DNA of 64,000 bases from an uncultured Planctomycetaceae bacterium (lineage in GTDB: Bacteria; Planctomycetota; Planctomycetia; Planctomycetales; Planctomycetaceae): positions 1,184,001 through 1,248,000 of the forward strand of contig CAWFAK010000005.1 of the NCBI GenBank assembly GCA_963813715.1, in the 5' to 3' direction. The position numbers and the translations under genes are program-made. Within the stretch, counting starts at the first letter, position 1. Each line of letters begins with the position of its first letter. Of the stretch, positions 1 through 64,000 are shown in pieces. A model generated the notes under the pieces. It had not been told where the DNA came from and did not search any database. It was given only the letters and a program-made list of their open reading frames with translations.

Positions 1-1715
1 GCCTGCGGCCTGCATATCGGCCAACACGCGGATCAGCGGCCGCTCCAGCTCCCAGTACAAGTCCCACAGCTTTTCCTGCTTGAGCTCTTGCTCGACGACC
101 CGCGCGAGCGAGAAGGCGACCTGCGCGTCCTCGGCCGCGTATTCGGCGGCCTTGGGGATGTCGACCTGGTCCATCGACAGTTGCTTGGAGCCCGTGCCAA
201 TCAAGTCGCGGATCGGAATCGTGTGATGGCCGAGGAACTTTTCGGCCAGCACGTCCAGGCCGTGAGCGCGGGCCCCGGCATCGAGCAGGTAATCGCCGAC
301 CATCGGGTCCAGGCCGATTTCGCCCAGCTCGATGCCCTGCTGCCGCAGCACCAGGATCTCGTACTTGATGTTTTGGTTGACGATGACGTTCGCTGCGTTC
401 TCCAGGTGCGGCTTCAGCGCCGCGAGCACGCGTTTTGGATCGAGCGTGCGTTGCCCTGCCGGGCTGCGCACAGGCAAGTAGTACCCCAGGCCTTCCTGCC
501 AGCTGAAGGCCCAGCCGACGATCTCTGCCCGGAGCGGGTCGACGTTGGTCGTCTCCAGGTCGACGGCAAACGTCCGCTGCCCGGCGAGCTCTCGCACAAA
601 GTCGGCAAGCGCCGCATCGTCATCGACAATCTTGAAGCCGCGATAGCGCGACGGATCGACGTCGGTGGGGACGGTGCGCACCGGCGCGGGGATCGGCTTT
701 GCGGCGGGCGGTTTCTTTTTCACGGGCGAGTCGTGCGGTTCGCCCAACACGAAGGGTTCTTCCTCCGCGTCCGACTCGCCGAGCAACGCGGGCTCGCTGC
801 TGGCGGGCGCTTTGACCTCGCTGGGGTCAGGCAACAGGGATTGCTGCGTCGCGCGGACGGGGGCTTCGCTTCGCATTTCGTCGGCGAACCGTCGAAAGCC
901 CAGATCGGTAAAGAGAGATCGCAGCCGCGCGCGGTCGGGCTGTTTTATGCGGGCCGCCTCCCAGTCGACGTCGATCGGCAAGGTGGTATTCAGCTCAACC
1001 AGCTTGCGGCTGGTACGGGCCTGGTCGGCGAAATTTTTCAGGTTTTCTTTGAGCTTCGCCCCCGGCGCTTTGTCGGCGTTCTTCAACACTTCTTCGAGCG
1101 TGCCGAACTGCTGCAGTAGGGCGGACGCTTTCTTCGGGCCGACGAGCGGAATGCCGGGGACGTTGTCGACGGCATCGCCCACGAGCGACTGAAAATCGAT
1201 CACCTGGTCGGGCCGCACGCCCCAATCGAGATCGAGCGAGGACGCGTCGTAGAACGTGTTCTTGCGGACGTTGAAGATCTGGACGAGGGGTCCCAGCAGC
1301 TGGCGAACGTCTTTGTCGCTGGTGACGATCCGCGACTCGATCCCGCGCTCGCTGGCCAGCCGCACGACGGTGGCGATGACGTCGTCGGCTTCCCAGCCCG
1401 AATAGCCCAGGGCCGGGATGCCGAAACCTTCCAGCACCTCGAGGATCCGCGGGATCTGCGCCGTCAGGTCGACGGGCATTTCGGAGCGGTTGGCTTTGTA
1501 CTCGGCAAAGACCTCGTTGCGGGTCGCCGGTCCGGATACGTCGAGGCGCAGATCAGATGGGTGGCGCCGGGCAGGGCCCGGATTGTCTGCAGATCGCGGG
1601 TGAAGCCGAAAACGGCGTTCGTCGGCTGCCCGCTCGGTCCGGTCATCTCCGGGATCGCATGGAAGACCTGGAAAACGAGCGAATACATGTCGACGATAAA
1701 CAACGTCTCGGGCAT
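1..1715 (-). CDS. polA: DNA polymerase I, N-terminal part (5'-3' exonuclease and 3'-5' exonuclease domains); runs off the window edge; frameshift near 1545
   Basis: MPETLFIVDMYSLVFQVFHA..PTNAVFGF; after the frame change YKANRSEMP, GWEADDVIAT, IVTSDKD and LVGDAVDNVPGIPLVGPKKA, which are PolA 5'-nuclease motifs. Confidence 0.95.
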
Positions 1716-1957
1716 CAAGTCCTCGAAGGGGTTGGCGGGTCGCCGGCGGTTTGGCGACTAGGGTTTGGCCGACGGTTTGAGATTTTCCCAATCTCGCCGC
1801 TTGTTTTCGAGCGGACGGGGTCGAAGAATCGCTTCAGGCCGGTTTTGCGTGGTCGCTTGCGTCCTGGACTCGACCCGGGGGGCGGATTGGCGACCGTTCC
1901 CGCACGCAAAACCTGACCGCGCCGGCAGATCGGTTGAGCGGGGATCGCGGAAACCGC

Positions 1958-1985
1958 TTGACTTGCCTTCAGGCCCCTTTACACT
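1958..1985 (+). promoter_or_regulatory. Candidate sigma70 promoter for the gene at 2191
   Basis: TTGACT-16 nt-TACACT in the divergent intergenic region. Confidence 0.45.
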
Positions 1986-2190
1986 CGTAGGATAGGGGTC
2001 CGCGGGCGCGAAATCAGCCCCCAAATCCGCTTACAGCAGCACCGTAGACAGCAACAACGTCGACACTGTCCTGCGAACCGGCCCGCGTCCGATCCCGAGT
2101 GGGGCGCGGACTGTCGTTCTCGACGGTCGAATTCCCGAACACGGCCTCTCGTCGCACGCTCAAGCACGTCTTTCCGAATCGGAGTGAGTA

Positions 2191-3711
2191 ATGCCGGCTG
2201 CCAACAAGTCCACCGGTCTGCAGATCGCGCTCGTGTTCACCGTCATGGGCATGATCATCGCGTTCGTCGTCGCCTTCCTCCAGTATCGAGCGGCGGCCGA
2301 TGCTGACGCCCAGAAAGCAGCCGAAATCGAAAAGAAAAACGCGGCCGAAAAGAGTCTGCAAACCGCGACCGCCAACTTGCAGAGCCTGCGGCAATTCCTC
2401 GGCTATCCGAACACCGACGAGATCGGGAAGACCGACGCCGAGGGCGAGAATTCGGTGATCGGCCAGTTGCGGACGCTGATGGTGCGCGTCGCCCCCGGCG
2501 AGCTGACGATGCCGACCGTCGCTGCCACGCTGCAGCGCGTCGGACAGGAACTCGACACTCTGCAAAAGGACCGGGCCACCTTCAACGCCCAGACGATCGA
2601 CCTCAATAAGCAAATTCTCGCCTTGCGCGGCGAATACCAGGGCATGGTCGACGCTCACACGCAGGCCCAGAAGAAGGCCGAGGGGGATCGCCAGGACGCC
2701 CAGACGAGCAAGGAAGAGGCGGTCACCAAGAAGGAAAAGGAAGTGAACGACAGGCAGGCGGAGATTCAGAGGCTGCAGTCTGAGAACCAGCAGGTCCGCT
2801 CGGACGCGGTGAAGGATAAAGACGCCAGCACGGCGCGCATCACCAAACTCGCAACGATCAACCAAGGCTTGCGGACGGAGAAAGACGCCCGTGAGAAGTG
2901 GAGCTTCGAGGTCCCCAGCGGCAAGATCGAATGGGTCGATCTCGACACGGGGCAGGTGTGGATCAACCGCGGCAGTCGCGACAACCTCCGCAAAGGGACG
3001 ACCTTCAGCGTGTATAAGCAGGTCAACGAGGGCGTTGCCCGTGGCCTGAAGGACATCAAGGGAGCGATCGAAGTCACTAGCGTCGACGGCGACATGGCGC
3101 AGGCCCGCATCACCCGCCAGCGGATCAGCGATCCGATCGTGAAGGGGGACGAGGTCTACACGCCGCTGTGGGCCCCGGGGCGCAAGGAGAAGTTCGCATT
3201 CGTCGGCCTGTTCGACCTCGACAACGACGGCGTCAACGACCGCGAAGTGCTGCACGACCTGGTGGCCGCCTCCGGTGGCGAGATCATCGACGAAGTGGAC
3301 GACAAAGGCGCCCGCCATCCGACCAACGGCAGCATCAACGTCGGCACCAAGTTCCTCGTCGTTGGCAAGATTCCCGACACCTACGAAGCCAAGCCCGAGG
3401 ACAAAGAGGCCGATCGGCTGATTGGCGAAGCCCACAAGAAGATGATCCAAGAGGCGCAAGAGCACGGCGTTCGCATCGTCACCATCGAGGACTTCCTCAA
3501 CTACATCGGCTACGAGCCGGGCCGCCGCATCTGGCGTCCGGGTGTGACGCAGGCCTGGAACCTGCACCAGGGTATGCAAGGGAACGTGGCCCGTCCGGAC
3601 GCCAAGAAACGTCCCGAATCGATGGGTCGCACGTCGCGGGCCTTCACCAACCCGAACGCCCCGCAAACGGAGTCAACGGGCCGGACCTCGCAGATCTTTA
3701 ACAGCAAGTAA
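2191..3711 (+). CDS. Membrane-anchored coiled-coil protein with C-terminal BRCT-like domain (planctomycete-type hypothetical)
   Basis: 506 aa ORF with GGAG RBS, N-terminal TM (IALVFTVMGMIIAFVVAFL) and long coiled-coil. C-terminal FAFVG..GGEI..TKFLVVG..AQEHGVRIVTIEDF resembles BRCT. Confidence 0.75.
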   Translation: MPAANKSTGLQIALVFTVMGMIIAFVVAFLQYRAAADADAQKAAEIEKKNAAEKSLQTATANLQSLRQFLGYPNTDEIGKTDAEGENSVIGQLRTLMVRVAPGELTMPTVAATLQRVGQELDTLQKDRATFNAQTIDLNKQILALRGEYQGMVDAHTQAQKKAEGDRQDAQTSKEEAVTKKEKEVNDRQAEIQRLQSENQQVRSDAVKDKDASTARITKLATINQGLRTEKDAREKWSFEVPSGKIEWVDLDTGQVWINRGSRDNLRKGTTFSVYKQVNEGVARGLKDIKGAIEVTSVDGDMAQARITRQRISDPIVKGDEVYTPLWAPGRKEKFAFVGLFDLDNDGVNDREVLHDLVAASGGEIIDEVDDKGARHPTNGSINVGTKFLVVGKIPDTYEAKPEDKEADRLIGEAHKKMIQEAQEHGVRIVTIEDFLNYIGYEPGRRIWRPGVTQAWNLHQGMQGNVARPDAKKRPESMGRTSRAFTNPNAPQTESTGRTSQIFNSK

Positions 3712-3790
3712 GGCCCGGCAAGAATTAGGCCCGGCTACAAGCCAGGCCCCGGCACCAAGCTAGTTCCTGGCCACAAGTCAGGCACGAAGC
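3711..3790. repeat. Degenerate tandem repeat of about 17 bp (AGGCCCGGCNNCAAGNN), 4-5 units
   Basis: aggcccggcaagaatt / aggcccggctacaagcc / aggccccggcaccaagct / agttcctggccacaagtc directly after the stop codon. Confidence 0.55.
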
Positions 3791-3878
3791 ACGAACGACG
3801 AAGCTCGAATGAGAAATGCCGCTTGAGCGCAAAGGAAGTACGCTTCCCGCGGGCTTAGGTCATTCACTCATTCCTTCG

Positions 3879-5590
3879 TCATTCGTGCTTTGTCATTGGC
3901 TGCTCACTGTCCTGCTGGTAGAGGCCGGCCAAAAGCACGCCGCCGCGACGTTCTTCCACGAGCGGGCTGTGCTCGGCAACGAGTTGCTGCAATTGGGGCG
4001 AGAGGTCGGCCAGCCGACAGAAGACGAGCAGGTACCCGGCGTGCCGCGGCTGATCGGCGTCGTAGGCGTGCAGTCGAATCCCGCGCCGCCGCAGCACGGG
4101 CGATTGCGTGAGCATCTCGTCGAGCTGGAAAGGGTGGAGCACGGGGGCGACGTCGATCTCCGCTCCGTCCGGCACGGCCTGAGCGGCCCGCTCGAGAAAA
4201 TCGCGGGTCACGGACGCGCCCCAGTAGTCGAGTTCGAAGCCGAGCCGGTGCGCGCTGCTCAACCCGCCGACCGCTCCGTTGTAGGCGCTGAGGAAGCAGG
4301 GCCACGTCGCCACGATGCCCCAACTCTGCCCGACGAGAAACAGGCCGGCCACCGCAAGGGCGGCGCGTCGCGGCAGCCGTCGGCAGAGCCAGTCCCAGGC
4401 TACCGAGCCCCCGCGACCGATAAAAATCGCCCACAGGGGAAACGAGACCAGAAACAGCCGTGCCCCGTCATAGACCGCAATCCGCGGAATGCTGAAGAGC
4501 ACGAGCGGAAAGAGCAGAGCTCCCAGCACCAGCTGTTCGTGCCGCGCGAATCGCAGCCGCGTCCGGCCGGCAAACAGCCCCAGTCCGCCAAGGGCTTGCA
4601 GGCCGAGCGGAACGGTCGTGAGAAACAGGACCGCACAATAGTGCCAGGGATGGCTGCGATCCGCGTAGCGCGTGCCGAGGTACCACAGGTAGAGCGTCGG
4701 CCGGTCGGTGGTCCGGCCCAGGTATTTGAGGAAGTTGGTGACCGGGTGCCACCAGAGCCAGGGCCAGCAGAGAAAAAAGACCGCCAGCGCCACGCATCCG
4801 CAAATTGCCAGGGGCACCACAGCCCGCAGCCGCCAATTGGCGAGCGCCCAAATCGCCAAGGGAACGGGTAACAGGGCGCCCTGAATTTTGGTCAGCATGG
4901 CCGCCCCCAAAGCCAGACCGGCCAGCACGGCCCACGGCCAGCGCACGCCCGCATCGCTCGTCCACGTTCGCGCCACGACCAGCACGGCCACCAGATAGGT
5001 GCAGCCAATGCAACGTCTCGAGCGCGGCCAGGTGCGCGTGTCCGAAAACTCGCGGCATCAGCACGACGGCGAGTCGCCGCCACAACTCCGGCCGTGCGGC
5101 CGTACCAGAGCGTGGCGGTCCAGCCGCACAAGAAGACTGTGATCGCGAAGGCGGCGGCCGACCCAACCCGGGCGGCACTCGTCACAAACGCGAACGCCCC
5201 CGGGTGATTGCGGGGCGGCGCAACGGCAATCGTCGCGTTATGCCAAACCCCGAGCCAGACGCGGCCGAGCGGCGGATGATCGGGATTGTGGTAACCGTTT
5301 TTCCAGTCGGGTCCCAAGTCATCAAAGTCGCCGAAGACCTGCCGAAGCGTGAGGATCCGATCGCCCGAGATCCATCCGAGGGCCCAGACCTTGAGCTCCT
5401 CGACGAGCCGCACGCCCTCCTGCACGTTGAACGATTCGTCGATCGTGAGTCCGGGCCCTTGCGGCGCGTCGGGATAGTCTCCGGCCGCGTCGATGGCAGC
5501 GACAACGACCACGAAGGCACAGCCGGCGAGCAGCGCGGGAATGAGCCACGCGCGCGGCGGTCGAGCGGAAGCAGAGGGCGAAACGGCCAT
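3879..5590 (-). CDS. GT-C family (ArnT/PMT-like) membrane glycosyltransferase; frameshifted at about 5000-5070
   Basis: GLTIDESFN, PDHPPLGR, RVFGHAHLAALET and AMLTKIQG motifs plus many TM segments, spread over ORFs 4892-5590 and 3879-4991. Confidence 0.8.
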
Positions 5591-5690
5591 TCCGCTACTC
5601 TATGACGCGGTGCGCAGGCCGGACAATGCGAGCCTGCACCTACCGACCAAAATGGTCGTAGGCCTGCGCGACACGTCAATGCGCCCAACG

Positions 5691-5737
5691 CAAAAACCGA
5701 TGCCGGCCGCTAGGGTTGTTCGCGGCCGGCATCGGTT
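5691..5737 (-). terminator. Rho-independent terminator downstream of the response regulator
   Basis: 16-bp perfect stem aaccgatgccggccgc / gcggccggcatcggtt ending in a T-run on the minus strand. Confidence 0.7.
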
Positions 5738-5847
5738 GATTTCTGGGGTCGACTTTTGGGGGGTCGAGCGATCGGGGCGGGGCGTTGGTCCCGGGTCTTG
5801 TCCTTAAGACCCGGCGGCCGACTCTCGTCGGATGAACTCGCTGTGCT

Positions 5848-5964
5848 GGGTCGCACGGACGGCTGGTCCGCCGGTTGGGTGGCTCCGGCGACTTGTCCGC
5901 CCGCTTGGGCGACCCTCGCGGCTTGTCCGCTTGGTGGGTGGCCCTGGCGGCTATCCGCCAGTGG
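5848..5964. repeat. Four degenerate tandem units (29-30 bp) of the GGGTGGCACTGGCGGCTNGTCCGCCAGTG REP
   Basis: Units start at 5848, 5877, 5907 and 5936, each resembling the REP arm at 15501-15533. Confidence 0.7.
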
Positions 5965-5981
5965 TTGCGGGCGGATCCGTC

Positions 5982-6554
5982 TTAGGCGAGCTGCTTCTTG
6001 CGTCCGACGAGCGTCCGAATCCGTTCGGCCAGCAGGGCCGCGTCGAACGGTTTGCGGAACGTCTCGCTGAAGACCGTCCGATCGAAACCGCTGGCGTTGT
6101 CATCGTCGTTCAGCAGTCCGATCAGCACCGTCTCCGTGTATTCCGTGTTCTTGCGGAGATTCTGGGCGATCATCAGCGATTCGTTGCGTCCCATTGCGAA
6201 GTCGATGACGACGCAATCCGGGTGCAGCGACTCGGCCTGAATTCCGGCCTCGAATCCGCTCACGGCCGACTCGATTTTGAAGTCGTCCGTTCCCATCATT
6301 TCATGCAAACTGCTGCGGACGGCATGGTCGGCGCCGACGAGCAAAATCTTGCCCATCGCTTCGTCTTCCAGCTCACCCAGCGGCATCCCGTGTTCCTTGA
6401 GGAAGCGAATCAGGTGCTCGCGGGGAATCCGCCGGTCCTGGGAACCGGGGATCCGATAGCCGCGTAGCCGGCCCGAATCAAACCACTTGCTCACGGTGCG
6501 GGGTGCCACTTTGCAGATCTTTGCTACTTGTCCAGTAGTGAAGATCGTCCTCAT
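5982..6554 (-). CDS. Excisionase-type HTH plus receiver-domain response regulator
   Basis: FTTGQVAKICKVAPRTVSKWFDSGRLRGYRIPGSQDRRIP (HTH_17), then a REC domain with PDCVVIDF and RKPF. Confidence 0.9.
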   Translation of the reverse strand: MRTIFTTGQVAKICKVAPRTVSKWFDSGRLRGYRIPGSQDRRIPREHLIRFLKEHGMPLGELEDEAMGKILLVGADHAVRSSLHEMMGTDDFKIESAVSGFEAGIQAESLHPDCVVIDFAMGRNESLMIAQNLRKNTEYTETVLIGLLNDDDNASGFDRTVFSETFRKPFDAALLAERIRTLVGRKKQLA

Positions 6555-7609
6555 TGCGGGCTCTCCAATCGGTATCTCTAGGCCAACTCAGAGGGTTCGT
6601 CGGGCCCTCAGGATCTTCACCCCTAGCACGATGGCCGGCTCTCCTAGCCACTCGGTCCGTGACATACAAGAACCACCGCGGTCTTGGGTCGGGGTCCGCA
6701 ACAATCCGCGCGAGAGCACCCTGAGAGGAGCCCCCGCTCGTCCCGTTGCGTGCCTGATCATCAGGCTCTGGCAATACGTCGGGATCGTCGTCGAACAAGC
6801 GCTGTGCGAGACAGAACTGTCGACGAGGGGGCAAAGGACCGGAGAGGTCCTAGCGCACGAACTTCCGGCTCGCGCGGCAGGTCGAATCCGAGTTGTCCAT
6901 CCCCCCTAGGACGTCTCTCGTCCGCTCATCAGCCGCGTCCTGCGACTTCACGGGGCGACCGTGCGACGAGCCAGCCAAAAAACGTCTGACGTATTGTTTC
7001 GACAGCCTCCGTATGAGGACTTTAGGTTCTTTACCGGCGGTGCCTGAAACGCCCGTTGTCCGAAATGCAAGACAGCTTTTCGCCTTCGTCGACCGTCGCA
7101 TCCCGATCTGGCGGCTCAATCGACGCCGTCGCGCGCGGTCCTAGCCATTCGGATCCGCATCCTTGGCGCGCAAGGCATCCTCGCGCACGGGCGGACTCGG
7201 CAATCTTGGCGGCGGAATTGGAGCCGGAAGTCGGCAGATTCTCGGCGAGCGGGTTCCCAGAGCGACGGGCGACTGGCGCGAAATCTGCGCCTGCGAAGCG
7301 GACCGCGGAACGCTCCTAGCGCTCGGCTACACCCAATACCGCTTCTCAATATTGTACGCAGTGGGACCGTCTAGACGAGGGGGGTGATTTATTGACAGTC
7401 GCCCGCCACAACGGTTCGCTGCGCCGATCGACCGCCGGGCAGAAAGTTACCTCGCGCGAAGCGATGCGTGACTCTGGCTGCAACCCACCGGGATTCTGGC
7501 ACCGCTCGCGATTGGCGGCGGAACGCCCACTGCGCCAGGGCGGCATGTTTGCGGCGGCCAGGCTTCCCTAAGGCCCGAAATCGCGAGAGGCTTGATCTCC
7601 CTGCGCCGT

Positions 7610-10009
7610 CTACGTTGTCACTTGATTCGCGCCCACGCTGAACGGGCCGGCGAACGGCAGCAGGTTGCTGTAGAAGTCCGTGGCCGTATCGGCGAAGTAG
7701 CGGTCGATGAATCCATCATCGCCAAAGTGGTACGGGTCCCACGTGAGTCCGAACGCGCTCAAGTCCAGTCCCGCATCGGCGAGCGGTGAATTGGGCTGCA
7801 ATTCGTAGGCGGTCAGAGTGATGAGCCGGTTCGCGTTTCCGATGGTCCCGCCGCCGCCCGCGTCGGTCAGCCCGGGTTGCACGTTCAGGCCGGAAGGCTG
7901 GCCGTGGACGGTCTCCTGGCCGGTCGCAGCCCGCCAGCCTGGCAACGTCTGATAGGTGACGCCGTTCCAATCGATTGCCAGCGGCGACTTGCCCGACCAA
8001 TAGTCGTTTCCCTGGAAGAGCACGCCCGTCCCCGTGCCATCCCACGAGACGACCGGCACGCCGCCGGTCGTCTCGAAGATGTTGTTGCGGACGTCGATCG
8101 TACTGCCGAGCAGGCCCAGCAGCCGGATGGCCGCCGGGCTGCTGGTGGCCGAGGCGTCCATGAAGACCGTGTTGTTGTAGATCTGGGCGTTGATGACGTC
8201 GGCCCCGACGAAGATGCCGCCGTAGGTATTCTGCTGCGTGCGGGCGTCGTCCTGGCTGATGTTGTCGCGGATGATGTTATTGGTCGAAGTCGCCCCGGTT
8301 TCGGCGAAGAGAAACAGCCCGGCACCGTCGTTGTCGTGTGAGTAGTTGAATTGCATGATCGAATTGTTGGTGACGTCGAGAATGATGCCGTCGCCATCCG
8401 AGTTGCCTGCGTGGTTGCTGTAGGACTCGTTGTACTGCAAGAGCACGCGGTTGTCGGCAATGGCTTCGATTCCGCCCGTCTCGCCGTGGTTGCCGGGCAG
8501 CCACCCGTTATCGCCGGTCACCGAGCGCTCGATGACGACTTCGTTGGCACCGAACACCAAAATGCCGTAGCCGGAATCGATGCTCGCCGAGCCGGCGTTG
8601 TGGATCGCCGTCACGTAACCGATATAGATATCTCGGGCTTGCCCCTGCCCCTGAAGTTGCACGCCGCCGTTGCCATTGTTGTTGGCGGTGACGAACGTGA
8701 CCGAGACATTCTGAAAATCGCGGGAGCCATTGCTCCCGAGGAAATTGACGCCGGTCTGGCCGAAGCCAGTTGCTGACACGTTGCTGACCGACAGTCCGGA
8801 TTGAGCGACACCGGGGAGGTCGCTCGTAAATTCGATGCCGTCGCCCGTGTTCGTGGCAAAGCCGCTGCCGAAAAGGTCGAGATCGGCGATCGTGAAGTGG
8901 CTGCTGTCAGCGACGGAAATCGCCGTGCCCTTCCCGGCGTCAATGTTCGCCGCTCCGTTGCCGTACGAACCAACCGTAATCGGGCCGATGTCCTGGCTGT
9001 TGAAGGCGAGGTTGCCGTCAAATGTGGACCCGCCTTCAAACAGGATCTGGTCATCCGGCTGAAACTCGACGCTGTTCACATGACTGATCGTGCGCCAGGC
9101 CGTCGCGGCCGAAGTCCCCGCGTTGCTGTCATTCCCCGTGGGACTGACGAAATACGTGGTGTTTGGCTTGGCGACGATTTGCGGCGCCGCCGTGCCGCTA
9201 ATTGCCAGGTCACCGAAATAGTCGGCCTGTACGCCGGCCTCGCCGCTGCCGGTGTAGTCCTCGAGCGTCACGTAGTTGGTCGAGTAGACGCCGTGCGTGC
9301 TTGAGAAAATTGTCTTGCCGTCGATCGACAGCGTGAAATGGCCGTTGGCGGGATTAATGGCGAAATCGATCGAATAAAACTGCCCCGGAGAAGTCTTCGC
9401 AGCCAGGAAGCCGCTGGTCAGCTCGGTGTTGTTGCTCCACAGCTCATACTCGCCGTTGTTGCGGACGAGCAGGCCCGTGCCGGGATTGATTACGAAGGAG
9501 CCCGGCGCGGCGCCAAAGACCACGGCCGCCCAATGATCCGCGGCCGATCCGCTCCCGGGACCGAGCGGGTCGATGTCGACGGAGAGATGTTGCATGCTCA
9601 AGCCATTGGCGGCGAAGTCGCGATCAGGCGAGACAAACGTGAATGTCTGATTCGCCGACGGCTCGGTTGCAAGGCGGAGCGTGTTGGGAAGGGCCGGGTT
9701 GTTAACCTGCGTCAATGGATCCAGCGTCCCGCCGGCTCCGGTTGCGATGCTTTCCACATAGGGGATCGGCGCCAACGATCCGCTTTGCCGACCGGCCAGC
9801 CCGTGATTCACATCGTTCCAGCCGCCGCCCGCGGGATTCGCAGTCGTCGTGAACGTGTCCGCAAGCAGAGTGGCGGAGAGCAGCCAGCGACATTCGAGCG
9901 CTTCGGCATTCAAATGACGCCGACGCCGCGAAGAACTGCGACCGGCCGAGATCGAAATCGATCGCCAGACGTTGGAGACGCGCGCGAGCCAAAAGTTGTA
10001 GCGGCACAT
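7610..10009 (-). CDS. Secreted right-handed parallel beta-helix protein (pectin-lyase-like) with planctomycete extracellular leader
   Basis: ATG at 10009 with GAGG RBS; RRRHLNAEALECRWLLSA leader; TYFVSPTGNDSNAG..AWRTI; PbH repeats such as NNSIMQFNYSHDNDGAG. Confidence 0.85.
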   Translation of the reverse strand: MCRYNFWLARVSNVWRSISISAGRSSSRRRRHLNAEALECRWLLSATLLADTFTTTANPAGGGWNDVNHGLAGRQSGSLAPIPYVESIATGAGGTLDPLTQVNNPALPNTLRLATEPSANQTFTFVSPDRDFAANGLSMQHLSVDIDPLGPGSGSAADHWAAVVFGAAPGSFVINPGTGLLVRNNGEYELWSNNTELTSGFLAAKTSPGQFYSIDFAINPANGHFTLSIDGKTIFSSTHGVYSTNYVTLEDYTGSGEAGVQADYFGDLAISGTAAPQIVAKPNTTYFVSPTGNDSNAGTSAATAWRTISHVNSVEFQPDDQILFEGGSTFDGNLAFNSQDIGPITVGSYGNGAANIDAGKGTAISVADSSHFTIADLDLFGSGFATNTGDGIEFTSDLPGVAQSGLSVSNVSATGFGQTGVNFLGSNGSRDFQNVSVTFVTANNNGNGGVQLQGQGQARDIYIGYVTAIHNAGSASIDSGYGILVFGANEVVIERSVTGDNGWLPGNHGETGGIEAIADNRVLLQYNESYSNHAGNSDGDGIILDVTNNSIMQFNYSHDNDGAGLFLFAETGATSTNNIIRDNISQDDARTQQNTYGGIFVGADVINAQIYNNTVFMDASATSSPAAIRLLGLLGSTIDVRNNIFETTGGVPVVSWDGTGTGVLFQGNDYWSGKSPLAIDWNGVTYQTLPGWRAATGQETVHGQPSGLNVQPGLTDAGGGGTIGNANRLITLTAYELQPNSPLADAGLDLSAFGLTWDPYHFGDDGFIDRYFADTATDFYSNLLPFAGPFSVGANQVTT

Positions 10010-10221
10010 TGCTGAGACCTCGTGAGGGCTTGGCCCGCGCGGCAATCGTAGGAGGTCTCGTGCTGAGGCGGCAACACGAACCTGGTGAATTACTCGCAAG
10101 GTGGGGCGATCCACGCGCAAGTGCGTGCTTGTCCCCGGTGCCGTGGTGGTTAAACAAGTCGCGAATCGAAATCCGCATTGGACGGGTTCTTTAGTGCGGT
10201 CCGGCGCAGTAATCTCTGGGG

Positions 10222-11122
10222 ATGCATCCAGAGATCCAACGGCTGATGGAGGCGCTTCGCTGCCGAATCGCGGCCAACGCTGACCTGGCCGGAGTGGACG
10301 TCCTGTCGCTGGCGAGGCCTTCAATCCGGTTAACGGCGAATCGCGTGGCCGACGGCTCGCTCGAGCAGGGCGCGTCGAGAATTGGCGGCACGCCCGATGT
10401 GCCTCCCCAATGGGATTGGCCCCGTTGGATGCCGACGAAGACTTCCAAGTTGCGATCCCATCCGGGTCACCCCGCGCCGCTGGGCTTCATTGCGCAAATC
10501 GACCTGTCGACCTTGCCGAGCTTCGACGACTCGTTGCCCGACGCAGGCTGGCTGTACTTTTTTTATGACCGCTACTGCGAGCCCTGGGGCTTTGACCCGG
10601 ACGATCGGGGCGCGTGCCGGGTTTTCTATGTGACGGGCGAGCGCTCGAGACTCGTGCGAGCCGAGTTGCCGTCGGACCTGGACGAAGGGCATCGGGCGCA
10701 GCCGTGCGCCGTCGAGTCGCGGTTGGACCTGACGATCGCCGACAGTCCAGAGGATCTCGATTGTCAGAGCCCGGCCTTCGATGCCTATTTCAACTTCGTC
10801 GACGAGTTCACCACGGAACTAGGCCCGGCACAGCATCGAATGCTCGGTCCGGCCCAGAACATTCAAGGAGAAATGGAACTCGAGTGCCAATTGGCATCGC
10901 ACGGGATCTACTGCGGGAACGCTGACGGATTCGAGTCGGAACTGCGCACAGCGTTTGCGAGAAGGGGCCCGCGACTGGCGGCTTCTGCTGCAGATCGACA
11001 CCGACGAAGAGGGGCCGCGATGGATGTGGGGAGACGTCGGTCGCATCTACTTCTGGATCAAGCAACAAGACCTGCGTTCATTTCGATTCGACGATGTGTG
11101 GCTGATTCTCCAATGCGGCTAG
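10222..11122 (+). CDS. YwqG/DUF1963 family protein; frameshift near 10960
   Basis: SRIGGTPDVP, PLGFIAQIDL, GWLYFFYD and HRMLG; the other frame gives WRLLLQIDTD..WMWGDVGRIYFWI..LQCG*. Confidence 0.85.
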
Positions 11123-11268
11123 GCACTGATTCGGCTAGGCACTGTGGCCGATCCTGCAGTGGCACCCAATGCCTCATCGTCGCGTGCCGCGGATCCTTTC
11201 CCCGTCTCGGCGAATTCGCCGGGATCCGCTCGATGAAACAACAAGTCCCGTCCCGTTGCGTATGGATC

Positions 11269-13074
<1,806 letters not shown>

Positions 13075-13106
13075 AACTGGCGATCCGTCTGTTACTTGGT
13101 TTCGAC

Positions 13107-14670
13107 TCAGCCCAGACGGCTGAGGGCCCGATCGATGCGGTTGAGCGAACGCTGCCGCCCCAACAAGCCCAGGCATTCGAACAAGCCGGGGCCGGTCGAC
13201 TTGCCTGTGACGGCCACGCGCAACGCATGAATCAGGTCCGCCGGCTTGATCTTCTCGGAATCGACGAACGTGCGAAAGGCCTCTTCGATCGGCCCGGCCT
13301 CGAACGGCTCGATTGACGTCAGCCGCTCGCGAAAGCGCTGCAGCCTATCGGGCGTTCCTTCCGGCGTCATTCGCTTCTGGAACGTGGCTTCATCGTATTC
13401 GAGCGCCTCGTCGGCAACGAAGAAGTCGCGGGCTTCCAAGATGTCGCTGGAAACCTTGAGCCGTTCGCCCAGCGTCTGCACCACGCGGGCCACGTACTCA
13501 CGCTCGGCCGCATCAGGCGAATGGAGCGACGAGCTTCGCCGCGATGAGATAGGGCAGCACGCGGGCGATTTTCTCCTCGAGCGTCAGTTGCCCCATCCAG
13601 TGCGTTTGAAAGCTGTAGAGCTTATCGGGGTCGAGGCCGGCTGGATTTTTCACGATGCGGTCGAGTGTGAAGTTCTCGACGATCGTCGCGCGGGTCATGA
13701 ACTCGGTGCGATCGTCGAGCGACCAGCCCAGCCGGGCCAGCGAATTGAAGACGGCGTGCGGCAGGAAGCCGATCTTCTCGTAGTACTCGACCATCACCGG
13801 GTTGAGCGTTTCTGAATTGCCCAAGCCGATCTGCGGAAAGACCCGGTCGGCGTCCTCGAACATTTTGCGGAACTTGGGGTTCTCGCGATATTTTTTGATC
13901 TCGCGTTTGCTGAGCTTTTTCGTCGTGCCGGGAGCCGTGACGAACGGGATGTGGGCGAAGATCGGCAGCGTGTGGCCCAGCGCCTGGTGCATCAGAATCT
14001 GCGGAGGCGTATTGGACAGGTGCTCTTCGGCCCGAATGACGTGCGTGATTTCCATCGCCGCGTCGTCGACGACCGTGGCGAAGTTGTAGAGCGGCGTGCC
14101 GTCGCCCCGCATGATCACGGGATCAGCAATCAGCGACGCGTCCCATTCGACATGACCACGCACAACGTCGTCGAGCGCGACCGTGGTGCCCCGCGGTACG
14201 AGGAAGCGAATCACGTACGGCTTCCTCTCGGCGACGAGTTTCTCCACCTCGGCATCGCTCAGCTCGAGCGACTTGCGGCTGCTGATAAAGGGTCGCTTCT
14301 CTTTGTCGGCCGCCTCGCGCTGCTGCTGAACTTCGGCCGGCGTCTCGAAATCGCGATACGCTTTCTTGTCCTTTAATAGGCGGTCCGCGGCCCGCTGATA
14401 GATCTCGCCGCGCTGCGACTGAAAATACGGCCCGTGCGGCCCGCCGATCTCGGGGCCTTCGTCCCAGCCCATGTCGAGCCACTTGAACGCAGCCAGAATC
14501 GGCCGCAGGGCCTCGTCGTTATTCCGCTGGCGATCGGTGTCGTCGATCCGCAGGATGAACTTGCCGCCGGTGTGCCGGGCCCACAGCCAATTAAACAGGG
14601 CCGTGCGCATGCCGCCGATGTGCATGTACCCGGTGGGGCTGGGGGCAAAACGAGTGCGAACTTCGGACAT
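13107..14670 (-). CDS. gltX: Glutamate--tRNA ligase; frameshift near 13520
   Basis: [37 protein letters not shown] and KKLSKR; anticodon domain [16 protein letters not shown] in ORF 13107-13493. Confidence 0.96.
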
Positions 14671-14877
14671 GCGTTTGGTCTAAGGCAGCGCTTGCAAGCG
14701 GACCGGATTGAAACGATCAAGCACCATCGGGCTCACGCCCGACGCTCGCCGGGTCGCTGAGCTTGGCGAGCCGCCAGCGTGAGCTGGCGGGTGCTTCGCG
14801 TTCGTAAGGCAACAAGGCCGGCGCGATGATAGGAGAGCAACAATTGTCGGGCAAGAGCGTAGGAAAGGGGAGTGCGC

Positions 14878-15477
14878 TTAGGCGTCCCGAGGAATTGACG
14901 GCGGAATTTCATCGTTGCGTGGTTTTCTGACGTGGTGCAGGCGCGAGCGATCGCTCGCGCCGAACGTCCGGTAGTTCTGTCTGGCTTGGCTCAGGCTCAG
15001 CGCAAGATTCGGTCCGCCAAAAACGACGTCCGCATCGACGTCACCCTGGCCGTCGTCTTCCCAAAAGCAAACGGCACAGATCTCGTACCCGCCGCGTTCG
15101 CCCAAGGTCAGATACCCGCAGCAGGGACAGGGATAGACGAAACGAAAGCTCCAACTCGCGTCCGTGTCCGAGCGATCCAGGGACGCCACACCCGCAAGCC
15201 GACGACCGCTGAAACTTACGAGGACGCGATCAGGTGCTAATACGATGACCTCATATTCTCCCGCATCCCAGCGCTCGACGGTCCCCCGGCCGCCGCTCAC
15301 CCGGCCCTCGTAGTCGAGGTACGTCAGTCGATGGTCGGGCAGCGCCTCGGCAACGATCGAGCCCTTGGAATCAGGTGGTTTCTTCAGTCGCCATGTTCGC
15401 AGAGAATCCCCCTGTTCCAGCATCAAATCCCAATGCAGGAACGGATGATCGTGGGTCAGGACGACGAAGCGGGGCAT
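14878..15477 (-). CDS. LigD 3'-phosphoesterase-like domain fused in frame to a CPCC cysteine-rich domain
   Basis: MPRFVVLTHDHPFLHWDLMLE..LRTW..DHRLTYLDYEG..GTVERWDAGEY, then YPCPCCGYLTL..YEICAVCFWEDDG..GPN..SLSQARQNY. Confidence 0.75.
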   Translation of the reverse strand: MPRFVVLTHDHPFLHWDLMLEQGDSLRTWRLKKPPDSKGSIVAEALPDHRLTYLDYEGRVSGGRGTVERWDAGEYEVIVLAPDRVLVSFSGRRLAGVASLDRSDTDASWSFRFVYPCPCCGYLTLGERGGYEICAVCFWEDDGQGDVDADVVFGGPNLALSLSQARQNYRTFGASDRSRLHHVRKPRNDEIPPSIPRDA

Positions 15478-15500
15478 CGGTTTTGGAAACGAAGAATTGA

Positions 15501-15590
15501 GGGTGGCACTGGCGGCTCGTCCGCCAGTGTCTTCCTGTATTCGGGCACAAACCACATAAGACACTGGCGGACGAGCCGCCAGTGCCACCC
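15501..15590. repeat. Perfect 33-bp inverted REP pair
   Basis: gggtggcactggcggctcgtccgccagtgtctt (15501-15533) is the exact reverse complement of 15558-15590. Confidence 0.9.
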
Positions 15591-15634
15591 AATGCAACTT
15601 CCCCGAACTCGCCGCAGGGGGCGACCGAGGGTGC

Positions 15635-15650
15635 TGGTACACCCTTTGCA
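15635..15650 (+). promoter_or_regulatory. Sigma54 -24/-12 promoter of glnA
   Basis: TGGTAC-ACCCT-TTGCA (GG-N10-GC), 62 bp upstream of the glnA ATG. Confidence 0.75.
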
Positions 15651-15711
15651 CCCCGCTTATCATAAACAACTGTGACAGTCGGGGTGCGCGCGTTTGATTA
15701 GCCGAGGGCGA

Positions 15712-17121
15712 ATGACTCCCAAAGAGGTTTTGGCGCTGTGCCGCGAACGTGAAGTTCGCGCCGTCGATCTGCGGTTCATGGATTTTCCGGGGATGCCCAA
15801 GCATTTCACCATCCCCGTCCAGACCCTGAATGAACGCAGTTTCGAGGAAGGTTTCAGCTTCGACGGGTCCTCCCTCCGCGGCTGGCAGGCCATCAACGAG
15901 AGCGACATGCTCGTCGTGCCACAGCCGGAAACGGCGATGGTCGACCCGTTCATGCATCACACGCTGGCGATGACCTGCAACATTCAGGACCCCATCACCC
16001 GCGAAGATTATGCCAAGGATCCGCGCAACGTTGCCCGGAAAGCAGAAGCCTACATGAAGTCGACGGGCATCGCCGATCTGGCGAATTTCGGCCCGGAGGC
16101 GGAATTCTTCGTCTTCGACGGCGTCCGCTTCGACCAGAACGAACACGAATCGTATTACCACATCGACAGTGCCGAAGGGCAGTGGACGCGCGGGAAAACT
16201 GGCAACGGCAACGCCGGCTATAAAATCCGCTACAAGGAAGGCTACTTCCCCGTCCCGCCGGCCGACACGCTGCAAGACGTTCGCACTGAGATGATGCTCG
16301 CCCTGCAAGAGTGCGGCGTCGAGGTTGAGGCCCAGCATCACGAAGTCGCCACCGCCGGCCAGTGCGAAATCGACATGAAGTACGGCCCGCTCCTGCGCAC
16401 GGCCGACAACCTCATTCGCTACAAGTACGTCGTCAAGAACGTAGCCGCCCGCCACGGCAAGACGGCCACTTTCATGCCCAAGCCGGTCTGGAACGACAAC
16501 GGCTCCGGCCTGCACCTACATCTGTCGCTGTGGAAGAAAGGCGAGTCGCTCTTCGCCGGCTCGGGCTACGGCGGCTTGAGCCAGATGGCCCTCTACGCCA
16601 TCGGCGGCATCCTCAAACACTCGGCCTCGCTCTTCGCCTTCTGCTGTCCGACGACCAACAGCTACAAGCGGCTCGTCCCCGGCTTCGAGGCGCCGATCAA
16701 CCTCACCTACAGCTATCGCAATCGCTCCGCCGCCATCCGCATTCCCGTGCACGCACCGAGTTCGGCCAACAAGCGAATCGAATACCGCTGCCCCGACTCG
16801 TCGTCGAATCCGTACCTCGCCATGTCCGCCGTGCTGATGGCGGCCCTCGACGGCATCCAGAACAAAACCACGCCCGGCCCGCCGCTCGACAAAGACATCT
16901 ACGACCTGGCCCCCGAAGACCTCGCCGGAGTCCCCGGCGTTCCCATGTCGCTCGAAGAAGCCCTCGCCGGTCTGCGGAAGGACCACGACTACCTCCTCCG
17001 CGGCGACGTCTTCACCGAAGACGTGATCGACACGTGGATTTGGTACAAAACCACCTACGAAGTCGAAGCCCTCCGCCAGCGACCCCACCCCTGGGAGTTC
17101 GCAATGTATTTCGACATCTGA
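15712..17121 (+). CDS. glnA: Type I glutamine synthetase
   Basis: FDGSSLRGW, GPEAEFF, HHEVATAGQCEI, ATFMPKP, NGSGLHLH, NSYKRLVPGFEAP, NRSAAIRIP and RIEYRCPD. Confidence 0.98.
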   Translation: MTPKEVLALCREREVRAVDLRFMDFPGMPKHFTIPVQTLNERSFEEGFSFDGSSLRGWQAINESDMLVVPQPETAMVDPFMHHTLAMTCNIQDPITREDYAKDPRNVARKAEAYMKSTGIADLANFGPEAEFFVFDGVRFDQNEHESYYHIDSAEGQWTRGKTGNGNAGYKIRYKEGYFPVPPADTLQDVRTEMMLALQECGVEVEAQHHEVATAGQCEIDMKYGPLLRTADNLIRYKYVVKNVAARHGKTATFMPKPVWNDNGSGLHLHLSLWKKGESLFAGSGYGGLSQMALYAIGGILKHSASLFAFCCPTTNSYKRLVPGFEAPINLTYSYRNRSAAIRIPVHAPSSANKRIEYRCPDSSSNPYLAMSAVLMAALDGIQNKTTPGPPLDKDIYDLAPEDLAGVPGVPMSLEEALAGLRKDHDYLLRGDVFTEDVIDTWIWYKTTYEVEALRQRPHPWEFAMYFDI

Positions 17122-17141
17122 GATCTGAGCGGAGCGGAACA

Positions 17142-17183
17142 TTCCGGGGGCTTCCGCAGAGCGGAGCGCCCGGGCCACCCGTC
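17142..17183 (+). repeat. REP family B (GGGGCTTCCGCAGAGCGGAGCGCCCCGGCCACCCGTC)
   Basis: Near-identical copies at 19262-19298 (reverse), 19386-19425 and 20051-20090. Confidence 0.85.
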
Positions 17184-17415
17184 GCGCAGCGCACGTACTC
17201 CAGTCTCGCGAGCGCGCACGTAGCCCGGCGAGCCTCCAGCGTCAGCTGGAGGGTGCTTATTCTTTATCTTCCTCTCCCACCGCGCCCTTCAGCCTCCGCA
17301 AAGCTTCGCCGCATCTGTCACACGCATCGAACGAAATTCTTGGGAAAACCCGCCCAGCGGCGATACGATAAATCGCGCCGCCGGTTCGTTCGATCCGTGA
17401 AGAGGAGGACTCGCC

Positions 17416-18290
<875 letters not shown>

Positions 18291-19131
18291 GCAGCAACAG
18301 CTCGGGCAGCGCACCGACCCGGACTTTGACGTTTCCGTCGCCCACCCGGCCTACACCGACCAAACACCCCACGGTGCTGTTCGACGAAGCTCACAATAAC
18401 TTCCACACGGCCAGCGGCCGCTACAAAGTCTTCGCCGACCTGATTACCAACGACGGCGTCCGCGTGACGCCGAATAGCGACTCCCTCACGCCCGAGCTGT
18501 TGGGCAAATACGACGTCTTCATCACCGCCAACGCGCCGGCCAAGTCGGAGGAGTCGCCCTCCGCGTTCACGCGCGGCCGAGTGCGACGCGGTCGAGAGCT
18601 GGGTGCGAAACGGCGGCGCCCTCTTGCTGATCACCGATCACGAGCCGTTCGGCTCCGGCTCGGACGAGCTCGGCAAACGGTTCGGCGTCGACATGAGTCT
18701 GATGGTCAGCGTCGATCCGAAGAACGAGACCAAGAACGGCCTGCTCTTCTCCCGCGAGAAAAATCTGATCGGCGACCACCCGATCATGAATGGCCGCGAT
18801 CAGTCCGAGCGGATCAACCGCATGCTCACCTTCACCGGCCAGTCACTCAAAGGCCCGGCGGAGAGCGTGCAGCTCCTCAAATTCTCCGACACGGCGACGG
18901 ACTATGGGTTACGGCCGGGGCCGCAAAAAAGTCTCAGCCGCCGGCCGCGCGCAAGGCATCGCCTTCAAGTTCGGCAAAGGTCGAGTGGTGGTGATGGGAG
19001 AAGCCGGCGACCTCTCGGCCCAGATCTACGGATCCGATCCGGTCGGGAAGATGGGCATGAACGTCCCCGGCTGCGACAACCGCCAATTCGCCCTCAACAT
19101 CATCCACTGGCTGACCGGCCTGATCGACTGA
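18291..19131 (+). CDS. DUF4350/GATase1-like domain; frameshifted
   Basis: DPDFDVSVAHPAY, VLFDEAHNNFHTASGRY, WVRNGGALLLITDHEPFG, GKGRVVVMGE and DNRQFALNIIHWL. Confidence 0.7.
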
Positions 19132-19173
19132 CCGCCGCGGGCCGAATCATCGACGCCGTCCGCATTTCATCTT

Positions 19174-19214
19174 CCCCCCTCTCCCCTTGCGGGAGAGGGG
19201 CCGGGGGTGAGGGG
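19174..19214 (-). repeat. REP family A palindrome; unoccupied IS110 target
   Basis: Minus strand reads cccctcacccccggcccCTctcccgcaaggggagaggggg. Confidence 0.9.
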
Positions 19215-19261
19215 TAGGCTGCAGAGCCCGCGAGCGTCCCGTCTCATGTGCCACTGGCGAC

Positions 19262-19425
19262 CGGGTGGCGGGGGCGCTCCGCCTTGCGGAAGCCCCCGAG
19301 GCCTGGCGGGTTAGATTCCTGGACTCGGGTGATACTCCGCTTTCAACGGAGCACGCATTTCCTTGGCCGTCGTCGAATCGAACCCTCCGGGGCTTCCGCA
19401 GAGCGGAGCGCCCCGGCCACCCGTC
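19262..19425. repeat. Inverted pair of REP family B
   Basis: 19262-19298 is the approximate reverse complement of 19386-19425. Confidence 0.8.
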
Positions 19426-19452
19426 CACAGAGCGGCCCAGCCCCGCGTCCGC

Positions 19453-19715
19453 TCAGTCCCCGTTGATCCGCCCGAAAAGAGCGTCGCGCATCCGGCCGTC
19501 TTTGCCGGCACTGGCCCATTTCGTTCGATACTCGGTGGCCAGCGCGCGACGTTGGACAATCTCGTAGTCGCTCGTCGGCACGGGAAGCCGGGCAAAGGAG
19601 GTCAGGTCCGCTCGAATCGAGTCTTTGCGGGCTCTGGTCATTCGTGGCCGCAATTTGCTGATCAGCGCCCTCGCGGAGTTCCTTCTTGAGCGTTTCCCAA
19701 TCTTCCGCCGACATC
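19453..19715 (-). CDS. Small hypothetical protein, probably frameshifted
   Basis: MSAEDWETLKKELREG.. (GAGG RBS upstream) may join ..KDSIRADLTSFARLPVPTSDYEIVQRRALA in another frame. Confidence 0.3.
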
Positions 19716-19891
19716 GACAGTCCTCTTAATGGCATCTCGCGGAATTGTCCGCGTTTCGAAGGCCGAATCATATCGCCCCCGTTCTACGCCCGCCATGACA
19801 GGGTGGTCGCACGTGGACACCCAGCGCGGCTGCTAACAGACCCGGCGAGCCCGCAGTGTCAGCTGCGGGGTTCTTATCTCGTCTTCTCCTG

Positions 19892-19947
19892 AGGCCGAAC
19901 GGGCCGAGACAGCTATAGCCCAGGTCGGAGCGCAGCGCAGGCCTGGG
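19892..19947 (+). repeat. REP family C (..AGCTATAGCCCAGGTCGGAGCGCAGCGCAGGCCTGGG)
   Basis: Inverted similar copy at about 24013-24069. Confidence 0.7.
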
Positions 19948-19972
19948 AACCCGAGCCACCACCATTTCATTT

Positions 19973-20014
19973 CCCCCCTCGCCCCTTGCGGGAGAGGGGC
20001 CGGGGGGTGAGGGG
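19973..20014 (-). repeat. REP family A palindrome; unoccupied IS110 target
   Basis: Minus strand cccctcaccccccggcccCTctcccgcaaggggcgagggg matches the rejoined flanks of IS copy 2 apart from C-run length. Confidence 0.9.
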
Positions 20015-20107
20015 TCGTCGCTGTAGATGTCCACGTCGCCGAAGCGTAAATTCCGGGGCTTCCGCAGAACGGAGCGCCCAGCCACCCGTCCGCCCGCGTC
20101 AGGAGTG

Positions 20108-20335
20108 ATGATGCCGAAGAAGCCGAGAATCAGGGCCTTAGTCAAGTTCGACTTCGACCAAGTAGCGGTGGAATATCATCGGAAGTATCCGTTCTCCAGC
20201 GAGGACCGGTTCGTTTATTTAGGAGACATTCTGCAAATGGGAGGGCACTCGATCGTCGTGCGGCTGAGCGACGGCCGAGTTTTCTGCGGTTACCACACCG
20301 AGAATTTCGTCGAGCTCAAGGAGGACGAATGCTGA
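20108..20335 (+). CDS. Small hypothetical protein (about 75 aa)
   Basis: AGGAG RBS before ATG; protein-like sequence YPF..FVYLGDILQMGGHSIVV..GRVFCGYHTENFVEL. Confidence 0.65.
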   Translation: MMPKKPRIRALVKFDFDQVAVEYHRKYPFSSEDRFVYLGDILQMGGHSIVVRLSDGRVFCGYHTENFVELKEDEC

Positions 20336-20565
20336 CCGCAATTTTCGAATGTCGCCGAGCAACACACCTCGCACCCACTACTGCCGCATCGATATCCGCG
20401 CCAAGGAAAGTTGGTCGCTCTGGTTTCCGACGCTGCTTGCAGTCAAGAATTTGCACTAGGTCGCTGGCGTTCGTGAGCGATTTTCCGGAGGGCGGCCGAA
20501 CATAATGCGCTGGTTCTGGGTCAAAGTCTCAGCGGCTCGGCTTCTCTTACAGCAAAGGTGCTGAA

Positions 20566-21675
20566 TTGCTATTTGACGACATCCAGCGGTCCCACCTCGG
20601 GACCAAGCGGGATCGCGAACCGCCCTTCGAGTTTCTTAATCGCAGTGCGCGCCCAGCGGTCGCAAAAGTGCGGAACCTCCTTGAGTCATGGTTCGCCAAT
20701 CTATCCGAATGCGACAAAAATAGGCTGAAACGCGACTTTCAGAACAAAGACGATCGCCAATTCAAAGGCGCCTTCTTCGAACTTTATGTCCATGAGTTGC
20801 TTAAAAAGACCGGCCATTCGGTCGCCGTTCATCCCTCTTTGAAGAACACAACACACAACCCGGATTTTCGGGCGACGCCTATCGTCGGTCCGCCCACGAT
20901 CGTGGAAGCCACTGTTGTAACAGAACAATCGAATGAGGCACGCCGTCTTGAATCACACACGAAGTCGGTCGAGGACGAGATAAACGAGCGGTTGCATTCC
21001 AGCGATTACCTGCTCCAACTGGAGATCAATGGGTCACTGAGTGAAAGTCCCGCTATGGGAAAATTGTGCCGCTCGATTGGCAAGCATCTGGAGTCCCTCA
21101 ACTACGAAGAGGTTCTGTCGCGATTCGACGCTGGGGTGCACGAAAGGCTCGAGTTTCGATTGAATCGCGATGGGTCGACGGCAAGTGTCACGGTCATTCC
21201 TAAACCACGAACGATTCGTGTCATCAGCCCCAACGAAAATATAGTCGCATTTCCCCAAATCAAATGGTTCTGTGTCACATCCCGCGCCGCGATCCGCAAC
21301 GCGCTGAAAAGGAAGGCACGCCACTATGGTACGATCGCAGAGTCCTACGTTATCGCTGTCAACGTGGTGAGCGAGGAAAGCGACGAGGAAGAGCTTGTCA
21401 AGGCGATTTACGGCCGCGAGGGCCTCTGGCCGTCGGGGCGCGCAGTGCATACGCGTGTAAGTGCAGTGCTTGTCCTTGCTCACTTAAACCCGTATTCCGT
21501 CGCAACGTCACAGCCACGTCTATTTCACAACCCACATGCGTCCACGCCTTATTTCGGGCCCCTTGCGATTGTGACGCAGGTATTCGTTCATCGTGGCCGT
21601 CTTCGTTCAATCGAGGGCACGGCGGCGTGGCAAATCTTCGGACTAAGCCGCAACTGGCCGCGAGGCGGCGTCTAA
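20566..21675 (+). CDS. Hypothetical protein of lower GC with a PD-(D/E)XK-like motif
   Basis: 369 aa intact ORF with atypical codon usage; AFFELYVHELL..NPDFRA..IVEAT. Confidence 0.7.
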   Translation: MLFDDIQRSHLGTKRDREPPFEFLNRSARPAVAKVRNLLESWFANLSECDKNRLKRDFQNKDDRQFKGAFFELYVHELLKKTGHSVAVHPSLKNTTHNPDFRATPIVGPPTIVEATVVTEQSNEARRLESHTKSVEDEINERLHSSDYLLQLEINGSLSESPAMGKLCRSIGKHLESLNYEEVLSRFDAGVHERLEFRLNRDGSTASVTVIPKPRTIRVISPNENIVAFPQIKWFCVTSRAAIRNALKRKARHYGTIAESYVIAVNVVSEESDEEELVKAIYGREGLWPSGRAVHTRVSAVLVLAHLNPYSVATSQPRLFHNPHASTPYFGPLAIVTQVFVHRGRLRSIEGTAAWQIFGLSRNWPRGGV

Positions 21676-21779
21676 CCTCCAACGTACCCGTCCTAATCGT
21701 GAGTCCCAACCGGCAGAGATCTCTTGCCCAGGGTCAGCGTAGGAGGTTTTCCCGAGCCGCCCGATCCATCTTCTTGAAC

Positions 21780-22011
21780 CCCAGCGGGGCGACAGAGGAT
21801 AGCCCGGTGTGTAACCCTGGGATCTCGGACGGTGGATTTCGCCTTGAGCCGCGCGAGGGGCGGCAGAGGCAACGTCGGGCCGGTGCGCCTTCACGCAACT
21901 CGTCGCAAAACAAAACTCTGTCGCCCCTCCCGGGGCTTTGGAGATTCTCTTCGGCCTCCGTTACCCAGCGTTGAAACGCTGGGCTATTTTCTGACGCCCC
22001 TGGGCGGGGCT
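21780..22011. repeat. REP family D cluster (CCCAGCGGGGCGACAG.. / CTGTCGCCCCTCCCGGGGCT / CCCAGCGTTGAAACGCTGGGCTA)
   Basis: Several mutually inverted palindromic units. Confidence 0.65.
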
Positions 22012-22168
22012 CGAATTCAGATTCGATGCGGCAGTCCACTCGCTGACGGCCCGCGTCGGCGATCCCGGAATCCGAGAAAACTGATCTTGGACGGATCTCG
22101 GTTTTGTGGCTGAATGGAGAGAGCGGATCTCGGCGCGAGCGATTGAGTGCGCACGGAGGGCACAGACA

Positions 22169-22663
22169 GTCCAGAGTCCAATGTCCAAAGTCCAAGGTCG
22201 AGAGGGACGGGACACAAATCACCCTCACCCCGACTCTCTCCCATCCGCAAAGCGGACGGGCGAGGGGGAAGAGAAGTCCGCAGGCAAGCGCAGCCCGCGA
22301 GGGATAAAGATCCCCGCCGGGGACGAATAAGGACGCCCGCCGCGGGGTGGGGATCCTTTTTTCACACAGAGTCGAGGGAAAAAAGATCCCCGGCGCGGCG
22401 GGACAAGTTGTCCCGCCGGGTCCGCCAAAAGTGGTCCCGCCGTGACGGGACTCTCACAATTGATATAAGGGGGGTGGACCCACCGACGCGAGTCCCACCG
22501 GTCAGTGTCGATCCGTTGAGTGGCGATCCGGCCCGGCAATCGGGACGGGACTCGGGGAAGTCCAATGTCCAAAGTCCAAGGTCCAACGTCGCAATTCCGA
22601 CTTTGGACTTTGGACCGCGGGACTTTGGACCCACGCTGGGACGGGACACGTTGTTTCACCGAG
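22169..22663. repeat. GTCCAAA-type heptamer arrays, GGGACGGGACAC units and a REP-A variant
   Basis: Perfect 25-bp direct repeat agtccaatgtccaaagtccaaggtc at 22175-22199 and 22559-22583; inverted heptamers at 22599-22630; REP-A variant at 22222-22268. Confidence 0.85.
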
Positions 22664-22740
22664 AAAAGCCCGGAGAAAACGGCCCCCTCACCCCGGCCCC
22701 TTGTATGTTGAAAAAAGATCAATCTGCGCATTTGATGGTG

Positions 22741-22936
22741 ACAGCTGTGGGAAGGCTTGCGAAGCGTAGCGAAGCAAGGTTTCCCACAGCGGCCGGCGGT
22801 AGATCGTCCGCCCTCAGGTCCAAGAAGACCGTGGGAGAGCTGGATCGCCGCCGGTCTCATGAGATCAGCCCGAACAGCCGTCAGAGCCGTCGTGGCGCCA
22901 GTCGCCGCTCGAGCTCGCATTCGCAAGGACGGGACA
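22741..22936 (+). ncRNA. Predicted IS110 bridge RNA, copy 1 (ends approximate)
   Basis: 5' hairpin 22744-22790; target loop with TCCGCCCT (22807-22814) and TGGGAGAG (22832-22839); donor loop with ACAGCCGT (22874-22881) and GCAAG (22923-22927). Confidence 0.85.
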
Positions 22937-22941
22937 TCGTC

Positions 22942-23894
<953 letters not shown>

Positions 23895-24291
23895 CTCTTG
23901 AAAAGAAACACAGCCGCTCTCCCGTCTTGCCGGCGTCCGCCGCTTCGGCGGTCAGTGCCGGCGCGGACTCAATACGGGGAGAGGGGGGGAGATGTGGATG
24001 GGGTCTTGGGATCCTGGGCCTGCGCTGTGCTCCGACCCAGGCTATAAGCTGTCGCGCCCCGTTGGGGCTGGAGAAGATTGGGACGGCATGGGACGGGACA
24101 CGTTGTTTCATCGAGCGTATCCCGGCAGATTCGACCGCCGTCCCTAATCGATTGCCGCCGACGGATGGTGGGCGTGCGCCCGCCCGCGGCGGATTTGTCC
24201 CACCCTACGGGATCGCGGATGAGCGAAGAGGCCCCCTCACCCCCGGCCCCTTGTATGTTGAAAAAAGGTCAATCTGCGGCATTTGATGGGG

Positions 24292-24487
24292 ACAGCTGTG
24301 GGAAAGCTTGCGAAGCGTAGCGGAGCAAGGTTTCCCACAGCGGCCGGCGATAGATCGTCCACCCCGAGGTCCCAGAAGACCGTGGGAGAGCCGGATCGTC
24401 GCCGGTCTCATGAGATCAGCCCGAACAGCCGTCGGAGCCGTCGTGGCGCCAGTCGCCGCTCGAGCTCGCATTCGCAAGGACGGGACA
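24292..24487 (+). ncRNA. Predicted IS110 bridge RNA, copy 2 (ends approximate)
   Basis: Same fold as copy 1; guides TCCACCCC (24358-24365), TGGGAGAG (24383-24390), ACAGCCGT (24425-24432) and GCAAG (24474-24478). Confidence 0.85.
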
Positions 24488-24492
24488 TCGTC

Positions 24493-25444
<952 letters not shown>

Positions 25445-25500
25445 CTCTTGAAAAGAAACACAGCCGCTCTCCCGCAAGGGGCGAGGGGAAAAGCCTCGGG

Positions 25501-25583
25501 GGACGGGACGGGACACGTTGTTTCACCGAGCGTGGCCCGAGGAATTTGGCCCTCACCCATCGGAAGCCGACGGGCGAGGGGGA
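25501..25583 (+). repeat. GGGACGGGACACGTTGTTTCACCGAG unit followed by a REP-A variant
   Basis: Same unit at 22638-22663 and 24090-24115; ccctcacccatcggaagccgacgggcgaggggg resembles 22222-22268. Confidence 0.75.
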
Positions 25584-25817
25584 AGAGACCCAACTCGCCA
25601 AAGGGCGGGAGAGTCAGGTGCTCCGCGCGAAGGGTTGGGTGTTTCGGCTGGTTGGCCAAAGACTGACGTCTGCGGGCCCTTTGCCGCAGATTCCGAACGG
25701 GTAAGACGATGTTTATGAGGTCGGCGCTGTCGGCGGACGTGGCTGATTTTGCGGCCCGACATTCGACACGCGGTCGGTCGCACGGCCGCCTGCGAGCGCG
25801 GCTCGGCCGATCTCACG

Positions 25818-26761
25818 ATGGCTCAACTGACCGAAGCACAAACCCAGCAAATCATCGACCAGTGCCGCGACCACGTCGGCCAGCTGGCCGAGACGTTTCG
25901 CACGGCGATTGGGGTGCGAGATTCGTCTGTCGGCCGGAGAGCCGAGCAGCGTCGGCGAGGCGGGCGGGCTGGCCGAGTTTCAGGTGCCGGGCCTGGCCGT
26001 GGGGATTGCCGTCGGCGATGAGGGGCTGATCGTCCTCATTCCGCAGACGTTGCCGCTGCCGGCGTGGTATCGCCAGCCCGACGTCAGCCAGAACAATCAG
26101 CTGCAGACGTTCGCGCACGAGCTGTCGACGGTGCTGCTGCCGGCCGACCTGGAGTCGCAACGCTTTGCGGCGACGGCGACCGAGAACCTGATCGAAGTGG
26201 CGCAGAGCGCGAAGGCCACGCCCTCGGCCAAGATGATCGAGCTTTCGGTCTTTCACACCGACGGCACTCACGAGGCGGCGGTGGCCAAGTTGCTGGTGAT
26301 CGTGCCGGTCGCCGAGCCGCCGGTGACGCAGCCGGCAGAAGGCTTGGGAGCGGGCGCACTCGAATCCATCGAAGAGTCGGAAGAGTTCGACGAGGGACTG
26401 GCGGAGGATGGCGAGGAGTTGATTCGACGAGGCCGGCGACGACGGCTCTGCTCAAGAGGCGGCCGCGTCGGCCGATGCGGCGCTGCGGGCCCTGCGAGTT
26501 CTCAACGTGCCGGTGACCGTCAGCGTGCGGCTGGCCGAGCGAAAGATGTCGTTGGGGACCGTGGTGGCGCTGGTGCCGGGATCGCTGGTGACGTTCAACA
26601 AGTCGTGCGAGGCCCTGCTCGACCTGTACGTGAACAATCATCGCTTCTGTCAGGGCGAGGCGATCAAGATCGGCGAAAGCTTCGGCCTGAAAGTGTCGAA
26701 GGTCGGCGTGGACGAGGAACGCCGCGAGCGGATCGTTGAAGGCCGAGGCTCCCGGGACTGA
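25818..26761 (+). CDS. FliM/FliN (SpoA) C-terminal-domain flagellar switch-like protein; two frameshifts
   Basis: MAQLTEAQ.. start; C-terminal RVLNVPVTVSVRLAERKMSLGTVVALVPGSLVTFNKSCEALLDLYVN..GEAIKIGESFGLKV. Confidence 0.8.
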
Positions 26762-26808
26762 CGTCCCAGGCTCGGGTGCGATCGATCCTCGCTCGTAGAC
26801 ACGAGCGG

Positions 26809-28570
26809 TTAGTAGCCGACGGCGGCGCCGTCTTTGCGGGGCTCGGTGCCGCCGTGCAGCGTGCCGTGCTCCTGGTCGATACGGATGCCCTGATAGCCGC
26901 CGAAGCCGTCGTCCGCTTTGTGGACGATGTGATGGCCTCGCTTGGTCAGCTCGTCGAGCGTGGCCTGCGGGATGCTCGATTCGACGTCGACCTCGCCGCC
27001 GCCCGACTCCATCGGCCGGCCGGTCGGCGTCTGCGAGCCGTCGTGCCGCACGCGGCCGGCGTCGCCCGCGGCCTGCACGTCGAGGCCGAAGTCGATCATG
27101 TTGAGCAGCACCTGCACGTGCCCCTGCGGCTGCATGTCGCCGCCCATCACGCCGAAGGCCAGCCAGGGCTTGCCCTCCTTCGTGACCATCGCGGGGATGA
27201 TCGTGTGGAAGGGCCGCTTGTGCGGCTCGAGCGAGTTGAGATGCTTGGGGTCGAGCGAGAATTGCGAGCCGCGGTTCTGCATCACGAAGCCGACCTTGCC
27301 CGGCACGAGCCGCGAACCGAAGCCGGCGAAGTTGCTCTGAATGAACGAGCAACAGTTGCGATCCTTATCGACGACGCAGAGATAAATCGTGTCGCCCCCC
27401 TTCGCCAACAGGGGATCACCGGGATCGACCGAGTTGGCCGCCCGCTGGGGATCGATCCGCTTCCGCTGCCGGGCCGCGTATTCCTTGGAGATCAGCTGCT
27501 CGACGGGCAGCTTGGCGAAGCTGGGATCGGCGAAGTACTTCGCCCGGTCGGCGTACGCCAGCTTCTTCGCCTCGATGAACAGGTGCAGATAGTCGGGGCT
27601 GTGCCGGCCCATCGAGCGGAGGTCGTAGCCCTCGAGGATGTTGAGGATCTGCAGCACGGCGATCCCCTGCCCGTTCGGCGGCAGTTCCCACACGTCGTAG
27701 CCGCGATAGTTGGTGGAGACCGGCTCGACCCAGTTCGAGGTGTGGTCTGCAAAGTCCTTCTTGGTGAAGTAGCCGCCGTGCTTCTGACTGTACGAGACGA
27801 TCTGCTCGGCGATGGGCCCGCGGTAATAGGCGTCGCGGCCTCCCTCGGCAATCGCCCGCAGACTGGTGGCCAGGTTCGGATTGCGGAACAACTCGCCCAT
27901 GACCGGGGCGTGGCCGTTCGGGTAATAGGTCGCACCGGTATCCGGATAAAGGTGGGCCAGCGGCTCGCCCCGCTTCCAATAGCCGGCGATGATCTCGGTG
28001 ACTGGAAAGCCTTCCTCCGCATATTGGATGGCCGGTGCGACGAGTTTGCGAGAGGGGCATCGTGCCGAAGCGCTTGCCGAGCTGGTCCCAACCGTCGACG
28101 CAGCCGGGCACGGACCAGGAGAGGATGCCGTTGCCGGGAATCTCTTTGAGTCCCTTCTCCTTGAAGACCTCGCGATTGAGGGCATACGGACTGCGGCCGC
28201 TGGCGTTCAGGCCGTAGAGCTTCTGCGTTTTGTCGTCCCAATAGATGCAGAACAGATCGCCGCCGATGCCGCAGCTCATCGGCTCGACGAGGCCCATCAT
28301 GGCGTCGGTGGCGATGGCGGCGTCGGCCGCGTTGCCCCCCGCCTTAAGGATGTCGAGCCCGACCTGCGCGGCCAGCGGCTGGCTCGTGGCCACAATCCCG
28401 TGGCTGGCGACCGTGGCCGAGCGGCTCTGATGCGGAGTCTTCGTGGGCCGATCGTATTCGCCGGCCGACGCGGCCGTTCGGCCCGCATCAAAGGGCAGCT
28501 CCAGCATCATCGATCCCGAAACGAAAGCAGCCAGCAACGGCAGGGCAAGGCGAGGAAGCGATCCGGACAT
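26809..28570 (-). CDS. ggt: Gamma-glutamyltransferase, secreted; frameshift near 28050
   Basis: ATSQPLAAQVG..GGNAADAA, EPMSCGIGGDLF, WELPPNGQG, DTIYLCVVD, KRPFHTIIP and GVMGGDMQPQG. Confidence 0.93.
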
Positions 28571-28940
28571 TTCTGAGCCCCTCGAGCGCAACTCATGAGA
28601 ATCAGGCCGCCAGTCATCTCGCGGAAATGTGGCAGTTTTTTGAAATGACGATCTCCAAGATACCCCGCCGTGTGTCTGGACGAAACCGGTCGTGACGAAT
28701 TGGGTACGGCCGGTCAGGCTGAGCGCCGCCGCAGGGGCAACTGCGGCGAATCGACGAAAAGCGGCCAAGTGACCGTGCCTCGTCAGCCAATCTGCCGTAG
28801 ACTACAGTATTGGTCCAAAACAGGATCACGGCCCAAAAGCCGCGGGTGCCCTGGCCCGCTGAACGGATGCGTCAGGAAAGTCCCGCTGTCCCGCCCCGAT
28901 CTGAACCCGCCACTGCAACGCCCTATCGAAAGAGCCATTC

Positions 28941-30737
28941 GTGTCGACGCGACCCCAACCCAAACCGGCCAAAACTCCCGCCCAGCAACAGAGCTATAAC
29001 GGCGCTGAAATCCTGGTCGAGGCGATTGTCCGGCAGGGGGTCGATTGCATCTTCGCGTACCCGGGCGGGGCGAGCATGCCCCTGCACCAGGCGCTGCTCA
29101 AGTTCAAAGACCAGATCCGCACCGTGCTGCCGCGTCACGAACAGGGGGGCGGGTTCGCCGCACAGGGCGTGGCCCGCTCGACCGGCAAGGTCGGCGTCTG
29201 CATGGCGACGAGCGGACCGGGGGCGACCAACCTGGTGACGGCCCTGGCCGACGCCAAGCTCGACAGCGTGCCCATCGTTGCCATCACCGGTCAGGTGGCG
29301 CAGGCAGTCATCGGCAGCGACGCGTTTCAAGAAACGCCGACGATCGCCATGTGCCAGTCGATCACCAAACACCATTACATGATCACGCGGCTGGAAGACG
29401 TGCCGCGGATCGTGAAAGAGGCGTTTTACGTCGCCGGCTCGGGGCGGCCCGGTCCGGTGCTGATCGACTTTCCCAAGGACGTGCAATTGGCCCGGCAGGA
29501 CGAAACGCCCGACTTCGATCCGCCGATGAATCTGCCCGGCTATCATCCCGAGGCCCAGCAGCACCATCCCGAGCAGATCCGACAGGTGATCGCCGCGGTG
29601 AAACGCGCGCGGCGGCCGATTCTGTACATCGGCGGAGGCGTGATCAATTCGGGAGCTTCCGAGGAGCTGCGCAAGTTCGCCCTGCGGACCGGCATTCCCG
29701 TCACGTCGACCGTGATGGGGATCGGCGCGTTCCCGGGCGATCATCCGCAGTCGCTGCACATGCTGGGCATGCACGGGACGGTGTACGCCAACTACGCGAT
29801 CAATGAGGCCGATCTGCTGTTGGCTTTCGGCGTGCGGTTCGACGACCGGGTGACCGGCAAGCTGGAAGAGTTCGCCCGCCACGGCAAGATCGTGCACGTC
29901 GACGTCGATCCGTCGGAGCTGCACAAGAACAAAGAAGCCCACATCCCGATCATTGCCGACGTCAAAGGCGTGCTGGCCGACCTCAATCAGGCGATCACCG
30001 ACGACGACCTGCCCGATCTCCGCGAGTGGCAGGCGCAAATCGCCGAGTGGAAGGCACGCTATCCGCTCCGCTACAAGGAGTCGGGTGACGAGATCCTGCA
30101 GCAATACGCCATCGACGAACTGTGGCGGCAAACCCGCGAGCGCGACACCTACGTCGCGGTCGGCGTCGGCCAGCACCAGATGTGGGCGGCCCAGTTCTAC
30201 AAGTTCTCGCGTCCGCGGCACTGGCTGAGCAGCTCGGGCCTGGGAACGATGGGCTTTGGACTTCCCGCCGCGATGGGCGTGCAGGCCGCGCTGCCCGACA
30301 AGCTGGTGATCGACATCGACGGTGACGGCTCGATGCTGATGAACGTGCAGGAGCTGGCCACGCTCAACTGCGAGAAACTGCCGGTGAAGATCCTGCTGCT
30401 CAACAACCAGCACCTGGGCATGGTGGTGCAGTGGGAAGACCGCTTTCATGGCGGCAGCCGAGCCCACACGTATCTCGGTCCGATCGACGATCCGCAAGCC
30501 GTCGGCCAGGGGGACGGCACGCACGCCGAAGAGACGTATCCGAATTTCGTCAAAATCGCCGAGGGTTTTGGCCTGAAGGCCGCGCAAGTCCGCAGCAAGG
30601 CCAAATTCCCGGCCGCGCTGGCGGAGATGCTGGCTTACGACGGCCCCTACCTGCTCGACGTCATCTGCCCGTACCAGGAACACGTGCTTCCGATGATTCC
30701 CAGCGGCCGCACCGTGCGGGATATCATCACTGAATAG
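28941..30737 (+). CDS. ilvB: Acetolactate synthase large subunit
   Basis: [49 protein letters not shown] and DGDGS..N. Confidence 0.97.
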
Positions 30738-30796
30738 CTTTACTGCATAGCTTTCGCCTCGATCAACCACTCGAATCCGGCACTCAGTATCCAGCC

Positions 30797-31045
30797 ATGG
30801 CCAGCTACAACAAATACGATCCGCGGCTCGAATCGCTCGTGATGGAAACGCGCACGCTGTGGGATCCGGAGGTTGCCAATCTTTCGGCCGAGGATAAGCA
30901 CTGGCTCGCCGAACAAGTGCAACGCCACCCGGAGCGGGCGGCCAAGATCAACTACGAACGGTCGCACACGGGGTTTGCCCGCGAGATTACGGTGACCCTG
31001 GCCGACGTCGAGCGGGTCTACGACGAGCGCCTCGCCTCGTCATAG
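30797..31045 (+). CDS. Small hypothetical protein (82 aa)
   Basis: Compact ORF with typical codon usage, downstream of ilvB. Confidence 0.6.
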   Translation: MASYNKYDPRLESLVMETRTLWDPEVANLSAEDKHWLAEQVQRHPERAAKINYERSHTGFAREITVTLADVERVYDERLASS

Positions 31046-32147
31046 GATCAATCGCCGGAGTGGCACGTCCGGCCGTGCGGCCTACGCGCCAGGGGATCGG
31101 CAGCTTCAGGCTGGTGGCGACTTCTTCGAGCTTGTGGACGTGGTCGCAGTGGAGAGGAATGCCCTCGCGCCGCCAGCGGTGCGAGCGCTCCCACTCGAGT
31201 TCGCCCGGCAGACGCACGACGTCGAAGCCTTCGACCGGCGGCAGCGCGCGGATGCCGGCGACCGTCGCTTCAATTTCGGCGTAGAACTCAGCCAGATCGA
31301 CGAATTGCCGGATATCGATCGCATAGAAGAAGTGCTCGGAGCCGTCGACCGTATAGCTGGCGCTTTTGCGAAGGGGCATGCGAGCGCCGACCAGGCAGCC
31401 CGCCAGCACCGACGACAGAAAGGCCATCCCAGAGCCGCGGGCCCCCGCGAAGGGCAACAGCGTCTTGGCGGCGTGGGGATCGTCGGTCGGCTGGCCGTCG
31501 GCGTCGAGCCCCCAATTCGGCGGCATTTTATAGCCATACATCTTCCAGCTCTCGACCTTGCCCCAGGCCGACACGGCACACGCCATGTCGAGCACGAACG
31601 GGGCCCCGGACCGCGTGGGCACGCCCCAGGCGACGGCGTTGTTGGCCGTGCCCGGCTTGTTGCTGCCGTACGCCGCCACCGTGGCCATTCCCGTGCTGGT
31701 GGTCGTGAAGCCGATCATCTCCGCTTCGACGGCCATCATCGCGTAGACGGCAGCGGCTCCATAATGCTGGCCCTGGCGGACGGCTACGGTCCCCGTGCCG
31801 ACGGTCCGCGCCTTGTCGATCGCCATTTTCATGGCCTTCGTCGCCGCGACGTGTCCCAGTCCTTTGCCGCCGTTGAGGACGGCGATCGCCGGCGTTTCCC
31901 GCTCGACGATGATCTGGGCCCGCGGATCGATGCCGCCGTTGTCCATCCCTTCGAGATATTTCCAGAGCGCTCGGCTGCCGTGCGAGTGAATGCCGCGCAG
32001 GTCCGCCTCGATCAGCCGGGCGGCTCCAATCCGAGCTTCGGCTTCGAACATCCCCTTCGCCGTCAGCATGCGGACCATCAAGGCCTCGAGGGCGTCCGCG
32101 CTGACGACGATTTCCTGCGACGGATCGGAGGGAATGTCGGGGGTCAC
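30987..32147 (-). CDS. Ldh_2 family (malate/lactate/ureidoglycolate-type) oxidoreductase; true stop probably near 31082
   Basis: ADLRGIHSHG, HYGAAAVY, FVLDMA and VRLPGE. Confidence 0.88.
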   Translation of the reverse strand: MTPDIPSDPSQEIVVSADALEALMVRMLTAKGMFEAEARIGAARLIEADLRGIHSHGSRALWKYLEGMDNGGIDPRAQIIVERETPAIAVLNGGKGLGHVAATKAMKMAIDKARTVGTGTVAVRQGQHYGAAAVYAMMAVEAEMIGFTTTSTGMATVAAYGSNKPGTANNAVAWGVPTRSGAPFVLDMACAVSAWGKVESWKMYGYKMPPNWGLDADGQPTDDPHAAKTLLPFAGARGSGMAFLSSVLAGCLVGARMPLRKSASYTVDGSEHFFYAIDIRQFVDLAEFYAEIEATVAGIRALPPVEGFDVVRLPGELEWERSHRWRREGIPLHCDHVHKLEEVATSLKLPIPWRVGRTAGRATPAIDPMTRRGARRRPARRRPGSP

Positions 32148-32210
32148 TCTGACGTTGTCTCTGCCAATCATCGAATGTTGCTCGCTGTCTAATGTCTCTC
32201 GTGCTGTTCG

Positions 32211-33362
32211 CTAGGGCTGCGTGACGTTCGCGATGGCGTTGCGACGCGCGGAAAGAAACTCGACCGGAGAGGAAGTGCGACCGTCGACCGCCAGGTCGAC
32301 CAGTGCCTCCCCGATCACCGAGGTGAATTTGAATCCGTGTCCGGAGAAACCGGCCCCGAAGGAGACATGCTCATAATCGGGATGCTGATCGACGACGAAG
32401 TGCCGATCGGGCGTGAGCGTGTACATGCACACGCACGATCGCAGCGGCACCGGATCGACGTCCGGCAGGCATTCCTCCAGGAATCGGCTCAGCCATTCCA
32501 AGTCGGATGGCCGCACGGACCGGTCGACGTGTGCCGGATCGGTCACCGGTTCGCCGCGCGAATGCTCGGCCGCCTTGAGCGTCTGGCCGTCGCGGCTCGG
32601 AAATCCGTAGAACAGACCGTAGGGCAGCTCGTAATAAAACGTTGGCGCGCTACGATCCTCGGCGTAAGCGTGGGAACGCACGGGAAACCAGAACTGGGGC
32701 TTGCGCACGACTTCGAGCGGCAGCGACAAGCTGGCCAGCATCTGGGCCGCCCACGGGCCCGTCGTAATCACGAGTGCGGCGGCTTCATACTCGGCCCGCG
32801 CGGTCCGCACCTTGAACGTCGAGCCGACGCGCGACCAATCGACCACCGCCTCTTGTGCAGCCACGCTCGCACCGTAGCGGAGGGCCGCATCGACATGGGC
32901 GCTCACGCACAGCTCTACGTTCAAAAAGCCCGCGTGCGGCTCGAAGACCGCGTCGAAACCGGCGGGAATGCGAAAGCCTTGCAACTTCCCGCTGAGGTCG
33001 GCCGGCGCGACGTCCTGCAGGTCGAGATTGTGCGTGCGGGCCGCCAGGCGGGCGCCGGCAATCGTTTCGCCGTCCGGCGGGCCAGCCAACATCAGCCCGC
33101 ACAGGTGCATCAACGACAACTCCTCCGCATCCTCCAGATTGCGCCAGAGTTTGTACGCCCGCAGCAACAGCGGCACGTAGTCGGGGTGCTCGAAGTAGGC
33201 CTGGCGAATGATCCGCGTGTCGCCGTGGGAGCTGCCGCGGTCGTGGCCGATCGTGTACTGCTCGATCCCCAACACTCGCAAGCCGCGCGTCGCCGCGTGA
33301 TAGAGGGCCGAGCTGCCGAATCCGCCCAGGCCCAGCACGATGCAGTCGTAACGGGCGGTCAT
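32211..33362 (-). CDS. solA: N-methyl-L-tryptophan oxidase / monomeric sarcosine oxidase family
   Basis: IVLGLGGFGS, GSSHGDTRIIRQAYFE, CMYTLTPD and GFSGHGFKF. Confidence 0.9.
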   Translation of the reverse strand: MTARYDCIVLGLGGFGSSALYHAATRGLRVLGIEQYTIGHDRGSSHGDTRIIRQAYFEHPDYVPLLLRAYKLWRNLEDAEELSLMHLCGLMLAGPPDGETIAGARLAARTHNLDLQDVAPADLSGKLQGFRIPAGFDAVFEPHAGFLNVELCVSAHVDAALRYGASVAAQEAVVDWSRVGSTFKVRTARAEYEAAALVITTGPWAAQMLASLSLPLEVVRKPQFWFPVRSHAYAEDRSAPTFYYELPYGLFYGFPSRDGQTLKAAEHSRGEPVTDPAHVDRSVRPSDLEWLSRFLEECLPDVDPVPLRSCVCMYTLTPDRHFVVDQHPDYEHVSFGAGFSGHGFKFTSVIGEALVDLAVDGRTSSPVEFLSARRNAIANVTQP

Positions 33363-34772
33363 GGCACGTTCGAGACCGACTTGTGGGCCGGCGCGCGGCG
33401 GTCGTTCTCCGCTCGCGGGGCGGCGTTGTCGGCGGCCAGGGACACGCGGATGATCTCTTTGTCGTTGCGGGCAAACACGCTCTTCATCGCGAACGCCGGG
33501 TGTGACCAGATCGTCGTCCGCCGCGGCGCATCCCCTTTTCGCGTCGGCTCGATGAGCTTGGCGCGGACTGATTTCGTGATATCCGTCGGGCGAAAGCCGG
33601 GCGATGATCAGATCGCCCTGCTCATTGTGGAGAAAGTACTTATCCTCGTGCGGAATGATGAAGGCGTTCCACCAGCGGCCCTTGCCCGTTGCCGCGAACG
33701 TCTCCCACAGCCGTTTGCCGTCGGACGCATCGAGGCCCCGCAGTTGGCCGTAGCTGCAGACGCCATAGATATACTTTCCGTCAAACACCGGCGTGGGGAT
33801 GATCGAGTGCAAACCGTCGGTTTTGATCTCGCTCTCGCTGATTCCCTTCCAGAGAGTTTTGACGCTCTGTCCGTCGGCGCCGATTTGGATCATCCGCGGA
33901 CCGCTATAAAAGCACGTGAAGAAGATGCGATCGTCGACACAGCGCGGCGTCGAGATGCACAGACCGACCTTCATCTGCCAGGGGACGTTCCACCGCTGCT
34001 TGCCGGAGGCCGGGTCGAGCCCGGTGATCGACGTTGGATGCCAGATCACCAGGTGCCGCTTGCCGTGGATGTCGAAAATAACAGGGGGGACATAGCCGAC
34101 CTCGGGATCGTCGAGAGCCCGCCAGCGCTCCGCACCGGTCGCTTTGTCGAAGCTGACGACGAGCGCGTTCTCTCCGCCGACGAGCGTGATCAACTGGTCG
34201 CCGTCGACCAGCGGCGAAGTCGCGAGGCCCCAGATCGGCAGCTTCGTGTTGTATTCCTTGAGGAAGTCTTTCGACCACAGCACCTTGCCGGTCTTCGCCT
34301 CGAAGCAGAACATGTTCCCGACGGCGCCGATCGTATAGACGCGACCATCGCTGATTGTGGGCGTCGCCCGCGGCCCGGCCGGATAGTTGAGGCCAGCGTA
34401 GCGGGCCTCATAAGCGTGGCTCCAAAGCGTCTTGCCGCTTTCGGCGTCGAGGCACAAAACTCGCTCTTTGCCCTGCTCTTTGACCCGATCGGTCACGTAC
34501 ACACGTCCGTCGGCAACGGCGGGCCCCGCATAGCCTTCGGCCACGGGAACGGACCAGACGCGCGGCAAGAGGCCCTTCGTCGAAAAGTGATCGACGATTC
34601 CCGTTTCCCGCCAGACAGCATCCCGCTTCGGCCCACCCCAGTCGGGCCAATCGTCAGCCCGAACACTTTTGATGTGGGGAACGATTAAAACACAAGCCGC
34701 CAGAACAGCGGGCACTTTCCAGAACGCTTTGGATACGGTGCTCAAGAGAGCGCTCCTGCAGGGATTCGACAT
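33359..34772 (-). CDS. PQQ-like beta-propeller secreted protein; frameshift near 33565 that artefactually fuses it to solA in the ORF track
   Basis: ADDWPDWGGPKRD, GYAGPAVADGRVY, GPRATPTI and SPLVDGD. Confidence 0.88.
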
Positions 34773-34969
34773 CTCTGCTTTCAATAATCCGGAAGATTTG
34801 AACAGGAGAAAACAGAGCGGGATCAGACGAATGGATTCCCAAGAGGCTAGGACAAGTCTTCTTTTCTGTTCATCTGTTTTTGACGGTTTGTTGGATCCAT
34901 CAAGTTATCGACTCGCGGCGCGGAAGGTTGCAGGACGAATCACATTTCTCCGACTGTGTGTTCCCTCGT

Positions 34970-35371
34970 TCATCGATTCGCACCGGGAAGCATGAGTCGG
35001 GCCACGCCGTCGGTCACGCGTTCCACGTTGAAGTTGATGAGCAGCCCGAGCGGTACATTGAGCAGCTTCATATAGCACAAGAGTTGAGCCTTGTGGATCG
35101 GCAAGATTTCCTGAATCGCCTTCGTCTCCACGAGCACGCAGCTTTCAACCTGCAGGTCAAACCGGAGTGTTTCCTCGCGGCTGAACCCCTTGTAATTCAC
35201 TCGAACCATCTGCTGGGTGCTGCACGTCAGCCCGCGCAATTCCAGTTCTTTCATCAGGCACCACTCGTAGATCGATTCCAGCAAACCAGGGCCTTTATCG
35301 CGGTGCACTTCGATTGCCGCCGCAATGATTGTCTCCGTCAACCCGCATGCCCGCTCATACAAGGGATGCAT
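34970..35371 (-). CDS. GxxExxY protein (PD-(D/E)XK nuclease-like)
   Basis: AIEVHRDKGPGLLESIYEWCL..RFDLQVE..LVETK..AQLLCYMK..GLLINF. Confidence 0.92.
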   Translation of the reverse strand: MHPLYERACGLTETIIAAAIEVHRDKGPGLLESIYEWCLMKELELRGLTCSTQQMVRVNYKGFSREETLRFDLQVESCVLVETKAIQEILPIHKAQLLCYMKLLNVPLGLLINFNVERVTDGVARLMLPGANR

Positions 35372-35655
35372 GGCTCAAATCCTCGTGGCGGCCTACCGAC
35401 ACGAATCGCAAGAATTCTGGACAGGAGAGAACGGGAGTCAACAACAGAAACAGATCAAGATTGCCGAAGCATTCGGCGTCCAAGCCTTGGCCTTCTCTGT
35501 TTGCTCTGTTCCCTCCTGTTCAAATTCTTGGCATTTCCGCTTCAATTGGTTTGTTCTAAGGGATCGCGAACCGTTGATTTCGCATCAGCCTTGCTTGCCC
35601 TTGTTAAAGACATCAACCAATTGTGGCAGACGCGCGCGTGTGCCACAATGGCGTG

Positions 35656-36727
35656 ATGAAACGCTCACTCTTCAGTTGTTGTGCGCTGCTGGCTCTGTGC
35701 GTGGGATCCGTGGCGCGTCGCCGCGGACGGTCCCCAGCTCACGCCTCTCGAGGCCAAACACCTGGCCGGATTGCGGCAGGTGACGTTCGGCTTCCCTCGC
35801 GCGGGCGAAGGTTATTTCTCCCCGGACGGACAGTGGATCGTCTTCCAGGCGTATCCGCCCGGCTACCCGTTCTATCAGATTTATGTGCAGCGGCTCGATG
35901 AGCGCGAGGCCCGCCGCATCAGCACCGGACGCGGACGCACGACCTGCGCCTACTTCTCTCGCGACGGCAAGAAGCTCATCTTCGCGTCGTCTCACACCGA
36001 TCCCAAAATCAGCGAGACCGAAGAAAAAGCCCGCGAGGAGGCTAAACGCGGCGGCCGTCGCAGCTACCAGTGGGACTTCGACGTGAACATGGAAATCTAC
36101 GAGTGCAACTTCGACGGCAGCGGCCTCAAACGGCTGACCAATTCGCCGGGTTACGACGCCGAAGGCAGTTATTCGTTCGACGGCAAGCAGATCGTCTTCA
36201 CGTCGAAGCGGGCCGGCGACCCGAATATTTACATCATGGACGCCGACGGCTCGCACGTGCGGCAGGTCACGCACGCGGCGGCCTACAACGGCGGCCCATT
36301 CTTCTCGCCCGACGATCGCTGGATCATCTTCCGCAGCGACCGACAGAAGGAAAACATGCTGCAGCTCTATGCGATCGCCGTCGACGGGACGCACGAGGTG
36401 CAGCTGACCAACAACCTCAACACGGTCAACTGGGCCCCGTTTTTCCATCCGAGCGAAAAGTACCTCATCTGGTGCCGGGCCGATTACTCGCCCGGCCGTC
36501 CGCCCGGCGGCTTCGACCTGTTCACAATGGAGATCGAGCACGACGCGACGCACTTCCGCGGCGGGGCGGTAACCCAGATCACCGACGCCAAAGCGGCCGA
36601 CGTTCTCCCGGTCTTCAGCCCCGACGGCACCAAGCTGATGTGGACCTCCACGCGCACGCCCGACAGCACAAGCCAACTCTGGATCGCCGACTGGCTCCGC
36701 GGGCGTCAGACGACGAACGAACGCTAG
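35656..36727 (+). CDS. TolB-like PD40 beta-propeller protein; N-terminal frameshift
   Basis: AGEGYFSPDG, GRTTCAYF, GYDAEGSYSFDG and GGPFFSPD repeats; signal peptide MKRSLFSCCALLALC. Confidence 0.88.
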
Positions 36728-36759
36728 TGCATCGTCGGGCACGTTGGGCAGGTCCGTCG

Positions 36760-37395
36760 TCAAATCGCAGTACCGCTGCTCGAACTCGAACGGCAGAGGA
36801 GCGTGAAGATCGTGGCGTCTGCGCAGATGTGCACGAGAATCGCCAAACCCAATCCGCCGGTCCACAAGCGAAGGAGCCCCAACGCCAAACGGAAGACTCC
36901 GGCCATGACGGCACGGAGAGGTCCCGGTGGATAGCGTGGACATGCCCGAGGCCGAAGAGAATCGAAGTCGCGCAGAGCGCGACATCTCGACTCCAGTCGG
37001 CCGCCGTGGCCTCCCACAGAATGCCTCGAAAAATCAGCTCCTCGAGCGCCGAGTTTATGGTGCTGAAACAAACGCCGGCAATCAGCAGGCTGCCGAACGC
37101 GGCCACCGGCAGGCCCGCAGCGAAGCCGGTAACGTCGGGACGAGCCAGCGAATGGAAGCCCACCAAAGCGATCACAGTAGAGAAGGCTAAAACGGCGGCC
37201 GCTGCCAGTGGCCAGCCAAAAACCGTCTGAAGCTGAAACGGGGAGACGTTCGCCGCAGACGAGGCCAGACCGCGACGACGAGCGCGTAAGACGCCAACGG
37301 CAGCACGAGATACCACGGCCAGCGAAGGGGGAAATCGCGGTCAGCGCGCACGACAAACGCCGTCAGAAAGACGGCTGCGTGGATCGCTCCATCTA
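36760..37395 (-). CDS. CPBP (CAAX/Abi) intramembrane metalloprotease, copy 1; multiple frameshifts, possible pseudogene
   Basis: [14 protein letters not shown] and ILVHICAD motifs distributed over frames. Confidence 0.75.
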
Positions 37396-37704
37396 GTCAT
37401 AGTGCCGCCGCATCGACAACCACGCCGACAGAAGAGACACTCGGAGTATCCATCTGGGAGTCTACTCGAAAGAAAGCTCGCGGAGAACTCAGCGCGTACA
37501 AGGGCACTGACGGCAGTAACTCAGCTGAACCGCTCTGCAGAGCACCTGACGGACCAGAAAGTCCGCTCGGGAATGACATCTGGGCGAAAATTGGGTTGAG
37601 TTATCGAGTCACTCCCCCGGATACTGTACACAGGCAGGCCCGTAGTCGCGGGCGAAACCCTGCCGCACACCGGTGCACTCCCGAACCACTCGCGGGAGAC
37701 GGAC

Positions 37705-39378
37705 GTGGAAGCGAACGAGAAAACGGGCGAACGTGTCGCGGAGCCGCGCCCTGCGCAGCCGACGACGCTGACGCTCCCTGCCGCTTCGCCCCCGGTTGGC
37801 CCGTCCCGTCCCGCTCGACAATTGGATGCCCAGACGCGCCGCTTCGCAGACGAAGTTGTGGGGCTGTTGCACCGCCGCCTGCTTGCCGGGACTACCATCG
37901 GCGCCGTCGCCTTCGTTCTGATGATTTTCGTGGCCCTGGCCAGTCCACACGGCCGCTTTGAGCACCTCAGCCTGGCTCTGTACGCGAGCCTGGCGCTTTG
38001 GTTCACGGGGCTGGCGGCGTGGTTGGCTCGGCACCGCGACCCGTCGCTGTCTCGCCTGCGAGTGGTCGAAGTTTTGGCCGTGGCTGCCTATGCCGCCCAC
38101 TGTGGGCGAAAGGACTTCGAGCACTACTCCGTTTATTGGGGCAAGCTGCCGGTTGACGACCAGTGGCTGGTTGTGTCGCACAGCCTGCTCAACTGGGTCT
38201 TTCTCATCTTCATTTACGGCATCCTGATCCCCAACGACTGGCGACGCTCGTTGCGGATGCTGACCGGCATGGCCCTGATCCCGCTGGCCGTTTACGGGGC
38301 GACCTGGTTCTCGTTTCCGCCGTCGCACCGACCCGCCGCGCCCCTGTTCGAGCTGTTTGCCATGGCGCGGGTGATGGGCGCGGCCGTCGCCATTTCAGTC
38401 TTCGGGGCCCACAAGTTCACCACGTTGCAGCGGCAGGCGTCCGAAGCACGGCATCTCGGGAAGTACCGGATCAAGCGCCGACTGTCGACCGGGGGCATGG
38501 GCGAGGTGTATTTGGCCGAGCATCGGCTGCTGAATCGGCCCTACGCCATCAAGCTGATCCGCCGCGAGATCGCCGCGAACCCAACGAGCCGCACACGCTT
38601 CGCCCGTGAGATTCAGGCCATGGCCCGGCTCACGCATTGGAACACGATCGAAATCGTCGATTACGGCCACGGCCCGGACGGCACCTTCTACTACGTGATG
38701 GAATACGTCGACGGGCAGAACCTGAGCGAGCTCGTCGAGCGCTTCGGACCTCTGCCGCCGGGGCGAGTCGTTTATTTGTTGCGGCAGGCCTGCGCCTCGC
38801 TGGCCGAAGCACACGCCATCGGCCTGATTCACCGTGACATCAAGCCGGGAAATCTCATGCTGACGCAGCAGGCCGGCCTGTTCGACGTCGTCAAGGTGCT
38901 CGACTTCGGCGTGGTGCAGCATCTCGGCCCGACCGAAGGCGACGACCGGCTGACGCAAACGGGACTGTTAATCGGCACGCCCGGTTACATGTCACCAGAA
39001 CAGGCCGCCGGCATCGCCGACGTGCGGACCGACGTCTACGGATTGGGCGCGGTTGCCTACTTTTTGCTCAGCCGGCGGGCGCCGTTCAGCGGTCGCGGCA
39101 TGCACCAAATCCGTACGTCCTTGCTGGAAGACCCGACACCGCTGCGGGAACTGCGTCCGGAGATCCCGTCCGACCTGGCGGCCGTCATCGAGCGCTGTCT
39201 GCGTCGCGACCCCGTGGAACGCTTCGCCGATATTGGGCAGTTGGACCAGGCTTTGGCAGCCTGCGACTGCGCCGCGACCTGGAGTTCCGAAGACGCCGCA
39301 GCCTGGTGGCGAGGAGCCGGCTCGGCCACCGCCACGGACGACGCCAGCGAGGGAACAGTCCCCGGCGTGCGCGTCTAG
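37705..39378 (+). CDS. Membrane-bound Hanks-type Ser/Thr protein kinase
   Basis: About 6 N-terminal TMs, then GGMGEVY, AIK, HRDIKPGN, DFG, GTPGYMSPE and DVYGLG. Confidence 0.95.
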   Translation: MEANEKTGERVAEPRPAQPTTLTLPAASPPVGPSRPARQLDAQTRRFADEVVGLLHRRLLAGTTIGAVAFVLMIFVALASPHGRFEHLSLALYASLALWFTGLAAWLARHRDPSLSRLRVVEVLAVAAYAAHCGRKDFEHYSVYWGKLPVDDQWLVVSHSLLNWVFLIFIYGILIPNDWRRSLRMLTGMALIPLAVYGATWFSFPPSHRPAAPLFELFAMARVMGAAVAISVFGAHKFTTLQRQASEARHLGKYRIKRRLSTGGMGEVYLAEHRLLNRPYAIKLIRREIAANPTSRTRFAREIQAMARLTHWNTIEIVDYGHGPDGTFYYVMEYVDGQNLSELVERFGPLPPGRVVYLLRQACASLAEAHAIGLIHRDIKPGNLMLTQQAGLFDVVKVLDFGVVQHLGPTEGDDRLTQTGLLIGTPGYMSPEQAAGIADVRTDVYGLGAVAYFLLSRRAPFSGRGMHQIRTSLLEDPTPLRELRPEIPSDLAAVIERCLRRDPVERFADIGQLDQALAACDCAATWSSEDAAAWWRGAGSATATDDASEGTVPGVRV

Positions 39379-39403
39379 TGCCGCGCACTCCAACGTCGAA
39401 TGC

Positions 39404-40062
39404 TTAGCCAGCGACTGGTTCGAACGCTCCTGACCGGAAGAGAATCGTGAAAATCGTCGCATCGGCGCAGATGTGCACGAGAATCGTCAGTCCCAACCCG
39501 CCGGTCCAGAGCCGCAAGAGCCCCAACGCCATTCCGAAGACTCCGGCCAGGACGGCCCCGAGCGGTCCCGGCGGATAGCCGTGGACATGACCCAGGCCAA
39601 AGAGAATCGTGGTCGGCGCCGATGCGCGACGCCCCGATTCCACTCGGCCGCCGTGGCCTCCCACAGCACGCCTCGGAAAATCAATTCTTCCAGCACCGCG
39701 TTTGTGGTGCTGAAACAAACGCCGGCGACCAAAAGACTGCCGAACGCGGCAACCGGTAGCCCCGCCGCCAGGCCGGCAACCTCGGGACGAGCCAGCGCTT
39801 GGAAGCCCAGCAATGCGACCACAGTCGTGATGGCCAGAACCAGGGCCACTGCCAGCGGCCAGCCAACCATCCGCCCCAGGGCCAGCCGCGGGGCTGTTCG
39901 CCGCAGACGGGGCCAGGCGACCACGACGATCACATAGGCCAGCAATGGCAGAACGAGATACCACGGCCAGCGAAGCGGCGACATCGCGATCAGCGCGACG
40001 GTAAGCGCCGTCAGGTAGACGGCTCCGTGGATCGCGCCATCTCGTCGTAGCGCCGCCTCCAT
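39404..40062 (-). CDS. CPBP (CAAX/Abi) intramembrane metalloprotease, copy 2; frameshift near 39620
   Basis: [21 protein letters not shown] and ILVHICAD. Confidence 0.85.
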
Positions 40063-40305
40063 CTCCAGTCCTCCGAGAATCAGTCCACCCAGGTCGTGCG
40101 CCTTTCGAGGCTAAGAAAAGCAGAACCCCCGGAGAAACTGTGCGACTTCAGTCGGTCATCGAATTCAACCTCTCCCGAAAGGCTTGCCATGCGGCCAGAT
40201 CAAAATATCGTCGCGTGTTTCTCCTTTGGTAATTTTAGGCCCGCCAGCACAGACCGCACCGTACAATTCGCGAGCGTCCCGCATGGTCTCGAACAGGAAG
40301 GTCTC

Positions 40306-40700
40306 ATGGACATCAAACGCAACGGATCACAGCCGTCGAAAAAGGGACCGGCCGACTGGTTTACCGGGACGGTCCGCATCGACGCTTTGTTCCAACCCGA
40401 GGCTCCCGCCCGCGCGTCGGCGCCAGCGTCACGTTCGAGCCCGGCGCTCGCACGGCCTGGCACACGCACCCGCTCGGCCAGACGCTGATCGTGACGGCTG
40501 GCTGCGGGCGGGCGCAGCGCTGGGGCGGGCCGATCGAAGAACTGCGACCGGGCGACGTGGTCTGGTTCGCGCCGGGCGAAAAGCACTGGCACGGCGCCGC
40601 GCCCACCACGGCGATGACCCACGTCGCCATCGGCGAACTGCTTGAGGGCAAAGTCGTCGACTGGATGGAGCAGGTCACCGACGAGCAGTACGGCCGGTAA
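40306..40700 (+). CDS. Cupin domain protein; frameshift near 40420
   Basis: [40 protein letters not shown] and GEKHWHGA. Confidence 0.9.
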
Positions 40701-40748
40701 GCCTGGCCGCGAAGTTTGAAATCCGCACAGCGCCTCCCACTCGCTTGA

Positions 40749-41913
<1,165 letters not shown>

Positions 41914-41923
<10 letters not shown>

Positions 41924-43293
41924 CGGAGCGCCTCGATCGGGTCGAGCCGAGAGGCCTTCCAGGCGGGGTAATAGCCGAAGACCACGCCGATCAACAGCGA
42001 GACGCCCACAGCCGCGAACATGGCCGGCCACGAGATCCGCGTCGGCCACAGCAGCGTGGCGCGGACGACCAGTGACGAAAATCGTCCCAGCAGAATGCCG
42101 GTCGCTCCGCCCAAGGCGCACAGCAGGATCGACTCGACCAGGAACTGACTCAGAATGTCCCGCGACCGGGCGCCGATCGCCATCCGCAGGCCGATCTCCT
42201 TGGTGCGCTCGGTGACGGAGACCAGCATGATGTTCATGATGCCGACGCCGCCGACCACCAGCGAAATCATCGCCACAACCAGGAGCAGAACCGACATCAA
42301 ACGCGAGGCTGAGGCCCGGGTGCGGCTGATCTCAGTCATGTCTCGCAAGGTAAAGTCTTCCGGTTGACCGGCGCGCTTGTGATGTCGCTCGCGGAGCAGG
42401 TCCTGGATTTGCTTCATGGCGGGAGAGATCGCCTCGTCCGAGCGGGCCTTGACCAGGATCAAGTCGAGGTTGGTGAAGTGGACCGGCTGCGGCGTATCGG
42501 CCAGTTGGGTCGGCGAGGCCACCGGATAGAGCACGGGCTTCACCGAAGGAAACGCGTCGTTGAGCGAATTGACCTGTTGAGACGGGTCCACCTTCAGCGC
42601 CGCGCTCTGGTTGGCCTTCTGCGCGGACTGGCCGACGATTTTGAACTTAAGCGTTGTCCAGGGAAGCATCACGATGTCGTCTTGATCCTGGCCGTACATG
42701 TTGGCCCCCTTGCGGGAGAGCACGCCCAGAACCTTCAAGGGCTTGTTGTTCATTCGCAGCTGCTGGCCGACGGGCGACTCGTCCCCGAACAGTTCGTCGG
42801 CAACCGACTGGCCGATGACGCAGACTTCTCGCAGGGATGTGACGTCCTCCTCCGTAAACATCGAGCCGTCGGCCAGCTGGGCCCAGTCTCGGATGTCGAG
42901 GTAAGCGGGTGTCGTGCCGTTGATACGGTCGGGCACCCAGTTGCGGCCGTTGGCGACCACTTGCGTGCGGGCGGCCACCAGAGGAGCGACGCTGGAAAGC
43001 GCACTACAACGGTCGGCCATCGCCGCGGCGTCTCCGGGGGTCAGGCTCATGGCCGTCCCCGCTCCGCCCGCGACACCGGCCATCGCCAGGTTGCCCGGAA
43101 GCACGAGGATCGTGTTGGAGCCCATGCTGGCGATCGTGGCTTCGACTTCGCGCGCCGCGCCATCGCCGATTTCGACCATGGCAATCACGGCGCCGACGCC
43201 GATCACGATGCCCAGCGTCGTCAACACCGAGCGGAGCACGTGTCGCCTGAGCGCGCTGACGGCCATCTGCGGCGTGCGGTACAAAAAACGCAT
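41914..43293 (-). CDS. MacB-like ABC transporter permease
   Basis: RSVLTTLGIVIGV, GGVGIMNIMLVSVTERTKEIGLR and LDPIEALRYE. Confidence 0.95.
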
Positions 43294-43352
43294 AGCTGGT
43301 AATTTCGTCGGGCGGCCAGCCGCATCTTGGAAACGGCGGCAGATTGCTCCCG

Positions 43353-44075
43353 TCAGGCGGCGGCCGGGTCCGCTTCGACGACCTGACCGTCGTACACCCC
43401 CTCGGCGATCAAACCATCGCTGATGCGGATCACGCGCCGCGCGGAGTGGGCAACGCCGGGGTCGTGCGTCACCAGCACGACAGTAATGCCGTCTTCCTCG
43501 CTGAGATTCTGAAACATCTGCAGGATTTCACGGCTGGTTTTGGAATCGAGGTTGCCGGTCGGCTCGTCCGCAAAGACGATCTGCGGCTGGTTAATCAGCG
43601 CTCGCGCGATGGCGACTCGCTGCTGTTGGCCGCCGGACAGTTGCGAGGGGTGATGGTCGAGACGCTCGCCGAGCCCCACCCGCTCGAGCATCGCCTGGCC
43701 TCGCGCGCGGCATTCTCGCTTGGACAGCGTGGCGTTGGTATAGGACAGGGGCAGGATGACGTTGTCGAGCGCGCTCGTGCGGGCCAGCAAGTTAAAGCTT
43801 TGAAAGACGAAACCGATGTTGCGGTTGCGGATCAACGCTCGCTGATCGCCGGTCAGCTTTGAGATTTCCTGGCCATCAAGCCAATACTGACCGGAGGTGG
43901 GCCGGTCCAGGCAGCCCAGGATGTTCATCAGCGTCGATTTGCCGGAGCCGGATGCTCCCATCAGAGCGACCATCTCGCCCCGGCCGATCTCGAGCGACAC
44001 GCCCTTCAACACGGGCACGTCAACGTCGCCGAGAAAGTACGTCTTATTGATTTCGTGCAAGCGAATCAGTGTCAT
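43353..44075 (-). CDS. ABC transporter ATP-binding protein (MacB/LolD type)
   Basis: [17 protein letters not shown] and ADEPTGNLD. Confidence 0.96.
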
Positions 44076-44125
44076 CTGCGTTTCGGCCCCCTGGCGAGAA
44101 CGAACAACGGTCGCTCGGATCGGGC

Positions 44126-45556
44126 TTACTTCCTCCTGACGTTTCTCGCACCGAACGGGTTGACGGTGCCTTCGCGGCCGGCCGCCGGCTGGTTCTCCCC
44201 AATGACGATTTCCGTCTCGGGGGTCAGCTGCTCCTTGATCACTTCGGCCACTTCCGTCATCAGACCGTCGGTCAGGCCCACGCGGACTTTGATCGGTCGG
44301 ACCCAGTCGCCGTCGGTTACCCAGACGGTTGCACGCGTGAGTCGCCCCTTGGTCGCATGCTCGGCCACTCCTTCCTCCGTGGTCGATCTTCGCTGGCCTT
44401 GCTCGTAAGCCGATCGATACTCGGGGGCCACCACGGCCAGCGTCGGCCGGTAGTGCAAGGCCGCGTTGGGAACCAAGAGCGCGTCGTTGCGTTCGTCGAC
44501 TTTGAATTGCAGATTTGCCGTCAGATAGGGGAGCAACTTGTCGCCGGCAGGAACTTCGCGCCGGTTGCGACTTCCCTGCGTTACGGGGACGGACGAATAG
44601 GGATCGAGCTTGCCGTCCGCGTTATCCACGTTGACGACGACGGTGTACGTGACGACGTTCTGCGTCATCGTGGCGTTGAGTCGAATCTGCCCGACGCTGC
44701 CGTGGAACACGTCGGCCGGATAAGCGTCGACCGTGAAAGTCGCTTGCTGTCCGGGGTAGATATTGCCGATGTCCGCCTCGTTGACCGAGACCCAAACCTG
44801 CAGTCGTCGCAAGTCCTTGGCGATGAGAAACAGGCTCGGAGCGTTCAAACTCGACACGACGGTCTGGCCGACATTGACCCGACGATCGACGATGACTCCC
44901 TTCACCGGAGATTTGATGGTGCAATAACCGAGATTCTTCTCGGCCTTGACCAGTGTGCCGCGAGATTTTTCAACGGCTCGCTTGGCTTTATCGAGGTCGG
45001 CCTGGGCGGCCGGCACGGAGGCCTTGGCCATTTCCCAGGCGTTCTGCGTCGAATCGAACTCGTTCTGCGAAATCGAGTTGCTTGCCTTGAGCCGCTGTGC
45101 CCGATCCCAGTCGCGCTCGCACTTGTGCAGGGCCGATTGCATCTGCACGAGTTCGCTCTCGGCATGCCGCACGTCGGCCTCGCAGACGCCCAGGTCGGCA
45201 CGGGCGATAGCCACCTCGGGGGCGTAGAGCGCGTCGTCGATGCGGGCCAGTACGGTCCCCTGCTCGACCGGCGAGCCATAATCGATGGTCCGCTTCGGAT
45301 CGACGGGATCCTGGCCGAACGAGGTGATTTGGCCGGCGACTTGGGCGCCGACGTCGATGACTTCTTCGGGCTCGATCGTGCCCGTGGCAATGATGGTGGC
45401 GACCAGGCTGCCCCGCGTCGGGTGGTCGGTGTGGAACAGCGGCTCGCTGGCGGTCGCGGTATACCACTGCCAGCCGGCTTGCATGCCGACTGCCAAGAGA
45501 ACCATGACGAAGGCGGCAACAATCAGGTTACGCGGAAGGCGAACGGCGCGGCTCAT
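44126..45556 (-). CDS. MacA-like periplasmic adaptor subunit
   Basis: VGAQVAGQI, IKSPVKGVIVDR..GQTV and VNEADIG. Confidence 0.92.
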   Translation of the reverse strand: MSRAVRLPRNLIVAAFVMVLLAVGMQAGWQWYTATASEPLFHTDHPTRGSLVATIIATGTIEPEEVIDVGAQVAGQITSFGQDPVDPKRTIDYGSPVEQGTVLARIDDALYAPEVAIARADLGVCEADVRHAESELVQMQSALHKCERDWDRAQRLKASNSISQNEFDSTQNAWEMAKASVPAAQADLDKAKRAVEKSRGTLVKAEKNLGYCTIKSPVKGVIVDRRVNVGQTVVSSLNAPSLFLIAKDLRRLQVWVSVNEADIGNIYPGQQATFTVDAYPADVFHGSVGQIRLNATMTQNVVTYTVVVNVDNADGKLDPYSSVPVTQGSRNRREVPAGDKLLPYLTANLQFKVDERNDALLVPNAALHYRPTLAVVAPEYRSAYEQGQRRSTTEEGVAEHATKGRLTRATVWVTDGDWVRPIKVRVGLTDGLMTEVAEVIKEQLTPETEIVIGENQPAAGREGTVNPFGARNVRRK

Positions 45557-45749
45557 AGAGTCGTGTTCTGGGCAGAGTACGAACCGGGGCAAGAGCGGTC
45601 AGTCGGACCGACAATTCGGAGGGATTCTGGCGGGAGGCAACTTGGCGGGACAACTTCATAGTAAAGCAAGACGCGTGAGGACGCAAGAACGGGGCCGCGC
45701 CATGCCCTGTCAAACGCCGTCGCCCGTCGCTCGGTCGTGAGCCAACTGT

Positions 45750-47512
45750 CTAGTTGCCCGAGGCAGTTGCGTTGAGAGGCGTGCGGGCAGCTTCGCGCGG
45801 CGCGGCGAACTTCGTTCGGCACGCCACCCAGTGCGGCGTTTGCGTCGCCGGCTCCAGCGCGGCGCGAATCGTCGGCTCGAGCTCTTCCCACGCATTGCGG
45901 CGGAAGACAAACAGCTCGGGTGTCGGAGCCTGCAGCTTCTGCACGAGAACCGGCAAGCCTTTATGGCGGAGGTGCTCAACGCGGCCGCCGAAAAACGCTT
46001 CTTGATAGAACTCGGCTGAGTATTCGTCCGTCAGCGGAAAGAAGACCTCGCGCCCCGCCGACTCAGGGAGTTGGGCGGCCGAGGCGAGGATCGCCTTAGT
46101 CGAGAATGCCTCGTTGACCGACGGCGCTGCGATGATCGTGAACATGGCAATCAGCAACGGACTGCCGAAACCGATTGCCGTCAGCAGTACGCGAGAGTCC
46201 GAGCGACGAATGCCGGCAAACAACAGCGCGGCGAAGAGTCCGACGGCGATCAGCGTCGCGACCAATGCCGGCGACGCGCCGAAGACGATCTGTCCCACGA
46301 GGGCGACGGCCAGCAATCCGCCCAATCCGGCCGCGAAGATTCGCAGGCCGCGCAAGAGCACAGCCGCTCGTTCCGATTCAGCCCAGCGGACCAAGAGCAC
46401 GGCCGTCGCCAGTGCCAGTCCCGGAAAGCCGGGGAGCATGTAAGTCACGAGAATCTGCCGGGCCAGCGTGAAGAACACGGCCGGCGTCAGGCCCCAGCAG
46501 AGCGCGAAGATCAGCCAGGCGTCGCGTGGGGGTCGATCCGCCTCGCGTCGCCGCCGCCAGGCATCGATGCCGCAGCGCACGAGCCAGGGCGACCAGGGGA
46601 GAAACGTGACCGCCAGCATGACCCAGCTCGCCCCATAAATCTGCGTGCGGCCGTTGCCGTAGAGATCGCCGTAGTCGGAGCGGACGTAGCGGAGGATGTG
46701 CTCGTTGACGATGAAGTACTGCAGAAAACCGGGAGTCGCTCTCTCGGCAAGCACGTACCAAGGGGCGGCAACGACGCTCGCGAGCACCGTCCCGCTCAGC
46801 CAGGGGAGCGCTCGTAGAAGCCGCCAATTTTTGGTCAGCGCGATCCAGGCTCCGAGCGAAAGTCCAACCAGCACGACGGCGACAGGCCCCTTCGCCAGGC
46901 AGCCAAACCCGAGCGCAAGAAAAAGGCGAGCCCCCACCACCGGCGACTCCGTTCACCGTTCCCGACGGCCTTGGCAAAGAGCGCGAAGCACATCAAGGCC
47001 CCGCTCACACTTGCGGAGAGGGCCATATCGAGCACACACGAACCGGCCAACACGAAGAACAAGCCAGACGAGGCCAGAATCAACCCAGCCAGTGCACCGA
47101 CGCGATTACCCCACAGGGCGCGGCCGAAGGCGATCGTACCGACGACCATCAGAACGGCGAACAAAAAGTTCGGCAGACGGGCCGCCCATTCCGACGGGCC
47201 GAACGCGCCGAATGATAACGCCGTCGTCCAGAAGAACAGGGGCGGCTTGGCCCAGAACGGAACCAGTTCGCCCGACATATAGAGCCGCGGCGTCACCCAA
47301 TCGCCCGAACGGCACATCTGCCAGCCGATCTCTGCGTAGCGGGCCTCGGTGTTGTCGGTGAGCGCAAACGTGCCGAGCGTCAGCAGGCGAAAGCCGGCGA
47401 TCAGCACAACGGCCGCCAGCATCGCGCCGACCGGGCTCGTCAGCCAGTGCACCAGGCGGCCGGCTGGATTCTGCGTGAGGCGATGAGAGTTGTCGAGCAG
47501 TTTCACAGCCAT
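45750..47512 (-). CDS. ArnT-family (GT83) lipid-carrier-dependent glycosyltransferase; frameshift near 46930
   Basis: TEARYAEI..GDWVTP..KPPLFFW..EWAARLP, LAKGPV and TYMLP. Confidence 0.88.
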
Positions 47513-47540
47513 TCTTTCCTGCAGTCTCTTGTTCGCAGCG

Positions 47541-47579
47541 GCAGTCTCAGGTGGCGGTCTCAGGCGGCAGTCTCAGGTC
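47541..47579. repeat. 13-bp tandem repeat, three copies (GCRGTCTCAGGYG)
   Basis: gcagtctcaggtg gcggtctcaggcg gcagtctcaggtc. Confidence 0.6.
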
Positions 47580-47607
47580 GTGTTCCGCAGGATTTTCTTG
47601 TGAGCCA

Positions 47608-48664
47608 CTAAGCGGCCTGGGCCGCCGGCAGTGCGTGCGAGGGACTGAGCCGGCCCAGCGAGAGTCCGAACTGCTGCAACAGCTCCACCAGCAAGGGACT
47701 CGTCAACAGGCCCAGCTCTTGTGGACGCAGGTGTGCCAGCGGATCGTGCCAGCCGTCTGGATCTCGGCTGTTCCCCCAAGACGCCAAACTCGCGACCCGC
47801 ATCAGTTGCCGGGTGGACGCCGACTTCAATCAACCGACAGCTTCCCGCCGAATGCAAAAAGCCGCGCATAATTTCGAGATTGATCCGCCCCGCGTGGCTG
47901 GTGCCGAAGTAGACGTGAGGCACCGCGACCTCCCAACCGTTCGCTGCGTTTGCCAGACGGTCGGCGTAGTAACGCTTGACCCGCGCGACGCACCAATTCG
48001 CCGGGCGAAATTCGTGAAGCACGGTGCTCCGCAACAGGCCTCGCTCCCGCGCCAACCGGAGGGCCGGGATCTGGTGTCGCTCCAACAGTTCGCGGAGGGC
48101 CGGTCGCAAGCCGGGCAGCAGCTCGATGTATTGGTGGCCATTCAGGTGCGTGGGTCGCTGCCCGTGATCTCGGAGAAATTCGACTTGAGCTGCCAACTCG
48201 GCGAGCAAAGCAGGCTCGTAGGATCGCCGACGCCGGTAAAGCGTCGCGAACAGGCGGCCAATGCCCGGGAAACAACCCCGCGCATCGAGCAGTTCGGATG
48301 GGTAACTGCGTGTCAGGGGACGTCCCTGCGTCAGGTTTAAATGCACGCCCAATTCGAGAGGAGCGTGCGGCTCGTGCAAGTCCCGTCGCACAGCGGTCGA
48401 GGGAAGTCGGCCTGCCTCGACGATCGTCTGCAGACGTTGCCATTCGCGAATCGCGCGCGCTGCGTCGGGAGCGTTTGCCAAGAGCGAGGTGGCCGTGATC
48501 AGCCCGTGCTCGAAGCCGCGCATGATGCCGTCGGTGACCGCCCGGTTCATCCCGAAATCGTCTGCGTGAAAGACGATGCGGCCGCGGCACGGGACGCTGT
48601 GCGAGACAGAGGCACTGTGCGTGACAACTGTTTTCCAGCCGCGAAGCTGTTGCGCGGAACTCAT
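47608..48664 (-). CDS. YdjC/ChbG/HpnK-family deacetylase; frameshift near 47770
   Basis: HADDFG, TATSLLAN, GVHLNLTQG, THLNGHQY and EVGVHP. Confidence 0.88.
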
Positions 48665-48823
48665 CGGCTTCCTTGCCCAGGAGTCGGTCGCGAACCCGAT
48701 TTTGGAGCGCCGGAGAAAAAGGGGCCGCGAGTGTAGTGGAAATCGGGCGGCTAGGGGATGCGAATCAAGTTGGAGAAATTGAGGGACACTGCGGAAGATC
48801 GCCGGGCAGGCAGGGCGGGACAC

Positions 48824-50692
48824 TTAAGTTTTTGGAGCAGCTGGAGTTAGTCGCTTCGTGCACTCTCGGGTTACGAGGCGGGAGGAGGAACAGGGGGGGG
48901 TACCTCGGTTCTGAGGTCCGGAGGTGACTCGCGCGGGGGGAAGCCCGGCGGTCAGTGTGACATCGGCCGCGGACTGAGCCAGCTCGTTGAGCAGGTCCAG
49001 ATAGGCTTTCTGTTCCTGCAGCAGGGCTGTCTGCGTGGCAAAGACGTTCAAGATGTCCGCCTGACCGGCGTCGAATTGGCGTTTGACGCGCGCCAGGTCT
49101 CCCGACAGCGACTGCACTAAATTGGAGTGTTCCTTTTCGGCCAGATTTCTCGCGCGCTGGTAGCGCTCGAGGGCCGTCTGCACTTCGACGCGCGCTCTCA
49201 TCCGCAGTGCATTGAGTCCAATGACTTTTTGGGCGCATTCGGCCTCGCGCTGGCGAGCCAGCGGCTTTCCGGAATCCCAAATCGGCAGGTTCATCTGCGC
49301 CGCGAACCCGAAGAACAGGGTTTCGAATTCGTCGCGTTCGTAATACGGACCAAACTGAATGTTTTGCACCGTGTTTGCCCGAGCAAGGTCCGCGTTTGAT
49401 TGGGCCACGTTGGTGCCAGCCTGGGCCGCACGCACGTCGGGCCGCTCGTCCGCAAAGGTCTCTGCAAGTTGGGCCGAGGATTGAACCTCGCCCGGTGCAG
49501 AGCCCGCTCCGTCAATCGGCAACCACTGAAAGTCTTCGAGGCGGCCCACCAGCTCGAACGGCCGATCGCCGACAAGGTTGAGTTGCCGTTCCAAGGCCAC
49601 CAGCGCAAGTTTGTAGTTCGCCTCGGCGAGAGCCACTTGCTTGTGGCTTTGCCGCAACGAAACGCGGGCGGTTGTGTCTTCCCCGGGTTTGGCGAGTCCC
49701 GATTTGAAGCGGCGCTCGACGTCGGCGGCCAACTCTTCGTTGAGGCTCGCCGCCCGCTGTGCGAGATCGCGGAGGTCTCGCTGATAAACCGCCGTAAAAA
49801 AGAGCTTTTCGGTCGTGGCCAAGGTGGTCAGTTCGGCGGCGATGACGCTCCAACGGATCTGGTTGAGCGCGGCGGCGGCGCTGGCCTCTCGATACCTCTG
49901 TTGGTGCGCGAGCTCGAGGGTCTGCAAAATGTAGACCGAGTTTCTAACGGCCAGCAAGTTGCCAGTGGGGTCGCGGGCGTAGGGGAGCACTTCGGCCTTG
50001 ATGGTTGGGTTGAACGGGTAATGTTCTGCGACGTCCAACATCGCTTGGGCAACGGGTTCGCCTGCGCGAAGGGTGACCAGAGTGTCATTGCGGTCCAAGG
50101 AAGTGGCGATCGCCGCGTCGAGCGACAGTTGAGGTCCGCCTGAGTCGACCGACGATCCCAATCCTCCCGGTCCGGACGGAGCACTCGCAATGGCGGCCCC
50201 CGGCCCGCTTGATGAATCGCCACCCCGACCAGAGAGGCCGGTCGACGGCGAATCGGGCGTTGGTGGCAACTTTGGCACGGTGGTCGCCACCGTGAAATCG
50301 GCAACGAAGTGGTTGGCGGCCGCCCCATCCGGTGCCGCAGACGAGTCTGGTACCGACGGCGCCGCCGCCACGCTCGGGGCGCCAGTAGCAGCCACCGGCG
50401 TGATTGGGCTGGGAGCGACCGGGGCTGGAACCGTCCCGAGCGCGGCCGGCAGTTCGCCACTCGTCGCTACGACGACTTGTGGAGCCTCGGGATCGGGGGC
50501 GTTAATGGCGGCCTGCAAAGTGTCGGTCGGCAACGGATCGACTCGGGGCGGCGAGCTTGCGTTCGCAGTGAAGCGGGTGCCGGCCCGCAGGTCGGCATTG
50601 GGGGGCGACGTTCCTGCGCTTTGACAGCCGGCCAACCCAGCCGCCAGAATTGCGATAAGAGGAAGGATCTCTCTCGCTGAGCAATTGCGCAT
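48824..50692 (-). CDS. TolC-family outer-membrane efflux lipoprotein
   Basis: Lipobox LAGC, Pro/Ala linker and OEP repeats (ERPDVRAA, LPIWD, FDAGQ..LNV). Confidence 0.85.
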   Translation of the reverse strand: MRNCSAREILPLIAILAAGLAGCQSAGTSPPNADLRAGTRFTANASSPPRVDPLPTDTLQAAINAPDPEAPQVVVATSGELPAALGTVPAPVAPSPITPVAATGAPSVAAAPSVPDSSAAPDGAAANHFVADFTVATTVPKLPPTPDSPSTGLSGRGGDSSSGPGAAIASAPSGPGGLGSSVDSGGPQLSLDAAIATSLDRNDTLVTLRAGEPVAQAMLDVAEHYPFNPTIKAEVLPYARDPTGNLLAVRNSVYILQTLELAHQQRYREASAAAALNQIRWSVIAAELTTLATTEKLFFTAVYQRDLRDLAQRAASLNEELAADVERRFKSGLAKPGEDTTARVSLRQSHKQVALAEANYKLALVALERQLNLVGDRPFELVGRLEDFQWLPIDGAGSAPGEVQSSAQLAETFADERPDVRAAQAGTNVAQSNADLARANTVQNIQFGPYYERDEFETLFFGFAAQMNLPIWDSGKPLARQREAECAQKVIGLNALRMRARVEVQTALERYQRARNLAEKEHSNLVQSLSGDLARVKRQFDAGQADILNVFATQTALLQEQKAYLDLLNELAQSAADVTLTAGLPPARVTSGPQNRGTPPCSSSRLVTRECTKRLTPAAPKT

Positions 50693-50981
50693 CGGTTCGC
50701 CTTCCCTGGAGATCCGACTCAGCACATCTCGCACGCACGCGATCATTTTCTGGACGCGCGGATGTGAGTTTGAACCGCTTTCAGCGGCTCCTTCGCGCGG
50801 CGGATCAGTCCTTTGCTTTGGCGCACGAACGGCTTAAACCCCCTCGATCCGGGGCGTCGTGCGCCAATCATCGGCGAGCGGCGGAACTTGATCTTGATGT
50901 GAAAGAAAACTCACCGGTTTTTCGCCCTCCGCCCGTCGGGATTGCGATATTCTGATTTGGTAAGGCATTCCTAATAAAGCA

Positions 50982-52750
50982 ATGAGACGCACAGTGACGA
51001 TAAGCGCCCGTTTTGCGATTCTGCTGGTCGGGATTCCGCTGGCATGCTTCGCGCCCGGCTGCGGAACGGCCTTTTGGAGTTCAGTTTCACAGCCAGGCGA
51101 GGCGGCCAAGCCCGCGGGCGTTACCCGGGCGGACGCCACCGCAAAGGGGGGCAAAGAGGAATCCGACCACGACAAAGCAAAGTCGACCAGCAAGGAGGAC
51201 GCCAAAGACGAACCGGCCCGCGATAAGAAGGACGACGATAAGAAAGGCGATGACCCAAAAGCGGACAACAAGAAAGACGAACCGCAGGAAGAGAAAATCC
51301 CCGGGCACGTCAACGTCCGCTGCGTGACGGCCCGACGCCTGCCGTTCGCAATCACCGTGGAAGGGCTCGGTCGGACGGAGCCGCTGCCGGAATGCGTTGG
51401 CTCGCTGACGGCAGCCGTCGAAGGACATGTGCACGAGTTGCTCGTGCGCATCGGAGACACCGTCAAGGCCCACCAGCCGATCCTGCAACTCGATCCCACG
51501 GTGGCCAAGGCCACCCTGGCGGAGAAGGAAGCCAACAAGGACAGCCTCGTCGCCGCGCAAACTGCTCGAGTCGCTGCCGCGCCCCGAGGAGCGGCGTGCC
51601 GCCGAGCTAGCCGTCGAGCAGGCGAAAATCTCGGTCGAGCACGACGAGTTGCAGGTCGAAAACCTGCGCAAGCTCCTGGCGACCAAAGACGTCTCGGAGA
51701 AGGTGCTCCACGACGAGGAAGTGCTGCTCAAGCAGGCCAAGGTCACGCTCCAGACGGCCGAGGCGCAGCTGAAACTGCTAATGACCGGCCCGCGTCCCGA
51801 AGCCGTCGCCGAGGCTCAAACGAAGATCGTCATGGCCGAGCAGGCCGTCGCCAGTTCGCAAGAATCGCTGGCGCTGCATACGCTGCGGGCCCCGATTGCC
51901 GGCGTCGTCGAATCGCTCAACTGTCATCCGGGTCAGACGCTGACGATCGGCACTCCCGTCGGTGAAGTAATCGATATCCGGCGGCTGTTCGTCACGATCT
52001 ATTTCCCCGCCCGCATCACGCGTTTGTTGCAGCCGGGGATGGTCGCCAAGGTCGATCTCTCCGACGGCAGCCATCCGGCCGCCGAAACGTCCGCAAAGGA
52101 GAGCGACAAAGACGCCAAAGAGAAGGAACCGGCCGCCAAAGAAAAAGAACCGGCGAGCAAGGAAAAGGAATCGTCCGCCAAGGAGAAGGAACCCGAGAAG
52201 GAATCGTCCAAGAAGGACAACGATGTCGTGAGCGGAAAGGTCGCCTTCATCGGCAACTCGGCCGATCCGCAGACTGGCAACTACGCCGTGCGGATTCTTG
52301 ATGGACAACGAGGGCGGGCGGCTGCGGCTGGGACAGGTCGTCAAAGCGACCATCGTGTTGCGAACCGAAGAGCCACAGCTGGCCGTTCCCGAGGCGGCAA
52401 TCTTCGATCAAGGCGAGGGGCCGCTGTTGGCCGTCGTCCGCGAAGGAAAGATCCGGCTCTTGCATCCTGAGCTAGGCGCCTCGGACGGGGGCAACGTGGC
52501 AGTGACCAAGACCGACCTCAAAGAGGGGGAGCCGGTCATCGTCGAGGGCGCCTACGGCATGGAAGACAATAAGGTCGAGGCCACAATCATCGCCGAGCCA
52601 AAATCGGCTGAATCCAAAGAGGGCGAAGCGAAAGAGGGCAAGGCTGAGGAAGCCAAAGACGCCAAGCCGGTCGAGCCCAAGGAGGCCAAGCCCGAAGAGA
52701 ACAAACCCGCCGACGAGAAAGAAAAGGCGAAAGGCGACGAGCGCAAGTGA
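50982..52750 (+). CDS. RND efflux periplasmic adaptor with Lys/Glu/Asp-rich insertions; two frameshifts
   Basis: AAVEGHVHELLVRIGDTV, LRAPIAGVV, DPQTG and AVPEAAI. Confidence 0.85.
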
Positions 52751-55700
52751 CGGCCCCTCCTTTGGAATCGGTCCGGCCTCCTCGGACCGAAGCACATCTC
52801 GGTGACGGTCATCCGGAAGTGACGCGGCGCGGGTTGAACCTCGTCGCCGCCGCTCGTCCGTATTTCGGCCTGATCGTCTTGACCTCGGCATTGCTGAGCG
52901 TGCTGGGCGTGGTCGCCATGCTGCACATGCCCAGCGGCATCTACCCCGAGGTCGCCTTCCCGCGGATCACAGTCGTGGCGCAGACTCCCGGGCTGGCAGT
53001 CAAGGATGTCGAAATCTCGATCACGCGGCCGATCGAGGAGCAAGTCAGCATCGTGCTCGGCGTGATCCGCGTCCGCGCCAAATCGGTCCGCGGAGCGAGT
53101 GAACTTAGCGTCGACTTCGCGCCGGGCACCAACATGATCCAGGCGCTCAACGACGTCCGCGCGCGAATGGCCGAGCTGGGCTCGCAATTGCCGGCCGGCA
53201 CCAGCACGATCGTCGAGCGGCAGACGCCCTCGATCTTCCCGATCATTTCCTTCGTCATCACCGGTGCCAAAGATCCGTCGGCCCTCTACGACTACGCCTA
53301 CTACGACCTGCGCCCCCGTATCAGCCGCATTCCGAACGTCTCGTACGTGACGGTGCAAGGGGGCGACATCCGGGAGATCGTGGTCGAGGTCGATCCGCAG
53401 ACGCTGGTCGCCGCCAATTTGTCGATCGCCGACGTGGCCGACCGGCTGGGCCGGGAGCACCGGCTGAAGGCCGTCGGTCGGCTCGACCAGGGAATCTTGC
53501 AATACCAGGTGCTTGCCGACACGGTTGCCGACGCTCCGCTCGATCTGGAAAACGTGGTGATCGTCGAGAAGAACGGGCAGCCGCTGCGCGTCCGCGACCT
53601 GGGCCGCGTGATCGTGTCGCATGAAGATCGCACCAAGGCCATCCGCTCCGACGGCAAGAACGCTGTCGCGCTCACGGTCTTTCGCCAACCGGGCGGCAAC
53701 GCGCTGGCGATCTCGAGCGCGCTCAATACCGTGCTGGCTGACGCGAAGAAGTCGACCCCATCGGGCATCGAGATTACGCCGGTCTATGACCAGGGGAACC
53801 TGGTCCGCACGGCCGTGGCCAATGTCCGCGATGCGATCCTCTACGGCGCGCTGTTCAGCGTCATCATTCTCTTATTGTTTCTGAAGAGCATTCGCGCCAC
53901 GTTGATCGCGTCGCTGGCGATCCCCTTGAGTCTGTTGATCAGCTTCGTGGTCCTCTACCTGATGGGTGACACGCTCAATTTGATGTCGCTCGGCGGCCTG
54001 GCGATCGCCATCGGACTGATCATCGATGACACAGTCGTGGTCATCGAAAACATCTCGCGGCATCTCGCGGCAGGAGAAACGGGCGACACGGCGGTCGACA
54101 GCGCCAGCAAAGAGATCAGTGGCGCCGTGATCGGCTCAACCTTCACCACCATCCTCGTGTTCTTGCCCCTGGCCTTCGTGCACGGAGTGATCGGCCAATT
54201 CTTCCAGTCGTTGAGCCTGGCGCTGTCGGTCTCGCTCTTGGTGTCGATGGTCGTGAGCTTGACTATTATCCCCGTGCTGGCGTCCCGTTTCTTGGCGCAC
54301 CGCGCGATGCCGACCACCGGCCCGATTTACGCGGTCTTTGCCAACGGGTACGAGGGCTTGCTACGGGCCGGCCTGCGCTTCCCGCGATTCAGCGTGGTCC
54401 TGGCGCTGTTGATGGTGATTCCCGTCTGGTGGCTCTCGCAAAACGTCAAAACGGGATTCATGCCCGACATGGATGAAGGCGCCTTTGTCGTCGATTACTG
54501 GATGCCGGTGGGCACCTCGCTCAGCCAGACCGACAAGGTGGCCCGCCGCATCGAGGCCATCCTGCTAAAAAACGAGGCGGTGGCCGGGTACATCCGCCGC
54601 ACCGGGGCCGAGCTGGGCCTCTACGCGACCGAGCCCCATCGAGGCGACATTCTCGTGAGCCTCAAGCCGTCCGGCGAGCGCGAGAAGATGCAAGAAATCA
54701 TGGATGATATTGAAACAGAGATCAAAGGCTCGGTTCCCGAACTGGCGACTCTCGAGCTGGTGCCGCTCGTGCGCGACCAGATCAACGACCTCTCGGGCGT
54801 CGACAAACCGATCGAGATCAAGATCTTCGGACCCGATTTCAACCAAATCCGCGAGTTGGCCGAAAAGGCAGGTCAGATCGCGGAAAAAACGCCCGGCGTG
54901 GGAGAAGTCAAGTCGAACGTCGAATTGGGCAACCCCGACATCGTCGTCCGCACCAAAAGCGCCGAGGCCGCGCGGCTCGGTCTAACTCAAATGGACGTCG
55001 AGGCGCAGCTCAACGCGGCCCTCTACGGCCAGGTGGCGACCACGCTCCCCGAGCAGGACCGGATGACCAAGATCCGCGTCCGCTACCCCGACAAAGTGCG
55101 CTACGCCCGCAAGGACCTGGGTCAGCTGCCGATCAGTTACCTGGCCGCGACGCCCGCGACGACTCCCGCCTCAGCCGCGAATGCGGTCGCACCCGCTCCT
55201 GGCGTGCTCAATTTCGTGCCGCTGGAAGACCTAGCGACCATCGATCTCAAGCGCAGTGCCAACGAAAAGTGGCGCGAGAACCAGCAACCGGTGATCACTG
55301 TCCAAGGTGAACTCAAGGAAGGCGCCGACCTGGCGGGAGTTAACAAGGCGCTTGCCGCTCAGATGGCCGACATTTCATTTCCGCCGGGCTACCGCTGGGA
55401 GTTAGCCGGCACGTATCGGGCAACGCAGGAATCGTTCAGCAGCCTGCTGACGGTGATGGTTGTCGCCTCGGCGCTCGTGTTCTTGCTGCTCGGACTACAG
55501 TTCAAGAGCGTGATTCTGCCTCTCTTGATCTTCTTGGCCCAGCCGATTTCGCTCGCCGCCGCGCTCTTCGCGCTCTGGATTACCAACACGCCACTGAATG
55601 TCTCTTCCTTCATGGGCGCGATTCTGCTGATTGGCCTGGACGTCAAGAACGGCATCATCCTGATCGAGTACATCGGCCAATTGCGGGAAGGCGGAATGGA

Positions 55701-55971
55701 GCTGCACGAGGCTCTGCTGGTCGCCGGCCGCACGCGATTCCGTCCCATCTTGATGACTAGCCTGACGGCGATTTTCGGCCTCGTTCCGCTGGCACTGGGC
55801 CATGGGCCGGGCGCGCAGATGCAGCAGCCCCTGGCCATCGCGGTTATCGGCGGATTGACCGCGAACATGCTGGTGACGCGGCTCTTGATCCCGATCGGTT
55901 ATCAGGTCATCCAAGGCCGAATTGAGGAACCGTCCAAGCACGCCGGGCTCACCGCGCCGGCAACCGCCTGA
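52747..55971 (+). CDS. RND efflux permease (AcrB/CusA family)
   Basis: 1074 aa; GLIIDDTVVVIENI, KNGIILIEY and RFRPILMT. Confidence 0.95.
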   Translation: MTAPPLESVRPPRTEAHLGDGHPEVTRRGLNLVAAARPYFGLIVLTSALLSVLGVVAMLHMPSGIYPEVAFPRITVVAQTPGLAVKDVEISITRPIEEQVSIVLGVIRVRAKSVRGASELSVDFAPGTNMIQALNDVRARMAELGSQLPAGTSTIVERQTPSIFPIISFVITGAKDPSALYDYAYYDLRPRISRIPNVSYVTVQGGDIREIVVEVDPQTLVAANLSIADVADRLGREHRLKAVGRLDQGILQYQVLADTVADAPLDLENVVIVEKNGQPLRVRDLGRVIVSHEDRTKAIRSDGKNAVALTVFRQPGGNALAISSALNTVLADAKKSTPSGIEITPVYDQGNLVRTAVANVRDAILYGALFSVIILLLFLKSIRATLIASLAIPLSLLISFVVLYLMGDTLNLMSLGGLAIAIGLIIDDTVVVIENISRHLAAGETGDTAVDSASKEISGAVIGSTFTTILVFLPLAFVHGVIGQFFQSLSLALSVSLLVSMVVSLTIIPVLASRFLAHRAMPTTGPIYAVFANGYEGLLRAGLRFPRFSVVLALLMVIPVWWLSQNVKTGFMPDMDEGAFVVDYWMPVGTSLSQTDKVARRIEAILLKNEAVAGYIRRTGAELGLYATEPHRGDILVSLKPSGEREKMQEIMDDIETEIKGSVPELATLELVPLVRDQINDLSGVDKPIEIKIFGPDFNQIRELAEKAGQIAEKTPGVGEVKSNVELGNPDIVVRTKSAEAARLGLTQMDVEAQLNAALYGQVATTLPEQDRMTKIRVRYPDKVRYARKDLGQLPISYLAATPATTPASAANAVAPAPGVLNFVPLEDLATIDLKRSANEKWRENQQPVITVQGELKEGADLAGVNKALAAQMADISFPPGYRWELAGTYRATQESFSSLLTVMVVASALVFLLLGLQFKSVILPLLIFLAQPISLAAALFALWITNTPLNVSSFMGAILLIGLDVKNGIILIEYIGQLREGGMELHEALLVAGRTRFRPILMTSLTAIFGLVPLALGHGPGAQMQQPLAIAVIGGLTANMLVTRLLIPIGYQVIQGRIEEPSKHAGLTAPATA

Positions 55972-55976
55972 CGCAT

Positions 55977-57291
55977 TCACAGGTTCCAGCCGGTGCGATA
56001 CGGGACCTCGAGAAACTGGTCGGCCTCGGGACAGTTCGTTGCACGGGCCGCCGTCGCATCCCAGACAAGCTCTTTTTGCCCTACGCGGTAAGAGACGTTG
56101 CCCAGTAATCCCGCCTCGGTCAGCAGGCCGCCGTACTCGAAGGGCGACGACGTCTGCCCTTCGCCGCGGATGGCCTGGAACCATTCCTCGTGGTGGCCGG
56201 GGGAATTGGGAGTCACTTGCGGCACTTTGGGTTCTTCGAGGCCGGGCTCGAGGAAGAGCTTGCGGGTCCGGTAGTCCAGAAGCAGGCGGCCGTTTTCGCC
56301 CTCGAAGAGTATGGCCGAGGTCTTGCCGTAGACGTCGATCCATTCCGGTTTGTACTTCCCCTGATACCAGGTCAGGTGGACGGGGCGTTGTTGGCCGCGG
56401 GCCGGGAATTTGTACTCGACCCGCATTGCGTCGGGCATGGCGTTGTCGCCGTCGTGCGTCTTCTTGCCCCAGGCGTGAACCGTTTCGGGATGTTTGAGAT
56501 CGAGCGACCAGAAGGGAACGTCCATGTAGTGACAACAGAAGTCGGCCAGATGCCCGCCGCCGAAGTCCCACCAGTATCGCCAGTCGAAAGTGAGAGAAGG
56601 CCGGATCGAACGGCCGGTAGGCGACGGGACCGAGCCAGAGGTCGTAATTCAATCCGGCCGGCACGTGAGCGTTCTTCGTCAGCTTCATCGGCTTGACGCT
56701 GCTCTTCTGCCAGATGTAGACGCGGCCGATCGGACCGAGCACGCCCGCACGGACGATGTCGACAGCCCGTCGATAGTTTTGCCCCGCATGAATTTGATTG
56801 CCCGTCTGTGTCGGCACCTTGGCGGTGGCAGCCGCGGCCAAGAGAGTTCGTAGTTCGTGCACAGTCTTGGTGAGCGGTTTCTCGCTGTAGACGGGCAGAC
56901 CGCGTTTGAGGGCGCTCACGACCACGATCGCGTGGTTGTGATCGGGCGTCGCCACCACCACGCCGTCAAGCCCCTTGAGATCGAGCACGCGGCGGAAGTC
57001 GTCGAATCGCTTGGAGTCCGGATGCTTGGCGGTTGTCGCCTCGAGCCGCTTTGCGTCTACGTCGCAGAGCGCGACGATATTTTGTGACGACACCTCGCGG
57101 AGATTGTCCAAGCCCCGCGGCCCGAGCCCAATGACCGCCAGGTTGAGCCGCTCGTTAGGGCTTTTTTTCTGTGTCGCTGCAGCAGCCGACCGAGTGAGCA
57201 GCTGCGCGGCAGGAATTGCCGTGCCGGCAGCCAGGGCACTTTGCAAGAACCGACGTCGATCCACGGCCCGCTGTCGTTCAGTGCGTTCCAC
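55977..57291 (-). CDS. Gfo/Idh/MocA oxidoreductase with Tat signal; frameshift near 56590
   Basis: DRRRFLQ, IGLGPRG, ATPDHNH, SEKP and YDLWLGP. Confidence 0.9.
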
Positions 57292-57316
57292 GGGATGCGT
57301 CCTCTCCGATGCGATC

Positions 57317-58741
<1,425 letters not shown>

Positions 58742-59035
58742 GAGGTTTGCTTCCTTGTTGATTCCACGCTGATCATAGCGTTTCAACGCCAGTTGGTCAG
58801 CGGCCCGGACGGTTCTCCATTAGGGACACCCGAGCGATTGGATGAATTTTCATCAGGGACGTTTGCCGGTAGCGTCCATAGCGGTGAAAATATAAGGAAT
58901 GGGCTTTGGCCCGCGGGTCTCAGCGTCGAATCAGCCCCGACCATTCCGCAGCAACGGACGTTCATTCCGATAGTCACTTCGCTCTGCCGACGTTCGGTTG
59001 ATGCTGTAGGGCTGTTGCCTCCAAGGTGACGCGAC

Positions 59036-61881
<2,846 letters not shown>

Positions 61882-62000
61882 TTCGCCGCGTGTGATTCGC
61901 AGCGTGCGAATTGCAACGGCGCGATCAGCCCCGCAGTGCGGCCTCGCGGAGCAGACGATCCGCAGTGTGCGTAGTCCGCCGATGTGCGGCTGAGCTACAC

Positions 62001-62857
62001 CTATTCTTTGTCGTCGTGCGCAGTCTCGATCTCATCGTCTTTCCCCGATCGATTGAGCATCGTGAGGAGCCCGTGACTATTGAAAACCGCCCCGGAAAGC
62101 ATGATTGCTCCCACATACATCGACTTGATGGCGACCGGAGCATCCAGGCCGACGGAAGGAACGGCTAGTGCAACATTTCCGAGCGCCATTACAGTCCCAG
62201 TGCCCCCCAGCACAAGGCGTCCCATGACGCCATTTTTTTCCTTCTTCTTCGGTTTCCGAGCCACGTGAGCCAGGACGACTATATTTTTTTTCGTGTGCAC
62301 AACCTGCTGCTCGACCAATAGAAGCAATTGTTCAGCATTCTTTGGCAGGATTCTCGCGGGATCACCTGCCTGTACCTGTGAGCTCTGACTGAGAGTCGAG
62401 CTTCTGCGCTCGTCCTATCGTGTTCGCCGCCGCTGCTGCGCCCACGCAGCCGTGACGTTCCCTTCTCCTCCCGTTCACTTCCCGATCGACGCTCGGTGGC
62501 AGGTTGCGATCCGTCGGTTCGATAACGCTCTGCCTCCTGAACCATTCGGGAGACATCTTTTCGCTTCAACTTCAGAACATGGTGGAGCTGCATCTCGAAC
62601 TTGATGAATTCGTCATGCTTAATTGACCGCGTTATAGAGGAGTCGGCCTTTGACAGGCGAATGCCCTTATGAACTTCGGCAAGCGCATAATTGACCTCTG
62701 CGCGAGCCGATTCTTTCCCGAGAATGCTTCTCAGCTGATTGAGAAGTCTGTCAACCTCGGAGAAGCGTGCGCTACGTTCATTTCCCTTATGCGCTGCTTT
62801 CTTTAGGGCCCGCCTGATCGCAGAAACCAGGCGCAGAACGGACTGAAGTTCGTTCAT
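62001..62857 (-). CDS. Lower-GC hypothetical protein, frameshifted, with a C-terminal hydrophobic hairpin
   Basis: GGAG RBS before ATG 62857; ORFs 62279-62857 and 62001-62327 overlap on the same strand. Confidence 0.5.
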
Positions 62858-63038
62858 TACTCCACCGTTTATGTTCGCCTATTGTCTGTGGATCCTCGAC
62901 GCTACGAGCGATGGCCGTGAGGAAGGCAATATAGTAATCAGATTGGTATTTAGTTGCGATGACAATTCCTCAAAAGCCGCTCTGGCGTCGGTAGCTACCC
63001 TGTTGGGCGCAACTTGGGAAAGCCTATTAAGGCTGCAG

Positions 63039-63860
63039 CTATGCCCTCAGCCGGGCCTCACGCAGCAGACGATCGGTCGCGTCGTAGGCTTCGCGGACCC
63101 ACTCTTCAACCTTGTCGGGCTCGGGAGAGTATTCCAGCTCGATCGAGATTGCCCCGTCGATCCCCAGGGCCTTGATCTCCCGCAAGTACGGCAAAAAGTC
63201 GACGACGCCGTGTCCCGGCGGGAGATCGCCGTGCACCTTGCCGTCGCAATCGGAGATGTGCACGTGAATGGCTTTGCCCTGCAGCTTGCGGACTTCTTCT
63301 GGCCCGACGTGAGCGAGATGCAGATGCGAAACGTCGATGTTCGCCTTGAGAGCGGGATGATTCGCCTCATCGAGGAAGGCAACCATGCGGTCGACACTAT
63401 TGAGCAGCGACAGGGGAAACGGCTCCAGTTCGAGCGCGATCGCGAGTCCCAATGATTGAGCGTGGTCGGCCAGCCGCCGACAGTTGTCGAGCGCCGTCCG
63501 CCACTGTTCGGCTGGCGGAATGACCTCGCGATTCCAGATGTACTCACCCAGCACGAGCAACAGGTTCTTCGCTTCCAGTTCGTAAACCAGGTCGAGGTAG
63601 GCCTTCGCGCGTTCGATGTGAAACCGTTGCACGCTCGGGTTGAAATCGATCAAACCGACGGCCACGCAGCAGACCGAGACGATCGGCAGTTGTTGACGCC
63701 GGCACTCGTCGCGGATCAGCCGCCGCTCGCGGGCGTCAATCTCCAGCGGGTCGGCAAAGATGTCGATCGTGTCGAAGCCAATTTCTTTCGTTTTGCGGAT
63801 GCCCCAGCTGGTTTCGCGACCGGCTTGGGCCCAGGCGGAATTGATCAGTCCCAACTGCAT
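63039..63860 (-). CDS. Sugar phosphate isomerase/epimerase (AP endonuclease 2 TIM barrel)
   Basis: GFDTID, ALELEP, ANIDVSH, HVHISD, PGHG and SIELE. Confidence 0.92.
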   Translation of the reverse strand: MQLGLINSAWAQAGRETSWGIRKTKEIGFDTIDIFADPLEIDARERRLIRDECRRQQLPIVSVCCVAVGLIDFNPSVQRFHIERAKAYLDLVYELEAKNLLLVLGEYIWNREVIPPAEQWRTALDNCRRLADHAQSLGLAIALELEPFPLSLLNSVDRMVAFLDEANHPALKANIDVSHLHLAHVGPEEVRKLQGKAIHVHISDCDGKVHGDLPPGHGVVDFLPYLREIKALGIDGAISIELEYSPEPDKVEEWVREAYDATDRLLREARLRA

Positions 63861-64000
63861 GTGTTCACGCCATGGCTCACGGGTGACAAAACCTCGCGTG
63901 ATGAATCGACGCCGACCGATCCGAGCCACTCGCGAGCCGCGTTGGGTTACGTATGCGACACACCACCCCCAGCGGTGAGCGAGGGCGCGGGGCTCTTCGA

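Follow-up and report, generated by a model that had tools for sequence, protein, structure and literature searches.

The question raised by this locus was whether the long non-coding left end of an IS110-group insertion sequence in a planctomycete encodes a bridge RNA whose guides fit the target and the donor of the element itself. In this study, the 64,000-nucleotide stretch of DNA that carries the element (the window) was analysed together with the rest of the genome assembly and with relatives gathered through the intact protein (37 genome loci and 59 metagenome loci). The letters and coordinates of the original prediction, which had been made from the sequence, were all correct on re-reading. 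It is very probable that positions 22702-23916 form an IS110-group insertion sequence and that a canonical bridge RNA is encoded in its left end of 240 nt. The basis of this reading is sequence, fold, covariation, guide matches and a promoter motif; transcription, RNA-protein binding and RNA-dependent recombination of this element are what we infer by analogy.

The element, its recombinase and its target repeat

The element and its flanks comprise the following features.
22693-22701, plus strand: left target CCGGCCC (22693-22699) and left CT core (22700-22701), within a REP-like repeat
22702-23916, plus strand: IS110-group insertion sequence, copy 1, with boundaries common to 9 of 9 genomic copies
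22704-22709, plus strand: -10 box TATGTT, joined to the right-end -35 box in the circular form alone, across a 17-bp spacer
22942-23894, plus strand: recombinase pseudogene with a DEDD RuvC-like domain and a Tnp domain, carrying a 1-bp deletion after 23534
23895-23918, plus strand: right end of 22 nt, containing the -35 box TTGAAA (23898-23903) and the left donor ACAGCCG (23910-23916), followed by the CT core (23917-23918)
23919-23924, plus strand: right target CTCCCG, forming the 5' arm in the REP-like hairpin
24252-25466, plus strand: second copy (copy 9), 95% identical, with cores at 24250-24251 and 25467-25468

Copy 1 measures 1215 bp without the core, and CT cores flank it at 22700-22701 and 23917-23918. 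Within the window, copies 1 and 9 are direct repeats of a 1.2-kb element, and a genome search recovered nine full-length copies with 95-100% identity plus one fragment of 39 bases. At the left ends of all nine copies the flank stops at CT and the element opens with TGTATG; at the right ends the element closes with ACAGCCG, followed by CT and the flank CTCCC, so that the CT dinucleotide stands at both ends in 9 of 9 copies. The junctions of copy 1 read CCGGCCC-CT/TGTATG on the left and ACAGCCG-CT/CTCCCG on the right. These identical ends indicate that CT is the duplicated core, that the circle junction would be ACAGCCG-CT-TGTAT and that the rejoined target would be N7-CT-CTCCC. Moreover, the non-coding ends (240 nt on the left, 22 nt on the right) fit the layout of the IS110 group, described in the available part of PMC11208160 as a long left and a short right non-coding end, and not the IS1111 layout.

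The original prediction had assumed that the recombinase would need repair. This proved unnecessary, since three of the nine genomic copies (copies 5, 6 and 7) contain an intact gene of 317 codons; the gene is frameshifted in the other six. The base missing from copy 1 after 23534 is a G, and copy 9 has a 2-bp deletion near 24679. Because its gene is frameshifted, copy 1 makes no recombinase and is non-autonomous. The intact protein of copy 6 (P0001) matched DEDD_Tnp_IS110 (PF01548, E 3.2e-25) and Transposase_20 (PF02371, E 3e-17). Its best match in the structural database was the ISCro4 transposase (PDB 9t56; E 2.9e-42, residues 7-307), and the IS621 transposase (PDB 8wt6) matched with E 3.1e-42; the matches to these two solved transposases extend over approximately residues 8-307, nearly the full length of P0001. 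Furthermore, the catalytic residues of IS621 named in the available text of PMC11208158 (D, E, D, D and S) have their aligned counterparts in D12, E56, D97, D100 and S237 of P0001.

The element inserts into the 5' arm of a repeated hairpin, which has the form CTCACCCC(N)CC/CTCTCCC-loop-GGGAGAGGG or GGGCGAGGG. The right target CTCCC(A/G) is invariant at 9 of 9 sites, and the left target occurs in five variants: CCCGGCC at three sites, CCCGACC and CCGGCCC at two each, and CCCCGAC and CCGTCCC at one each. A genome pattern search listed 53 uninterrupted REP-like sites, approximately 50 of which are real and a few of which look unrelated; CCCGGCC is the commonest left 7-mer both at these empty sites (14) and at the occupied ones. 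REP-type targets are usual in the IS110 family, as far as the accessible portion of PMC11208160 describes them. In addition, the hairpin is often accompanied, before or after, by a second repeat, GGGACGGGACACGTTGTTTCACCGAGAAA (22637-22701, 24089-24251, 25500-25530 and many genome sites), which makes the insertion target part of a larger composite repeat unit.

A second IS110-family element was observed at eight places in the genome (contigs C5, C7, C8 and C12; L056 and L058-L064), none of them in the window. It matches PF01548 at 50-60 bits and gives no match to the covariance model R1 described below; its RNA, if any, is of another type.

Fold and covariance model of the left end

Three structural units were delimited in the left end.
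22744-22790, plus strand: 5' stem-loop of the bridge RNA, from the fold, with 11 of 15 pairs compensatory
22792-22855, plus strand: target-binding loop (TBL), with outer stem 22792-22805 / 22843-22855 and apical hairpin 22817-22820 / 22827-22830
22869-22933, plus strand: donor-binding loop (DBL), with outer stem 22869-22871 / 22931-22933 and inner hairpin 22884-22887 / 22913-22916

The original prediction had asked for a fold check and had described a 5' hairpin, gctgtgggaa (22744-22753) with ttcccacagc (22781-22790), followed by two internal loops. For the 240-nt left end, the folding energy is -104.3 kcal/mol (z -3.75), a stability that none of 200 shuffles attained. The 5' hairpin was confirmed in 16 sequences, in which 95.4% of the cells are paired, compared with 40-56% when the partners are slid. 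Within the genome itself, copies 6 and 7 differ from copy 1 in this hairpin by two compensatory double changes (22746 with 22788 and 22752 with 22782). The two internal loops were likewise borne out. Alignment A2, which contains 12 left ends from nine families, yielded a consensus in which two stem-loops each enclose a large internal loop; in this two-loop structure 94.8% of the cells are paired against 33-46% in slid-partner controls, 17 of 24 pairs are compensatory, and the covariation score was reached by 0 of 500 shuffles. The small ggtc/gacc hairpin that had been placed in loop 1 is present and forms the apical hairpin of the target-binding loop. In copy 9, where the bridge RNA region lies at 24339-24492, the target-loop stem carries one compensatory double change relative to copy 1 and the loop of the left target guide is altered to GUCCACCCCGA.

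Two variants of the 5' module coexist in this one genome (22718-22788). Between copies 1-5 and 8 on one side and copies 6-7 on the other, 13-14 of 242 left-end positions differ, compared with only 7-40 of 954 coding positions, and 12 of the 13 differences that separate the left end of copy 1 from copies 6-7 fall within 22718-22788, the 5' leader and stem-loop.

A MAFFT alignment of the full left ends (A1) was dropped because it misaligned the donor loops of Cupriavidus, and the covariance model R1 was therefore built from the trimmed alignment A2 without Cupriavidus. Extra pairs that RNAalifold placed between the left and right donor guides (A2 columns 99/147 and 100/146) were removed from the model as foreign to the IS621 architecture. 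R1, whose E-values are rough, scored the two window copies at 141.6 bits (copy 1, E about 1.8e-36) and 137.2 bits, and it recovered the four held-out Cupriavidus loci with E-values of 4e-9 to 6e-11. In the first set, 27 of 35 sources were matched, and in the eight misses (L010, L016, L018, L027, L028, L045, L046 and L047) the left end is absent, these being truncated loci or fragments. In the second set, the model matched 59 of 63 sources (60 matches), each match being on the gene's strand and immediately upstream; the four misses were three loci cut close to the gene start (L102, L107 and L111) and one that is 32% identical (L124).

Two weak R1 matches elsewhere in the window, at 48107-48197 (E 0.19) and 49501-49590 (E 0.38), lie inside long minus-strand open reading frames and were judged to be chance. 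A scan of 22000-26000 with Rfam 15, a library that may have no such family, found nothing of the bridge RNA kind on this strand up to an E-value of 1, and a weak match to Acido-Lenti-1 (E 0.86) was set aside. In L018, an 84%-identical relative without an R1 match (1200-1500), the right end is normal and the 300 bases before the start codon are unrelated to the bridge RNA; its left end seems to have been replaced or interrupted.

Guides and handshake bases

The guides were assigned by rules after IS621. According to the available parts of PMC11208160 and PMC11208158, the left target guide (LTG) and left donor guide (LDG) have the top-strand sense of the left target or left donor plus the core, and the right target guide (RTG) and right donor guide (RDG) are complementary to the core and the right side.
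22806-22815, plus strand: LTG region GUCCGCCCUC, with two registers, GUCCGCC-CU (22806-22814) and UCCGCCC-UC (22807-22815)
22832-22841, plus strand: RTG UGGGAGAG (22832-22839), then handshake guide CU (22840-22841)
22874-22881, plus strand: LDG ACAGCCG plus U, the 7-mer being the same as the 7 bases that close the right end
22919-22929, plus strand: RDG AUUCGCAAG (22919-22927), then handshake guide GA (22928-22929), read against the IS621 scheme in the available text of PMC11208158

It had been claimed that four guides match the target and donor of the element; three of these matches (RTG, LDG and RDG) are strong and one (LTG) is weak. In the RTG, GGGAGAG (22833-22839) is, as predicted, the exact complement of CT-CTCCC (7 of 7 positions), and it covaries in relatives. 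U22832, which precedes it, pairs with the next target base (A at six sites, G at three), giving eight positions. The predicted identity of ACAGCCG(T) at 22874-22881 with the left donor also held: the LDG 7-mer occupies 22874-22880, and the following U can wobble with the first core position. For the RDG, the predicted segment GCAAG is present at 22923-22927 and is only a part of the nine-nucleotide split guide AUUCGCAAG. On CT-TGTAT, the AU of this guide pairs with AT, UC is looped out, G stands opposite T and CAAG pairs with CTTG, in agreement with the nine-on-seven split pairing of the IS621 RDG as described in the available text of PMC11208160 and PMC11208158.

The handshake rule, as set out in the accessible part of PMC11208158, states that the base following the RTG should pair with donor position 7 but not with target position 7, and that for the base following the RDG the reverse should apply, with pairing to target position 7 and none to donor position 7. 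In this element, C22840 stands opposite donor G7, whereas target C7 would not pair; G22928 stands opposite target C7, whereas donor G7 would not pair. Among the relatives, all 53 distinct rows show the first handshake base of the target-binding loop paired to donor position 7 (C:G in 50, A:T in two, U:A in one); for the donor-binding loop, the first handshake base is paired to target position 7 in 31 of 38.

The right ends of relatives were located only by the LDG 7-mer followed by NT, and the right target was read off afterwards. All 12 representatives have the LDG 7-mer plus CT downstream of the gene, and the right end was located through the 7-mer in 56 of the 60 rows of alignment A3. The right targets obtained in this way gave 23 distinct combinations with the RTG, 16 of which were perfect at 7 of 7 positions, five had one non-Watson-Crick position (a wobble in one case) and two were worse. 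When 18 distinct RTGs were pooled, pairing was seen at 83 of the 90 positions outside the core; shuffling gave 30.4 on average and at most 52, and none of 10000 shuffles came up to the observed value. In three relatives (L025, L071 and L075) and at the right ends of L018 and L028, the RTG reads GGGUGAG for GGGAGAG and the insertion lies at CT/CACCC, a different point in the same kind of repeat; the LTG loops of L025, L071 and L075 also differ. This A-to-U change with CT-CACCC insertion is a natural single-base retargeting of the guide.

The LTG is the weak one. The original prediction had aligned TCCGCCCT (22807-22814) with the left target and had counted five identities, two wobbles and one mismatch. 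This tally is right, but for this element taken alone the match is not significant (p ~0.10), and the register is ambiguous. The best fit in this element has six matches and one wobble among nine positions, and the best register varies with the target variant, being GUCCGCC-CU for CCCGGCC-CT and CCGCCCU-CA for CCGGCCC-CT. The register of the original prediction, UCCGCCC-UC, gives five matches and two wobbles, and its core-binding bases are UC, not CU. Over eight sites, the mean best score was 6.375 against 5.33 +/- 0.75 in same-loop shuffles, 9.8% of which were as good. Since this score is no better than that of the shuffles, the LTG cannot be claimed from this element alone, and the putative assignment is based on where the loop lies in the fold and on relatives whose equivalent loop fits well.

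For these relatives, the left ends were located by the motif CT-T(G/A)T(A/G)T, by which 43 of 60 rows were usable; the rows left out had no such motif or fewer than nine flank bases. The best ungapped fits of 27 distinct LTG loops to their own left targets sum to 175, compared with 136 +/- 4.8 for shuffles (0 of 5000 as high), and the fit reaches 8 of 9 positions in L026, L029, L032 and L110. In L073 and L075, whose loop ends in CUCA as it does here, the best register pairs both core bases, which corresponds to GUCCGCC-CU, one base to the left of the original alignment. The comparison favours GUCCGCC-CU over UCCGCCC-UC, with the register remaining ambiguous.

In a 91%-identical metagenome relative (L072, 1240-1400), the left junction has CG for CT and the right junction keeps CT. 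Its LTG loop, UCCGGCC-CG, fits CCCGGCC-CG at 8 of 9 positions plus a wobble. The CG junction may be a target with a CG core that was resolved from one strand, or a later mutation.

Promoter, rival readings and relation to known systems

The circle junction would set TTGAAA (23898-23903) 17 bp from TATGTT (22704-22709). This junction promoter was scored at 12 positions against TTGACA-16/18-TATAAT. In 32 distinct right-end/left-end pairs of relatives, as judged from the sequence, 9-11 of 12 positions agree in 32 of 32, and a score of 9 was reached by 0 of 32 in the integrated state, that is, left flank plus left end. Moreover, the search of 22500-24100 found no promoter-like site in the integrated element.

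Sequences of the element were found in many soil and rhizosphere runs (20 holders from 17 studies, including six RNA libraries). Contigs from three RNA-library runs, with three study codes, span 22698-23923, although such contigs cannot prove transcription or show RNA ends, and their depth cannot rank the RNA against the gene; they contain the G that is missing from copy 1. No back-joint for the circle was listed in these contigs, and circle-junction or empty-site strings for this locus were absent from the genome assembly. In the contig joints that skip approximately 1240-1480 bases, the sides are short (22-45 letters) or separated by unknown letters; these joints probably come from other copies of the REP repeat.

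By analogy with IS621, the element would leave as a circle, and the joining of right end to left end would create a sigma-70 promoter, TTGAAA-17-TATGTT. This promoter would drive an RNA from near 22716, with an estimated length of approximately 220 nt, that would fold into the 5' stem-loop, a loop for target binding and one for donor binding. Together with the DEDD/Ser recombinase, the RNA would unite the circle junction ACAGCCG-CT-TGTAT with a REP-like site, ..CCCGGCC-CT-CTCCC-hairpin, and the two would recombine at the CT core. The target would be chosen mainly by the long RTG of 7-8 nt, with the LTG pairing partly. The RNA loops and ends of copy 1 are those of the intact copies, with differences at only two bases, both in the donor loop's inner hairpin; copy 1, although it makes no recombinase, can therefore probably be mobilised in trans by one of the three intact copies.

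The same facts bear on the possibility that copy 1 is a dead relic, in which the RNA is no longer produced or used and the feature is the fossil of a bridge RNA. The frameshifted recombinase in both window copies and the integrated state without a promoter favour such a relic, but the near-identity of guide loops and ends with those of the intact copies does not, nor does the presence of three intact copies in the same genome; moreover, the bridge RNA and recombinase of IS621 work in trans, according to the available text of PMC11208160. Decay of this kind is a real possibility for copy 1, albeit the less probable outcome. Far more improbable is that the left end is merely a 5' leader plus terminal DNA recognised by the protein, its flank matches being due to chance or shared ancestry. 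C-rich sequence favours short matches, which suits that explanation. It is contradicted by covariation: in many independent families, changes in the flanks are accompanied by changes in RTG, LDG, RDG and handshake positions, and the stems stay paired through compensatory changes. The homology of the recombinase to solved bridge recombinases also argues against it.

Another reading is a working bridge RNA with a degenerate LTG. The target would then be set by the 7-8-nt RTG, the core and perhaps the REP hairpin, and the C-rich LTG would be loose, with alternative registers. The five left-target variants over nine insertions beside an invariant CT-CTCCC, the change of best register between target variants and the non-significant match in this element taken alone all point in this direction, and in ISPpu10 the target stem-loop acts as a second specificity layer, as far as the available part of 10.64898/2026.03.19.712850 describes it. 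However, covariation of LTG and left target is significant across the clade, close relatives fit well (L072, for example, with 8 of 9 identities and one wobble), and the target loop of IS621 tolerates mismatches poorly in the portion of PMC11208160 available. We regard a degenerate LTG as unlikely. An equally tentative suggestion is that the roles of the target guides are inverted relative to IS621 in this planctomycete clade, such that the 7-8-nt RTG, perhaps with the REP hairpin, sets specificity and the C-rich LTG slides; if so, one RNA could reach REP variants that differ in C-tract length. The canonical bridge RNA remains the preferred reading.

The original claim of an IS621-type architecture with a CT core and a REP-like target was supported by the fold, covariation, guides and nine copies. 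IS621 of Escherichia coli (177-nt bridge RNA, PDB 8wt6) has a homologous recombinase with aligned DEDD and Ser residues. As far as its published description was available, it also shares the RNA in the long left end, with 5' stem-loop, target loop and donor loop; the CT core, the right donor starting with TGTAT, the nine-nucleotide split RDG and the handshake rule; an LDG that pairs with eight bases only; the promoter rebuilt at the junction; and a REP-type repeat as target. In the same description, the RTG of IS621 has 4 nt compared with 7-8 nt here, its LTG of 9 nt contrasts with the partial fit here, and the first core-binding base of the LDG is C in IS621 and U (a wobble) here. The present element has a planctomycete as host, another target repeat and an RNA that, at a predicted length of about 220 nt, would be longer. 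Taken together, the element appears to agree with IS621 in those features that sequence can address, the LTG aside.

The ISCro4 transposase was compared by protein alone. ISPpu10 of Pseudomonas putida is similar in being an IS110-group element that inserts in a repeated intergenic sequence bearing a stem-loop; in the available part of its description, the stem-loop extends the target on the 5' side and is GC-rich, whereas the hairpin here lies to the right of the insertion point. The seekRNA elements of the IS1111 group share the recombinase family and the RNA-guided logic, but have the RNA in a long right end and long subterminal inverted repeats, as given in the accessible text of PMC11208160. 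Here the right end has 22 nt and the structured RNA lies in the left end, upstream of the gene.

In 2024, bridge RNAs were predicted in 85.7% of IS110 elements and reconstructed for thousands of orthologues (PMC11208160, in the part available); thus the mechanism was already known, the system is not new, and this element, which may already be among the orthologues catalogued then, leaves knowledge of the mechanism unchanged. From Planctomycetota it adds a checked bridge recombinase system with several copies, for which an intact recombinase sequence, a predicted RNA, a donor and a natural target are at hand, together with natural guide variants; one of these is the A-to-U change in the RTG with CT-CACCC for CT-CTCCC within one repeat family. 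Tools for bridge editing can draw on new orthologues as raw material, and the weak LTG offers a simple test case for the contribution of each guide.

A side observation concerns the Rfam family sX15 (RF02234), which matched weakly opposite the bridge RNA, on the minus strand at 22780-22894 and 24328-24480 (25.3 and 23 bits). A full-text literature search on sX15 (Xanthomonas) and asX7 found no paper linking them to bridge RNA, and the sX15/asX7 locus of the Xanthomonas plasmid pXCV183 has no adjoining IS110 recombinase gene. The antisense RNA asX7 gives a Northern blot signal and has 10 homologues in Stenotrophomonas, according to the available text of PMC3300014. At the published sX15 locus of this plasmid (NC_007507, 116390-116526; L125 1891-2027, minus strand), R1 matched over its full length with 47.7 bits (E 1.2e-12), on the strand opposite sX15, which is that of asX7. 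On account of this strand, sX15/asX7 looks like a bridge-RNA-type element that was recorded on the reverse strand.
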